DNA of 63,039 nt, counting the filler, from Globobulimina sp. (lineage: Eukaryota), in the NCBI GenBank assembly GCA_003354225.1. It is 28 parts of 28 records of this genome, joined end to end, with 100 filler letters (N's around TTAATTAATTAA, not from the genome) between each part and the next. Parts side by side here need not be neighbours in the genome. Positions count along the whole stretch, not along the records: positions 11,282 to 13,437 come from PIVH01008571.1; 27 more parts are not named here. One strand, 5' to 3'. The position numbers were made by a program, and so were the translations under genes. The notes beneath the pieces were generated by a model, which was not told where the DNA came from, did not search any database, and worked only from the letters and a program-made list of their open reading frames with translations. Below, one piece after another: positions 1 to 63,039 of the stretch (positions within the stretch are counted from its first letter, which is position 1; each line of letters begins with the position of its first letter).

Positions 1-1078
1 TCGCCATCGCCATTTAAGGATTGTATCCAATATAGTTTGCTTTGTTTAGTTAAATAAACATCGCAAATTTCACCTAATTTCTCAGGGAATATTAATAAAA
101 ATCTATTGTCTGCGGATAATCGACATTCCCAATGAGCCAACATAGCATTATACACATTTTGTGGCGACTCCCGTGACGTTGTTTGTGGTGATGTTATGGA
201 TGGGAATGGCAACGAAAGCCATTTATACAATAAATGATTCTTTGTATCTGCTCGAATTAATTCTATTTTATAATCCATATCGATATCCATTTCTTTTTCC
301 TCTTCTTTTTTTGTGTCGGTAATTTTTAATTGTTCCAGGTTTGCATACGGATTATCAGCGGAAAACGTAAAATCAAAATCAAAATTCTGTTTTGGTTGGG
401 GAGTATTTAATGAAATTAGTGAATCTGTTTCAAAATGACCCTCCATAAATAACTCAGCGATATGATGATCAGACGTTAATTCTATTTTTGTCCCGGAAAT
501 AAATTCAAATATGCAATTGAATAATGTTTCAAGTTCAACATCAATTTTATTATCATCTGTATCTGTATCCATTTCTTGTTTATCTGATAATGCATTATTA
601 TTATTATTTGTGTTATTAATAAATTGAGAAAATATTATTCGGCATTGAGTGCAATAGGATTTAAATGATAACCACCAATACGAATTTAATTGCGCTTGAT
701 CTTTTATTTGAAATTCTTGCTGAGCCAAATCAACAATAGCAATTATATTATTATTATGAGAATTATACGAATCAAGGGTCGGATGCAATGCTATTACATT
801 CGGATAATTTGGGTATCGTTCAATTTCATTCTTTATTTTTATTTCATTTGCAATCAACGATCCAACCTGAATTAAATCAGTTCATTAAAACAATAGATTC
901 TCGCATCAAATACTAAACTGAGTCCATGAGAGTTAGTTAATCGTGGAGGATGAAGCGAAAATTGAAATAAAGTTAACTTATTAAAAATTCTTCTCAATGT
1001 TGAGCGGAGCGGACTTAGCGGAGATCGTTTCTGTGCAATTGTTATCCACTCGAAAGCTGCAATCGAATCAAATGACAT
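1..1078 (-). CDS. Hypothetical protein, 3'-partial, one short intron
   Basis: MSFDSIAAFEW... exon, then a roughly 47-nt GTATTTG...TTCAG intron near 868-914, then a stop-free frame (VGSLIANENKIKNEIERYP...) running off the contig start. The second exon is missed by the ORF track. Confidence 0.6.
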
Positions 1079-1420
1079 ACAAATAAAATAAACCAATCAC
1101 ATTTTCATTCTGTAATTGCAAACTCAACAATCAAAATAATAAATTAAACCTCTATATTGTAAAAATTATTTTATCAGCAGACAAATGTACATTTGTTGCT
1201 GGAATAATAATAATAATAATAATAATATATTGTTACAATAACAAGAAAATTAAACTAAAACATTTCAATACAAATGCAATTAATCCACAAACACACATTT
1301 ATACTCACCACAAACTAAAAATAGAAAACAACAAAATGTAAAAAAAAGAAACGAAAAGAAACGAAAAGAAAAGAAAAAAACATAATTATTAAAATAATAT
1401 ATAATTAACATATTATTGAT

Positions 1421-2157
1421 CTATATATCATGGGGCATATAAATAGTGTGCAAACGCTCATTTTGTTCAGTTTCATGATCAGTTATCGGCGTCGTGTCAT
1501 TTACTTTGATACAATTATATGTTGACTCATTTTTTATTTTTAATAAATTTATATTTTTGAATGATTGTTGAACAGCAACGTCTTCATTGCTAGGTGTCTG
1601 TGCTCGCGCCATTAACATATCATCCTCCATATCCTCCCCCTCATCGCCGTATTCGTCATCATCATCGTCATAGTCCTCAAGCGTAGTAGTCATAGTCGTA
1701 TGAGTATGAGTGTGACTGCTGGACTTTAATTGGATATCGATCATCGAAGAAGAACCACCCACTTCAGACCCACGCACACCGCCTACACACATATCATCCT
1801 CATCGAGCGCATCATCGTCGATGTCATGGGTAACAATTGTGTCCATATCGTGGGTGTGTTTATTAACGAAGAGGCATAATTTTGTGAATCCGCTATTTTG
1901 GTATTTATGATTAAAGTCATCGTCTAAGTTCTCAATGAAGCCACATAAGCGTAAGATAGAGCCAATAATAAATATAGTACTCGCATTTAGCACGCCATAA
2001 AACATGGGTACACCAACCGCAATGTCGGCGGAATATCTATCCATAGTCAATAGTATGATGGCAATCGCTAAGCCAACATTTTGATTCGCACATTCAATGC
2101 AAACAGTAATGCATTGATTGTTTGGTAGTTGACATATAAAATAGGACAGAACGAATG
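1421..2157 (-). CDS. Bile acid:sodium symporter (SLC10/SBF) family, C-terminal part with acidic tail
   Basis: The frame is open to the contig end. QCITVCIECANQNVGLAIAIILL...VGVPMFYG matches the SBF 'TxxIExGxQNxxLA...P..Y' motif. Confidence 0.8.
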
Positions 2158-2257
2158 NNNNNNNNNNNNNNNNNNNNNNNNNNNNNNNNNNNNNNNNNNN
2201 NTTAATTAATTAANNNNNNNNNNNNNNNNNNNNNNNNNNNNNNNNNNNNNNNNNNNN
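2158..2257. other. Artificial contig linker (first of 27 identical linkers, about every 2.25 kb)
   Basis: 44 N + TTAATTAATTAA (stops in all six frames) + 44 N. It recurs at 4414, 6670, 8926, 11182, 13438, 15694, 17950, 20205, 22460, 24715, 26970, 29225, 31480, 33735, 35990, 38245, 40500, 42755, 45009, 47263, 49517, 51771, 54025, 56279, 58533 and 60787. Intervening contig lengths fall monotonically from 2157 to 2153. Confidence 0.98.
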
Positions 2258-2742
2258 TGGATGGGGAAATAAGAAAAAAAGGCTTGGTAAACGTAATAAA
2301 AGCAAAGCTAAAGGGAATGCAAAAAGTGGACAGAAAAGGAAAAATGATGCATGATTATGCTTGTTTTTAACTTAATTCCTTGCAAAGAACATGTTGTTAT
2401 TTTGTCCAAATGTTGTATAGCTAATCGATGTACATTGGTGTTGACTGTGAACAGGAGAGCTCCCTATGGTGTGAATTTTATCGATAAACTACGAATAATC
2501 CGTCAAAAGAGTTTTGTACTTGTTGCAAATTTATAATTCCCTTGAATGCAATGTGTGATTTATATTTTGTTGTTTTTTATATTTCGTTTGGTGAAACAGA
2601 TCGCAAACTCACTAAACTGATGGAGAAAAATATTCAAAATAAAACAATAGACATAATATAAACTAATGCAACACAAAAAAGGCAAAATTAAACAAAGCAA
2701 CATATAAAACATATAAACATTTTTTTCCAAATACAATGAAAA

Positions 2743-4269
2743 TCAATCATTAAAATTAGTAAGTTTGTGTAATACATTTAATTCATTTAATAATTGCTTA
2801 TCATTACAATAATTAATTTCTTTTTGAAAATAATTAATAAATTTTTTTAATTTTGTTTTCCATTTTGTAGATTCAATGGAATTCGAATCATTAATTTTTG
2901 GATCATCCTCAATTCTTTGTTTTATAATTTTAATATATCGATAAATTAATATCGATTTCCGAATGCCGATATTATCAAAATAATCATTATTATCATTATC
3001 ATCTATTTTTAATATTAAATTGTGATTAAATTCGTACCATCGACCATCCCTATCTTCAAAACTCATTTCAACGCAAATATTAAATTTGTTGTTATTTATT
3101 AACAATTTATTATTTAATTCAATTAAAATAATACCATTTTTACCCCCATTCCGGATGCTATTTTCTTGTTTTTCGTGGGATAAAAATAACGTATAATTCT
3201 TATAGATTTCACCAGATTGAATCAACAATTTTTGTTTTTTCTCGTTTTTAATTCCATAAATATGATTAAAACAATTTATTGTATTTCTTTTATCTTTTTG
3301 TGACGATTTCAAATTTAAACATAAATCATAAATCAACGGCGTTACAATGTCATCAAATTTATTATTTTTATTTGTCGTTAACTCCAGAAATATTTCCGCC
3401 GATTGTGGACAATAATAATTACATCCTCGATTGCGTAACAAATGGGATATAAACAGCGAATTATACTCGCAGCCACCAACTGATATAAATGAAGTGCATA
3501 TCCTTTCATTTATATCTTCAGAACAATTCTTTATTAAATTGATAAATGACATGCTTTGAGGAATATAATCGGAGATAAATATGATCCGATTATCGTAGTT
3601 ATTGCTCGCATCTCGAAACTTATCAAATAACTTCGAAAATATATCCGTTGAGGATATAAATGCAGATTCAAAATCTATCCCCGATTTCATTGCCGATACA
3701 TCCATGCTATTCATATTCTGATTATTCTTGCAATTATTATTGATGGACGGCCCCGGATTCAATTTATTTATCAATGCCTCACAATTTATGGCAGACACTA
3801 ACTCCAAATGTTGATGTATATTAATACCATGATTATCAAAGGTAATAATACCAATCCTGTCATCGCCATTCAATGTGCTTAATATATTGCCAATTCCTTT
3901 CATGGCATAATCAATTTTGATAATTCCATCCGAATCATTCCAACAATGCCCCATTGACTCACTCCAATCCAAAACAATCACCAAATTCAACTTATTTCTT
4001 TTCTTATTTAATAGCTCACTGTGAATATTCAAGTCAACGGCTACAAAATATTTCATATTATTACCAATATCTCCTTTATAATCATCATCATTTTCATCGT
4101 GATTCCGCACTAAAACATTTTTTATTTTACATTTGGCGAAACTGAATGACGGATAACATAATAACTCTTTATTATTATCACTATTTAATATCCGTTTATT
4201 TTGCTGTAAGTTAAATTTGTACTCATTCAATACATTAAAGTATGAGACCGAGGATAAAGATGGCATCAA
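2743..4269 (-). CDS. von Willebrand factor A domain protein (YfbK-like)
   Basis: LNLVIVLDWSESM (MIDAS DxSxS), DDRIGIITFD, NRIIFISD. Confidence 0.8.
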   Translation of the reverse strand: MMPSLSSVSYFNVLNEYKFNLQQNKRILNSDNNKELLCYPSFSFAKCKIKNVLVRNHDENDDDYKGDIGNNMKYFVAVDLNIHSELLNKKRNKLNLVIVLDWSESMGHCWNDSDGIIKIDYAMKGIGNILSTLNGDDRIGIITFDNHGINIHQHLELVSAINCEALINKLNPGPSINNNCKNNQNMNSMDVSAMKSGIDFESAFISSTDIFSKLFDKFRDASNNYDNRIIFISDYIPQSMSFINLIKNCSEDINERICTSFISVGGCEYNSLFISHLLRNRGCNYYCPQSAEIFLELTTNKNNKFDDIVTPLIYDLCLNLKSSQKDKRNTINCFNHIYGIKNEKKQKLLIQSGEIYKNYTLFLSHEKQENSIRNGGKNGIILIELNNKLLINNNKFNICVEMSFEDRDGRWYEFNHNLILKIDDNDNNDYFDNIGIRKSILIYRYIKIIKQRIEDDPKINDSNSIESTKWKTKLKKFINYFQKEINYCNDKQLLNELNVLHKLTNFND

Positions 4270-4518
4270 ACCGGAATATATTTTATTTCCAAATGGCTCG
4301 ACATCATCTTACTACGCTTCATCTTCTTCTCGCCGCAATAATGACGATATCAAGTCATCCAATCTCGAGGATTGCCCCATATCCCACTTGGGCACATCGG
4401 CAATAAACGTGGTNNNNNNNNNNNNNNNNNNNNNNNNNNNNNNNNNNNNNNNNNNNNTTAATTAATTAANNNNNNNNNNNNNNNNNNNNNNNNNNNNNNN
4501 NNNNNNNNNNNNNCTCAA

Positions 4519-6669
4519 TCAATTGGAATCAACACGTTTACATTTACCAGCAGTGACATGCACAGTACAGCCATTTTTATGTCTGCTGTTTGAAATAATT
4601 GGACAAACCGCATTTGGTATTTGTTTAAAATATCTTCTATTCATAACTAAGATATTATTCCTATAAACTAAACAATATTTTTTATCCATTCTAAATTCAA
4701 ATGTCCATAAATCATTAATCGATATTTTATCCCCAATTTCAATTTCTTTCCCCTGCTTATCCGGTGTATACATTTTAATGTAACATTTCCCGTCTTTTAC
4801 TTCGATGCAATAAGCAAATGGATCACTTGTAACCGGATCAAATCCGTTCATATTTCCTAACGGCAGTTTGTAATAAATATTTCTTTTATGCAATTTTCTC
4901 GAATTTGGTGCATTTTGATGTATTTCAGATTGCAATTTAATTATTTTTTTATATCCATTTGTATTTAATTTATATGTATCAATATTCGATGTCATGAATC
5001 CTAAATAAACCGCACCTTTTCTTTTGTTGCTTTTATAAAACCTGTCAATTTTAAACGACACTGTAAACAATGAATATCTCTTCATATTTATAACATATTC
5101 AACTGCAACTTTACTAAGGCTCGACTCTTTTATCTTGACTTTATTCCTGTGCTTTAAATCGATTTTTGGCTCTGGATTATTGTTACATTTATATTGCGAC
5201 CATCGTAGTTCTAATTTATTTGTTGGAAATTGGTATTTATTGCTCCAAACCCCCCATTCTTTTGATTTGCGATATTTACTTCGAACACGGACAAAATATT
5301 TGCATCCACCGTCTAAAAATCGAATCATAAATGAAAAATCATCATAAATCTCTTTCGAATACAACCACGATTCGTCCTTCTCCTCATCGCTGTAATCATT
5401 GACAATTTCAACTTTATGTCTCCTGCTTTTTTTATTAACACTCTTCTTCTTTTTCTTTGCTTTATTACTGGTCATAAATGAGCCATGGCCGCCTTCTGCC
5501 TCTCCGCTCATTGATTTTTCATCGTCATTCATTTCTGCTTTTTCTTCAATAATAACTTTCCAACACACTTGAAATATAATTTTACATTTTTTCTTTGCTT
5601 CTTTGGCGTCTTTATATTTCGGACCAACTGTTGGCTGCACTGTTGGCTCGATCTTGGAAACTCGTGTTTGTAATTGGTATAAAACACTGTTTAATTTTAC
5701 TTTTTGAGCTTTTTTAACATCTGCTTTTTTTCTTGATTTCTTATATCAAAAACATGTGTTTTAAATCAAAACTTGTCCAATGATATAAAATTAAATAATT
5801 ATAACATACCTTGTGGGCCGAAGACAAAAAGGCAGGTTTTTTTAGATTTAATTTCTTAAAAATTGAATCATTGATATTCCAACAAATTGATATGGAATGA
5901 ACACTATTTAGCAGTAATTTGACATCAGTAATTATTGGCTGATCACAATTGTCAATATATATATGCGTAAATAAATCATTATTTATAGTTTTTAAATATT
6001 TGTCAATATCAAATTTTACCATTGCATTTGTCACCGGTTGTACTGGGCATTTATTGTTTGCGCATAACTCTTTTTCAAATTGAATAATCATTGTTTTTCT
6101 TTGTCTGAGTGATATCGTATTTGATGATGTAATTTCAGTGCATTTTAATTTCGCATCGTCGATTTTTTGTAAATGCCATTGCGTTGTTTCTATTTGATTT
6201 TGTAGCATTTCATATTTGTTTTTATTTAATTTATCTGTCATTAATGTTAATTCAGCTTTTTTATTGACAATATTTTTTAATAAAACATTATCAAAATAAT
6301 GATTAATTGATTTTAATTCAAGGTCACATTTATTTAAATCATTTATACCATTTTGAATGTCGCTAATTAAATTGGACACGTTTTCAAAACGTTTGTATAA
6401 TATATTCATTGCTTGCTGTTCTTCTGAGGATACAATTATTCTTTTGATATCCATATTGCTTTGTTTTTCGATGATTCTGTTGATATTTCGAATAAATCTA
6501 AATTCATCAATACTGTCTAATTCAAATTCACCAGCAATTTGATCGACAGCTTTCTCTGATTTAATAATATCATCAATGCTTTTATAGGCACCAATTATTT
6601 GTTTGATTGATTTGTGTGATAGCTTTATCTGTCGCAGAAATGGCTCAAAATCAATGCTTACTTGCTGCT
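4519..6669 (-). CDS. Coiled-coil + FN3 + SPRY/B30.2-like protein (TRIM-like C-terminus), 5'-partial; intron 5740-5809
   Basis: A 70-nt GT-AG intron joins the two ORFs in frame. FN3 motifs SISICW and LDGGCKYFVRVRS..WGVWS, followed by a beta-rich SPRY-like tail. Confidence 0.7.
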
Positions 6670-6950
6670 NNNNNNNNNNNNNNNNNNNNNNNNNNNNNNN
6701 NNNNNNNNNNNNNTTAATTAATTAANNNNNNNNNNNNNNNNNNNNNNNNNNNNNNNNNNNNNNNNNNNNATTGAATTTTTATTTTCTAATATATGTCGAA
6801 GATGAGCGAATTTGAATTCCTTTATAGTCAGTACTGTCTCTAGTTGAATTATTATTTGTATGGATATGCTAAACGAAACGAAACGAAACGATGATTGAAA
6901 GAGACAAAGAGTAAGGTGCGAGGATTAGGGTAAAGGATATCTTACGTGTG

Positions 6951-8015
6951 TCACTGTGTTACATCAATCCTACACATTGGGCATGTTCTATGTGCTCTTA
7001 ACCATTGATCAATACATGGACTATGAAACGAATGTTGACAAGGTAATATTCGTAATTCTTCGCCATCCTCAAACTGCCCTAAACAAATTGCACAGTTTAA
7101 TCGATTCCCATTACCATTGTTTGCCTCAATATCATTTAAATTATTATTATTTGCATCAAATAATTGAGTTTGCAACTGATTAATTACATTATTTGGTGTT
7201 CCCCGCATACGCATAAAATTATTTGCTATCAAATTCCTATAAATTGATTCAACATTTCGTTGATTCCCAATTTGATTTGGATCGATAAGTCCATTCCTTT
7301 GCAAATTGTCATAAACAAAAGGATTTAAAATACGAATACAACACTGACAAATGAATTGGACAAATAAACGTATTGTAGAAACCCACAGAGATAACACAGA
7401 AATATAATACAATACAGGGGCTTTTTCATGACAATCTTTTGTTTTATTCCAATAATCGAATCCTTGCAATATCCAAAAGGCGTAAATAAAAACTTCTGTT
7501 CGGTTTGAAAATATTTTTTGTAAATATAATCGATATCGACTACGATCTGTATTTGAGATATGATTTGTTGGTAAAAAATATATTAACAATAACAAGGATA
7601 AATATGTTCCACCGAATATTACGGGTAATAATAAATTAATTAATATCCATTTAGCAAAGGGTTGGTCACATTTAGTATTCCAGTCTGTATATAAGGCTAT
7701 GATTTGTGCGATGGATATAAATATCCAAAACGAGCAGATACATCCAATGATGCACATAAAACACAATAATAAAGCATATAATCGTTGGTTTGGACCCATT
7801 TCCACATTTTCTAAATTGAATAATTGTCGCAATCCATTATTATTATTGCCATTGTTATTGTTGATGTTTTCGTTTCCATTATTTAACAATGGATTATTAT
7901 TTCCATTATTTCCATTATCAGAATTCGAATCACTGTTTATAAATGGTTGATTTTCCTCAGTATTGCCAGTCGCATCATTGGACCTATCCCTTCTTCGACT
8001 GATTATTGGAAGCAT
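6951..8015 (-). CDS. Multi-pass membrane RING-H2 E3 ubiquitin ligase
   Basis: [42 protein letters not shown], preceded by 4-5 hydrophobic segments including CDQPFAKW. Confidence 0.92.
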
Positions 8016-8659
8016 GCTCGAAGGTGTTCAGACACACGAAAGTGCAAAAACAGTATAAATAGATTAAAAACAGTATTAATAGCTTATAATTTAAACAGTA
8101 TAAATCCGATATTCCGATATTCTGCGAGCAAATTAAATGGTTTAAATGATTGCAAGTACTGCTGACACTATAAATATTAGGAACAGCGAGAAGAAAGTGT
8201 AGTGTTACAAATGAGTGCTTTCACACTGTATAAAATGTAATGTGTTGGATGCTGTTGACAACTTTGATAGCGATGCTTGAGATGATTGTCTGCTGATATC
8301 TAGATTTAATTTACTACCATTTACTTTTACTTTTAATGACAGCTCCAATGTTGTCTCAGCCTTTTGAACATCTGTAACACCATCAATATTACCATCAGGT
8401 TCCTGTGGTTTTGATATTTTTGCTTGTCCTGATTTTAATTTAGTATTTATGTTTTTACTTTTGATGTCAAATGAAGGTTCAGCATTTGCTGCATTTCTAT
8501 ACATTTGCTGCCACATATTATGATTATTATCAACTGGCAATTGTCCATTTTGTAAACCTGCTGTTTTAATAATATAAACATCGATGCTTTTAGCTAATAA
8601 CAAACAGCTAATAGCTATTTGCGAAAAACGAAATGCAAAAAGCGAAATACGAATTACAG

Positions 8660-8805
8660 AAAACAAAATTCGTATTAACCGTACCGAAGATCTCGGGAAC
8701 AACCGGGCGATTACAAACTATCTAAACTCCAGGGGCATTTCATTAGAAACAGCCAAACCTTACTGCAGGGAAGTTTACTACACCGTTAGCGGCCGGGACT
8801 ATTTC
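8660..8805 (+). other. Short fragment resembling a Bacteroidetes mobile-element primase (toprim protein)
   Basis: LGNNRAITNYLNSRGISLETAKPYCREVYYTVSGRDYF resembles the 'YLxSRGI...YCxEVxY...YF' segment of CTn-type primases. No start or end is present. Confidence 0.55.
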
Positions 8806-8925
8806 TTCGACTGTACCTATGAATTTTTGTTTTATAGAGGGTAAATCCACGGTAATACTTTGACCTTGCGTGAGTGTTAACGCGAGTTGTTCGCGTACTT
8901 GTGCCTCTACTCGTAATGACAGCGG
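8783..8925 (-). other. Short fragment of a bacterial RND efflux periplasmic adaptor (MFP) gene
   Basis: Manual translation gives PLSLRVEAQVREQLALTLTQGQSITVDLPSIKQKFIGTVEEIVPAAN, a typical MFP beta-barrel segment. Confidence 0.7.
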
Positions 8926-9026
8926 NNNNNNNNNNNNNNNNNNNNNNNNNNNNNNNNNNNNNNNNNNNNTTAATTAATTAANNNNNNNNNNNNNNNNNNN
9001 NNNNNNNNNNNNNNNNNNNNNNNNNG

Positions 9027-11049
9027 CCCGCGGATAAAACTAAAACTAGTAATTATAAGAAAAGGAAGAACGAGAACCAGTCGACAGCAGAACCAAAAGC
9101 AAAGAAACGGAAATTCGAACAATATGATAGTATCCATGAAAATGCATGGAACAAAGCATTAGCATTAAATCGTGATAAATTATTAAATGTGCCACAATGG
9201 ATAACGTGTAATAAATGTCAGAAGTGGAGAACCATAAAAGTAGCTATCTCCACCATCAAAACATGGCAAGCTCCGTCCAATTGGATATGTGAACCGTCCC
9301 ATTGTAATAAACAAATAAACACAAATACATTGTGTAAATTTGAAAGATTCGTATTAAACATACAGCGGTGTTTAGGTTTGTTAAAAGCCAATATAAACCC
9401 TGCGACTATTGGTAAATTGGAGAAAGAAATTCAAAATTATGGAGAAAACATAGACAAAGGTAATATAATTATTACTGAATCAGAAAGCGAACCAATATTA
9501 AAACCAAAATTAAATAATTTGAACCAATATGCTTATAATCCCAAATTTATGTATTTGGTTATATTTTTTTGTGACTTGTGTGCGCTGTTCATTTCATACA
9601 ATTTTGTGGCAGGTGAATGTCGCACAATCCTTTAATAATTTATATGCGGATGAATTAGCAAAAAAAAAGGATCAATTATCTCAATTATTTGTTGGTGATG
9701 GTTATAAATCGACATCCTCAGAGAAAGATGACATTGACAGTGACAGTGACAGTGACATTAACAGTGACATTGACATTGATATGAGTATGACCCAAAAAAG
9801 AAGAAGAAATAAATTTAAGCAGATGGAAAAAAAAAGGAAAAACCTATTCAACGGAAAACAAATATGCTTTGCTGGCTCTTTTGGACATAGAACTCAAAAG
9901 CATATGAAAAAAATGGTGACAAATTATGGAGGCAAACACATTAAAACATGCCATAAATATAAATGTGATTATTTATTAATGTCCAATTCGAGACATTATT
10001 CAGATGAATACGTCAACAATAACAGCAAATGTAAGAAAGCAATGAAAGATAATATCCCCATTGTCAGAGAAGTGTGGTTATATGACTGCATTGAAAGAAA
10101 TGTATTATTAGACATTCATGGCAAAGACAAAAAGAATATTGATTATATAATATATTTGAAAGAAAAACAAAGTCTCCGTACATGTGTTAAAGAGATGGAT
10201 ATTAACACACATCATAAAACCATTGATAATGTTGCCATATTAAGAAAATTATTATTAACCCCTCAAACACGCGACTTTGGAATGATTATTTATTTCAAGC
10301 AACATTCCAGATATGGTATCGAATGGACAGATAACTTTGAAATTAAATTTATGTTATTTGTGAATGGCAATGATATATATTTACGGAAAATGCGCTGGCA
10401 TTTGGGATCCTGGCATACAATCTCAAAAAAGGCATTTGAAATTCGAGTAGAAAATGATGTGCATTATGTCAACCAAATTGTAAATGCATTTGTTAATTTG
10501 TATCGTGTTGGTAACAGACAAATGATTGACGCAGAGATTGTGGACAAAAGATTTGATTCTGACGCATATGATACAGAATGGGGTCAGTTGACGTTCTCTG
10601 TTTATATCCCACCAAAATATGATAGAAGATATGATAGGAGATATAAATCAGATGAGTGTGAAATATGGAGCAGATTGGTAAATAATACTGGTATACGTGC
10701 CTGGATGATTGATATTGTTGATGAGCATATCGGTGGCTATAATATGGAGAAACATTGGTCGCAAATATTATGGTTTAATAGGGAGTCAGTTTCGACTGAA
10801 ATTCTGATTGAGAGGGAGTCAGCTCACTTAGATCGTCGTCAAGCAGTATGCAAAGAAGGTGAGATTTTAATTAAAGGGATATCAGAGTTATGTGGAATGA
10901 TGCGACCTCAAAACGAACACCAGACGTGGGATGATCGGAAGAATGATTTCCCCAAATCACGGTCTTCAGTGGATAATGAAACGTTTGATAAAGATGCAGA
11001 AACGCATACGCTTGCAAATTGTCGGTATTATATAAAATATGGATGTTGA
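9027..11049 (+). CDS. CW-type zinc finger + BRCT domain protein, 5'-partial; intron 9558-9612
   Basis: zf-CW: WITCNKCQKWR...WICEPSHC. BRCT: LFNGKQICFAG...NYGG...CDYLL...KCKKAMKDNIPIVREVWLYDCI. A 55-nt GT-AG intron joins the frames. Confidence 0.8.
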
Positions 11050-11444
11050 AAACATATTTTTTTGTTGAATCTAATATTTAATTTTTTAGTTTGTTTCATA
11101 ATGTTTGTTGTAGCGACACTCCTTGCACTTGCCACTTGAGTGGTGAATTTAGATTAATATAATACATAATTTACAAAATACNNNNNNNNNNNNNNNNNNN
11201 NNNNNNNNNNNNNNNNNNNNNNNNNTTAATTAATTAANNNNNNNNNNNNNNNNNNNNNNNNNNNNNNNNNNNNNNNNNNNNGTATTGTACATGTAGGTAA
11301 ATTTCATTTTCATAAATAAAACTTCTTATTTTGTTTTCAATGTAATATCGTTCGATTTTTATTATATATCATAACCCCATAAAATTAAACTACAGCTTCT
11401 CAAAGGTCAATCATTTTAGATTAAGTAGGTATAGGAGAAATCAA

Positions 11445-11816
11445 TCACTTTCTTACAAAACAAGCTCGTATAAACGAACTAAAGGAGTCGGTACAAATCA
11501 ATGACGGTTTTGTACTTTTATAACCAAACATCGCAGTGTCGCAATCCCAGTACAGATCTTTGTTTGTTATAACGAATGGTATGAATTGTCTTTTCTTTGG
11601 AATTCTGGTCTGCTTGTGCATTAGGTAAACATGCTGAGAATTCAGCCAACTTCTAACAAAACTCATCGTAACTTCAGTAAAAATTCGTTTCACATAGCGA
11701 TATAACACATGGGGAGTGGAGAAACTAGCAGATTTCGAAATATCATAATATACGGTTTTCAAAAATGATTCTATTTCCTGCTTTCTCACTTGAGACATGC
11801 CACGTTTTCTCGCCAT
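11445..11816 (-). CDS. Polinton-type retroviral-like (rve) integrase, N-terminal part only
   Basis: YYDISKSASFS...LY...VRSWLNSQHVYLMHK..R...WDCD...ICTDSFS matches the c-integrase pattern YYD...SF...V..WL..Q..Y..HK...W..D...ID.FS. The frame stops after the first catalytic Asp region. Confidence 0.8.
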   Translation of the reverse strand: MARKRGMSQVRKQEIESFLKTVYYDISKSASFSTPHVLYRYVKRIFTEVTMSFVRSWLNSQHVYLMHKQTRIPKKRQFIPFVITNKDLYWDCDTAMFGYKSTKPSLICTDSFSSFIRACFVRK

Positions 11817-11941
11817 TCTCTCAAAGAACTATTAAGATGACTCATGTATTGTGGGAGAAGTATTACAAAATAATTTATAGTCAAAAGATAACAAACAAAA
11901 ATAAATAAATAAAAAAAGATCTCATTTTTTATGACTTTGAT

Positions 11942-12306
11942 TCAAGAGCTGCTGCTGTCTTCGTCTCCACCTTTTCTGTCGACCGCATCGAAGTTGTAAG
12001 GTTTAGGTATTTTCCGTTGGAAAATTTCGACAATGTCTGTTACTTCGGTACTTGAATCCTCTTCGCGTTGGGCTTTAATAACGATTTTGCTTTGATCGGT
12101 AATCTTGTATTCAAACATTTCAACTTCCGTGCCTTCCTTGGCAAATTTGATTCGAAACTAAAAATGATACACTTACAATATAAAACAACACAAGCACAAA
12201 CAAACAATACCTTCGGCATGTCAGATTTTTCATTGGAGATCCATGCATTACCAGTGTGGAACGAAGGTCTACCACCACCACGACCAGGAAAACAACCACG
12301 AGACAT
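11942..12306 (-). CDS. Spliced 103-aa hypothetical protein (exons 12306-12211 and 12157-11942)
   Basis: A 53-nt GTATTG...TTTTTAG intron separates exons of 96 and 216 nt, giving MSRGCFPGRGGGRPSFHTGNAWISNEKSDMPK|FRIKFAKEGTEVEMFEY...DEDSSSS*. Confidence 0.65.
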
Positions 12307-12369
12307 AGTGATGAAAGCGTAAAATAGTAATTCGAGCAATAATATCACAGTTGATTTCAACAAGCGCTT

Positions 12370-12445
12370 AATATATAAAGATTAAGAGAGGGGCACGCCT
12401 CAACATGATAAGTCACGTGATATGATGACATAGATGACGTCAATG
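12370..12445. promoter_or_regulatory. Divergent promoter region with E-box (CACGTG 12414-12419), CRE (TGACGTCA 12435-12442) and TATA-like run (about 12372)
   Basis: The exact motifs lie between the divergent ATGs at 12306 (-) and 12528 (+). Confidence 0.45.
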
Positions 12446-12527
12446 TAGTGTCGCAATACTGAGCATCGGGCGAAGTGATGCTATCAGTGTTTACTGTTTG
12501 TCTGTTTATGTCCTGTGGTCTTTCATT

Positions 12528-13097
12528 ATGGATTTCGATTGGGAATCAAATACTAAACAATTCTTGAATTTTTTGAAATTCCTGGCCCAGTTATCAAATG
12601 CTGAGAAACGTTCATTTATCGACAATGCCACTAACAAACATGTGAATATGTTGGTTGCTTTCATTCGCCTTTGCAGTTCTGGAAAGGTATTATGTCAGGA
12701 CAAAAAACTTTTCAATCAGTTGGCAAAACATAGCGAAGTATTTTTTGCTCTGAAAATGGCAAAAAAACCAAAAATCAATACCGCTGAAAAAGTGCAAGAT
12801 TTCAAGCGAGTGCTTCATGATAAATACAGTCTCCTCAACTTGTTGGCTCCATATCTCGAACAAAGTTTGGTCGAGTATCAGCGAGGTGGACAACTTGGAA
12901 TTGATTCCACACTTTTACTACCCAAAATATTCGCCAGGAAACGCATTAGAATCAGAAAACCAAAAACTGCCTGTGGAGAGAAACAAGTAACTTGCTCAGG
13001 GGATCAAAACACTATCGGTGTCAAATCCCTGGATGAAAAGGAAATTAAAACTGAAGAGGAAGAGAAAAAATTCAATTCCATGATTGTCAAAACTTAA
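12528..13097 (+). CDS. Polinton/adintovirus small basic core-protein-like ORF
   Basis: LKFLAQLSNAEKRSFIDNATNKHVNMLVAFIRLCSSGKV...LAKH...LLNLLAP...YQRGG resembles the Polinton pattern 'L..L......R..IL..A....I......N...G.I...QxGG'. Confidence 0.6.
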   Translation: MDFDWESNTKQFLNFLKFLAQLSNAEKRSFIDNATNKHVNMLVAFIRLCSSGKVLCQDKKLFNQLAKHSEVFFALKMAKKPKINTAEKVQDFKRVLHDKYSLLNLLAPYLEQSLVEYQRGGQLGIDSTLLLPKIFARKRIRIRKPKTACGEKQVTCSGDQNTIGVKSLDEKEIKTEEEEKKFNSMIVKT

Positions 13098-13193
13098 TTA
13101 TACGATATTTTTGATTATCAATTGAGGTTAATTATACTATTTTACTGATTTAACTTTTTATTGCAATAAAAAAATTTATTTATAAAAAAATTT

Positions 13194-13267
13194 TGTTCCC
13201 GCCAAGAGTCGAACTTGGACCTTAGAGCGCACAAACTTCTCTACGCTCACCACTGATCCACGAGAAC
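13194..13267 (-). ncRNA. tRNA-like Pol III gene (74 nt) with an 11-nt anticodon loop
   Basis: GTTCTCG TG GATC AGTGGT GAGC G TAGAG AAGTTTGTGCG CTCTA AGGT CCAAG TTCGACT CTTGG CGGGAAC A. It has a 7-bp acceptor stem, 5-bp anticodon and T stems, A- and B-boxes, and a T7 run 4 nt after the acceptor stem. Confidence 0.8.
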
Positions 13268-14296
13268 AGATAAGAAAAATGGCAGAAAACTGGATTCAAG
13301 TATGGGTGAAAAGATATAATTTATTTAACAAACAAAACATCTATAATTCCTTAAATACTTTTCAATTACACTATTACAAAAAAATTGAAATATAATTCCA
13401 CAATTCCAATGTAAATTCCGACATTCCAAACTAACATNNNNNNNNNNNNNNNNNNNNNNNNNNNNNNNNNNNNNNNNNNNNTTAATTAATTAANNNNNNN
13501 NNNNNNNNNNNNNNNNNNNNNNNNNNNNNNNNNNNNNATTCGCAGTTGACCTAGTATTCGAGTCCTAGTATTCAAAGTTTAGAAGTGTAAGCCTAAAAAG
13601 TCAAATGATTTTCAGCATAATAACGTTACTCAATTGAATTGACTTAGAAGTGTTTTTTTGCCGTTAACTGATTTCTCTTTCGCTGTCGAGGCTTGGCAAT
13701 CTGATTAGTTTCTAAAATAGTTACTAAATAGTTGCAAAATCATTGCTGAATAACCTAGGTTTCTAATTAGTTACTAAATAATTACTAAATAGTTTCTTAG
13801 TATTTTAACCATTGTATCAAAAGTCAGTTATATAATCTCAGCTGGTATTATACATATTTTCATAATCATTGTCGTACGTGTTTTAGGATCCATAGGCTTT
13901 TGGTATTTTGGAACTTTGCGATTCTTCTGTCCCGCTGCACAATAGAAACGTTTCTCAAGGTTTTGAGCAGGTTTTTCTGTCAATCAGCAACGCATTTGTT
14001 ACCTTATAACGTTTTTGTCAGCCAGCAATTCATTTCTGTACAGACGCAAAGTTCTAAAAGTCCTGGATTCCTAAAAAACGACAATGATTATGAAAAGAAA
14101 CTGAGCGACAATGATTTTGACAATTAGTATAAATATAATCCCAAAACCCTTTTCGAACACAACAGTTGGGTGAAATTCTTAATTTGGGCAAACTGAACAT
14201 TCCCATACTAGCCACTACTGATGTTAGAGTCGCTGAGAAGTTTTTTCGCACTGACTTGGATTGTTTAAATAGGTTGTTTGTGATTAAGTTAGATTA

Positions 14297-15693
14297 TTAT
14301 AGATTTGCTGATTTCTTAACAAACTGCTTTGCATGGCCACACTTAAAGCCCATTTGTTTCAGCTCCTCTTCACATAAATCTTTCCACAGCTCAGGGAATT
14401 CATAACCTTCATCATTCATCAATATCTCACCATATTGATTCAGTTTCCATTCTTTTAACAATTGCACTCCATCTAATTCAGCATCAGCATCACCATATTC
14501 ATATACTTTATCACCAACATTGTTTCGAATATATTTATCAGCATATTCATAGGCCAAATTATTACTATATTTATCTTCAAATAATCTCGCTATATATACA
14601 TAGTCCCGTAACATAAAGAAAAAAAACATTATATATATACGCAAACTAAAACTTACCCTTTTTGTACATAGAATGACTGACACTTTTATGTTTATAAAAT
14701 AATTCATGATGTAACTGTACTTCGCACACAACAATGCCTTGCGACTGTGGACAATTAATATTGATCAACAGATCTCTATATCCAAATGGTACATCACGTG
14801 GATTAAATCTATCCTTACATCTTAAAATCCCACCATTGGCTTCAGTCAATGTCTCAATAATTCCGAAACATCGATATAAATCATCAAAATTATCAAATAC
14901 CAACGAACAGCGCAATACATCGGTCAATCGTTGATGTGCTTTGTTACCGTAATCAATGGCATAGACATAAAAGGTTTTGTAAAATGCTCTTTCTATGTTC
15001 TTTTGTTTTGCTTCAGGCTTTGATATCATTTTAATATTTGCTTTATTACATTCAGAGTGCAACATTTTTAGCCAATCCTTAAATGCAGTCAAATCTGTGT
15101 ATGCTTGAAATAATAAATCAACGAATGACAATGTATGGCAAATTGGTTTCGATTTCTCCTCATAAATAGATATATTTTTGGCATATTTCTTTCTTGCGTC
15201 TTCTTGTTTAAATTTTTCCTTTTTTGTGTATTGATAATTAAATAAATTTTCAATCAAAATAATATTTGTTAAAAAATCATTCATTGCTGTTATATTCATA
15301 ATTTCTGTCAATAATTTTTTCTCTGTGTCTAGTGCTTTAATTTTAGCATTTTGTAGTTTTTTCCGTTGTTGACCTGATTTATTAATCATTAGATTCACTG
15401 TTTTTTCTTGTTTGGACATAAAATTAAAATGATTTTTGATAATATTCAATAACTGATTTATTTGAGTCTCAAATGATGAAATTGCGGTTGGATTGATATT
15501 ATTTGTAAACTCTGTTACTTTTTCCTCATTGTTATCCATTTCATAGAAAGAGGAACGCATTTGTTTCTGTGCAATATTTCTGAAAAAATATATATTTATC
15601 AAAAAATATAACATACATTTTGTAATTCTAATACTTTATCTCTCACTTCATTGATGTCATTTGCATTTACCACCAACAATGAGGCAGAAAGAC
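14297..15693 (-). CDS. RelA/SpoT-like nucleotidyltransferase domain + C-terminal SAM domain, 5'-partial; intron 14590-14656 and a short intron near 15568-15616
   Basis: KQKNIERAFYK, LTDVLRCSLVF, ILRCKDRF, GYRDLLINI, CEVQLH. A GTAAGT...TAG intron gives YKKA|RLFE and leads to SAM-like LLKEWKLNQYGEIL...DLCEEELKQMGFKCGHAKQF. Confidence 0.8.
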
Positions 15694-15793
15694 NNNNNNN
15701 NNNNNNNNNNNNNNNNNNNNNNNNNNNNNNNNNNNNNTTAATTAATTAANNNNNNNNNNNNNNNNNNNNNNNNNNNNNNNNNNNNNNNNNNNN

Positions 15794-16130
15794 CGCCTCC
15801 CAAACGCCACATTCACCGCCTCCCATACGCCCAAATCCAGCGCCTCCCAAAACGCCACTTCCACCGCCTCCCATACGCCCAAAACACCTCATCCCATACG
15901 CCCAAAACGCCTGCTCTCAAACGCCCAAACCACCGCCATAACCACGCCAAATCTACCGCCTACCATACGCCCAAATCACCGCCTATCAAACACACAAATC
16001 CCCGCCTCCCATACGCACAAATCACCACCTCCCAAACGCACAAATCCCAGCCATAACCACCGCCATAACTACCGCCAAAACCACAGCCATTACCACGCCA
16101 AATCCAACGCCATAACCACCGCCAATCCAC
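15794..16130. repeat. Degenerate tandem repeat of about 21 bp (CCGCCTCCCATACGCCCAAA-type) grading into CCACCGCCATAA units; Gly-rich coding potential on the minus strand
   Basis: Repeated units are visible directly. The minus strand reads GGFGRMG/GGGY-like but with frameshifts. Confidence 0.75.
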
Positions 16131-16394
16131 CGTATAAACGATCTTTTGATGATCGAATTTGGATGGAAGTTGATCCGAAGACTAAGCATCCATTGTTTTT
16201 GATGCTGCGACTAAAAAGTTTTGCTTTGAGCTTAAAGTTTTCGATCGTTTGTGTCTTGTTGGATGGATTATTATGGTTTGTATTTGTATTTTTTTCCCAT
16301 GAAACCAATCAAAATCCGAAAACATACATTAGTTTTTATTATTACATAGATTCACAAAAATCCACTGTATTGTCTTTTTTTTGGTAAAACATTG

Positions 16395-16543
16395 TACCAA
16401 AAGGCAGGTTTATTCTCGGCTATGAACGTGTTTCCAAAAAACAGTTTTTAAGGTCTCGGGGCGCCACAAGGGCGCGCCCCCTTGACCTTAAAAACTGTTT
16501 TTTGGAAACACGTTCCTAGCCACGAAATTACTGCCTTTTGGTA
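16395..16543. repeat. 149-bp fold-back palindrome (MITE-like)
   Basis: Perfect 32-bp inverted repeat at 16424-16455/16484-16515, outer TACCAAAAGGCAG/CTGCCTTTTGGTA arms and an inner GGGGCGC/GCGCCCC stem. Confidence 0.9.
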
Positions 16544-17037
16544 AAATACTATTATGGAGATCAGCAACAAAAACAGTAATGGAACATGTTGACTTTACAA
16601 GGGCGACTACCAAACCCATGCAGTATATTTACATATTTTGTAAATACCTGAATTTTATTTATATTTTGTCAAGATATATAAATTTGCACTTTTTTTGTTG
16701 AAAAATAGTTTATTTACTTTTGAGGTCTGACACTGATTCAAAACTTTAAACAGAACGTTATCTTTCAAACGAATGTTTCATTGAATTGAGAATATTAATG
16801 TATAGCAAAGCGTTGCTGTCTATAGAACCAATTCAAAAGAGAGTTTTCAAGAATGTATTGACTTCACTGCTTGAAAAACCTTTTTCTTTCTCTCTAAATA
16901 ACCACAGGAGAAACTTTGCAAGTTTATTTAGAGCAAAAATAAGAATAAGTTAGAAGAACTAAAACAAAAAAGAATTAATACGCAAACAACATAAGAAACA
17001 AAAAACAAAAAATACACAAACAACAAAATAAACAAAT

Positions 17038-17949
17038 ATGTTAAAAAACATAACAACATTAAATAATGCAACTTATAAGAATATGCAAGAAAATATGTCC
17101 TTGACATTGGCGGTTGACTACATTGAGTTAGTTTATCTATTCAAAGGATATTATAATTATGCAAGATTAGGTTATGAAGAGGTAGAGGATGCAACGGCAA
17201 TATCCAATTTTGCAAGGAATAAATTATCATTAATTCCGCAAAAAGTACAGGATAAATGTCTGAATTTATTGGAACCATTGATCAATGGCATTGGTGGTTC
17301 AGTACATCAACGAAAACAAAGAATTGTGACCATATTATCGGCGTTGTTTACGGTCGCTTTATGTGTGTTAAAACCAAATACCATAAATTTCTTGAAACAA
17401 ACAATATTGAATATCTCACATCGCCTAAATCTCCAATTAACGCAATGGATACAGAATGCAGATCCAAAAGCGTCGCACACGTTTAATCATATTGATTATA
17501 AACAATTAAAAGGATGGGGTTTAGACGACGATGATAACAGTTTAATGATGGATGTGATGAAAAAGTGTGGAGCATTGATGTATGAAATTGCATTTTTGGT
17601 AAAAACCACAGAGAAATTCACCAAAAATATACGGAGCATAAATGATAAGAATAAGCATCAGTTGATAGATAAGGTGGAATTGCATAAGATGTGTTTATTA
17701 TATTTTGCCCCAATCCAAGCTGGTTTGGATAAGCAAGAACCATTATTTGCGCCGCCAGTAAATCAGAATATAAATAATAATAAAAATAAAAACAAAAAAG
17801 CAAATACTTCGACAGATAAGACTGCGTTGACTAATTTCTTTGGGCAGGTAACGAATACGAATGATAATACGAATTCAAATAATACGAATTCAAATAATAA
17901 CGCAAATCCCAATACGTATCCCGACATAAATCATTTCCTAAATCCGAGC
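17038..17949 (+). CDS. Hypothetical protein, 3'-partial, Asn-rich tail
   Basis: About 300-codon open frame running to the contig end, with no recognised motif. Confidence 0.6.
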
Positions 17950-18490
17950 NNNNNNNNNNNNNNNNNNNNNNNNNNNNNNNNNNNNNNNNNNNNTTAATTA
18001 ATTAANNNNNNNNNNNNNNNNNNNNNNNNNNNNNNNNNNNNNNNNNNNNCCCATAATATATAAACATTCTTCACCATTTATTGCTGCTAGCCATGAATAC
18101 ATGAAAGAAAGCCATAAACTCCAAAATCGTTTGAATGTGCTCGAGGTGATGAAAATGTAATTATAAAATCTCGTTTCCATTGATCAAAATACATAATATC
18201 TCTAACTAAAGAATAATAGAGCATTCCGTAATTATATATCAAAATAAATCCTTTGAGCATTGATAAAGCAATTGATATGCATGGATAACGACTTTGAATG
18301 CTGACATCTTCTTTGCTCTTGTTCTGTGGTCGAAAAACAAATAACACCAATATTAATTGAGGGAAAAATGTAAAAATAAACATCATTGTAATTGGTTGAA
18401 GTGTTGTTGAATCCACACAATCTGGAAAATCAGTCGCCCATTATAAATTAAATGTATGAATATGAATTAACTGTTTTCGACTCACCTTGA

Positions 18491-20204
18491 GTGAAATTTC
18501 TGGAACATTGTCTTTCTGAAATGCAACCACAAATCAAGCTTGCACAAATGCACAAACGCGACAAAAGAAAAGCATTCAAATCCAAATCAAAATCTGTTGT
18601 GGATCATAATAAAAACAAATATAAGAATCGACGACAGCAACATGAATGTTTTGGATGTTTTTTATTTATTTTAATAAATATTTCATCATTTCTGATGATG
18701 AATAGCAACATTGACAATAATCTTCCATTTGTCCAACCAGAATCCATTAAATCATACAAATTCTCAGAAGAAAGAGCATTAATACACATCCAAACATTAT
18801 CATCATTTGGCATTCGAACCGTTGGTAGCTATTCAAATGAGTTTCTATCACCAAATTATATTATTAATTACATTCAAAATACAAATAAAACATTATCAAT
18901 CAACAATAATGATAACTTAATACAGAATAAATTAGAAATAGACATACAAAAAGTATCAGGAACATTTGCTTTACATGATTTCTTAGGTGGTTTTGTCAAT
19001 AAATACGAAAATATTACAAATATTTTAGTGCGAATTTCAAATCCGAATAAACCAGAAACATTATCCACAGCAATACTAATCAGCGCACACTATGACAGCG
19101 CATTGGGATGTTCAGGAATGTCGGATGACGGAATAAATATTGGTATAATGATGGAATTGTTTCGTAATTTTTTATTCACACAAAATGAATTGCAATTTTC
19201 ATTAATATTTAATTTTAATGGCGGAGAGGAAACAATATTGCAAGCAGCACATGGTTTTATTACCAAACATGAATGGAGAGAAAGCATAAAATTATTCATT
19301 AATTTAGAAGCATCCGGTGCTGGAGGAGCAGAAATATTATTTCAAGCAACATTGAATAACGGCTGGCTCATTAATGAATATGCAAAGAGTGCCATATATC
19401 CATATGGTCAAAGTATTGGTAATGTGATATTTTCCAGTGGAATAATACCCGGATTGACTGACTTTACTGTCTATACTGATTATGGTAAAAATATTATTCC
19501 TGGTCTAGATTTTGCATTTACTGACAATGGCTACGTGTACCATACAAGCAAAGATGACATCGATCAAATTGATATCGGCTCATTACAACACTGCGGTGAT
19601 AATATGTTAGCTTTAATTCAAAAGTTAAATAATGATTTGACTGATAAAAATTCATTATTTTATAAGTATTTATTTGTGGATAAGAATAAATTAAGTTTGA
19701 TTGATAGTATTTATATTTATGATAATTATGTTTTTTATGATATACTTGGTCGAATAATGATTGCTTATCCATACTCATTTGCAATATTGTTGCATATTAT
19801 AATTTGTGTCTTATTTTTCCATGTTATAATCAATAAATATCAATTGAACCAATCCAAAACATATGTTTTTGCATTTATGATTCGGATTTTATTGGCAAAT
19901 ATTTGTGGGATTATTGTGAGTTTATTAGTTGGTATTTTTTCATATTTTTTCTTAACATTGCGATGGTTTAGTTATCCTTTAATGAGTAATTGTTTTGCTT
20001 TGCCGTGTATTGCTATGATAATATTTGTACACAATCAATTTAATACACACTCCAAATTAGATCGAAAGTTATCTCCATTACAACTTGAATCATACATAAT
20101 TATCGCAGATGCATTGTGGTGGTATATTATGTTTATGTCAATGACACTGTTTGTTGTGGGAATCTCTGTAATCTCATTATTTTGGTGTTTAGCTTTTTTA
20201 CTTA
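18491..20204 (+). CDS. ERMP1: ER metallopeptidase 1-like (M28/Fxna) membrane peptidase, 3'-partial
   Basis: FSEERA, ILISAHYDS, SDDG, FNGGEETILQAAHGFITKH, FINLEASGAGG, IPGLTDF, GLDFAF..NGYVYHT, followed by TM helices. The true start is probably a downstream ATG. Confidence 0.9.
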
Positions 20205-20304
20205 NNNNNNNNNNNNNNNNNNNNNNNNNNNNNNNNNNNNNNNNNNNNTTAATTAATTAANNNNNNNNNNNNNNNNNNNNNNNNNNNNNNNNNNNNNNNN
20301 NNNN

Positions 20305-21668
20305 TGAATTAGGAAAACAGCACCAGAAATATGATGTGGACAGTATTTGAATGGTTTGCAGCCGTTATGCACCATAAAGGAGTAAATGCTGCGCGTTAAT
20401 AAAGGAAATACAAAGATAGGATGTCCCCGATACTCAGCATCGTGTAATATGTGGATGCAACAGGAAGTATTTCGAGAATCATGTCGGCGGATTTTATGCA
20501 AAATGGCTAATTCGGTCTGTGCAGCGAGTTGGTATTTGTACACATTGCGAATGACCTTGACGGCGTATCTTCGTTGTGGCGAATGGATGTCATTGCACTC
20601 AAACACGCGGCTAAAAGTGCCTTTGCCTAATTGTCGAATCATAGCGTACTGTTTGCAGATAATGAGACCGGGCGTGAACTGCATGTAACCCTTCTGATCC
20701 ACGATGGGCACAATGGGCTCCATGGTGACGGTGGTGGCGGTTTCTTGCGTGGTGATGGAGATGCTGTCGTCATCTGTATGTATTGTAATTGTATGTAGTA
20801 TGTGGTAATTGTATAAAAAACACTTTGTTATTCCATATTATATATATATATTTGTTATAAGATACCTGTATTGTTGTTGGCGTTGGGTGGATCTGCGATG
20901 TCTTCGTCTTCGGAGAGGACATAAATAGGGATATCCGGATTGGCCGGGTGTGTGGTGATGGTCTTCCACGGCATGTTGGTGTTGGCGGCCATGGCCATGG
21001 CGTTGTGGTGCGGTTTCCTGTGAACAGAACATGACGAATCATGCAAGACAATGTGGTTATTATTATTATTCTGAGTCAGTGTCAGTGTGTGAGGCATGGA
21101 GGACGACGAAGAGTAAGCGGACGATTTCGATTTGGAGGAGGAAGAAGATCGGAAGTCGCTGTTATTATTATTAGCAGCTATGGGGAGCTGGTGGTCGTTC
21201 TCATTGTTTTCAGTATTTTCAGCATTTTTAGTGTTTTGCTGCCTGTAATTGGCACCGTAAACATTCAATAAACGGTAATTTGTCTTCCTCCGACAAGATC
21301 GAATGGGATGCTTTTCTCGCCAGCTGTGGAAAAACGTGAATGTTATAATTACATAGATTTGCGTGTATATGGCATGAAGTTACGGTATTTTTGCAAGAAT
21401 TTTCGAGATTATTTTTCATTATTTGCGGAAAAGATTGATTTAATACATTACATACATACCCTTTATTGGTGGTGTTGGTGTTGGTGTTGGCAGAGTAAGG
21501 ATGCGGCTGTGGATTGATTGTGATCCGTTCGAGTTCTATGCGATTGTTGTATAATTGATGGTGATTGGCATATTTTTGTCGTTTGGATTGAGAATATGGT
21601 GCGTTTTCTAATGCGGTTATGGCGCGTTTTCTATTCTGTTTTCTTGATTTTAGATTGTTGGATGACAT
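20305..21668 (-). CDS. CLK/LAMMER-like dual-specificity kinase, 3'-partial; introns 21324-21459 and 20774-20865
   Basis: LGKGTFSRVFEC, YAVKVIRNVYKYQLAAQTE and GHPIFVFPLL after a long low-complexity N-terminus. Both introns restore frame. Confidence 0.85.
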
Positions 21669-21932
21669 ATTTTAGTTTGGCTATGTTTTGGACCCTTTTT
21701 GGTGTAAATGATGTGCGTGTATAATTGACGTCAGTTTTGCGTGTTTGCATAAATATGTTACATACTTATATTTGAAATTGGTTGCTGTATTATAGCACAC
21801 TATAAAAAACTGAGCGTTGCTATATAAACACAGAGAGAATATATATATAGATTTGAGTGAGAAGTTGATAATGTTGCTATTAACAGTGAAGTTAAAAAAA
21901 GCTTAAAAAAATTTTTACTTACTTAATTTCGC

Positions 21933-22055
21933 ACTGTATTTAATTTTGCACTTGATATTGAATTGCGAAATTAAATCCATGTAAAATACTTGTATACAAA
22001 AGCTATTATAAATTTTATTTCGCACTTAATATTGAATTGCGAAATTAAATACAGT
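21933..22055. repeat. Small nested inverted/direct repeat element (MITE-like)
   Basis: Terminal inverted repeat ACTGTATTTAATTT(T/C)GCA (17/18 match). Internal direct repeat at 21948-21976/22022-22050 (28/29 match), each copy an imperfect palindrome. Confidence 0.7.
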
Positions 22056-22208
22056 ATGTTAAATAATTCAACTAAGGACGGTATTGCAGAATTTCACATT
22101 CTGTGCTAAGTAATTAGTGCGAATTAACATATTCAGATCCGGCCATAACGAGAAAAACAGAGAAAACAGAGTTTCTCGATCAAATATTAATGCTTTTGCA
22201 TTAGGATC

Positions 22209-22341
22209 TTTACTCAGTGTTGAAGCAGCCAACACGGCAGAAACCGTCGCCGCAAAACGCAGTTTATTGGCTGCCTTGAATGCGGAGCCAACGCTTCGGG
22301 AGTTTGAGCAAGGCCACACTGGTGCTGTGACTGCTGTAGCA
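22209..22341 (+). other. Short fragment resembling a bacterial NTPase-WD40 protein
   Basis: LLSVEAANTAETVAAKRSLLAALNAEPTLREFEQGHTGAVTAVA is the linker plus the start of a first WD repeat. Locally GC-richer and ends abruptly. Confidence 0.55.
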
Positions 22342-22879
22342 TAAGTACCTAAGCAAAAGAAATCGAGTATTGTAAACCAACGCCATCAAGCACTTTTTGT
22401 AGTTCTTGTTTCAATTGTCTGTAGCTTTGATAAGCAGAAAGAGGTAACCATTTATACCTNNNNNNNNNNNNNNNNNNNNNNNNNNNNNNNNNNNNNNNNN
22501 NNNTTAATTAATTAANNNNNNNNNNNNNNNNNNNNNNNNNNNNNNNNNNNNNNNNNNNNGTTTTCCTATTTGTTGAAAGAAGTAATTATTTAATAAATAT
22601 ATCAATTGATTGTTGGATAAATGTTTGACGGATTTAAACAAAGTACACTGTGAACCATCCACTTCATCCCACGCATCACCGTCGATTTCAATGCATTGCA
22701 TGTTTTTCAATGAAATTCACAGAATATGAAAAGTGTGTAAAATCAGTGCCATTTCAATGCAAACTGTGTATTGTCGATGAAAACAAATAGTATCAGATTT
22801 GTTAGATTTGAGTTAGATTCATAATCTAATAATCTAATATTCAAAAATCAATGATTTTTCTAATTCAAACTATTACAGT

Positions 22880-24481
22880 ATTACGAGTCATAAAATAAGG
22901 AATCCACAAACTTGTGACGGGAAAGATTGCATTCATTTATACAGAGCTACTCGCGACAGAGATTCTGCATTGGATCAAGATCTTTCCACTAAGAAAGTAT
23001 TGTTTAATACAACAAAATATGATGATTTTATATATATATCGATGATGGACCGAGCCCATGTTATTTTAAGACATTCGCAGCAAATTTGCAGTAAAAAGCA
23101 GAAACAGTTGGATTTTACGATGAAGGATGACTTTGACAGAATAGAAATGAGTAAAATCCCAATATACTCCACTGGCGTATTCATTGAATATCACAGTTAG
23201 GTGCACCTATTTGACACATATTTGACACAATTTTAACTTTCAACAATCAGCATTGAAACCATTATTCTCCAACTTATTTGATGAGATTACTCGACATAGC
23301 ACTCAAGCTTTAACCGGAGAGCAATTTGATTCTGAATTAAAAGCATCTAAAATATTTTTGCAAACCATCAAGCCAAATAAATGGACGTCGTGCAAAGCAG
23401 ATGAAAAATATGGAATTAAGCTAAATGAAAAAATACATATTGAAAATGTGATGGCGATTAAGTTTTATTGTAATTATTCTCACCTTTGTGCAGCATTTAG
23501 GGGGTCATATAGAAAAATTAGCGAACATGACACCAGTCAGGATATAATACGCAGACATTGCAACAATTATTATTGGTTTGGTAGATTTTTAACCACAGCA
23601 ATCGAACATTGGGGGCAAATTTCAAACAGAAGCACTGCGACTAAAATTTATCATGGATTGTCACGTAAATTTAAATTTAATCACTTTTCAGCTGTTTATG
23701 AGATGCCAACGTCCACCACGTGGGATTTCAATGTGACACAGAAATTTATTGGTGCCGGAAGTGGAATAGTTTTAGAACTGAGACCAAAATGGTCCAAAAC
23801 TATCAATAATTCACGATATTTAAATGTTTCTGCATTGAGTGATTTTAAAGATGAAAAAGAATATTTAGTTTAGTATATGCATAATACATTATCTGTTGCC
23901 ATAAAATAAGCATAACATGTTTTATATCAACACCGTGACAGTTTGCTGGAATGACTGTATTGAGCATCACAAATATATATACTCCATTGGACAATGGATA
24001 TGATGGTTATTGCGAGTATTTTGCCGCATTTTTATATTTTGAACGAATAATTCAACAAACTGTCCATCAAAAAGCGTATTACGTACACGGAGTGGTAACA
24101 GAAGACACGAAGGAAAAATGGATGGATAAGCAAAATAAATATTTGATACCATTGATTGAAGATATTATGTATAGAAATCGATGGAAACATTCTAAACATA
24201 CTTCGATTAATCAAATTCCGAAATATGTTCGGGCTTTGTTTCAACATTTTTGTGATAGTAAAGCAAATCATATCGATTTAAGTTGTATTCATCAAGAGAT
24301 TGTATTTATGCATACTGGATTGACAAAGATATTATTTGAAACCACAGAGATGGATCATTTGGGTTTGAGAGGTTATCAAATTAACACTAAAAATATAAAA
24401 TTAATATTTGCAAATTTGGTTGAATATAAAGATCATATGGGATATTGGATAAAGTTGAATGACACATCTTTTATTGTCTGA
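22880..24481 (+). CDS. ADP-ribosyltransferase-like protein; introns 23196-23250 and 23868-23941; 5' end uncertain
   Basis: AIKFYC...FRGSYR, IYHGL, MPTSTT, GSGIVLEL, SDFKDEKEYL|FAGM. The spliced product is collinear with the unspliced paralog at 60887-62593. Confidence 0.7.
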
Positions 24482-25136
24482 GCACGTTGCCTTTTCGCAT
24501 ATGGCTATTCGTTTCTTTTTTATTGTTGTATATGACATTGATAATATATTATATTGAGTGTCGGAATTGTTTTGCATGTGTACAGACAATTAATGTCCTA
24601 CATATAAATACCAAATAACCAAATAAGTAACAAATGAATTTGCTTTCGTTTCTAGGAAACAATAAGAATCCGGTCGACGCTGCGGGCCAATATGCCACTG
24701 TTGTGGAAGGTTCANNNNNNNNNNNNNNNNNNNNNNNNNNNNNNNNNNNNNNNNNNNNTTAATTAATTAANNNNNNNNNNNNNNNNNNNNNNNNNNNNNN
24801 NNNNNNNNNNNNNNAAGAATATGAAAACAAAACAAATGGACTAAACTGTTGAATATATGTTTGGATGAGACGATAATAGATATTCTTGATTGGCTGTCAA
24901 CAAAACGTGAATAATACGAACGTACACATTTAAAAACCATGCATTGCTCCATATATTTGGATATTTCTCCTCATCAATGTCCAACAAAACATTCGGATTC
25001 TTCAATACCACTCTATATATTACATATTTTTATCATTTACGTACTTCACAAAAACAAAAAATTACAAAAAAATGCTATTTCAAAGTGGCTCAGCAGCGAT
25101 TGGGCGTTCTTGTCATTGCGAAGAAACTAAAAAAAT

Positions 25137-26969
25137 TTAGACCTCACTCCCAAGACCTATCCGAAGTCGATGTTTTTTCATCTTTCCATACAAAAAACAT
25201 ATACAAATAAACCTGTACCTGATATCGGTCACATTTATGCCGTCCATAACAAACAATTGCAATGACAAACAGACAAAACTCAAAGGCTGATACATTGCGT
25301 ATTTGTGCCACCAATAACAAAATATATACTGCAACTTATGGTGAACCAAATCATTTTGCATAAACGCGGCCGACATTGCCTTCAAAAGCAACGCCAAATC
25401 ATCGGAGGACAATGTCGCTGGCAATAATTCACATTGACACGGCATCACATCTTTGATCGTAACCAGCTCATAAAAACACTGCGGCACAGCAAACGATACG
25501 TTGTTTATCCATTCATTGTTTACGAAATCCTTCACAAAGGTTTCGTGGATTTGCTTCACATTGCCGGCAATATGCGATTTATTGAAATATAACTCGTTTC
25601 GCATCAAATCCAAATTTAATCCGTATTGCAAGAACTCAAATTTCGGTGATACTAACAACGAATTCAAATCCAACCAATACAATAAGTGCGGATAATGATG
25701 TCTTATCAAATAGATACATTTCTCGATGGATTTGTCAATGGATTCCTTCCCTTTGTCATTGGCCACAGTTTGCAGCCGCAAATATTCAATACAGCCCGTA
25801 ACCGGCAATGCGTATAACATCTCGACGGGAAACGGCGGCTCTTTGCAAATATGCAGTGCTGAGCTGGCGGTACCAGCCGCGGTATAAAATTGCGATGCTT
25901 TCTCGAATGAATTTGTAGGCGGCGATAAATCCTCATTGCCAGACATGATAACATCGGAACCATCGCTGGCCGGTAGCTGCGGATCGGAATTGTTGTTGTA
26001 CGATTTATAAAATCTGTGATTGCTTAATAGCATAAAGTAAACACATAAGGTAATCTCAAGCGGGTTGGCATAGCAATTAATACTTTTACAGCCGGTATGT
26101 TGCTTCATTTGCGATTCAATGTAATTATAAAAAGCCTCCACGCCACGTTTATTAATCTCGCCATGCGATGACAGGGAGGCTTCCAAATGTATGCGAGACG
26201 TCAGCATTGCGCATCGATCCATTAGTTTAAATAACGTAAAACACTGTGTATAGGCCAGACATATATAAATTGCATGGATACAAATGGTAGGATGCAACTA
26301 AACAGTTTGCGGGAATCCGGCATGGATAGTTTTTGTTGGCCAGCACGCCGCCACAATCACTTCAAATAACCATTCATCCATTTTCATCATATTCTCATTG
26401 AATAAATCTTTGTGAAGCTATATGTATAAAAACAAAAAACATTTAATACATAAAATCCGATAAAAAATAAGCAAAAAGGGACAAAAAAATGCGTTGTTCA
26501 GGTTAAGCGCGGTTGATGTCACTCATATTACCCACTGTTACTGAGTGTATTTGTGGGCTCTGATATCGATATTCATCATAAAATAAAAAAACAATAACAA
26601 ACACATGACATACTATGAACTGAGCGGTGATAAGAAACCTTTCCAATTTATACAAATATAATTTAGAACAATCTAACTGCGGATTGCGGTCAACGACGTT
26701 CATTTCTTCTAAATGGTGTTGCAATCGATTGTAATTTAATAATTTTGATTTTGTAGAGGTGAAAAACACGTCAATATAATTCACCATATTGGACTGAATC
26801 AGGGCTTGTTTCAGTTCTTTAAAATGATGGAATGAATTCGCGTTGATATTTAATGGCAATTTGGTGTAATTTCGCAACGTGTCCAGTATCGGTTGGTGTG
26901 TATCTTGCAAAATATAATGAATCATCATAAAATAATCGATATCGAGAATAGGATGATTGAAATACACCG
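25137..26969 (-). CDS. Hypothetical multi-exon protein
   Basis: Two long same-strand ORFs (154 and 386 aa) separated by AT-rich intron-like sequence. No recognised motif. Confidence 0.5.
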
Positions 26970-27069
26970 NNNNNNNNNNNNNNNNNNNNNNNNNNNNNNN
27001 NNNNNNNNNNNNNTTAATTAATTAANNNNNNNNNNNNNNNNNNNNNNNNNNNNNNNNNNNNNNNNNNNN

Positions 27070-28144
27070 GCAGTTTTCCGGTCTTGTTTAACCTCTCTGG
27101 CAATAATACTTTCTGTTTCTTTTTCCTGTCTTAAAATATTATCTTCCTCACGCAACATATCCTGCACATCATTTAACCATTGTTGATGCCCAACAGTATG
27201 GCCATATTCATTTTTTCCATCACTATAATTTGGTCCATAAATAATCGGTGCGATATATTCCACTCCTTCCGGCAATGGGAACTGTCTCTCTTTACAATAT
27301 TTCATATTTATAAAATGAAAAGCAACAGCCGCACGTGGATAATCTGTCTCATTTGCTCCAGTCGCATGCGGTACATTGTTATTAAAGAATGCAACACCGC
27401 CTTCATTTAATTCGAGATCAACAACATCATTCATATGTGATTCACGTATGGTATCATGACATGTGACATGATGATCAGAACCGCCATCCCTTCTGTGTTC
27501 CAATGGAGTGCCATTCTCATCTTTTGCTGTTGTAAAGCCCTTAACCACTCTCATCGTTCCGTTTTCCTTTTGTACGCACATAGTACACACATATTGCATA
27601 CGCATATATAGTTACATACTTTGGTTGATTTATGGATTGGAATCCAAAAAGCTGTGCCAAACTGAGGTTTTTCAAACAAAAAATAAGCATTATCTTGATG
27701 CCATCCAGTACCTAAACCATGCCGTGCTGGCTTCCAAAATGTTTGTGATAAATAACAACATATATCTGGTTCTTCACTTATATTATCACGCAATAATTTT
27801 GCCATTGTTGCTCCTATTTTTTTATTAAATGGCAAAGATTTGAAAATTGGCAATTCTGGCGATAATGGGCATAATTGTAAATTTTGTGGAATTTGTGTGT
27901 GTGTGACACCATCTCCATCTGTTGCTACATTTGCTAAACGTCCCATATTTCGTAACTTAATTAAACCTGCACGAATTGCACGGAATTCATTCTCATCAAA
28001 GAAATTTTCAATGGATAGATAGCCTTCATGCCGAAAAAAATCGACATCTGTTTGTGATAATGGCGAACTACTAAACGATCGAAATCCGGAATATATACTA
28101 GTACCGCAAGCAAAACGTTGTGGCAACCTTTTCAATGAAGACAT
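27070..28144 (-). CDS. Phytanoyl-CoA dioxygenase (PhyH) family 2OG-Fe(II) enzyme with a mitochondrial-type presequence; intron 27567-27619
   Basis: FFRHEGYL, FWKPARHG, WHQDNAYF (HxD), STK|ENGTM, PHATGAN, PRAAVAFHF. The N-terminus is Arg/Ser-rich. Confidence 0.9.
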
Positions 28145-28198
28145 TGAGAAACGGCAAAAACTTCGGGCGAAAAGATGAGTACACGGTCGCCCGAATGC

Positions 28199-29224
28199 AT
28201 GCTGACTGCAAAAGCACTTCTCGTTGCTAAGCATCTTGAAAAAATAGAAACATTAGAACTCAAATATATTCATGTTGTACAGAATTTATTGCAACAAAAG
28301 TCTGTGATATTGGTGCAATATCAAAAGGAATTCGAATCAGGTTTACGGCATTTGGATAAAATATATCCAGATAATAAAAAAGATAAAAATAGCACTGTTT
28401 CGGCGTTATCTGCTACAAACGTAGGTAATGGGAGTGGAGTTATAACAACAATTACAAATCTAATACCAGCAACAATGTATAATCCCAATCAGTCACCGGC
28501 TAACATCTCGACCGAGCCTATCCATCCAAATGTAGCGCTACAACATTGTATTCGAAATCGATATAATAATACGCCAAATACACCAATTGTACAACAGTCA
28601 CAACATCCAATCTCGATAAGCAATTCAAATAATAATTCTTCCATATCGTTATCGACACCATTTAATACACCAACATGCACACCGTCTGCATCGATGTTAT
28701 TGACTCCGGTGACTCCGCCCATTCCTACTGTCACCATGGCCGACATTCCTTTCATCCCAAAAATGCCAAAACAAATACCAATCCAACAGCAAAGAACTAT
28801 CATTAAGATTGAGAGTGATAATGATGAGGAGGAGGACGAAGCAGATGATGTCGATACATTAAATGCATCAAAAGCGAGCCAACAAATAATAATAAATCAA
28901 AATAATTATAATATGAATAATATTGGCAATAATAATTTTGCCAGTAACATGTCGCAATTTCGTATGTCAATTTTTCTTGTTTTTCTTGTACATATATTAT
29001 AATCATATTTTATATGTGAATAATAGGTCAAAATGGTGCTATTAACAGTGTAAAAAATGAACTTGATCATAATGGAATGTATGATATAGATGAATATGCT
29101 AATTTTACATTTAAATGTTCAAATTGCAGTTTTGAGACAAAATGGAAACAAAATTTAACCCGACATAAAAAAATCCATACAGGTATAATATATATCAGAT
29201 TTATGTAATATGGATGTTATAAGA
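28199..29224 (+). CDS. C2H2 zinc-finger transcription factor, 3'-partial, spliced
   Basis: Low-complexity N-terminus, then an exon at about 29028-29183 encoding FKCSNCSFETKWKQNLTRHKKIHTG. Confidence 0.75.
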
Positions 29225-29324
29225 NNNNNNNNNNNNNNNNNNNNNNNNNNNNNNNNNNNNNNNNNNNNTTAATTAATTAANNNNNNNNNNNNNNNNNNNN
29301 NNNNNNNNNNNNNNNNNNNNNNNN

Positions 29325-29998
29325 TGTTCATCTTTTTCATCCTCATCACTTTCATCCCCCTCAATTCTACCAACTGTCCATGCAGCGACATTAAATATTA
29401 TCTGTTTGACACCTGCTAATTGAACAATGTCCTCATCATTCGAATACCCACAGCAATTATACAAATATTTCACTTGACATTGTTTTACAAATTGTTTTGT
29501 TGGTTGGGGACCTAAATATAAAATATGATTATTATGATATGAACCCATTGCTGTATATTTCAATTCAAATGAACGTACGGGTGACAACAATATAATATCA
29601 TCACCAGATAATATTTTTTCCGGAGATGCGGATTCATCAAATGATGGTTTTATGCACTCATCAGAGTCTATATTGTATTCAAACATGGACAAAGGGAAAG
29701 TTACATCTTTTACTCGTGTGAGCATTTGCAGCAAATCATAATATAAATATTTTCCCGTATGTTGAACCCATTCGATATATATCTTTTGTGTTTTGCAGGT
29801 CATATCTTTCATTAACACTTCATATTTATATTTCTTATGCGCTTTATTCAAGAAGTTCATGTTATTTTCATCATATTGTAATCGAATACATCGATTATTT
29901 GCTGTCCAAAATGATATCTCGTTGCCAATCCATGTTAATGTTTGATATGCATCCGCTAAATCATCTTCATCCGAATCAACAATCGCAACTGCTGACAT
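29325..29998 (-). CDS. Hypothetical protein, possibly the start of a dual-specificity phosphatase-like fold, 3'-partial
   Basis: ILYLGP...VKYLYNCC resembles the DSP N-terminal strands. The catalytic loop is not in the contig. Confidence 0.45.
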
Positions 29999-30050
29999 TT
30001 TATTTCCAAGTAAAAACGTTTTCACTCAACTTGCATTAATATTTGTCTCA

Positions 30051-31479
30051 ATGATGTCAGAGCAAAAACGAAAAAAAGTAATGGTCTCAGGATGCTTTGA
30101 TTTATTACATTCTGGTCATATTAAATTTTTGGAAGAAGCATCGAAATTAGGTGACCTGTACGTATGTCTCGGTACGGATCAAAATATTGAATCTTTGAAA
30201 CATCATAAAACAATGTTCCCGCAAGAGGAACGATTATATATGCTACAATCCATCAAATATGTGCATGATGTGCGTCTTTCGTCTGGTAAGGGTGATATTG
30301 ATTTTGTTGCGGATCTACCCGCCATAAATCCAGACATATTTTTTGTAAACGAAGATGGTGACAGGGAGCCAAAGCCAACCATTATGAAGCAACATGGCAT
30401 TGAATATGTTATCGCAAAGCGAACACCACAACGAGGTTTAAAAAAAAGATCATCAACGCAGCTTAAATTAGATTTAAAACAAATCAAACAACCCAAAACA
30501 GCACAAAGTTAACCAACAAAAATGCATAATAATCCTTGCACAGAAACACCCAAACAACACAGCGCAAACTGTTATGATACCCAAAGATTTCAAAGACAAC
30601 ATACTGCAGAAACTACGCGACATCAAACAGGATGTAATAGAGCTTGAAATGAAAACGTTAACCGAATGTGGGAGTAAAATGGATGAAAAAGTGGATGATG
30701 ATATGAGATGGCCGTGGCGCTTATGCATTGCAGGTGGTTGGTTGGACCAAGCGTGGGTATCTTTGGTGATGCGTGGTGGTGTCATTGTGATTAATGTAGC
30801 TCATCATGAATGTTTCAGGGAGCGCAGTGGTTTGGGCACCTCCACTCGAAGAACAGCAATGAAACTATGGCCAAATGGTGTGCCTAAGGGCTTGGATAAT
30901 ATTGAAAGCGCAAAGTTGTTGTTTGGTGCGGAGAACCCGCCAGGAACTAAATATGTGTCTGGTTCGCAGGATCATTTGGGAATGTTGTTGCCAGGGATCA
31001 ATAGGTTGGACTATAAAGGAGAATATTGGCCGTATTATATTGTGAGAATGGAGGAAGAAGCGAAGCAAAGAGGGAAAAGTATGAAAGGTATATATGAGTT
31101 CGTGGAGAGTGTGCTGTGGTTGGTGCCGTTTAAGAATAGGAAAAAGAATTATGATCCATTGATAAAAAAGGATTTAAGTGTGGAGAATGTGGAGAAATTG
31201 GCAGATGCATCGGATAGAGTATGGAAAGCAATGATCAATTGTGATGCGGAGAATTTTGGGATTGGGTTGACGGAGACGTTAAAAGCATGGAAATTAATGC
31301 TACCAAATACTGTGCCGGATGATTTGGATCCAATTTGGCAAAAATATGATAAGGAAAATTATGGATGTTTATATACTGGCTGCGGTGGAGGCTTTTTAAT
31401 GGTTGTTGCGGATAAACAGCCTCATAACACTGCATTTCAAATACAAATATGTAAGGATGATTGGTGGAGCACAAAATAA
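30051..31479 (+). CDS. Fused cytidylyltransferase-like (HxGH) + GHMP-kinase-like protein; predicted intron 30508-30562
   Basis: VSGCFDLLHSGH...RSST in part 1. PWRLCIAGGWLDQ, RSGLGTSTR, ENPPGTKYVSGSQD and GCGGG in part 2. A 55-nt GTTAAC...CACAG intron fuses them in frame. Confidence 0.8.
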
Positions 31480-33834
31480 NNNNNNNNNNNNNNNNNNNNN
31501 NNNNNNNNNNNNNNNNNNNNNNNTTAATTAATTAANNNNNNNNNNNNNNNNNNNNNNNNNNNNNNNNNNNNNNNNNNNNCTTAGTCACACACATATAAAG
31601 CAATGGCAAAGTAGCCATAAAGTCTAAAGGTGGTAGTAATCCACATCACCCCTTTCTTAATTAAAGGAAAGTAATTCAACGTTTCTCTCAGTCGCTATAG
31701 TTATTCATTAGTCGGATCAATCATATCCAGAAACATCTGATCCTTAATCTGTAATAATCCGTTATAATGGATGCATATAATATGCGTACGTCAAACCATT
31801 ATAATATTGTAATTTATATAATTTATTTAATGTATTTGTATTTTTTAACTAATTCCGTTCATTTTTCATACTGTTTAAAATACCATTAATTATTTGCTAT
31901 ATTAATAATGCATTTGTTAGGTTATCATAACTATTATGGTCTGCAATGCATTCACGAATCTGTACTATTTATGTGTTGTTTTTTATTTGTGCATTTATGT
32001 AAATATAATATAATGTTTTATTTATGTTATTGCATATAATGGCCATATTGCATATAACTACCCGTTTCTTTTATGTTTAGTATTGTAGCATTGGTATTAT
32101 TTGGACTGCAAACAATATCGCATTTAATCACAATTCATACATAACTAAGTACATTATATTATTATTTATAAAATTGTCATTCCTCTATATATTTACCAGT
32201 GATTTATTTGATAATTCCTGTGATTATATTATGGTTTAATATATTTATTACTGTCTAAAAATGTTATTATTTAATATCAAAATGCTGTGTTTTTATCATA
32301 TAAAAGGAATACATATTCAGTTAATCAGTTTAAATATATTATAAATCATCATGTCTTGATTTATAGTATCATTTTTAAAATGTTTTGCATCATTTATTTA
32401 AGTCATATTTTAACATTATTTCATGATTCCACACAATTATTTATCTTTGATATCAGCATTAATATTTTAGGCCATATGTATGGTGTAATATATTGTACAT
32501 TTTCGTAACATATTGTTGTATTTTCTGATGACTCTGATTCATACCACGCTCAATTCACTTATCGTTATTTTTATTTGAGACAAAATAGAGTTTGTTATTT
32601 TTTTTTTTTGATTGCTTATTATAATATAATATCGGATTTTTATTTATTTTATTGGTTTGGATTTCATCTCAATCGATTATTTTACCTTTTGTTCTTGTTC
32701 TTTGTGTCCAGTGACGCCAGTCTGAAAAACTTAACTTTCTTAAAAACTGCTGCATTTCTCCTTTTTTGGACCATGGGCCCGTCGCCCAAATAAGTCGCAA
32801 ATGTATTATTCCACATCCATGAGATGTAAATCGTCATTATAGTCATACATTGGTTATTATAAATATTTTGTATTTAAATTGTATGCACTGATTTGTTTTT
32901 ATTTGCATTGGAATCATAAACTGATATTATAACATTCCAAAACCATTTTACGTGATACCTAAACCAAAAAACACAACAACAACATATTTATACCTATCAC
33001 AACTCATTTAATGCACATAACAATTTATTCAAATAACATTTGTCAATATTTGTCAGAAACAGTATTAAATAAAATGCGAATTTATCTATAGATTAAATTG
33101 TAATTTTCGTAATAATGATTTTTACAATTTGTTTATTTTAGATTTGATTCTTTAAATAATGCATTAATATCTATCAAATACACAATTTCTAAGTCATTTG
33201 CAGCAATATAACGATATGAATTAATTTGTAAAAACATTATTATTAATTATAAAAACATTATTGTGTATTATTATGTTTTCATATAAAATTCATACGGTAT
33301 TTATTAAAAACACGTACATTGCAATTAAATGAATTAAATCGAGCTGTATTTGCGTCTATATTCATTGAAGAATTATGTGTTGTTATCCAAGTATCTTATT
33401 TTTCGTCTCGTGAATCAATATAAATATCACAATTTATTAAAATTAATGTCGTTCTTATTATGAACACTCACCGCAATCATTCAGTACATTAAATGGATTA
33501 AAATTAGCTGCATATGGTACATTTGCATCATGTGTATCATTTGTAAATGTTTTTGCGTGGTTTGTTGTTATATTATTATTATTGGAAATGTATACTTTGA
33601 ATGTAAATCAATTTTATTCATCATTAAGGTATTAAATGTTTATTGTTGCTATGATTTATATGATCAAACAAGCAAATTCCTGCAATTTGCGAGCCGTCTT
33701 AAACATTACACACAGTCTCAACGGGTCTGTGGTCNNNNNNNNNNNNNNNNNNNNNNNNNNNNNNNNNNNNNNNNNNNNTTAATTAATTAANNNNNNNNNN
33801 NNNNNNNNNNNNNNNNNNNNNNNNNNNNNNNNNN

Positions 33835-34302
33835 ATCAGCACAAGATTATCAAGAAAACTCCGCAAAATTATCATCGGCAAGACCAACATCACCAGCTTT
33901 TAAAATTTACAAGTTTCCGCTTGCCGGATTGGCGAGCGGCACACAAAGAGTTACTGGCTTTGCTTTGATATTAGGTATGCATTGATATGATATGATATAC
34001 CGCACATTCGCAAAATGAATTGCCTGACATTTTAATAAACAGGTTGGACCACAGCCGGATTACTCTCATTGCCAGGATTACCAATATCTATTTTGCCAGT
34101 ATTTATTGAAGGAATTAAAGCCGTCCCAATATTGCATGGATTGGTTAAATTTGGTGTTGCATTTTCATTCGGTTATCATGGAACAAAAAATGTGTTTATG
34201 ACAAGAATGCCAACATTGGATGTCAATAATGTTCATAGAGCTGCTGGAATTGCTATGATTGCTGGACTTACACTGTCGGGAATTGCTGTGTTTTTAATAT
34301 AA
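33835..34302 (+). CDS. SDH3: Succinate dehydrogenase cytochrome b560 subunit (divergent), 5'-partial; intron 33975-34042
   Basis: RPTSPAFKIYKFPLAGLASGTQRVTG corresponds to RPLSPHLxIY...SxxHRxTG. Also KFGVAFSFGYH and three TM segments. Confidence 0.8.
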
Positions 34303-34536
34303 ATATTAAATAACTAGCACTCAATCCATTGTTGTGCAAGGATATCATATGCATTGTTTTTCATATTTCTTCATTCACTGTCAACTTTCACGTGTTTATT
34401 TATCTCAGAATCTAAACGACAAACATTAACAAACAACTCTGATTTTAATTAAAAAACTGAGCGAACTGAGATAATCCCAAAACTTTCTTTGTAGCTAATA
34501 GTCAATAATCGTCTCCAAATACACGCATTTGATTGA

Positions 34537-34917
34537 ATGTCTGTTCAAATATTCAATATGCAATCAAAACATGATGATGAATATGCAATTAATACTATTG
34601 ATCCAGTTGAACGTAAAAAACTCAACAAAATGAAGCCAGCAAATGATTATAATGAATATAACCAAATATTCCCATCACATTCAAAATTTCCCGATGAGAG
34701 CACTTTTTCAGCGGGATGTGTATTTGGAGATAGTTGTTCATTTGGGAAAAATACAAAATTTGGAAAATATTGTCGATTTGGTGAAAATTGTGAGTTCGAT
34801 GATGAGTGTGAATTTCAGAAAAATGCTCAATTTGGTTTTGGATGTTCTTTTGGTCAAACTGTATTTCACGAAGGATGCCAATTTGGTATCCGGTCTACCA
34901 GCAAAATTAAGGAATAA
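34537..34917 (+). CDS. Small hexapeptide-repeat (FGxxCx) beta-helix-like protein
   Basis: About 11 consecutive six-residue units: FPDEST FSAGCV FGDSCS FGKNTK FGKYCR FGENCE FDDECE FQKNAQ FGFGCS. Confidence 0.75.
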   Translation: MSVQIFNMQSKHDDEYAINTIDPVERKKLNKMKPANDYNEYNQIFPSHSKFPDESTFSAGCVFGDSCSFGKNTKFGKYCRFGENCEFDDECEFQKNAQFGFGCSFGQTVFHEGCQFGIRSTSKIKE

Positions 34918-35399
34918 TTTATTAAAAAAAGTATTTTTATATTTCGTATTTATACCAATCATTTAATAACAAAATTAATTTTTGTTTTTTGTGTTTCGAG
35001 AATATATAAAAAATCCATTCAAAAATATATAGTGTGTATTTTTCAATGAAGAATAAATTACATTGAAAATACAATGTATGTTATGTATTATTTCAGAATG
35101 TTATGCTTTCCTCAAGAAAACGGTCATCATTTTATCGCAATTTTTTATGTTGTTTTTTTGAATGAAATTTAAGTTTGTTTGCTTTGCTCATGATTCTTGA
35201 TTTTTAATTTTAATGTTTAATCGTTTATTTTTCCATTGCTTATTCTTGAAATTTCAATCACAAAAACAGTTCCATATCGTTTTTAAGGATATACAATGCA
35301 AACCCACACCAAAACTACCGATTGCAAACCCAAACTCAACAAACCATATAAAGCCATGTTCTTAAGCTCGCAGTTTTTTAATTTTATTGAATGCACGTA

Positions 35400-35989
35400 T
35401 GATGGACCATTATTCAACGGGTTCTAAAAAGACAAAGACACAACTACTAGTATCGTGCAATGACTTTGATATTGACCATTATGTTCAAATTCCATTGATC
35501 GAACCTGAAAGCAAGCAACAATCACAATGTTTAATAGCAATGAATTATAAATCTTCCAATTGCACACGGAAAGATATACCTACAATGAAGACTGTAGTGG
35601 AACATGTTACTAATTTGTATGAAATGAAAAGCATAGAATTACTATTCTCTCAACAATTCAATACTCTCTGTTTATTAATGCAATTTAATGATATTAATCA
35701 AGCAACATTTGCTTACAATGGATTAACTCAACTGTTCGAATCACTTTTTTATGTTCAAAATTTATCTCAATTTCAAAAACAATGGATATGTACAAAATGC
35801 ATCAATTACAATACTTATCATAACAATCAACAGATATTTAAATGTTGCAAATGTAATATTGATAATCATAATAAAATAAAATATATTTATTCTCGTATTA
35901 TCCATCATAATCACAGCAAACAGAAAACAATCCCATTAATACACATTCATATCGATTCAAAAAACATTAAACAGCCATTAAAATTTGGC
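35400..35989 (+). CDS. Hypothetical protein with RRM-like segment and RanBP2-like Cys finger, 3'-partial
   Basis: LLMQFNDINQATFAYNGL and WICTKC..YN.......CCKC. Confidence 0.45.
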
Positions 35990-36089
35990 NNNNNNNNNNN
36001 NNNNNNNNNNNNNNNNNNNNNNNNNNNNNNNNNTTAATTAATTAANNNNNNNNNNNNNNNNNNNNNNNNNNNNNNNNNNNNNNNNNNNN

Positions 36090-37677
36090 TCCGTAGTAAC
36101 ATGATCCAAATCCAACTCTTTTTTGAGCTTTTCCAAGTTGGACATAGTCTGACTCTCATTCGGTAATCCCGCCGCCGGCACCGTCTGTGTGCCGTTCTCA
36201 TTTACTTTGTTCGGCGCCGGATTCAACTCAATCCATCCCAGACTTTGCCAGTTTAATGTCTCTGGATTATGTAAGGGCTCTTTCCCTTTTATTAACACCA
36301 ACTGCGGCTCGAACTGGCACGCCAACACTTGATACTCGCACTTTTTCTCAATCTTCTCGCGGGATTTGATGCCAATGCGGATGCTTTTGGTGTACGCCTT
36401 GGTTTTAACGATGGCGGGCGGATATAATTGGAATTGCTGCACCGGCATATCATCGACAATGCTGCCCAATGTCTCCAATTCTTGCGTAATGTCATAGTGT
36501 TGCACATGAAAACGCGTATTCACGACCGGAGTACCTCGATTCAGTTCCGATTCAAACTCATTTCTCGCGTCTTGCTTGGTTTTATTTACAATGTTCATTA
36601 TGCGCTCTTTGCGCATGTTGTAATTCCCCACAGATCCGGATGAATGATCTCGCGTTTTTATGTAGTTTATGTTTTTGCCCGTTTCTGCATTCACATTGTT
36701 GTTATATTCATAGTGTTTAGCTAACAGCGATTCGGCTTCGTCCCTGGCTTCGCGGCAAAACATTAGCCGTTGCGTCAATTTTGTGAATTGCGAGTCTAAG
36801 GCGAATATTTTCGAGGCGGTTTTTTTGGTGATTTCGTCCAATAATTCATCCTCGCGGCGGTCAATGATGATATGTAACTGCTCCGTCACGGATTTGACTT
36901 TGTAAGTGATGTCTTGCGAGGTTTGCTTCACATCGACAATGGCCTGATTCACATCGTGCACTGCCTGCTGATATAATAAGATTAGGTCATGCAGCTCCGA
37001 CAAGGATGTCTGTTCATTGTTTAGTGACTGCGGCAAGGACATTGTTTTGTAATTGCTGTCACTCGCATCCAGTTCATCGAATTTGTCATATTCCTCCTTA
37101 TTGTCATACGGCGATTGGTTGACGTTGAAGGTGAAGATTGGAGCCGGCTGCGATTGCGACGGTGGTTGCCGTGTCAGTGACGGCGAGGGTTTTGTTTTGG
37201 TGAATGGTTTGTTTTTGCTTTTGCTGCTTTTGTTAGCGGTTCTGGCCGAGAATGGTGGTGGTGAGGGAGGAGGGGATGGAGGTGGCGGTGGTATGGATTT
37301 GTTGCATTCTGGCTTAGGGATAGGTGGTGGTGGAATGTTCATGTTTCTATATTTAGTCTTTGTTTTAGTTTTTGCCAGTTTATGTGCTGTAATTTGGTTT
37401 TATAGGGATGTATTATGGGCGTGTCGTGCAAGGATATATGATATCATATTATATTATTCATAGATGTGCAGTGAGGGATACCTTGTGTGTTATTGGTGTG
37501 TTCTGTATCATCGTCTTCTATATCTGATTTATTATAACTGGTTTTTCGTGAATTAGGATTGCTGCGGTTCCAATTCTCTGTTTGTTTTTGCGATTTTTCG
37601 TTGAATCGCGCGATTAGTGTTGATGCTGTGGTATGTGAGGCTTTGCTTTTTTTATTTCTAGTTTTAGCAGAGGACAT
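36090..37677 (-). CDS. Proline-rich + B-box C-terminal-like coiled coil + FN3-like protein, 3'-partial; intron 37387-37481
   Basis: Poly-Pro N-terminus, coiled coil LHIIIDRREDELLDEI, then PPAIVKT...YQV...W. The intron joins the MSSAKT exon in frame. Confidence 0.6.
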
Positions 37678-37878
37678 TACAACTCACAACATTAATTAAA
37701 AAAAAACCGTTTACTATACGTACACTTCCTAATGAAGTGCATTCTAACAACGATAAAGCGTCAGGTGATATATTCATCGTCTCCAAAGTTTTAATTAAAC
37801 AAACCTCACAAACGTATTTGATATGTTGACAGAAATTGACCACCAAGATTTTATTGGTTAATATAGCAGCATTTATAT

Positions 37879-38244
37879 TGATGACAATAATCTCTCTGCA
37901 CTTGCAATTCCAGGATGAATATAACAATGAAAGTGATATATATAATATGCATCCTCTAGTAATTGCAAATAAAAGCAGTTCATCGATGAGCAATGCAAAT
38001 TGTTCAACACTATGGAGAAAACAATATCAAATTCCAATGAATAATGAAGAACTCAAGGAAAGAGTATCGGAATATTTAGGAGTGTTTACAGCATCATATC
38101 ATGGTTGGTCCGGTTATTGCAACTATAAATTCAACAAAGTACCCAAAGGAACATTCACATATTGGTTATCTCACATTGCATCACAACATAGAATAGCAGA
38201 TAAAGCTTACTTTGCAGATAAATACCTTATGAAAGAATATATTA
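37879..38244 (+). CDS. Possible TupA-like ATP-grasp protein, 3'-partial
   Basis: Hydrophobic N-terminus, and FADKYLMKEYI resembles the TupA 'ADKYxVREYV' motif at the contig end. Confidence 0.4.
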
Positions 38245-38344
38245 NNNNNNNNNNNNNNNNNNNNNNNNNNNNNNNNNNNNNNNNNNNNTTAATTAATTAA
38301 NNNNNNNNNNNNNNNNNNNNNNNNNNNNNNNNNNNNNNNNNNNN

Positions 38345-38781
38345 AAGAGATTGAATGGATTTACTTTAAAAAACTGACGGATTTGTACAGGAATACAGAG
38401 CTGATTTGTGTTTATAATGTGGATTGGATCAATGGTAATAATTTGCCATCGATCACATTGAATGACAATTTCGCAAATCAGTTATTATCGTTTTTGTCTT
38501 TGGACAGTTCCTTGTTAATGAATATTTGGATATATTTGCCAAATGAAAAAGAAATCGAAATGCAGCTATTTATCGATAAGTATGCGTCTCAGTTTTCATA
38601 TATTAAATGGAAAGCAAGCCTGCAAAATAAACAAATTCCGGGTTTGAATGAGAAATTGGGTCTTATTAAAACATTATGTGTGACCTATGAGGGACAAAAA
38701 GAAAAAGATGATGAACAACAGGATGTAAATGATGAGGAGGAGGATGATGACGACGATGATGATGAAAGCGACAGTTATTAA
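38345..38781 (+). CDS. C-terminal fragment of a hypothetical protein with acidic tail
   Basis: Open from the contig start to a stop after a D/E run. Confidence 0.55.
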
Positions 38782-38938
38782 TTTTTTTGTGCGTGTTGTG
38801 TTTTTTTTTGTATAAATTATTTTTTTGACTTTCCAGAATTTCCTCTTTGTGGCAAATATTTTTCGAATTAAGAATTTTACCCAGCTGCTGTGAAAATCTT
38901 TTTTCATCTTCTAGCCATCTTAAAAATTGAGTGCAAGG

Positions 38939-40499
38939 ATGGCAATGCAAGTACAAGCCGAAGGAACTGGGTATTCAGTAGGCGAGAATGAAGCAAATAA
39001 TATGGAACAATTTCTCTCTGATCAAAGTGTATCGCACACTGCCATTAAAAAATTGATTAGCAATGGATTGGATACTATGTATGCTATATATTGTGGTATA
39101 TTTTTTTATATATAATGGCAAATATGATTGTCAATTTATTCATTAGTGATCATTTGAAAAGCATTGGTGATGCAGATATTGACGATTTATGCAAAGAGTG
39201 TGGAATTAAAACCATACAAAAAATAAAATTGAAAACCGCGATAAAAAAATTAAAAAACAAGACACCAAAACCACGCGAACCGCAGAATTTAGCTCCTGTT
39301 TAGTTACAATATCATATCATATATTTATATAAATTGATTTTTTATTTGTTGTAGATTTTGATAGATAAAGAAGAAAGAATAGCGCTCACAAAGATGGCTG
39401 AAAAAGTGAAAGCAATCGAAAGTGCCATTAATTTGGTTGCTGACACCACAAAAAGTTAAAATATATATATTTATCCTCGCACTCACACTCCATATATATA
39501 AACATGTCAATTATATAGATATTGATGCCCAAATCGCCAATCATATGAATAATATTCAAACGACATTTAAAGAGCTTCATGAATCATTAGATCAAAGACA
39601 GCAAGAATTAATTGAAAAATTGAAGAAAATTGCATATGGAAAAAAAGATAAACTACAAAATGTATCAAATGCATTAAATCAACAACATAATGCGTCAAAA
39701 CAAGTTAATTTTATTATAAATTCCCGGTTCTGTCCACATATTCACACAACATTCCAAATTGCAAATACTTGACAGAAATTACAGGAATGCACAGAGAGAG
39801 TATCCAAACCAACAGAAATACATGAAATTAACTCTCGAATTGCAGAGATTTCAAACATTGCAAATGAAGTCAATCAAATTACAATTGTAACAAAAGAAGA
39901 TTCAGTGATAAGTTGTAATAAAATATTCTTATTATTACAGAAAACATTAATAAATAAAACAATAAATGAGTTTGGTGCAGTCACTGGCGGTGCCGTACCA
40001 ATTGTGGTCTCATTAACAGATAATCGCGATTATACTGTGGGCATTGAATGGAAATTACATTCAAAGGACTCATTGCAACAAAAAGAAAATAATAAATTAA
40101 AGATTGCATGGAGCGAAAGTAAATCCGATGATATTCAACAATGTGATGAAAAATGGGAGAATGATAAGCAAATCGAGTTGAAAAATGATGAAAATGTGTC
40201 AATTAATATTTCTGTAGACAGCAAAATTGCAAATTATTTTTTCCAAATACAATATTTTGATGGAAATGAGTGGTCATCAAAAAGTAAAATAAAATCTGTA
40301 TCGATAAAAAATTGGACAGATTCATGGGATCCAAATTGTAAAGCTGATGATTTGCAAATCAGTGGAAATTCAATTATTAATACTAATGGTTTTCTGGGAA
40401 GTTCTTATTTGAGTCGAGTTGTGAGTGAAGGTGTTCATTGTTGGAAGTTTAAAATTGATAAATATTCTGGCGGTTGGCAATTGATTGGAGTTTGGAAGA
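38939..40499 (+). CDS. SAM + coiled-coil + FN3 + SPRY-like protein, multi-intron, 3'-partial
   Basis: SAM-like exons (KKLISNGLDT / LKSIGDADIDDLCKECGIKTIQKIKLKTAIKKL), coiled coil LHESLDQRQQELI, FN3 YFFQIQY...WS, and SPRY-like GVHCWKFKI...LIGVWK. Confidence 0.65.
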
Positions 40500-41290
40500 N
40501 NNNNNNNNNNNNNNNNNNNNNNNNNNNNNNNNNNNNNNNNNNNTTAATTAATTAANNNNNNNNNNNNNNNNNNNNNNNNNNNNNNNNNNNNNNNNNNNNA
40601 AGTGATTTACTTTTTTATAGAGAGAATAATTCATATTTAAATGTAATAAATCCGAAAATATTTCCCATATTTACAAATATTAATAAAATTGTTATTTATA
40701 CAACAGATATCTATGAAAGAAGAGATTATATATTTAATTTATTATCATTTTTATCATCGATTCAGTCATGCAAACCATCCATTAAATATATTATTAAAGC
40801 ACAGATAGTATGGGGAAGAGATAAAACCTGGTTAAGTGATATTTTGAATGAATCAATAAAACAAAGATTCAATGATAAAAAATGGAATATCAATTTATCA
40901 ACAGATGGTGACTGGGATTATTTGATAATTAAGAAATGATTTAATTTTTTTTTATTGTTTTTGCATATTTTTTCAGATTTATTAATATTTTTATAAAAAC
41001 TTCACTTTGCAAACCCAATGCAATATTACAAATATATTTGATCAAATCATATACAAAAAATCGACCGGTTGGTTGGCTCATAATAATTGAGTTAAAATCA
41101 TAATTTGTAATTATAACTGAATTCATAATTTGTCATAATTCATAATTTTTAATGGCGGAGATATGGTTAATTGGACTAAGGTTTTTCAATCACTTGTTCT
41201 CAAAACTCGCATCGCATCGCATCATCATCATCCTCTACTACTCTGTCAAAAAAAAAGCATCTGAAACAAATCAACATCATATAATCAACA

Positions 41291-41734
41291 ATGTTGACCC
41301 GTCAGTTACTCCGCAACGTCAAATATATCCAAGCATCCGCATCATTATCTCCATTATCACTCATTGGTTCAAAATATTCCCTCCATACAATCAATCCTTG
41401 CACTCCATTTTATAACACCTACTCAAATAATAATACGATGCACAGAATAACATCAATTCGATCATTTAGCAGCGCATTGGAATCTGATGATATTTTAGAA
41501 CGCATCAAAAAGGTTTTAGGCGAAATGGAAAGAGCAAAATTAAGCGATGCTCAGCCATTAACCGCTGAGTCTAATATTTCCACCGATGTTGGTTTAGATT
41601 CCTTGGATTTTGTTGAATTTGGTATTGCGTTGGAGGATGAATTTGGGATAGAAATTGACGATGACAAAGCCGAAGGGATTGTTACTGTGGGCGATGCCAT
41701 ACAATTAATTAAAGAAAATCCAAATGCCGCATAA
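41291..41734 (+). CDS. Mitochondrial acyl carrier protein
   Basis: DVGLDSLDFVEFGIALEDEFGIEIDDDKAEGIVTVGDAI carries the DSL phosphopantetheine site, after a long Arg/Ser-rich presequence. Confidence 0.93.
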   Translation: MLTRQLLRNVKYIQASASLSPLSLIGSKYSLHTINPCTPFYNTYSNNNTMHRITSIRSFSSALESDDILERIKKVLGEMERAKLSDAQPLTAESNISTDVGLDSLDFVEFGIALEDEFGIEIDDDKAEGIVTVGDAIQLIKENPNAA

Positions 41735-42259
41735 TTAAATGACTGTTTTATCTATGATTTGTTCATGATTTTATATCCTTGCACTGTTACACTGTGTTTC
41801 TGACATTTTATTACATCTTCATTTTTTTTTATGATGTTTTTTTAGTTACAATGTCCCTGCGATGTTGACAAAACTAAATACTTTCAAATTATAAAGCAAT
41901 TTGTTTTTTTATTATTTTATATAATGTATTTGTTTTTTTTCCGATAATTTTGTTTCTATCGCCAATTTCGGTGTTGTGTTATATTTATTTTTAGTAAGTT
42001 TGATATCTTGACACACACTGCAACATAAAATCAGAAATGAGAATTTCCAGAAATTTCTCTTTGGGTGAAATAGTTTTCACTGTTTTTAAAGTCAATGAAT
42101 GTTTTTTATTTTATCCGTAACAAAAACTGATTGAAAAACATAAATCGATTATAATATATATTAATTATAAGAACAAAAACCAAACGAACAAAAATGAATC
42201 AATTGAAACGTTGACAGAACAATAAATACAATAAAATATATAAAAAACACACGCATATT

Positions 42260-42754
42260 TCACGTTTGTGGATCATTTTTTTCAGAGTCAATAACAATCG
42301 CAACATTCGCATCATCCTCATATTCATCCTCCTCATAATCGTATTCATCATCTTCCTCTTCCTCTTCATATGAATATTCCGGGTCCTCTTCCACCTCATA
42401 CTCATACTCATCCTCATCATCACTCCCTGCCCCAATATTATACAAATTGCCGCGGAATTCATTGTGATTTTGTTTGATAATTTTCTCCAAATACAATACA
42501 ATTTGCCCAAATGTCGGTCTTTTCTGTGGTTTGTACTCCCAGCAACCCGTAATTAAATCGCTAAATTCCTTGGGACAATCGGAGGGTATATTTGGTCGAA
42601 AGCCGGATTTCAGTCTTTGTGCGTATTGCAATGTCGACACAGAGGTTAATACATTATCCTCTTTACCACAACTTTGCGACGAATAGATTTCCCACAAAAC
42701 AACACCATACGAAAATACATCCACTTTGCCTTTACAACACAACAACCAAATATT
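42260..42754 (-). CDS. TKL/Tyr-like protein kinase C-lobe with acidic tail, 5'-partial
   Basis: KVDVFSYGVVLWEI...RPNIPSDCP...LITGCW...RPTF. Confidence 0.88.
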   Translation of the reverse strand, partial: NIWLLCCKGKVDVFSYGVVLWEIYSSQSCGKEDNVLTSVSTLQYAQRLKSGFRPNIPSDCPKEFSDLITGCWEYKPQKRPTFGQIVLYLEKIIKQNHNEFRGNLYNIGAGSDDEDEYEYEVEEDPEYSYEEEEEDDEYDYEEDEYEDDANVAIVIDSEKNDPQT

Positions 42755-42957
42755 NNNNNNNNNNNNNNNNNNNNNNNNNNNNNNNNNNNNNNNNNNNNTT
42801 AATTAATTAANNNNNNNNNNNNNNNNNNNNNNNNNNNNNNNNNNNNNNNNNNNNGTTTGATCGTTTATTTTGTTCAGGGATTACAAAACAAGATCAATCT
42901 CTTGCCGCCTTATTAAAATCAGCCAAAATCCAATCAATACAGTCAAAGTCACAAAAC

Positions 42958-43890
42958 ATGAATGAAGAAAAAAAAGAAGATGATGCGTGTGAATCAATGG
43001 CATTGTGTAAATTTTATGGCGCTGGATTTTGTTATCGAGGCTTACGATGTGATTCATTGCATAATGGGGATAAGATCAGCAAATATGAAGAACAATGGCT
43101 AAATGGAAAAATAGTTGTAAATCAACAATGTTTACCATTAATCTCGCTTGCTCCAACATTTTCAATTCAACGTGTTAAAAAACAGAAATTTGACTATATA
43201 TTAGTCTTAGATTTGGAGGGAAAGGATGAAATTATAGAACTGCCGTGCATTCTGATTGACTTATTGTCAATGAAAGAAGTATCACGTTTTCATTGTTGGA
43301 CACGACCAACAAATTGGGATAAAGGAGGAATACCGAAATATATGCAGACGAATAATGATTTTGTTAATATAAAATCCAAAGCCATTCCGTTTGGAAAAGC
43401 GTTGCGATTATTAAGTGAATGGTTATTTAAATTTGATATTTATTTGGATCAAAATGGTGAATATATTAAGAATCCAACAAGTAATAAAATATCCAAATCG
43501 TTTTTATGTGCAATTTGTGGGAATTGGGATATAAAAACACAAATACCGAAACAATGTAGAATTTGTAATATTAAGTTACCAAAATATTTTAATCAATGGA
43601 TGAATATAAAAGACTTTGCATTGACTATTTATCCGCAGTTTCAGCCATATCAAGTAAAAGGAATGTTTTCTTTATTAAAGCGATTAAAGATGGACCTATA
43701 TGGAACGCATCATTTAGGTATGGATGACACGTATAACATTGCAAGAATAGTAATGCAATTTGCAATGGATAATGCAATATTTGATTGCACTGCGTATAGA
43801 GATGTTTATTCGCAAAAAGTAATTTATAAGAATAATAATCGGAGAGTCTCACAATATCATACATCGAAAAGATCACCAAATAACCAATAA
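42958..43890 (+). CDS. CCCH zinc finger + ERI1-like DEDDh 3'-5' exonuclease
   Basis: CKFYGAGFCYRGLRCDSLH; LVLDLEG, EIIELP, CGNWDI, GTHHLGMDDTYNIARI. Confidence 0.88.
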   Translation: MNEEKKEDDACESMALCKFYGAGFCYRGLRCDSLHNGDKISKYEEQWLNGKIVVNQQCLPLISLAPTFSIQRVKKQKFDYILVLDLEGKDEIIELPCILIDLLSMKEVSRFHCWTRPTNWDKGGIPKYMQTNNDFVNIKSKAIPFGKALRLLSEWLFKFDIYLDQNGEYIKNPTSNKISKSFLCAICGNWDIKTQIPKQCRICNIKLPKYFNQWMNIKDFALTIYPQFQPYQVKGMFSLLKRLKMDLYGTHHLGMDDTYNIARIVMQFAMDNAIFDCTAYRDVYSQKVIYKNNNRRVSQYHTSKRSPNNQ

Positions 43891-44051
43891 CTTTGTAACT
43901 TTTCCTTGAAACAAGAGCTGTTTTAATTTGACTTTTGATGCTAGCTAGAAATGTAATCTTAAGCTTCTATGGTTTGTGGTCAGTTAGGAAGACTAAAGAA
44001 ACGCCAAACATATTCAAATAATGTCACATATTTGACCTGAACTGGTGTTGT

Positions 44052-44798
44052 TTATTCGTATTCCATCATTGGTGTTGGTGTGATATGATAAAACCTATAT
44101 TTTTTCAAATGTGATGTAAGCAGTTTATATCCTATACATATTTTGCCATTGTCGTCATTGCGATTAAATATAGCCAATATGCCCGTTCCTTTTACTGTTC
44201 CGCCAGTTGCACTAATTTTGCTTTGCGATTCCATTTTTAAATTATTTTTTTGGTTAATCACAATGTGTATGCTTCCACCGCATCCTACGCCATATGTATG
44301 CGCACCATATTTGCTATAAAATCCACCACTTTTACCATTACATGTAATCTTTGCATATTTACCCAGTGTTATTGAACCAAAACAGTTAATTTTTATATTG
44401 CCGCCATTGTCGCCATGACCATTAGAACCATCAACATGAATATGCGCATTTTGTTGCAATATTATATCTCCAGTACAGAGAATATTTATTGAGTTATAGC
44501 GTCCGGTTAATATTCCATTTTTTTTAATTAATATGGAATTGCATGAATGAACATGTTCATCCAAGTATTTTGTTTTATTTTCTTCGACAATTAAATGTCT
44601 ATTGCCAACAATATAAAATATTAAACATGAATATTTAATATCACTTGGTATACACAAGGAATATTCATTTAAAATATTTTTTCTAATATATCCATCGATT
44701 AATAATGCACCAAAATCATGATAGTTTTTGTGTATGGTATTAGTGTTTGGATTTTTTTGATTTAATTGCTTATTTTTGAGGGATGTACAAGTGCCCAT
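44052..44798 (-). CDS. Putative N-myristoylated protein with Gly-rich beta-solenoid-like C-terminus
   Basis: MGTCTS start, LLIDGYIR...IPSDI helical motif, and GGNIKI/GCGGSIHI/ISATGG repeats. Confidence 0.55.
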   Translation of the reverse strand: MGTCTSLKNKQLNQKNPNTNTIHKNYHDFGALLIDGYIRKNILNEYSLCIPSDIKYSCLIFYIVGNRHLIVEENKTKYLDEHVHSCNSILIKKNGILTGRYNSINILCTGDIILQQNAHIHVDGSNGHGDNGGNIKINCFGSITLGKYAKITCNGKSGGFYSKYGAHTYGVGCGGSIHIVINQKNNLKMESQSKISATGGTVKGTGILAIFNRNDDNGKICIGYKLLTSHLKKYRFYHITPTPMMEYE

Positions 44799-45862
44799 CG
44801 TTGCAATATTACTACGCTTTAAGAAAAAAAGTTTTTGAAGAATGTTCCGTAAACATCAACTCTCAACAATACCAACTTCCTTCTCCTAACAACATCTGCA
44901 CAATTAATATAAATACAATTTCCCGATCCAAAATTTGAAATGAAATTATCTGAAAAACAAATCGATTCCGAAATCGTTAGTTTGAGAATTTGTTTTGTAA
45001 CAATGTTTNNNNNNNNNNNNNNNNNNNNNNNNNNNNNNNNNNNNNNNNNNNNTTAATTAATTAANNNNNNNNNNNNNNNNNNNNNNNNNNNNNNNNNNNN
45101 NNNNNNNNAGCCATTAAAATATTACAAACTTGTTTAGCTGGTGTTGTCTCTTCAGATAATTTATGTGATCCATATTACAGTTTATTAGTAAAGTTAATAA
45201 ATTATAAATTATCCTCATCCAAATCAATTGAAACCAATTCACCCTCGCTTCCACCATATATTACACATATTTTTAATCATATTTTAAAATCAGTTACTTT
45301 CATACATATTGATGTTGAATTATTTAAAAAAGAGTTAGTTTATACAGATATTGTTGGTTGTCCCCAATATGGATATTTTAAGTTATTTTCATTATTTATG
45401 CATTCAAATAATTGGATTCGTTTCAAGGTTTTCCATAAATTGGTTCCTAAAATAAGTCAAATAGCAATTAGGTGTACTGAATATTCAACTAATAATTATA
45501 AATTTTCCCCATCAATAATGATAACAGATGACATTTTATTGGATATTTATAAGGTTTTATCATATTGACCCTTAAAGGCTATTTATATTGTTTCACCATT
45601 AAATAGTTTCTCATCATTAAGATTATTAATAAAGAAATACAATGATAATTTTTTAAAATGTGGATATAAATTAATATTACAAATTGGAAAAGTGAATGAT
45701 GTTCAATATGGAAGTTGTGATACATTTGATATAGTAAAAGAATAAAAGAATCAGTGACTTGCAATAATTATAGTTGTAATAATTTGTCTGTGCGTGCCAG
45801 GATAATTAATTTATGTTAATGTGTTTGAATATCCTTAGTTAATTTGAGTGAGTTAGAAGAGA

Positions 45863-47262
45863 ATGGCAAACAGAGAACAACCAACTCAATTCCCTCCCCA
45901 ACTACATAAAAGCAATCAGCTCGAGTCATTAATCGGTCCATTACTGTCCAATTGGGGTCCATTTAAGTTTGATGACTTCCAATTCACATTATTCGACTTA
46001 ATCGCCAACGCCTCGGAAGCTGGCATCCAACAATACGTCGAATTCAAATCAAACGACATCTATAAATTCCTATTAACTCTCTTCATTACCTCCTTACACA
46101 AAAACAATCCATTACGGCTCGTCAACAACGCACCAAATCTCTTATCGACCGCTGCCAAAACCAAACCAGACCAAAAACGCACCACAGACAACCCCTTAAA
46201 CTCTATTTTAGTGTCACCACCACACACTTTGCCACCACCACCCAAACGGCGACACTCTCAACAAAAAGCAGCCACAAACAATGATAATGACAACGCCGAT
46301 AATATAACCGAACCCGATACAGATTCTCCATTCGAGCATAAAAACAAAAACAACAATATCGACCCAACGTTAACGGAGGCGTTTTTAGAGCGTAATCTTT
46401 CAGGCATTGAAGAGTCGAAAGAAAAGGACAAATATGTGAGCAATGGCAATGTGTTCGATACACCGCCCCAATCCTCAGACGTATTGATCTCAAACAAGAA
46501 TAAAAACTATTTCGATGATATATTGCTGAGTGACAATGAGAATGACAATGATAATGATTTCAGTAAAACGTACGAGTCCTATGACGGGGACGAATTTTTC
46601 GCCACTCGCTCCACCACGACACGCGAATACACCACGACTGAGAAATTCAAATGCAATCCGAAGGAAAAAGCGGTTGTGGAGGAATGGCGGCATTTATTGC
46701 ATGACATTAAGGAGACGCCTTCGCCGCAACCAATACTGTATGAGAATGAGAATGAGGGCAATGAGGAGAAAGAAGACGCTGTTATTGTACCCACAGGTTA
46801 TATTATATTTTTTTCCATCCTTGCACTTAAGTTGCAAGTTTTTGAGTGTGTCCATGCCACCATGTCACGCTTACAGTTACTACTTTTAATACACAGCGGA
46901 AGCTATAAAACAAGAGCAAGAGGACAATGACATGATATTGATAGAAACTGCGGAAATGATAGCTCCTATGACGCGCATTAAGGGCAAATTCAAATTGACC
47001 TCAACCTCAATCACCTTCATCCCCGACGCCCAGCAACCCTCCAAAAACAAAGAAGAGGTCAACTTAGCTATGAACCCGCCACCTTTGCCATTATCGCCGC
47101 GCGCCAACTCTTCGCGGGCGCGCTCCTCCAGTTACGGTGTGGTGAAAAGTGCCGTTTTAAACGAAGCTGAAAAGGATAATATGGAGCCAGAACTGGATAA
47201 AAATGCAGAGGCAAATGGCAGTGTCAGTAGACTGACCAACAAAGAAAACGAATATTGGGTGG
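45863..47262 (+). CDS. PH-BEACH (neurobeachin-like) protein, 3'-partial; intron 46797-46896
   Basis: After splicing, ETAEMIAPMTRIKGKFKLTSTSITF matches the first strands of the BEACH-associated PH domain. Confidence 0.65.
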
Positions 47263-47362
47263 NNNNNNNNNNNNNNNNNNNNNNNNNNNNNNNNNNNNNN
47301 NNNNNNTTAATTAATTAANNNNNNNNNNNNNNNNNNNNNNNNNNNNNNNNNNNNNNNNNNNN

Positions 47363-48738
47363 AATACATAGCAATTGCAACAATAATCCCTTAACACGCG
47401 TACATAGGCACGCAATGCTTGCAATATATTCACAAACAAAGAGCCAAACACAATCGAACCTAACGAAGTCGTACAGCATCGGATTAAAGCCCGGCAAGCC
47501 GGGTACGACAAGCTTGCATTACTCGGCGAGAAGTACCAATGGGCGGTGATGCCGCAGATAATCGTATGTCCAATGTTTTTAATGATCTGATGGTTCCATA
47601 CAAAGGAGAGGATTAAAATGAATAAAACGCCAGCAAAGTCTGACGATGATTTAGTATGATAAAAAGTGGCAGTCCAAGCCACCACAATCGAGCCCCAGAT
47701 AAACATCCAAAATATTTCACAGATCAATACTCCAAAAGCAACCATCAACGCAGAAGGGGTGGTGGCTAAAATAGAGGAACCCAATTGTAATAAAGCTATG
47801 GTATACGTGATTTTCTTGCGTATCAATAAAGTAAATACGCCAAAGATGACAAATAAAATGGTGAATATCACTCCTATTCCGGTGAAACTGTCGCCGACAA
47901 TGTAACAAAAGGCAGCAAACGCACATATAAATATTACTATTCACACAGAAACATAACAACATTAATATTGCATTTGCGAGGTAGTCACTTAACAATTGCC
48001 GAGGATTAAGACCCAACAAATATAGCCACCGCAATATTTCAACAGGAAAGTCCATGCGAATGAAAATATGACAGCAAAAGCCAATAAAAATAACAATATG
48101 AATAAGCCATTGCTGGCATGCGGCATTGACACATGTTTGGAGCTCCAGACAATGACTAAAACAATGAGCACTGCGATGCAATGTAGTATGCATACAATGG
48201 TCCAGCCCCAGTCATGGCATTTGCTGTCTTTATAATTTAAACGGGGACCATAATATTTGGAGAGCGAAAAACTATCATTACTCTTATTGTTCATTCTATG
48301 TTTAGGCAAAGTTAAATTTATATCATCTGCATTAATGGTGTTAGATTTGTCGTTATTTTGAGCCGCACATTTGGGTGAATATAATTCAACTTCTTCCAAT
48401 TCGGAAAGGGTCGATTCATCATCGGAGTCATCACTCGCTTCCGCAATTTGATGTGCTGTGTTTGTTGAGCCGTTTGCATGCTTATCGTTGTTGTTATTGT
48501 TTGTGTATTCTTCATCGTCTTCGTCGACATCATAGTCGCCATCATCAAATGATGAGTTGAGCATAAGATATGTTTGTTTGGAGGCTTTTTTCTTATTTTT
48601 TTTCGTTTGTTTATTTGGAGATTTGGTCAATGATATGGTCTCGTTGTGGTCAGAATTATCGTCATGATCTGCTGGTATAATTGCTGCTGCTTCGTATTTA
48701 GAATTATTTTTCCTTTTTGCTGAAAATCTAGTTGCCAT
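47363..48738 (-). CDS. Choline transporter-like (SLC44/PNS1) protein, 3'-partial; intron 47937-47993
   Basis: KCHDWGW, W..QIIKNIGHTIICG..AHWYF, TTSLGSIVFGSL. Confidence 0.88.
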
Positions 48739-48863
48739 TGCTTACCGCTTAGTAGAAAAAGAACTTTTTTAGTTGAATATTTGGTAATAATCCGAAAAAA
48801 ATAAATAGTACAACAATAATTACCAGTCAAGTTTAACTCATATCCTTTTCATATGCAAAATCA

Positions 48864-49516
48864 GTGATTATTATTATGAATGCAATGTACTTAAATGATG
48901 AAGATTATCAATTATATCAAGAAAATAGAATTGATATAACAATTGACGGCGAAAAATTGAAAGTACTACCAAAACAAGAAAAATTTAAGTATTTAGGATT
49001 GGATATGCAATTTGATGAAGAAAAAAAACAATTTGTGTGGAAATATCATATAAATAAAGTAATATCGGCATCGTATGGAGCAATAATATCATTGCCATAC
49101 TGCGTCACCCAGATCGTAAGTATAAAAACAAAAATATCAATAATAATGTCCAGAATGAATATCTATGGTCTTGCAATTATAAAAATGAATGAACCACAGA
49201 TAAGCAAATACGAAAAATGGTTATCGTATGCAATAAGAAAGATGATAGGAATATATACAACGACTATGGGAGCAATTATACATATCCTGTTTGGAATAAA
49301 TAGGTTAAAAAATGTCAATTATAAAGCATTAATTAAAATGTATAAAAGAACCATGAATGGTGATGATGAAACATTAAAAAATATGATTATTACACAGAAA
49401 TGGCTCCTAAAAAATAAATTGAGAAATAAAAAGATAAGGAGGAGATTGGTAAATAATAGAAAAATAAATAAATTTGATGTTGTGCAAAGTAATCAAGTCT
49501 ATTATTACCAAATTAA
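48864..49516 (+). mobile_element. Non-LTR retrotransposon ORF2 fragment (RT thumb region)
   Basis: ITIDGEKLKVL...KFKYLGL...WKYHINK...YG...IRKMIG...IHILFGI is the typical post-YADD LINE segment. Abrupt compositional change near 48860. Confidence 0.75.
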
Positions 49517-49785
49517 NNNNNNNNNNNNNNNNNNNNNNNNNNNNNNNNNNNNNNNNNNNNTTAATTAATTAANNNNNNNNNNNNNNNNNNNNNNNNNNNN
49601 NNNNNNNNNNNNNNNNACCTAATTTGTTTGCTGTTAATAATTTGGATGCGTAAGACATATTATAATTTATAAGTTATAAAATATAATTTGTTATTAATTA
49701 AAGTTTTTGAGAGTTTGTTTAAGAGTTTTGGAGAGTTAAGGGAGTTTGAATAATAAATAGTTTTGAATTATAAACTTAATGGAAA

Positions 49786-49793
49786 TCAATTTT
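49786..49793 (-). promoter_or_regulatory. Mimiviridae-type early promoter AAAATTGA upstream of the next gene (ATG 49658, MSYASKLL...)
   Basis: Exact octamer in the intergenic region, on the same strand as the other two. Confidence 0.6.
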
Positions 49794-49867
49794 AATATTT
49801 TTTTTGGATTTTTTTTGGATTTTATTTATTTTTTTGGATATCTTTATACTTATCCAAGTAATAAATA

Positions 49868-50740
49868 TTAGATTTTAAAATCACTAATTAATAATAAATC
49901 ATTAATCATTTCTTTTTTTGTTCTTGCTTTATAACCTTTTTTATTTTTCTTATTTTTTTCATAAGCAACTGAATATTTTTTACATAATTCTTGCATTTTT
50001 TTTACTTTCATTACATTTAACTTTTGTTTTAGTGTTTTTGTAATATTTCTTTTTCTTTTTGGAGCATAAATTTTACCTTGAAATCGTAATGCTTTTATCA
50101 TTGGTTCATTTGTTCTACTTATTAAACATTCTGGATATTTTTTTAATAATGATACTAAATTAAATGAAAATTGTAATCTTCGTTGATTTTTTCCATCAAC
50201 TTTCGGATTAATACTTAAAATGTTTTCAACATTTAATTCCTTCGCATATATTTTATATTTATTACTTTGTTCTTTTGTTGCCCTTCCCCTTTTAATTGAT
50301 TTTATAAATATATTTAGATTTTTTAATTTCTCTTGATCTATTTTCAATAATAAAACTCTTAATATAACTGTTTTTATTATTATTACCTCTTCTATTATTT
50401 TATTATCTCCTTCTTGATTATATTTAATAATTATACTAATATTTTTTTCTGAATCATCATGATGATTTATATATCTAAAAGGATCACCACATGCAACCCC
50501 ATCACACCCAGTTGATTTGATTGAAACATTTTCTTCTTTATCATATTTATTATATTCTCCTGGTAAATCATGGATTGATGTATTACCAATTTCTTTAATT
50601 TGTTCATCTGTTATTCTGAATATTTTTTTTAAAATATCTATTTCAAATTTTTTCCCATGTCCTTGTGATTCGCCTGGTTTTTTTATTACTTCTTTATTTA
50701 CTTTTATTACTGTTTTTTCAACTTTATTTATTAAAGGCAT
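49868..50740 (-). CDS. Putative restriction endonuclease (PD-(D/E)xK-like variant) with C-terminal Rho-N/HeH-like domain, giant-virus type
   Basis: QGHGKKFE...HDLP...NVSIKSTG...CGD and NPKVDGKNQRRLQ. Lies directly downstream of an MTase. Tail LNVMKVKKMQELCKKY...TKKEMINDL. Confidence 0.55.
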   Translation of the reverse strand: MPLINKVEKTVIKVNKEVIKKPGESQGHGKKFEIDILKKIFRITDEQIKEIGNTSIHDLPGEYNKYDKEENVSIKSTGCDGVACGDPFRYINHHDDSEKNISIIIKYNQEGDNKIIEEVIIIKTVILRVLLLKIDQEKLKNLNIFIKSIKRGRATKEQSNKYKIYAKELNVENILSINPKVDGKNQRRLQFSFNLVSLLKKYPECLISRTNEPMIKALRFQGKIYAPKRKRNITKTLKQKLNVMKVKKMQELCKKYSVAYEKNKKNKKGYKARTKKEMINDLLLISDFKI

Positions 50741-50774
50741 ATCTAATATATATATTTAATAAATATAATATAAT

Positions 50775-50782
50775 TCAATTTT
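50775..50782 (-). promoter_or_regulatory. Mimiviridae-type early promoter AAAATTGA upstream of the putative endonuclease
   Basis: Exact octamer overlapping the MTase stop codon, 34 nt upstream of ATG 50740. Confidence 0.75.
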
Positions 50783-51605
50783 ACTTCATATTTTTTAATA
50801 TTTTATTAATTTCTTTATTAAATTCATTCTTACATATTGATTTTGGACCAACTGTATTATTATCTGTGAATTTTATTTTTTCAAACTCTTCTTTAAATTT
50901 ATCTAAATTAACTCCATCATCTAATTTTATAAAGTTATGACTTTGTGCTGATTTATTATCTATTTCTGTAAATATATTTCCAGCATAAACACCAACTCTT
51001 CTTATTGAAAAATCTGGAGTTTCATTCTTTTTTACATATTTAAAACTTTCTGGTTTATATTTTTTTGGTTTTTCTCTTTTTATTTCTTTCTTTATCCATA
51101 TTTGAAATACACAAGGAACATCCATTATTTTATCTCCATTTATTGTAAATGAGTTTTCTTCTAGATCTTCTTCATGTTCTAAATGAAAATAATCATTAAA
51201 AACCTTTCTCATGCTTTCTTTTTTAAAACTTCTTGGTAATACAAAAGATACACTTCTCGCATTTTTACAACATTTTTTTATAAATTTCTTTGCCAATGAA
51301 GATTGTCTTCCAAATGGTGGATTCCCAATATAATCTATATCTTTATCTTTCATTTCAAGTTTAAAAAAGTCTTGTTCAATTACATTTTTATATTCTGGTT
51401 TAATATCATATCCTGTTATATTATATTTTTTCTTTTCAAATAGTTTCATAAATGCTCCACCTCCAGCACTCGGTTCTATTATTTTTGATTTTTTTGTTAA
51501 TTTTGCGATTTTTATTATTTTCTCTATACATTTTTCAGCAATATCATCATTTGTATAATATTTATCTATTGTATCTCTTTTTAATCCAGTAGTCTGTTTA
51601 GCCAT
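50781..51605 (-). CDS. N6-adenine/N4-cytosine DNA methyltransferase, giant-virus type
   Basis: DKYYT (motif X), IIEPSAGGGAF (motif I), YDIKP, QDFF, IGNPPFG (motif IV), SFVLP. ATG at 51605. Confidence 0.92.
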   Translation of the reverse strand: MAKQTTGLKRDTIDKYYTNDDIAEKCIEKIIKIAKLTKKSKIIEPSAGGGAFMKLFEKKKYNITGYDIKPEYKNVIEQDFFKLEMKDKDIDYIGNPPFGRQSSLAKKFIKKCCKNARSVSFVLPRSFKKESMRKVFNDYFHLEHEEDLEENSFTINGDKIMDVPCVFQIWIKKEIKREKPKKYKPESFKYVKKNETPDFSIRRVGVYAGNIFTEIDNKSAQSHNFIKLDDGVNLDKFKEEFEKIKFTDNNTVGPKSICKNEFNKEINKILKNMK

Positions 51606-51628
51606 TATAGTTAATATATAATTAATAA

Positions 51629-51636
51629 TCAATTTT
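51629..51636 (-). promoter_or_regulatory. Mimiviridae-type early promoter AAAATTGA upstream of the MTase
   Basis: Exact octamer 23 nt upstream of the ATG. Confidence 0.75.
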
Positions 51637-52265
51637 ATTTTTTAAATAAACAAGTCCATTATGTATTATTGTTTTTTAAAAATTAAATAAACTTATTGTT
51701 CAAAAGTCATAAAGTTTACTATTTGTTGTAAAATATATCCTTTTAATCCTTCAGTGATTTCTTCATCCATNNNNNNNNNNNNNNNNNNNNNNNNNNNNNN
51801 NNNNNNNNNNNNNNTTAATTAATTAANNNNNNNNNNNNNNNNNNNNNNNNNNNNNNNNNNNNNNNNNNNNCTATAGGTAAATTATAATTTGTATATGTAA
51901 ATGTCATTTGTAATGGAACACCACATTATTTACATATACTAGGTACGGTACGGTACATCACATATTCCTAAACTAAGTTTACTAGATCTACTGCCAAAAC
52001 CAAAACAATGAGTGCAGACTGCAGACACACAGATAATTGTTAATCCAATGCAAACTTTATCTATCCACGGGGGTTACCTACAAATTCAGACACAAAACAA
52101 GAAAATAATAAATATTTGCATAATTTTGTGGTTTATTTGATCCATTATAATTTGTCGTAATTATCAGAAAAAGACGGCATCTCCAGTTTCATTCCTTTTC
52201 TTTTCCTGATTTGCAGACTGAATCTGTTTGAAATGAAGTGCTCGCTCAAAGGATCGCCGTCCACT

Positions 52266-54024
52266 TTAATCGATCTCTGTCAAATAAGAAACGCCTTTCG
52301 TTGCATCCACAAAAACATTGGCTTTCCCGTACGGCGCAGCTCCAAACGACCATATCTTGCTCGCTTCGTCTTTGTGCCAATCGGCGAATTTATTTGCAAA
52401 CTCGCGGCCAAATAATTTCATATTGCCAATTAATTTAATTTTATCAGTTTCGATGGCATCGCACACACTGCCCGATAACGGCTGCGTTGTCAGGTATAAT
52501 TTGTTCAATTTATTCGGCGATTTTACGCCGATCACCGACGGATATCGCAAACACTTATTTTTATTGTTATTTTTATTGGCTTTGCCGGCAACACTCGTCG
52601 TCGAACCACAATGTCCCGCAATGCCTTCGCAAAACGAGACGATCGGATTGGAAGTGCGGATGCCGACATTCTCCATAAATGACTGCCGCAATGTGCTCAG
52701 ACAAGTTTGTAGATGCAACTCGCCCGAACCACAAACGATTTGCTGTCCTTGTTTGTTTTGCTTGATTTGCACGATATTGTCGTACTGCGATAAGCGCTGC
52801 AACCCTTCCACCAATTTCTTCAAATTCTTACTGTCCACCACTTCCACCGCCACATTCACCACCGGCGACACGCTGAATTTCATCACTTTGAACGGAAACG
52901 TCTGCGCAGAGTCGCAGAGCGTGCCAGATTTGGTCAAATATTTGTCAATGCCCACGATGCCGCACACATTGCCCGCAGCGCACTCCTTCATTCGCTCCAC
53001 TTTGGCGCCCATCATTCGATAGATGCCCATTACTTTTTTCTTGCAAACGCGCCACTTTTCATCTCCATCGCCGTCATAATCAGCCTGACCTTGACCTAAT
53101 ATCCGCAGTTCTTGCCCGGTTTTGATGGTGCCACTGAAGACGCGGCCAAATGCGATAAAGCGGCCCGGCGTCTTTTCAATCGGTATCATCTTCGAGACGT
53201 ACATAGAGAGAGTCCCTTCGGCATCGCACGATAACATGGCCTGCGCCTCGGCGGTGTCCAAAGGCCCAGTGTACAGCGATGGGATTCGATATCTTTGTGC
53301 CGTCACCGGCGACGGTAACGAGTCGGCACATAAATCCAATACGCATTTCTTTGTCGATAACCATTCATTCATCACCAGTTTCAGTACTTTTTTCTGGTCG
53401 CCACATTTGGCCAAATCTTGTGCGCTTAGATTTAATTGCAATGCGGCGATGATTGGCAGGTAAACCTCGCTCTCTTTCTGCATTATGGCGTCGTGTAACA
53501 CTTGGATCGGTTTCAAAATATATTCACAAAAAGCGTTGTTTTCATTCATTTTGTAATTGGCGCTTTTGATCCATTTCGAGTTTGCTTTGTCGAAATAATT
53601 ATTGCCCCACAATTTCTCTTGCATTTTCTTGGCGGATAAACCAAACCGTGAGCCATACATTTGTGCAAAGTGCGCCAACGAGAATCCCCATCCAAAATAG
53701 CCAGAGCCAAAGGCAACATTTAATTTCCGTGGATCTAAGTTTATGTCACCTAACACCTCATCTTTGTACGTGTGGCAGATGGCGTTGGTCGATTCGATGG
53801 TGTTTTTAAATAATTTGTACGCCTCTGGCAATTTTAATTGTTGCTCTAACCAAATCCTGTCCACTTTATTGATGAATAAGACAGGTTTCACTCGTTCTAA
53901 TATTGCTTGTCTTAATACAGTCTCGGTTTGAACGCAAACCCCTTCGATGCAGTCAATTACACAAATTGCTACGTCTGTAATACGGAGTGCTGCTGTTACT
54001 GCGGATGAGAAAGCTACGTGGCCT
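52266..54024 (-). CDS. Divergent eukaryotic elongation factor 2 family GTPase, truncated at both ends
   Basis: TAALRITD...EGVCVQTETVLRQA, INKVDR, VAFGSG, FIAFGRVFSGT, MKFSVSPVV, GSGELHL, KSPNKLN, KIWSFG. Similarity ends abruptly at about 52270, inside domain IV. Confidence 0.88.
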
Positions 54025-54154
54025 NNNNNNNNNNNNNNNNNNNNNNNNNNNNNNNNNNNNNNNNNNNNTTAATTAATTAANNNNNNNNNNNNNNNNNNNN
54101 NNNNNNNNNNNNNNNNNNNNNNNNTGTTGGGCGCATTTTCTGCCCAGTTCCCTG

Positions 54155-54885
54155 GGTGGTAAAAAATCGTTCCCGACAAAAAAACAGATGAACACAAAAT
54201 CGTCAAACAGACGCTCCTTGTCCAAGGTAAAAGGCGTTGCAACACCCATCTCCCTCTCCAAGTAATCCCTCAGCACATTGATCATCAAAAACTGATAGGG
54301 CTTCCGAGCAATTTCCGGCTTTTTCTCCTCATCCCCCTCCAACTGTCTCTGAATCAATGCCTGTGCCATGGACTTTTTATCATCCCGCCCAGGTGGCTGC
54401 TGAAACACCAATTCCCTCAATATCACAAAACGAGGCTCATGCGTCGACAATGCCAGCATAATCAAATCAGCATCAAGACCATACACACAATGCCTTGTAT
54501 TCGGATCATATGAAGGACAGTTCCTCTGCTCTCTAATATACGCCATCACCTTGTGTTCTCCCTCCCCAGGACTATTCGCATCAGACAAGATAACCTTGAC
54601 ATTCGCCCACCCAGGATCTCCATTCAACCTCAAATGAATATAATACTGCAACGCCAATGAAAGCCTATGCATAAACGGGGTCCCGGGAGTAATCGTATTA
54701 CTATCAAACACAGCACTCTTCTCCTTGACAGGCACCTGAATCCCTTGCCCTGCCAACTCCTCCCTCAACTTTTTCTCCTCCCTCGCCTGTTCCTCCGCAT
54801 CCTTTGCAGCCCTAAACCTCCTCGATCTCTGCTGATTCATCTTCGCTCGAGGCGCAACACCATCAATCGCCATATACAATATATA
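54155..54885 (-). CDS. XRN2: 5'-3' exoribonuclease XRN2/Rat1 fragment, probably from a different (algal/plant-like) organism
   Basis: [66 protein letters not shown] content is higher than the rest of the contig. Confidence 0.9.
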
Positions 54886-54987
54886 CTCCCTACAAAAACA
54901 AATGGCTACAAATATTCTCTCAAGAAAAAGGTACTCCAAAATTTAAAATAAATTTTTTAGCCTTTCAAAAATTTTCATCTAAGTTAC

Positions 54988-55841
54988 CTACATTAAAATC
55001 AATAGGATTTGAAGAAAGTTATTATGTTTCAGTACATTGTCATGTCTGCAAGAAACATTTTGATGATTTCATCCAATATAGGAAGCACATTCAGCGACAT
55101 TATCAAAGTGATCCCGGCAAAACATGGTTGCACTGCGACTTTCCATTATGTGATCCAAACTATTTATTTTCGTCGTGTATCTATTTCATTTCACATCTTG
55201 CGCAGCATACAAATGATAAACCATTCAAATGCAAGATTGTGGCGGATGGCGTTAAATGTCAATCAGCCATTGGTACGAGAAGCAATATGGCCAAACATTT
55301 CAGAAAAATGCATGGTCCGCAACAAAAACAGAAAATAACGTTAACTGTCCGAGAAAATGTGAAGAATGTTGGTTTTGAGCAAAGTTATTATGTCTCGGTT
55401 AATTGTCATGTCTGTAGTGAGCATTTTGATGATGTTTATTTGTATCGAGCTCATATGAAGGAACATTATGATGCGGATCCAAATAAAACTTGGTATGAAT
55501 GTGATTTTGGATGTGGGCCTAGCAAAGTATTTAGCAGTGGCCATGCGTTTATGTATCATATTGCATCGCATACAAAGAATTATCCATATCGGTGCAACGT
55601 GATTGTGGGTGGAGAGCAATGCCAACATAGTGCCGGGAATGTTGGCAATCTTAAAAAACATTGGATTTTAATTCATAACGTCGGAAATATGAATGTTTTT
55701 GAGAGGGCGAAGAGGAAATGTTGTAAGAAAAAAGGTGGACAAAGTGATAGTTTGATGGAAAGTGATTATGAAAGTTTGAGTTCTTATTACTCTGAAACTG
55801 AATCTGAAACGCAATCAGATGCTATTTATGATATTACATAA
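54988..55841 (+). CDS. Multi-C2H2 zinc-finger protein, 5' end uncertain
   Basis: CDFPLC...HLAQHTNDKPFKC, CHVC...HMKEH, CDFGC...HIASHTKNYPYRC. Confidence 0.85.
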
Positions 55842-55878
55842 TGTAGAATAGAATAATTTGTACAGTTCATTCTTACAT

Positions 55879-56220
55879 TTAAACCGAAAACTTCACACTG
55901 CTCAGGTTCAATCGATGAACATCTTCTTCTTCATGCTGTTCTAAGGACATTGTACTCCACGATTTGGAGGATTTATATCGAAAGAGATTATAATCCATAA
56001 TTGAATCATCTCCCTCTTGTCCTTGATATTGGTCTTCGTCCTCTTCATCAGTCTCAACCATCCCATATATGGACTGATGGCGTTCTTTGTTGTCCACTCT
56101 CTCCGTATCCAACACTTTTAAGTTTGGTAAATGATAAATGAGCGTCAACCGATATTCTTTGTTATCCTCTTCGTTCATCGCACCACATAATGGGTTGAAT
56201 AACAATGATAAATATTCCAA
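55879..56220 (-). CDS. Leucine-rich-repeat protein, last exon (LRRcap)
   Basis: LEYLSLLFNPLC...EYRLTLIYHLPNLKVLDTERVDNKER. Confidence 0.75.
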   Translation of the reverse strand: MEYLSLLFNPLCGAMNEEDNKEYRLTLIYHLPNLKVLDTERVDNKERHQSIYGMVETDEEDEDQYQGQEGDDSIMDYNLFRYKSSKSWSTMSLEQHEEEDVHRLNLSSVKFSV

Positions 56221-56689
56221 TTTGGGGCACTTTTTGTTGTATATATTATTTATTTATATAAACAAAAACAAATGTTTTNNNNNNNNNNNNNNNNNNNNNN
56301 NNNNNNNNNNNNNNNNNNNNNNTTAATTAATTAANNNNNNNNNNNNNNNNNNNNNNNNNNNNNNNNNNNNNNNNNNNNAGATGACGGGAAAGATGATGAA
56401 AAACAGGGGTATATTGAAAAGAACAAAAAAAGAAAAAAGAAGAAGAATGCTGCTGGAGGTCTCTTTTCATGGTTTGGTTGATGACAATGGGTTTTGTAAC
56501 TTTTGTACAAACTAAATATGGAGATTACTAATTACAAATTAATATAATTCTCATTAATTACGAATCCTTGCACTGTAGTTTGAGTGTCTGATCAGTGTTG
56601 CATGTATCAAATATAGTATGTACACAATTGTTTGAAGAATCTGGAAATTTCTGCAAGGTTTGCAATAGTAAGTACAATCCATGTACGCT

Positions 56690-57406
56690 TTATAATATTT
56701 CGTTAGTTACGGTATTTGACCAATACATTGGTTTCAAGCTCTTACTATCTTGATCTCGTTTTCTTAGTCCATACAAACAAACATCAATATCCATATTCAT
56801 ATCCATGTTATTTATTGAGTTTGAGTGCATTTCATGTTTATGACTGACAAATGTCAACAAATCTCGATTATCACAGGTTATTAGGTATCCATTGTCATTA
56901 TCCATTTTAATGAGACCCATGTCATCAGTGGATGTTGTGCCATATTTCTGCATTATTTCATTAGCATTGGATAACAATTGTTCCTTTTCAATTCCTTTTG
57001 AATCATCCTTTAATAAAACACAAGTATGATGGCTAAAAATAACATATGGATTATCATTTGAAATGCTCTTAAATGTTCTGATTGCTTCCGAATTGAGATC
57101 AGGATTTGTATCGATTATATTAATATCATTTGATTTGCCCATAGGTCTTCGCTTTAATCTTATTCCGTCCATATAATGCAAATAATTATCGCTAACAAAC
57201 ATAATTTTACCATTGTTGAACAGGATTCTATCACTAACCATATATGCACTGAACCCAATACAAATGACAGCAGCATTCAAATAGTGCAGTTTCCTCATTT
57301 TTGGGTTTATTTCAGTTGATTTCGAGCAAAATGTATTCACATTTTTAAAAAATAATGGATTCAAACAACGCAGCGATGTTGGTCTCAGAACAAAGCACAT
57401 TTTCAT
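56690..57406 (-). CDS. Hypothetical protein with possible mitochondrial presequence and one TM segment
   Basis: About 240-aa ORF with a basic N-terminus and hydrophobic AAVICIGFSAYMV. Confidence 0.55.
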   Translation of the reverse strand: MKMCFVLRPTSLRCLNPLFFKNVNTFCSKSTEINPKMRKLHYLNAAVICIGFSAYMVSDRILFNNGKIMFVSDNYLHYMDGIRLKRRPMGKSNDINIIDTNPDLNSEAIRTFKSISNDNPYVIFSHHTCVLLKDDSKGIEKEQLLSNANEIMQKYGTTSTDDMGLIKMDNDNGYLITCDNRDLLTFVSHKHEMHSNSINNMDMNMDIDVCLYGLRKRDQDSKSLKPMYWSNTVTNEIL

Positions 57407-57536
57407 GCAAAAACCTTCGTTTTCAAAGATTATTTCATTAGTTGCTTTTCTATATTCGATTGTCAAACAAATCACACATAATTATTTTGAACGCGTCACA
57501 AAAGAAAAACAATGTCATAATATGTAGATTGTAGAA

Positions 57537-58532
57537 TCATTGCGAATAATGAAACAATTCCAAAACAATACCAGCTTGTTTCAAGGCAATAACAAACCTA
57601 TAACTATTTTGTTTTGGTATCATACATTGCCATTTAAAATTTTCACTCAGTCCTTCCTCCGGATACCTATAAATTATTAATAATCCTTTATTTTCATCAT
57701 AATCAAAATTAATTTCAACCGCTATAATTTCATTAATATTCCTAATTTTAATTTGTTTTCCAAAGGCCAATCCATTAATATTCCCACCATATTCTTTTAT
57801 AAAATTATCATCATTCTGTATCACATTCGCATCAATTATGCCAATATCACATAAATTACTTTCCCGATGATTTATTTTCTTTACTTTCAACTTCAAACAA
57901 TAACGTCCAACACATTGCAATTCTTGCGTATTATATATATTTTTGAAAACAGTTTCCTGTGCAATTATTCTTTCGATGCATGAATTTAGCGGACCATATA
58001 TTTGATAATGCTGCGACGCTTCGAATTTAAAACATAAATTACTAAACAAACAAATTAATTTGCATAAGTTATACGGCATAATTAAATCCTCAAAACATTT
58101 GTTTTGTTGACAATTAATATATCCCATCACCAACAATTCATAGCTTTCCTGCCCAGAACCACTGGAAAATGACAAATCAAAGCTTGGATAAATAATTTTA
58201 TTTGGAATCATCGCGATCCTCTCTCGTTCCATAAGCTGTTTATGAAAATTCACCAACTCCTCATACATCATATGCCGTACACCGAAAGTGGTTTTAATTT
58301 TTTTTTCAAACTCAAATGAAATGTTAAATGGAGGGCAGCTTTTATAATGTTTGTCTTTTTTGCGTGAGGCTAAGAAGGGATGCTCGATCACCTCGGAAAT
58401 GGTGGGCCGTCGATGTGGATTCATAATCAAAATGTCTCTGATAAACGAGCGAGCCAACTCTGTGCTGTCTGGTAACACCATTTCCAAATCTTTGGCTGGC
58501 AATGTTTTTTGACGTTGAATCCACTTTTTCTC
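57537..58532 (-). CDS. MAP kinase C-terminus fused to a SPRY-like domain, 5'-partial
   Basis: ARSFIRDILIMNPHRRPTISEVIEHPFL...PFNISFEFE...MMYEEL, then LLVMGYI...P..L and a beta-rich tail (LKLKVKKI..CDIGII..EIIAVEINF). Confidence 0.72.
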   Translation of the reverse strand, partial: EKKWIQRQKTLPAKDLEMVLPDSTELARSFIRDILIMNPHRRPTISEVIEHPFLASRKKDKHYKSCPPFNISFEFEKKIKTTFGVRHMMYEELVNFHKQLMERERIAMIPNKIIYPSFDLSFSSGSGQESYELLVMGYINCQQNKCFEDLIMPYNLCKLICLFSNLCFKFEASQHYQIYGPLNSCIERIIAQETVFKNIYNTQELQCVGRYCLKLKVKKINHRESNLCDIGIIDANVIQNDDNFIKEYGGNINGLAFGKQIKIRNINEIIAVEINFDYDENKGLLIIYRYPEEGLSENFKWQCMIPKQNSYRFVIALKQAGIVLELFHYSQ

Positions 58533-58639
58533 NNNNNNNNNNNNNNNNNNNNNNNNNNNNNNNNNNNNNNNNNNNNTTAATTAATTAANNNNNNNNNNNN
58601 NNNNNNNNNNNNNNNNNNNNNNNNNNNNNNNNGATATAT

Positions 58640-59757
58640 TTAATCATCATCAATGGCACCCAATTCTGTGTAACCATCGCCAGCATTTATTTTTTTAGCA
58701 GTATATACTGGCATAGCATCGTCCAACTGCGATTGAATCCATTTTATAATAGTTTGATTGGTTGTAATTCGAACACAACATCGATTACAACATTTATCAC
58801 AACAACAACATTTCTCATAATATCTTTTTGAAAATTCGAAACTTAAAAATATAACCAGGCAATGTATAATAATATGCAATGAAAATAAGATTACAGATAT
58901 TAAATGTAACAAAGTCTGGCAAGAAGTACTACACTTTCTCCTTATTTTATATATTATGATCTCATACAATAAGCAGCAAACAGTGAATATCATGCACCAC
59001 AGCAATAATACACATTGTTTTAATATAATATCCAACCAATTTGTCTGTTGATCGCATAAATGAATAACTGATAAACGATGGAATGTGTTTGATTTAACAG
59101 AATTCATTGAGTCAGTCACTGCAGAAAACAAAGACAAACTCCATTTTGCAGGCGTTTTATTTATTTGATGGCTTGCATTTATAGCATTTATTCGCAATGT
59201 GGATGACATGGGTTTAATATTTAAATCTTGTGCCACTGTCACTGTTAACAACATTAGTTTTTTAATGAATAATAATAATAAAAACATTGATAATATTATA
59301 TAAATCACAAAATGTATATTACAAAATATAGCAAATACTTTATGATTATCTGTAATTATTAAAATACATTCACTCCCAATGTAGAATATTAATGATATAT
59401 AAATCAATACAAATACATAAAATGGTGAATTAAATACAGTTTTATTTAATAATATATGCAATCTTTGAGTAAATATAATTAATAATGCTGATTTGCTAAA
59501 CATAATGCAATTGATACCACATTATAAGGTATTGTTACTTTTGTTATTTGGAAATAAAAATATGATACTATTGATATTAAATATAATAATAAACCGATCA
59601 CCGCAAGAATGCGTAGATATTTGTCTCTCTTTAGATTTTCTGCTACATTTAATGCATTGTAACTGGTCATTAATAAAACAACCAGAGATATAATAATTGA
59701 TGGCATGCATATTGCGCATAGCAAGGTCTTGTGTGTAAATGTCGCATCATACCACAT
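58640..59757 (-). pseudogene. 7TM/GPCR-like membrane protein with frameshift(s) near 59480-59560
   Basis: Two overlapping hydrophobic ORFs with a C-terminal FEFSKRYYEKCCCCDKCC. No in-phase GT-AG intron was found to bridge them. Confidence 0.5.
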
Positions 59758-60120
59758 GTTGTACAGTTTTCTGACTGAAGTTTAAGTTTCAAACAGTTTC
59801 ATCTTTTTTTTAGCCCTATCTCCATACAACAAGAAAAAAGTTCTGTTTTCACAGATTGCTCTAAGAATCGGTTTGTTGCTATCCAATCGTACTTTACATG
59901 TTACATGACACCCATTAGATTACTATCGAAACATTCTTGAAGATAAAACAAATTAAAAAAACACTTCTTTTCTGTTTTGTTTCAAATATTTAGCATAAAT
60001 TGAATTCAAAATTCAATTTAATTATTAACAATTAATCGGGGAATTAAACAAAAAATAATTAAATCCAAAAAAAAGTTATTATAGGAGATATAAAATAAAA
60101 ATTATAATAAATTCCAAAAA

Positions 60121-60786
60121 ATGATGGACGTAAATGAAAAAGATACAAACTCCGTACTTGCATGCTCGCCCTTATCCATTCGCGACTATTCTCCCTCTCC
60201 ATCCACCACCAAAAACGATACCCCATCCACGACAAACACGAGCCAGACAACAAACAGTCAATGTACACCGAATCATACACCAAACCCAATAACTACGCTA
60301 CCAAACATCAGCACCACGCACCACAGCATCATCAAATTAGAGGCTCACAATCACGCTCATCATCCCACGCACCCTTCCATGCTAAATATGAATATGCATA
60401 ACATGCACAGTATGCATATCCAGCCTTCCTTAACCGGCTTAACTTGCAACAACAAGGAAAACCATAATCTATCATTGAACACCACCGTCATTCCACGCAT
60501 TCCCTTACCGAATATATTCATGAACAGCAACAGCAATTTATCGCTCCCTCCCTTACCCCTACCAATACCCAGCGAATTGTTACAAAGCAAATCAACAAAA
60601 CCTACCAAATCAAAACGAAAATTAAAAATTAAAAAAAAAGCTGGAATATTATCAGCAAATATAAATAAAAAAAACAACCCCACACTGTCGGAATGTAAAC
60701 CTCAAAAAGGCAAAAAACGACGCAAATCTCCACGTGCCCTCAAACTGGAAATGCCTCGCACTCGCTCGCCGGAGCAATATTCGGTG
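60121..60786 (+). CDS. Low-complexity S/T/P/H-rich protein with basic clusters, 3'-partial
   Basis: Open frame of about 220 aa to the contig end, with NLS-like KKRRK. Confidence 0.55.
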
Positions 60787-60886
60787 NNNNNNNNNNNNNN
60801 NNNNNNNNNNNNNNNNNNNNNNNNNNNNNNTTAATTAATTAANNNNNNNNNNNNNNNNNNNNNNNNNNNNNNNNNNNNNNNNNNNN

Positions 60887-62593
60887 CAGCCGTATATCGA
60901 TAAGAAATGCACAGATAATGAGAATTGTATTCATTTGCAACGAGCAAAAAGAAAGAAAAATAGATATAAAAGTTTCAAAGAGAAACAAGATTACTTTCAC
61001 TGTAACAATTGGAGAGATTATGTGTATATAAGTTATTTAGATCGGATACATTCATTCATATTCCATTCAACCAATGGCCCAAAACTAAGAAATGACGCTT
61101 CCACAATTAAAAAATACACCAAATACCCAATTTATTCGCATGGCGTCTTCATTCAATATGATGTGTTGTCGCCGTTGCACGTCAATCTGAAGCAGGAATT
61201 GACAAAAAACCGAGCGTACAGTATCAGTGAGGCAGCATTCGAGAATACATTGACTGAATCAAAGGAAAAGATGAAGACAGACAAATGGCAGAAAGAGACG
61301 CAAAACGAATGGCGGGCCACAGAGACCAACGAAGCGTACGGCATTCAAATAAATGATAGCATTTCGATTGAATGTATACTGTGCATCCAATCATATTGCA
61401 GCAACTCCGAATTATGCAGCACATTTCGGGAAAGTTACAGAGCCATAAACTATAACGACGACAATACAAAAATCATCAAATATCACCAAAACAATTATTA
61501 TTGGATGGGACGGTTTATTTACACTGCGATCCATTTCTTTGGTGAGAGACCGACAGAAATCTTCTACCACGGCTTGCGGCATTTGTTTTTATTCAATTCC
61601 TTTGCGACAATATTTGAGACACCGACGTCGACCACAAAGGATTGGACCATCGCAAGGAACAAATTCACCGATTTGGGGGCTGGCATTGTATTGAAACTAT
61701 CGCCAAAATATAAAAATGAATTGAATATCAGCAAATGTTTGAATGTGTCGTTGTTGTCGTCCTATGACGAAGAAGAAGAGCAATTATTTGCGGGAATGAC
61801 AGTTTTGTCCATTATCGACATTGGATATTCGTTCCAGAATAAGTGGTATTGGTTAGATGCGGGCTGTAGAGCCATTTTGTATTTTGAGAAATTGTGCCAA
61901 CAAACAATAAATCAAAGAGAATATTATCAACACGGAAGCTTGAAACCGAAATTGCAGAAATTGCATTTAGTGCCATTGCTAAAGCACCAAATGAATAGAA
62001 ATCGGCCATTTGCACATATAAATGGAGCGGAAAAGGGAGAGGAAAAGAATCGGGAATATATTCTAACTCTATTTGAACATTTTTGTGACTCGAAAAGAGA
62101 TTATATCGACTTATCGTGCATCAAATATGAAGTCAAGCAAATGCATCAATCGTTGAAACAGATATTATTTATGCAACATAATGAAAATAGCAAAGTATTA
62201 CTAAACAACGACTCATTGGAACTGATCTTTCCAAACTTGAAAGGATATAAAAACCATCTCGGATATCAACGAAAATTGCACCATTCTCTCTGTTTAGAAA
62301 AATGCGAAATTAATGAAATAATTTATATCTTAATACATTATGTCTTTCTAATATTAAATGCGCAGTTTATAAAAATGTGGAGACCTTTACAGAAATATAA
62401 AGCACAAATTATACAATTTATTCACTATTATAAAATTAATGGGAAACAATTGTCGAACATGAAAAGAAAGCATTTTGGTGAGAAATTGACTCATTATTTG
62501 AATAATAAACAATTAATGGCGGCGGCCATGAAAATAAGAAAAATATACAGCGACGATATGGAAATAATTGTCAATTATTGCGAATCTCATTGA
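60887..62593 (+). CDS. ADP-ribosyltransferase-like protein, 5'-partial, with extra C-terminal helical domain
   Basis: CIQSYC...FRESYR, FYHGL, TPTSTT, GAGIVLKL, SSYDEEEEQLFAGM. Paralog of 22880-24481. Confidence 0.72.
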   Translation, partial: QPYIDKKCTDNENCIHLQRAKRKKNRYKSFKEKQDYFHCNNWRDYVYISYLDRIHSFIFHSTNGPKLRNDASTIKKYTKYPIYSHGVFIQYDVLSPLHVNLKQELTKNRAYSISEAAFENTLTESKEKMKTDKWQKETQNEWRATETNEAYGIQINDSISIECILCIQSYCSNSELCSTFRESYRAINYNDDNTKIIKYHQNNYYWMGRFIYTAIHFFGERPTEIFYHGLRHLFLFNSFATIFETPTSTTKDWTIARNKFTDLGAGIVLKLSPKYKNELNISKCLNVSLLSSYDEEEEQLFAGMTVLSIIDIGYSFQNKWYWLDAGCRAILYFEKLCQQTINQREYYQHGSLKPKLQKLHLVPLLKHQMNRNRPFAHINGAEKGEEKNREYILTLFEHFCDSKRDYIDLSCIKYEVKQMHQSLKQILFMQHNENSKVLLNNDSLELIFPNLKGYKNHLGYQRKLHHSLCLEKCEINEIIYILIHYVFLILNAQFIKMWRPLQKYKAQIIQFIHYYKINGKQLSNMKRKHFGEKLTHYLNNKQLMAAAMKIRKIYSDDMEIIVNYCESH

Positions 62594-63039
62594 CTCTCTT
62601 TCTTTCTTGTTTGTAAATTGTAAATATTTTTGTTTTGTTGATAGTTTGCGATTAAATTATATGAAGTATGAACAAACAAACAAAGTCATCATAAACACCA
62701 TGAACATATCCTGATATCCATAACCATAACGAGCCTGTAATTCTTGTGGAAGATGCAAACGATATCCACATCGACAGTGTTGACAATTATAATGACAATG
62801 ACGTTGAACATCATCATCATACACATACACATGATCCCGTTGTACACTCTGTCTTTCGTAAAATGGGATGTCTCATTTGCTTTGGTTAAGTTTTTATTTA
62901 TGTATTCACTCAATAATTATGCATCATTTTCCGTGCATTTTAATGTATTACTTGCTCCGATATTTGCAATTTTAACTTATTTGGTCTTGTCGTGTATTAC
63001 GTTTATGTTTAATTATAATGTGAATGGTATGGATGAGGA

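Follow-up and report, generated by a model that had tools for sequence, protein, structure and literature searches.

The window analysed here is a stretch of 63,039 nucleotides, filler included, from the Globobulimina sp. assembly GCA_003354225.1, in which 28 unrelated contigs of about 2.15 kb each are chained with N44-TTAATTAATTAA-N44 linkers (a stop-codon linker). The contigs stand in order of length, neighbourhood across linkers is meaningless, and the locus described below belongs to one contig of 2156 nt, C8571 (11282..13437; contigs of the assembly are cited by such numbers), flanked in the window by DNA of unrelated contigs. On the minus strand, C8571 carries a 74-nt tRNA-shaped gene with an 11-nt anticodon loop (13194..13267). 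The gene scores 39.0 bits against the Rfam tRNA family RF00005 (gathering score 29, E 1.5e-6) and pairs 20 of its 21 stem positions. RF00005 is the sole Rfam match within the 901 bases from 12800 to 13700, Rfam at E values up to 1 returns no family besides tRNA and no VA family, and the same gene is the only tRNA that ARAGORN calls in the whole window. The acceptor stem (13267-13261/13201-13195, 7 of 7 pairs), the anticodon stem (13243-13239/13227-13223, 5 of 5) and the T stem (T arm 13218-13202, 5 of 5) are together paired at 17 of 17 positions, and the variable loop is 4 nt. The D arm (13258-13245) has a single mismatch in its stem (3 of 4 paired) and a short loop with one position deleted in the Rfam alignment. 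A preliminary description of this DNA had reported a 74-nt minus-strand cloverleaf with intact stems and an 11-nt loop; the cloverleaf and the loop (AAGTTTGTGCG, 13238-13228) are confirmed by the Rfam score and the ARAGORN call, and the intactness holds for the acceptor, anticodon and T stems but not for the D stem.

The B-box core (GTTCGACTC, 13206..13214, minus strand) is an exact match to its consensus. The A-box-like internal promoter (13250..13260, minus strand) departs at one position from the strict consensus, TRGYNNANNNG, and fits the relaxed consensus only, so that of the two boxes described earlier the B box stands as given and the A box does so in weakened form. Base 74 is followed by three A's and then by a T7 run (13184..13190, minus strand), the likely Pol III terminator that the same description had placed here; the total up to the terminator end is 84 nt, and a second T7 run begins at 13174. 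An AATAAA on the plus strand (13165..13170), 23 nt before the tRNA 3' end, is likely the poly(A) signal of a convergent gene, and signal and terminator are packed inside 25 nt.

As the criterion for canonical decoding we took a 7-nt loop with Y32, U33 and a purine at position 37, on a closed 5-bp stem. None of the eight contiguous 4-nt omissions from the loop yields such a configuration, and the two inner loop positions are unable to lengthen the anticodon stem, leaving four extra bases unpaired. A canonical decoding tRNA is thereby ruled out, as is a tRNA gene with a 37/38 intron, since no removal among the eight leaves a canonical loop. The same result excludes a mini-intron or a single clean insertion and implies that the loop drifted beyond one insertion while the stems held; the earlier judgement that the loop is unfit for normal decoding and is not a canonical intron is thus borne out. 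The predicted minimum-energy fold of the gene is a rod, at -24.9 kcal/mol against -14.9 kcal/mol for the cloverleaf; its outer helix spans about 13 bp and its inner helix about 9 bp, and most of the molecule is paired. Its fold z-score is only -1.65, and minimum-energy predictions often miss the fold of unmodified tRNAs.

Two assembly artefacts were considered and rejected. One public run (X1), possibly the assembly's own sample and so not independent evidence, holds 79% of the words of C8571. Its contig covers 13020-13293, from the interior of the neighbouring open reading frame to past the tRNA 5' end, with no gaps and five differing letters in 274 nt. It bridges the junction between gene and tRNA, which argues against a chimeric join, and contains no indel, which argues against a 4-nt assembly error in the loop; across 13097-13194, where an inspection of reads had been proposed, this contig indicates no chimera. 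Three of the five differences were identified: one outside the gene, one at the loop end and one in the D stem, where the run copy pairs at the position unpaired in the window copy. With two of the three located differences (five in all) inside the 74-nt gene, the comparison gives no sign of constraint on it. Runs X2 and X3, from the same sample, have next to no cover, which is no proof of absence, and were left out of the host assignment.

The convergent neighbour is a conserved small gene of a Maverick lineage encoding 189 amino acids (12528..13097, plus strand), with homologues on five further contigs. Its stop at 13097 lies 96 nt from the tRNA-shaped gene, in keeping with the convergent position about 100 bp past the gene reported before, and those 96 nt show neither a terminal repeat nor any sign of an element end. 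The protein has 7 relatives among 1.84 billion representatives, no Pfam match and nothing usable in the ESM Atlas; hhalign against the small gene of a classical Maverick contig returns a weak match (36.8%, E 3.6e-4). The preliminary description had called this a core-protein-like gene: it is a conserved element gene, and its identity as a core protein is only weakly supported. Farther away on the minus strand (11445..11816), tblastn to sibling integrases delineates the 5' part of a Maverick-type integrase gene that stops after about 118 codons. This integrase is common to 14 other contigs of the assembly, and its full-length sibling on C576 matches Pfam rve (E 1.4e-7) with a score that falls slightly short of the curated threshold. 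Both the truncated integrase and the small gene fit the attribution of the contig to a Polinton/adintovirus-like element.

The element copy is nonetheless truncated and its subfamily rearranged. The integrase truncation point coincides with the start of a segment (11291..11466) that C2771 carries, at 93% identity, on the opposite side of the small gene, marking a rearrangement junction; near 11463 the other integrase copies of run X1 have a different continuation, and the segment order is permuted too in C13494, which with C2771 is the closest sibling contig. The permuted segments of these three contigs suggest tandem or rearranged copies, or amplification chimeras. Genes for pPolB, capsid and ATPase and terminal inverted repeats are absent from the 2.2-kb C8571; a capsid-like gene is found on sibling C576. 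Upstream of the tRNA-shaped gene the contig ends after 170 nt, and that flank matches nothing else in the assembly, so the element boundary is unseen.

Several sibling contigs carry tRNA genes of their own. C7962 combines the integrase start and the small gene with a pair of Leu-type tRNA genes and a further, odd tRNA-shaped gene belonging to a four-copy family (C7962 2102-2175, C10128 424-497, C576 837-910, C24305 641-713). In its members the D stem, which bears a CCGG loop, and the anticodon stem are both 6 bp long, the latter through closure of a 9-nt loop (8 nt in C24305); all four copies are predicted to fold as cloverleaves. Their alignment pairs in 96 of 96 cells with two double changes, a value equalled by 26 of 500 shuffles, and as a comparison of four related sequences it offers modest evidence of covariation. 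The sequence of the 3' D strand, TAGTGC, recurs in the loop, which could therefore pair instead with the 5' strand of the D stem. The C576 copy lies within a 215-nt GT-AG intron of the capsid-like gene, and sibling capsid open reading frames match both sides of the intron and are continuous at that point, which places this copy inside an element. On C24305, the contig of one of the four copies, no element gene was seen. Of the close siblings C10128 and C7962, which both have the odd gene, only C7962 has the Leu-type pair preceding it, a difference that reads as tRNA genes being gained or lost as cargo among closely related elements.

Homology between this family and the window's tRNA-shaped gene was considered and rejected as unshown. 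On the family model the gene scores 28.1 bits, where members score about 100 and unrelated tRNAs up to 38.5, and nine ordinary tRNAs outscore it. Its identity to the family is 40-44/74, against up to 46/74 for unrelated tRNAs, the latter being the maximum over 42 tRNA sequences from fetched loci of the assembly. The two are alike in length and in the loop end GTGCG. As neither score nor identity exceeds that of unrelated tRNAs, we treat them as separate captures.

On element-linked contigs tRNA genes are sporadic and not significantly enriched: they occur on 2 of 58 contigs found by protein search, or 3 of 59 with C10128, versus 0 of 47 other contigs or loci (p 0.30 or 0.17). Two of the contigs, C5616 (864-1041) and C576 (5255-5432), share a 178-nt overlap at 98%, are probably one element split in two, and hence are not independent in such counts. 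There were no tRNA matches in the window's other 27 contigs or in 20 other loci, and no tRNA-like gene on 36 further contigs chosen by element-type proteins (Rfam was run on 18 of the 36, and some are perhaps not element DNA). Behind the homologous small gene of C2771, about 2 kb of other DNA contains no tRNA. A Leu(CAA) tRNA gene on C15369 (8-92) lies downstream of a C2H2-finger open reading frame whose homologue adjoins the integrase in C18966, and is probably a further tRNA gene that an element carries as cargo.

DNA and pattern searches of the assembly for a second copy of the window's gene each returned one match, the gene itself, copy counts being lower bounds in this fragmented 70-Mb assembly. 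The D-arm pattern gave 42 matches versus 38 for a control, and of 30 loci inspected only that of the window was tRNA-like. A further tRNA pattern recovered the gene, three members of the four-copy family and four others without an ARAGORN tRNA; as it was written knowing the family members, their recovery is circular. The family search of host tRNAs scored 63 of about 4169 candidates. tRNA-derived SINE heads and pseudo-tRNAs share an A/B-box module and a degenerate anticodon arm; unlike a SINE head, the gene is single-copy in these searches, has no body or tail, and is followed by its terminator directly after the acceptor stem, and on these grounds a SINE head was rejected. The high-copy SINE or dispersed pseudo-tRNA, the chimera and the 4-nt error that had been named as grounds for abandoning the preliminary description were thus not found.

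Beyond this genome, IMG/VR gave no exact match to a 20-base T-arm word of the gene, none to the D arm of the four-copy family and no locus for the integrase alignment. A looser acceptor plus B-box pattern matched 10 viral and at least 119 metagenome loci, with 96 distinct tRNAs among the 129; these were mostly Arg-type with the same acceptor, and the best identity to the gene among the matches listed was 55/74. As far as these comparisons extend, no close parent appears among the matches listed or the assembly tRNAs compared. Twenty-nine prokaryotic matches to the D-arm pattern of the four-copy family, at no more than 23.6 bits, were treated as chance. Since the searched collections are mostly prokaryotic, they are weak evidence of rarity. 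No homologue turned up in any searched set for the suggested check of conserved linkage and stem covariation, and with one copy and no relative there is no covariation by which selection on this RNA could be shown.

Viral tRNA genes and tRNA-like RNAs that do not decode are both already known. Murine gammaherpesvirus 68 (MHV68) encodes eight tRNA-like RNAs, each a Pol III product of a gene with its own A and B boxes; a 7-nt anticodon loop occurs in only three of them (PMC4810235). Its vtRNAs are described as not aminoacylated and followed by 3' miRNA hairpins, and a single vtRNA without its miRNAs gave a phenotype (PMC4337559). These vtRNAs, or TMERs, offer by analogy the closest working model: like a TMER, the gene has a tRNA-like 5' module with a non-canonical loop, a likeness of design and not of sequence. 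Unlike MHV68, it has no miRNA hairpin before the terminator, is one gene and not eight, and sits with a Maverick-type element instead of a herpesvirus, where it is known from sequence alone. tRNA genes are also reported from Polinton-like viruses (558 in one collection, PMC12220804), virophages (PMC6905037) and MELD viruses (PMC8502044), and the present case resembles them in that tRNA genes are sporadic cargo of midsize dsDNA viruses with an integrase. Host capture has been proposed as their origin in this literature. The portions of these sources considered here differ from our case in treating the viral tRNAs as decoding tRNAs for codon compensation, mention no enlarged loops, and take their examples from protist, fungal or environmental viruses. 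Our literature searches on Polintons, Mavericks, adintoviruses and polintoviruses with tRNA or Pol III, in a library with few subscription papers, listed none on odd-loop tRNA-like genes in Mavericks; supplementary tRNA tables, outside the scope of those searches, could contain such cases.

From the tRNA shape, the promoter and terminator motifs, the loop size and the physical link to an element gene, all of them observed, we tentatively infer a captured tRNA gene lying inside the element, a reading to which we would give slightly under an even chance. An animal-type Maverick/Polinton element would have taken up a tRNA gene of its host as cargo, in a tail-to-tail arrangement with one of its own genes. 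The internal A and B boxes would recruit host Pol III, the T7 run would end transcription, and RNase P and RNase Z would trim the transcript to an RNA of about 74-77 nt with an intact acceptor-T half and an 11-nt loop that could not sit in the decoding site. If active, this RNA would be plentiful, would take no part in decoding and would probably stay uncharged; it would bind host proteins that handle or sense tRNAs, in the mode thought to apply to MHV68 vtRNAs and not as a dsRNA decoy. Consistent with this mechanism, 20 of 21 pairs are kept though no close parent was found, the loop has changed by more than one insertion, the X1 contig bridges the locus with a copy that pairs in the D stem, poly(A) signal and terminator are closely packed, sibling elements carry tRNA genes as well (C7962, C10128, C576), and the four-copy family lends indirect support for selection. 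Against it stand the one copy, the unshown homology to the four-copy family, the unseen boundary, the truncated integrase and rearranged subfamily, the lack of significant enrichment, the differences inside the gene between window and run copies, and the rod fold where all four family copies fold as cloverleaves; the window copy may already be decaying. The preliminary claim of a tRNA-derived Pol III-type gene with a non-decoding loop beside Maverick/Polinton genes is therefore supported. Its further claim of a selected mimic is not, there being no homologue for covariation in any searched set, a truncated element and a rearranged subfamily, and neither is its proposal of a small-RNA precursor, with no hairpin between tRNA and terminator.

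An alternative is a functionless pseudo-tRNA, captured from an unsampled host and decaying with its truncated element copy, its stems still good as the decay is recent. We regard this as possible, though somewhat unlikely. The truncated integrase and permuted sibling contigs, the D-stem and A-box departures in the window copy, a minimum-energy fold that is not a cloverleaf, the missing second copy and the poorly sampled host tRNA set all speak for it. Decay sits less easily with a loop that no single 4-nt event restores while all 17 acceptor, anticodon and T pairs hold, and with a four-copy family that keeps its pairing through change in the odd-armed element genes. Rather improbable is another possibility, that the sequence belongs to the host, as a tRNA-like gene or a repeat derived from a tRNA, and only happens to border the element where an insertion or rearrangement joined the two. 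The unseen boundary would allow it, C2771 shows other DNA without a tRNA behind the small gene, one of the four family copies lies on a contig without a visible element gene, and the literature describes tRNA loci as hotspots of integration (PMC12220804, PMC6905037). Against this possibility, DNA and pattern searches find the sequence only once, it ends in a terminator of its own without a SINE body, the gap between it and the small gene shows no evident terminal repeat or element end, and the window's other 27 contigs and the 20 other loci have no tRNA match.

The loop itself bears on a different alternative, in which the gene encodes an atypical tRNA-Thr(UGU) that still works, its anticodon arm bulged and lengthened, and adds to the host pool. 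The C2-G71 pair usual in tRNA-Thr is absent from the gene, the four extra bases cannot pair, and ARAGORN with introns allowed reads His instead, and we consider a working tRNA-Thr quite improbable. In its favour, one of the five seven-base windows inside the loop fits Y-U-NNN-R-N and reads Thr(UGU), ARAGORN reads Thr(tgt), the four-copy family with its common loop end reads Thr(agt), and a yeast mitochondrial tRNA-Thr with an 8-nt loop is reported to decode (PMC3113583). Still another proposal, which includes the VA-RNA analogue of the preliminary description, has the RNA serve as a dsRNA decoy that engages PKR or Dicer, or as a tRNA-miRNA precursor of the kind seen in the MHV68 TMERs. A tRNA-gene origin is considered probable for VA RNAs, and VA-I requires an apical stem of about 20-22 bp stacked on a GGGU/ACCC tetrastem (PMC6599070). 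The gene shares with them the Pol III type-2 layout (B box exact, A box relaxed only) and a Polinton-related element, and its predicted rod pairs most of the molecule. Unlike a VA RNA, it lacks both the GGGU and the ACCC word, keeps a plain cloverleaf register at roughly half the length (84 nt to the terminator end), and in its predicted folds reaches no apical stack of at least 20 bp, the rod helices falling short of the length needed (PMC6599070). Rfam gives no VA match at E up to 1, the fold z-score is modest, and no hairpin lies between tRNA and terminator; on the structures predicted, the proposal is largely refuted and highly improbable. The gene bears a closer resemblance to a captured tRNA that does not decode than to adenovirus VA RNA.

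A broader version of the captured-tRNA reading, which we put forward as speculative and unlikely, is that this barely sampled Maverick lineage took tRNA genes from its hosts on two or more occasions and remodelled their anticodon arms, giving an 11-nt loop in the window's gene and 6-bp stems in both the D and the anticodon arm of the four-copy family, one copy of which lies in a capsid intron. The resulting Pol III RNAs would be selected not for decoding but for adjusting translation or stress sensing in the host, and would exemplify today the single-tRNA stage proposed as ancestral to adenovirus VA RNAs. This version rests mainly on the four-copy family, which is a better target for follow-up than the single window gene. 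If such RNAs are selected, Mavericks would have a regulatory RNA, and an intermediate on the proposed path from tRNA to VA RNA would be open to testing; if the window copy is decaying cargo, it is just one more example of tRNA capture.

C576 bears on the identity of the host. ESM Atlas, run on the C8926 homologue of its capsid-like gene, matches clusters at 0.97, 11% with DJR-like_dom and mostly from animal taxa. C576 also carries a Bcl-2 gene (4799-5272, E 9e-16), and Bcl-2-like matches occur on 19 contigs (C576 and 18 others) of an otherwise protist-looking assembly, which points to an animal component or animal viruses. The Bcl-2 family is animal-centred. Together with the Bcl-2 homologues described in adintoviruses (PMC8502044), this makes it likely, judging from sequence matches, that an animal host was co-sampled in the protist-like assembly. 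The integrase-bearing contigs C825 and C428 carry deoxynucleoside kinase, amino-acid transporter and Fe/Mn superoxide dismutase domains. Other odd tRNA-shaped genes in the assembly include one on C3129 (804-952) with a long insert in the anticodon arm and two short-armed genes on C18020 (166-236 and 780-846), with C2967 listed alongside.
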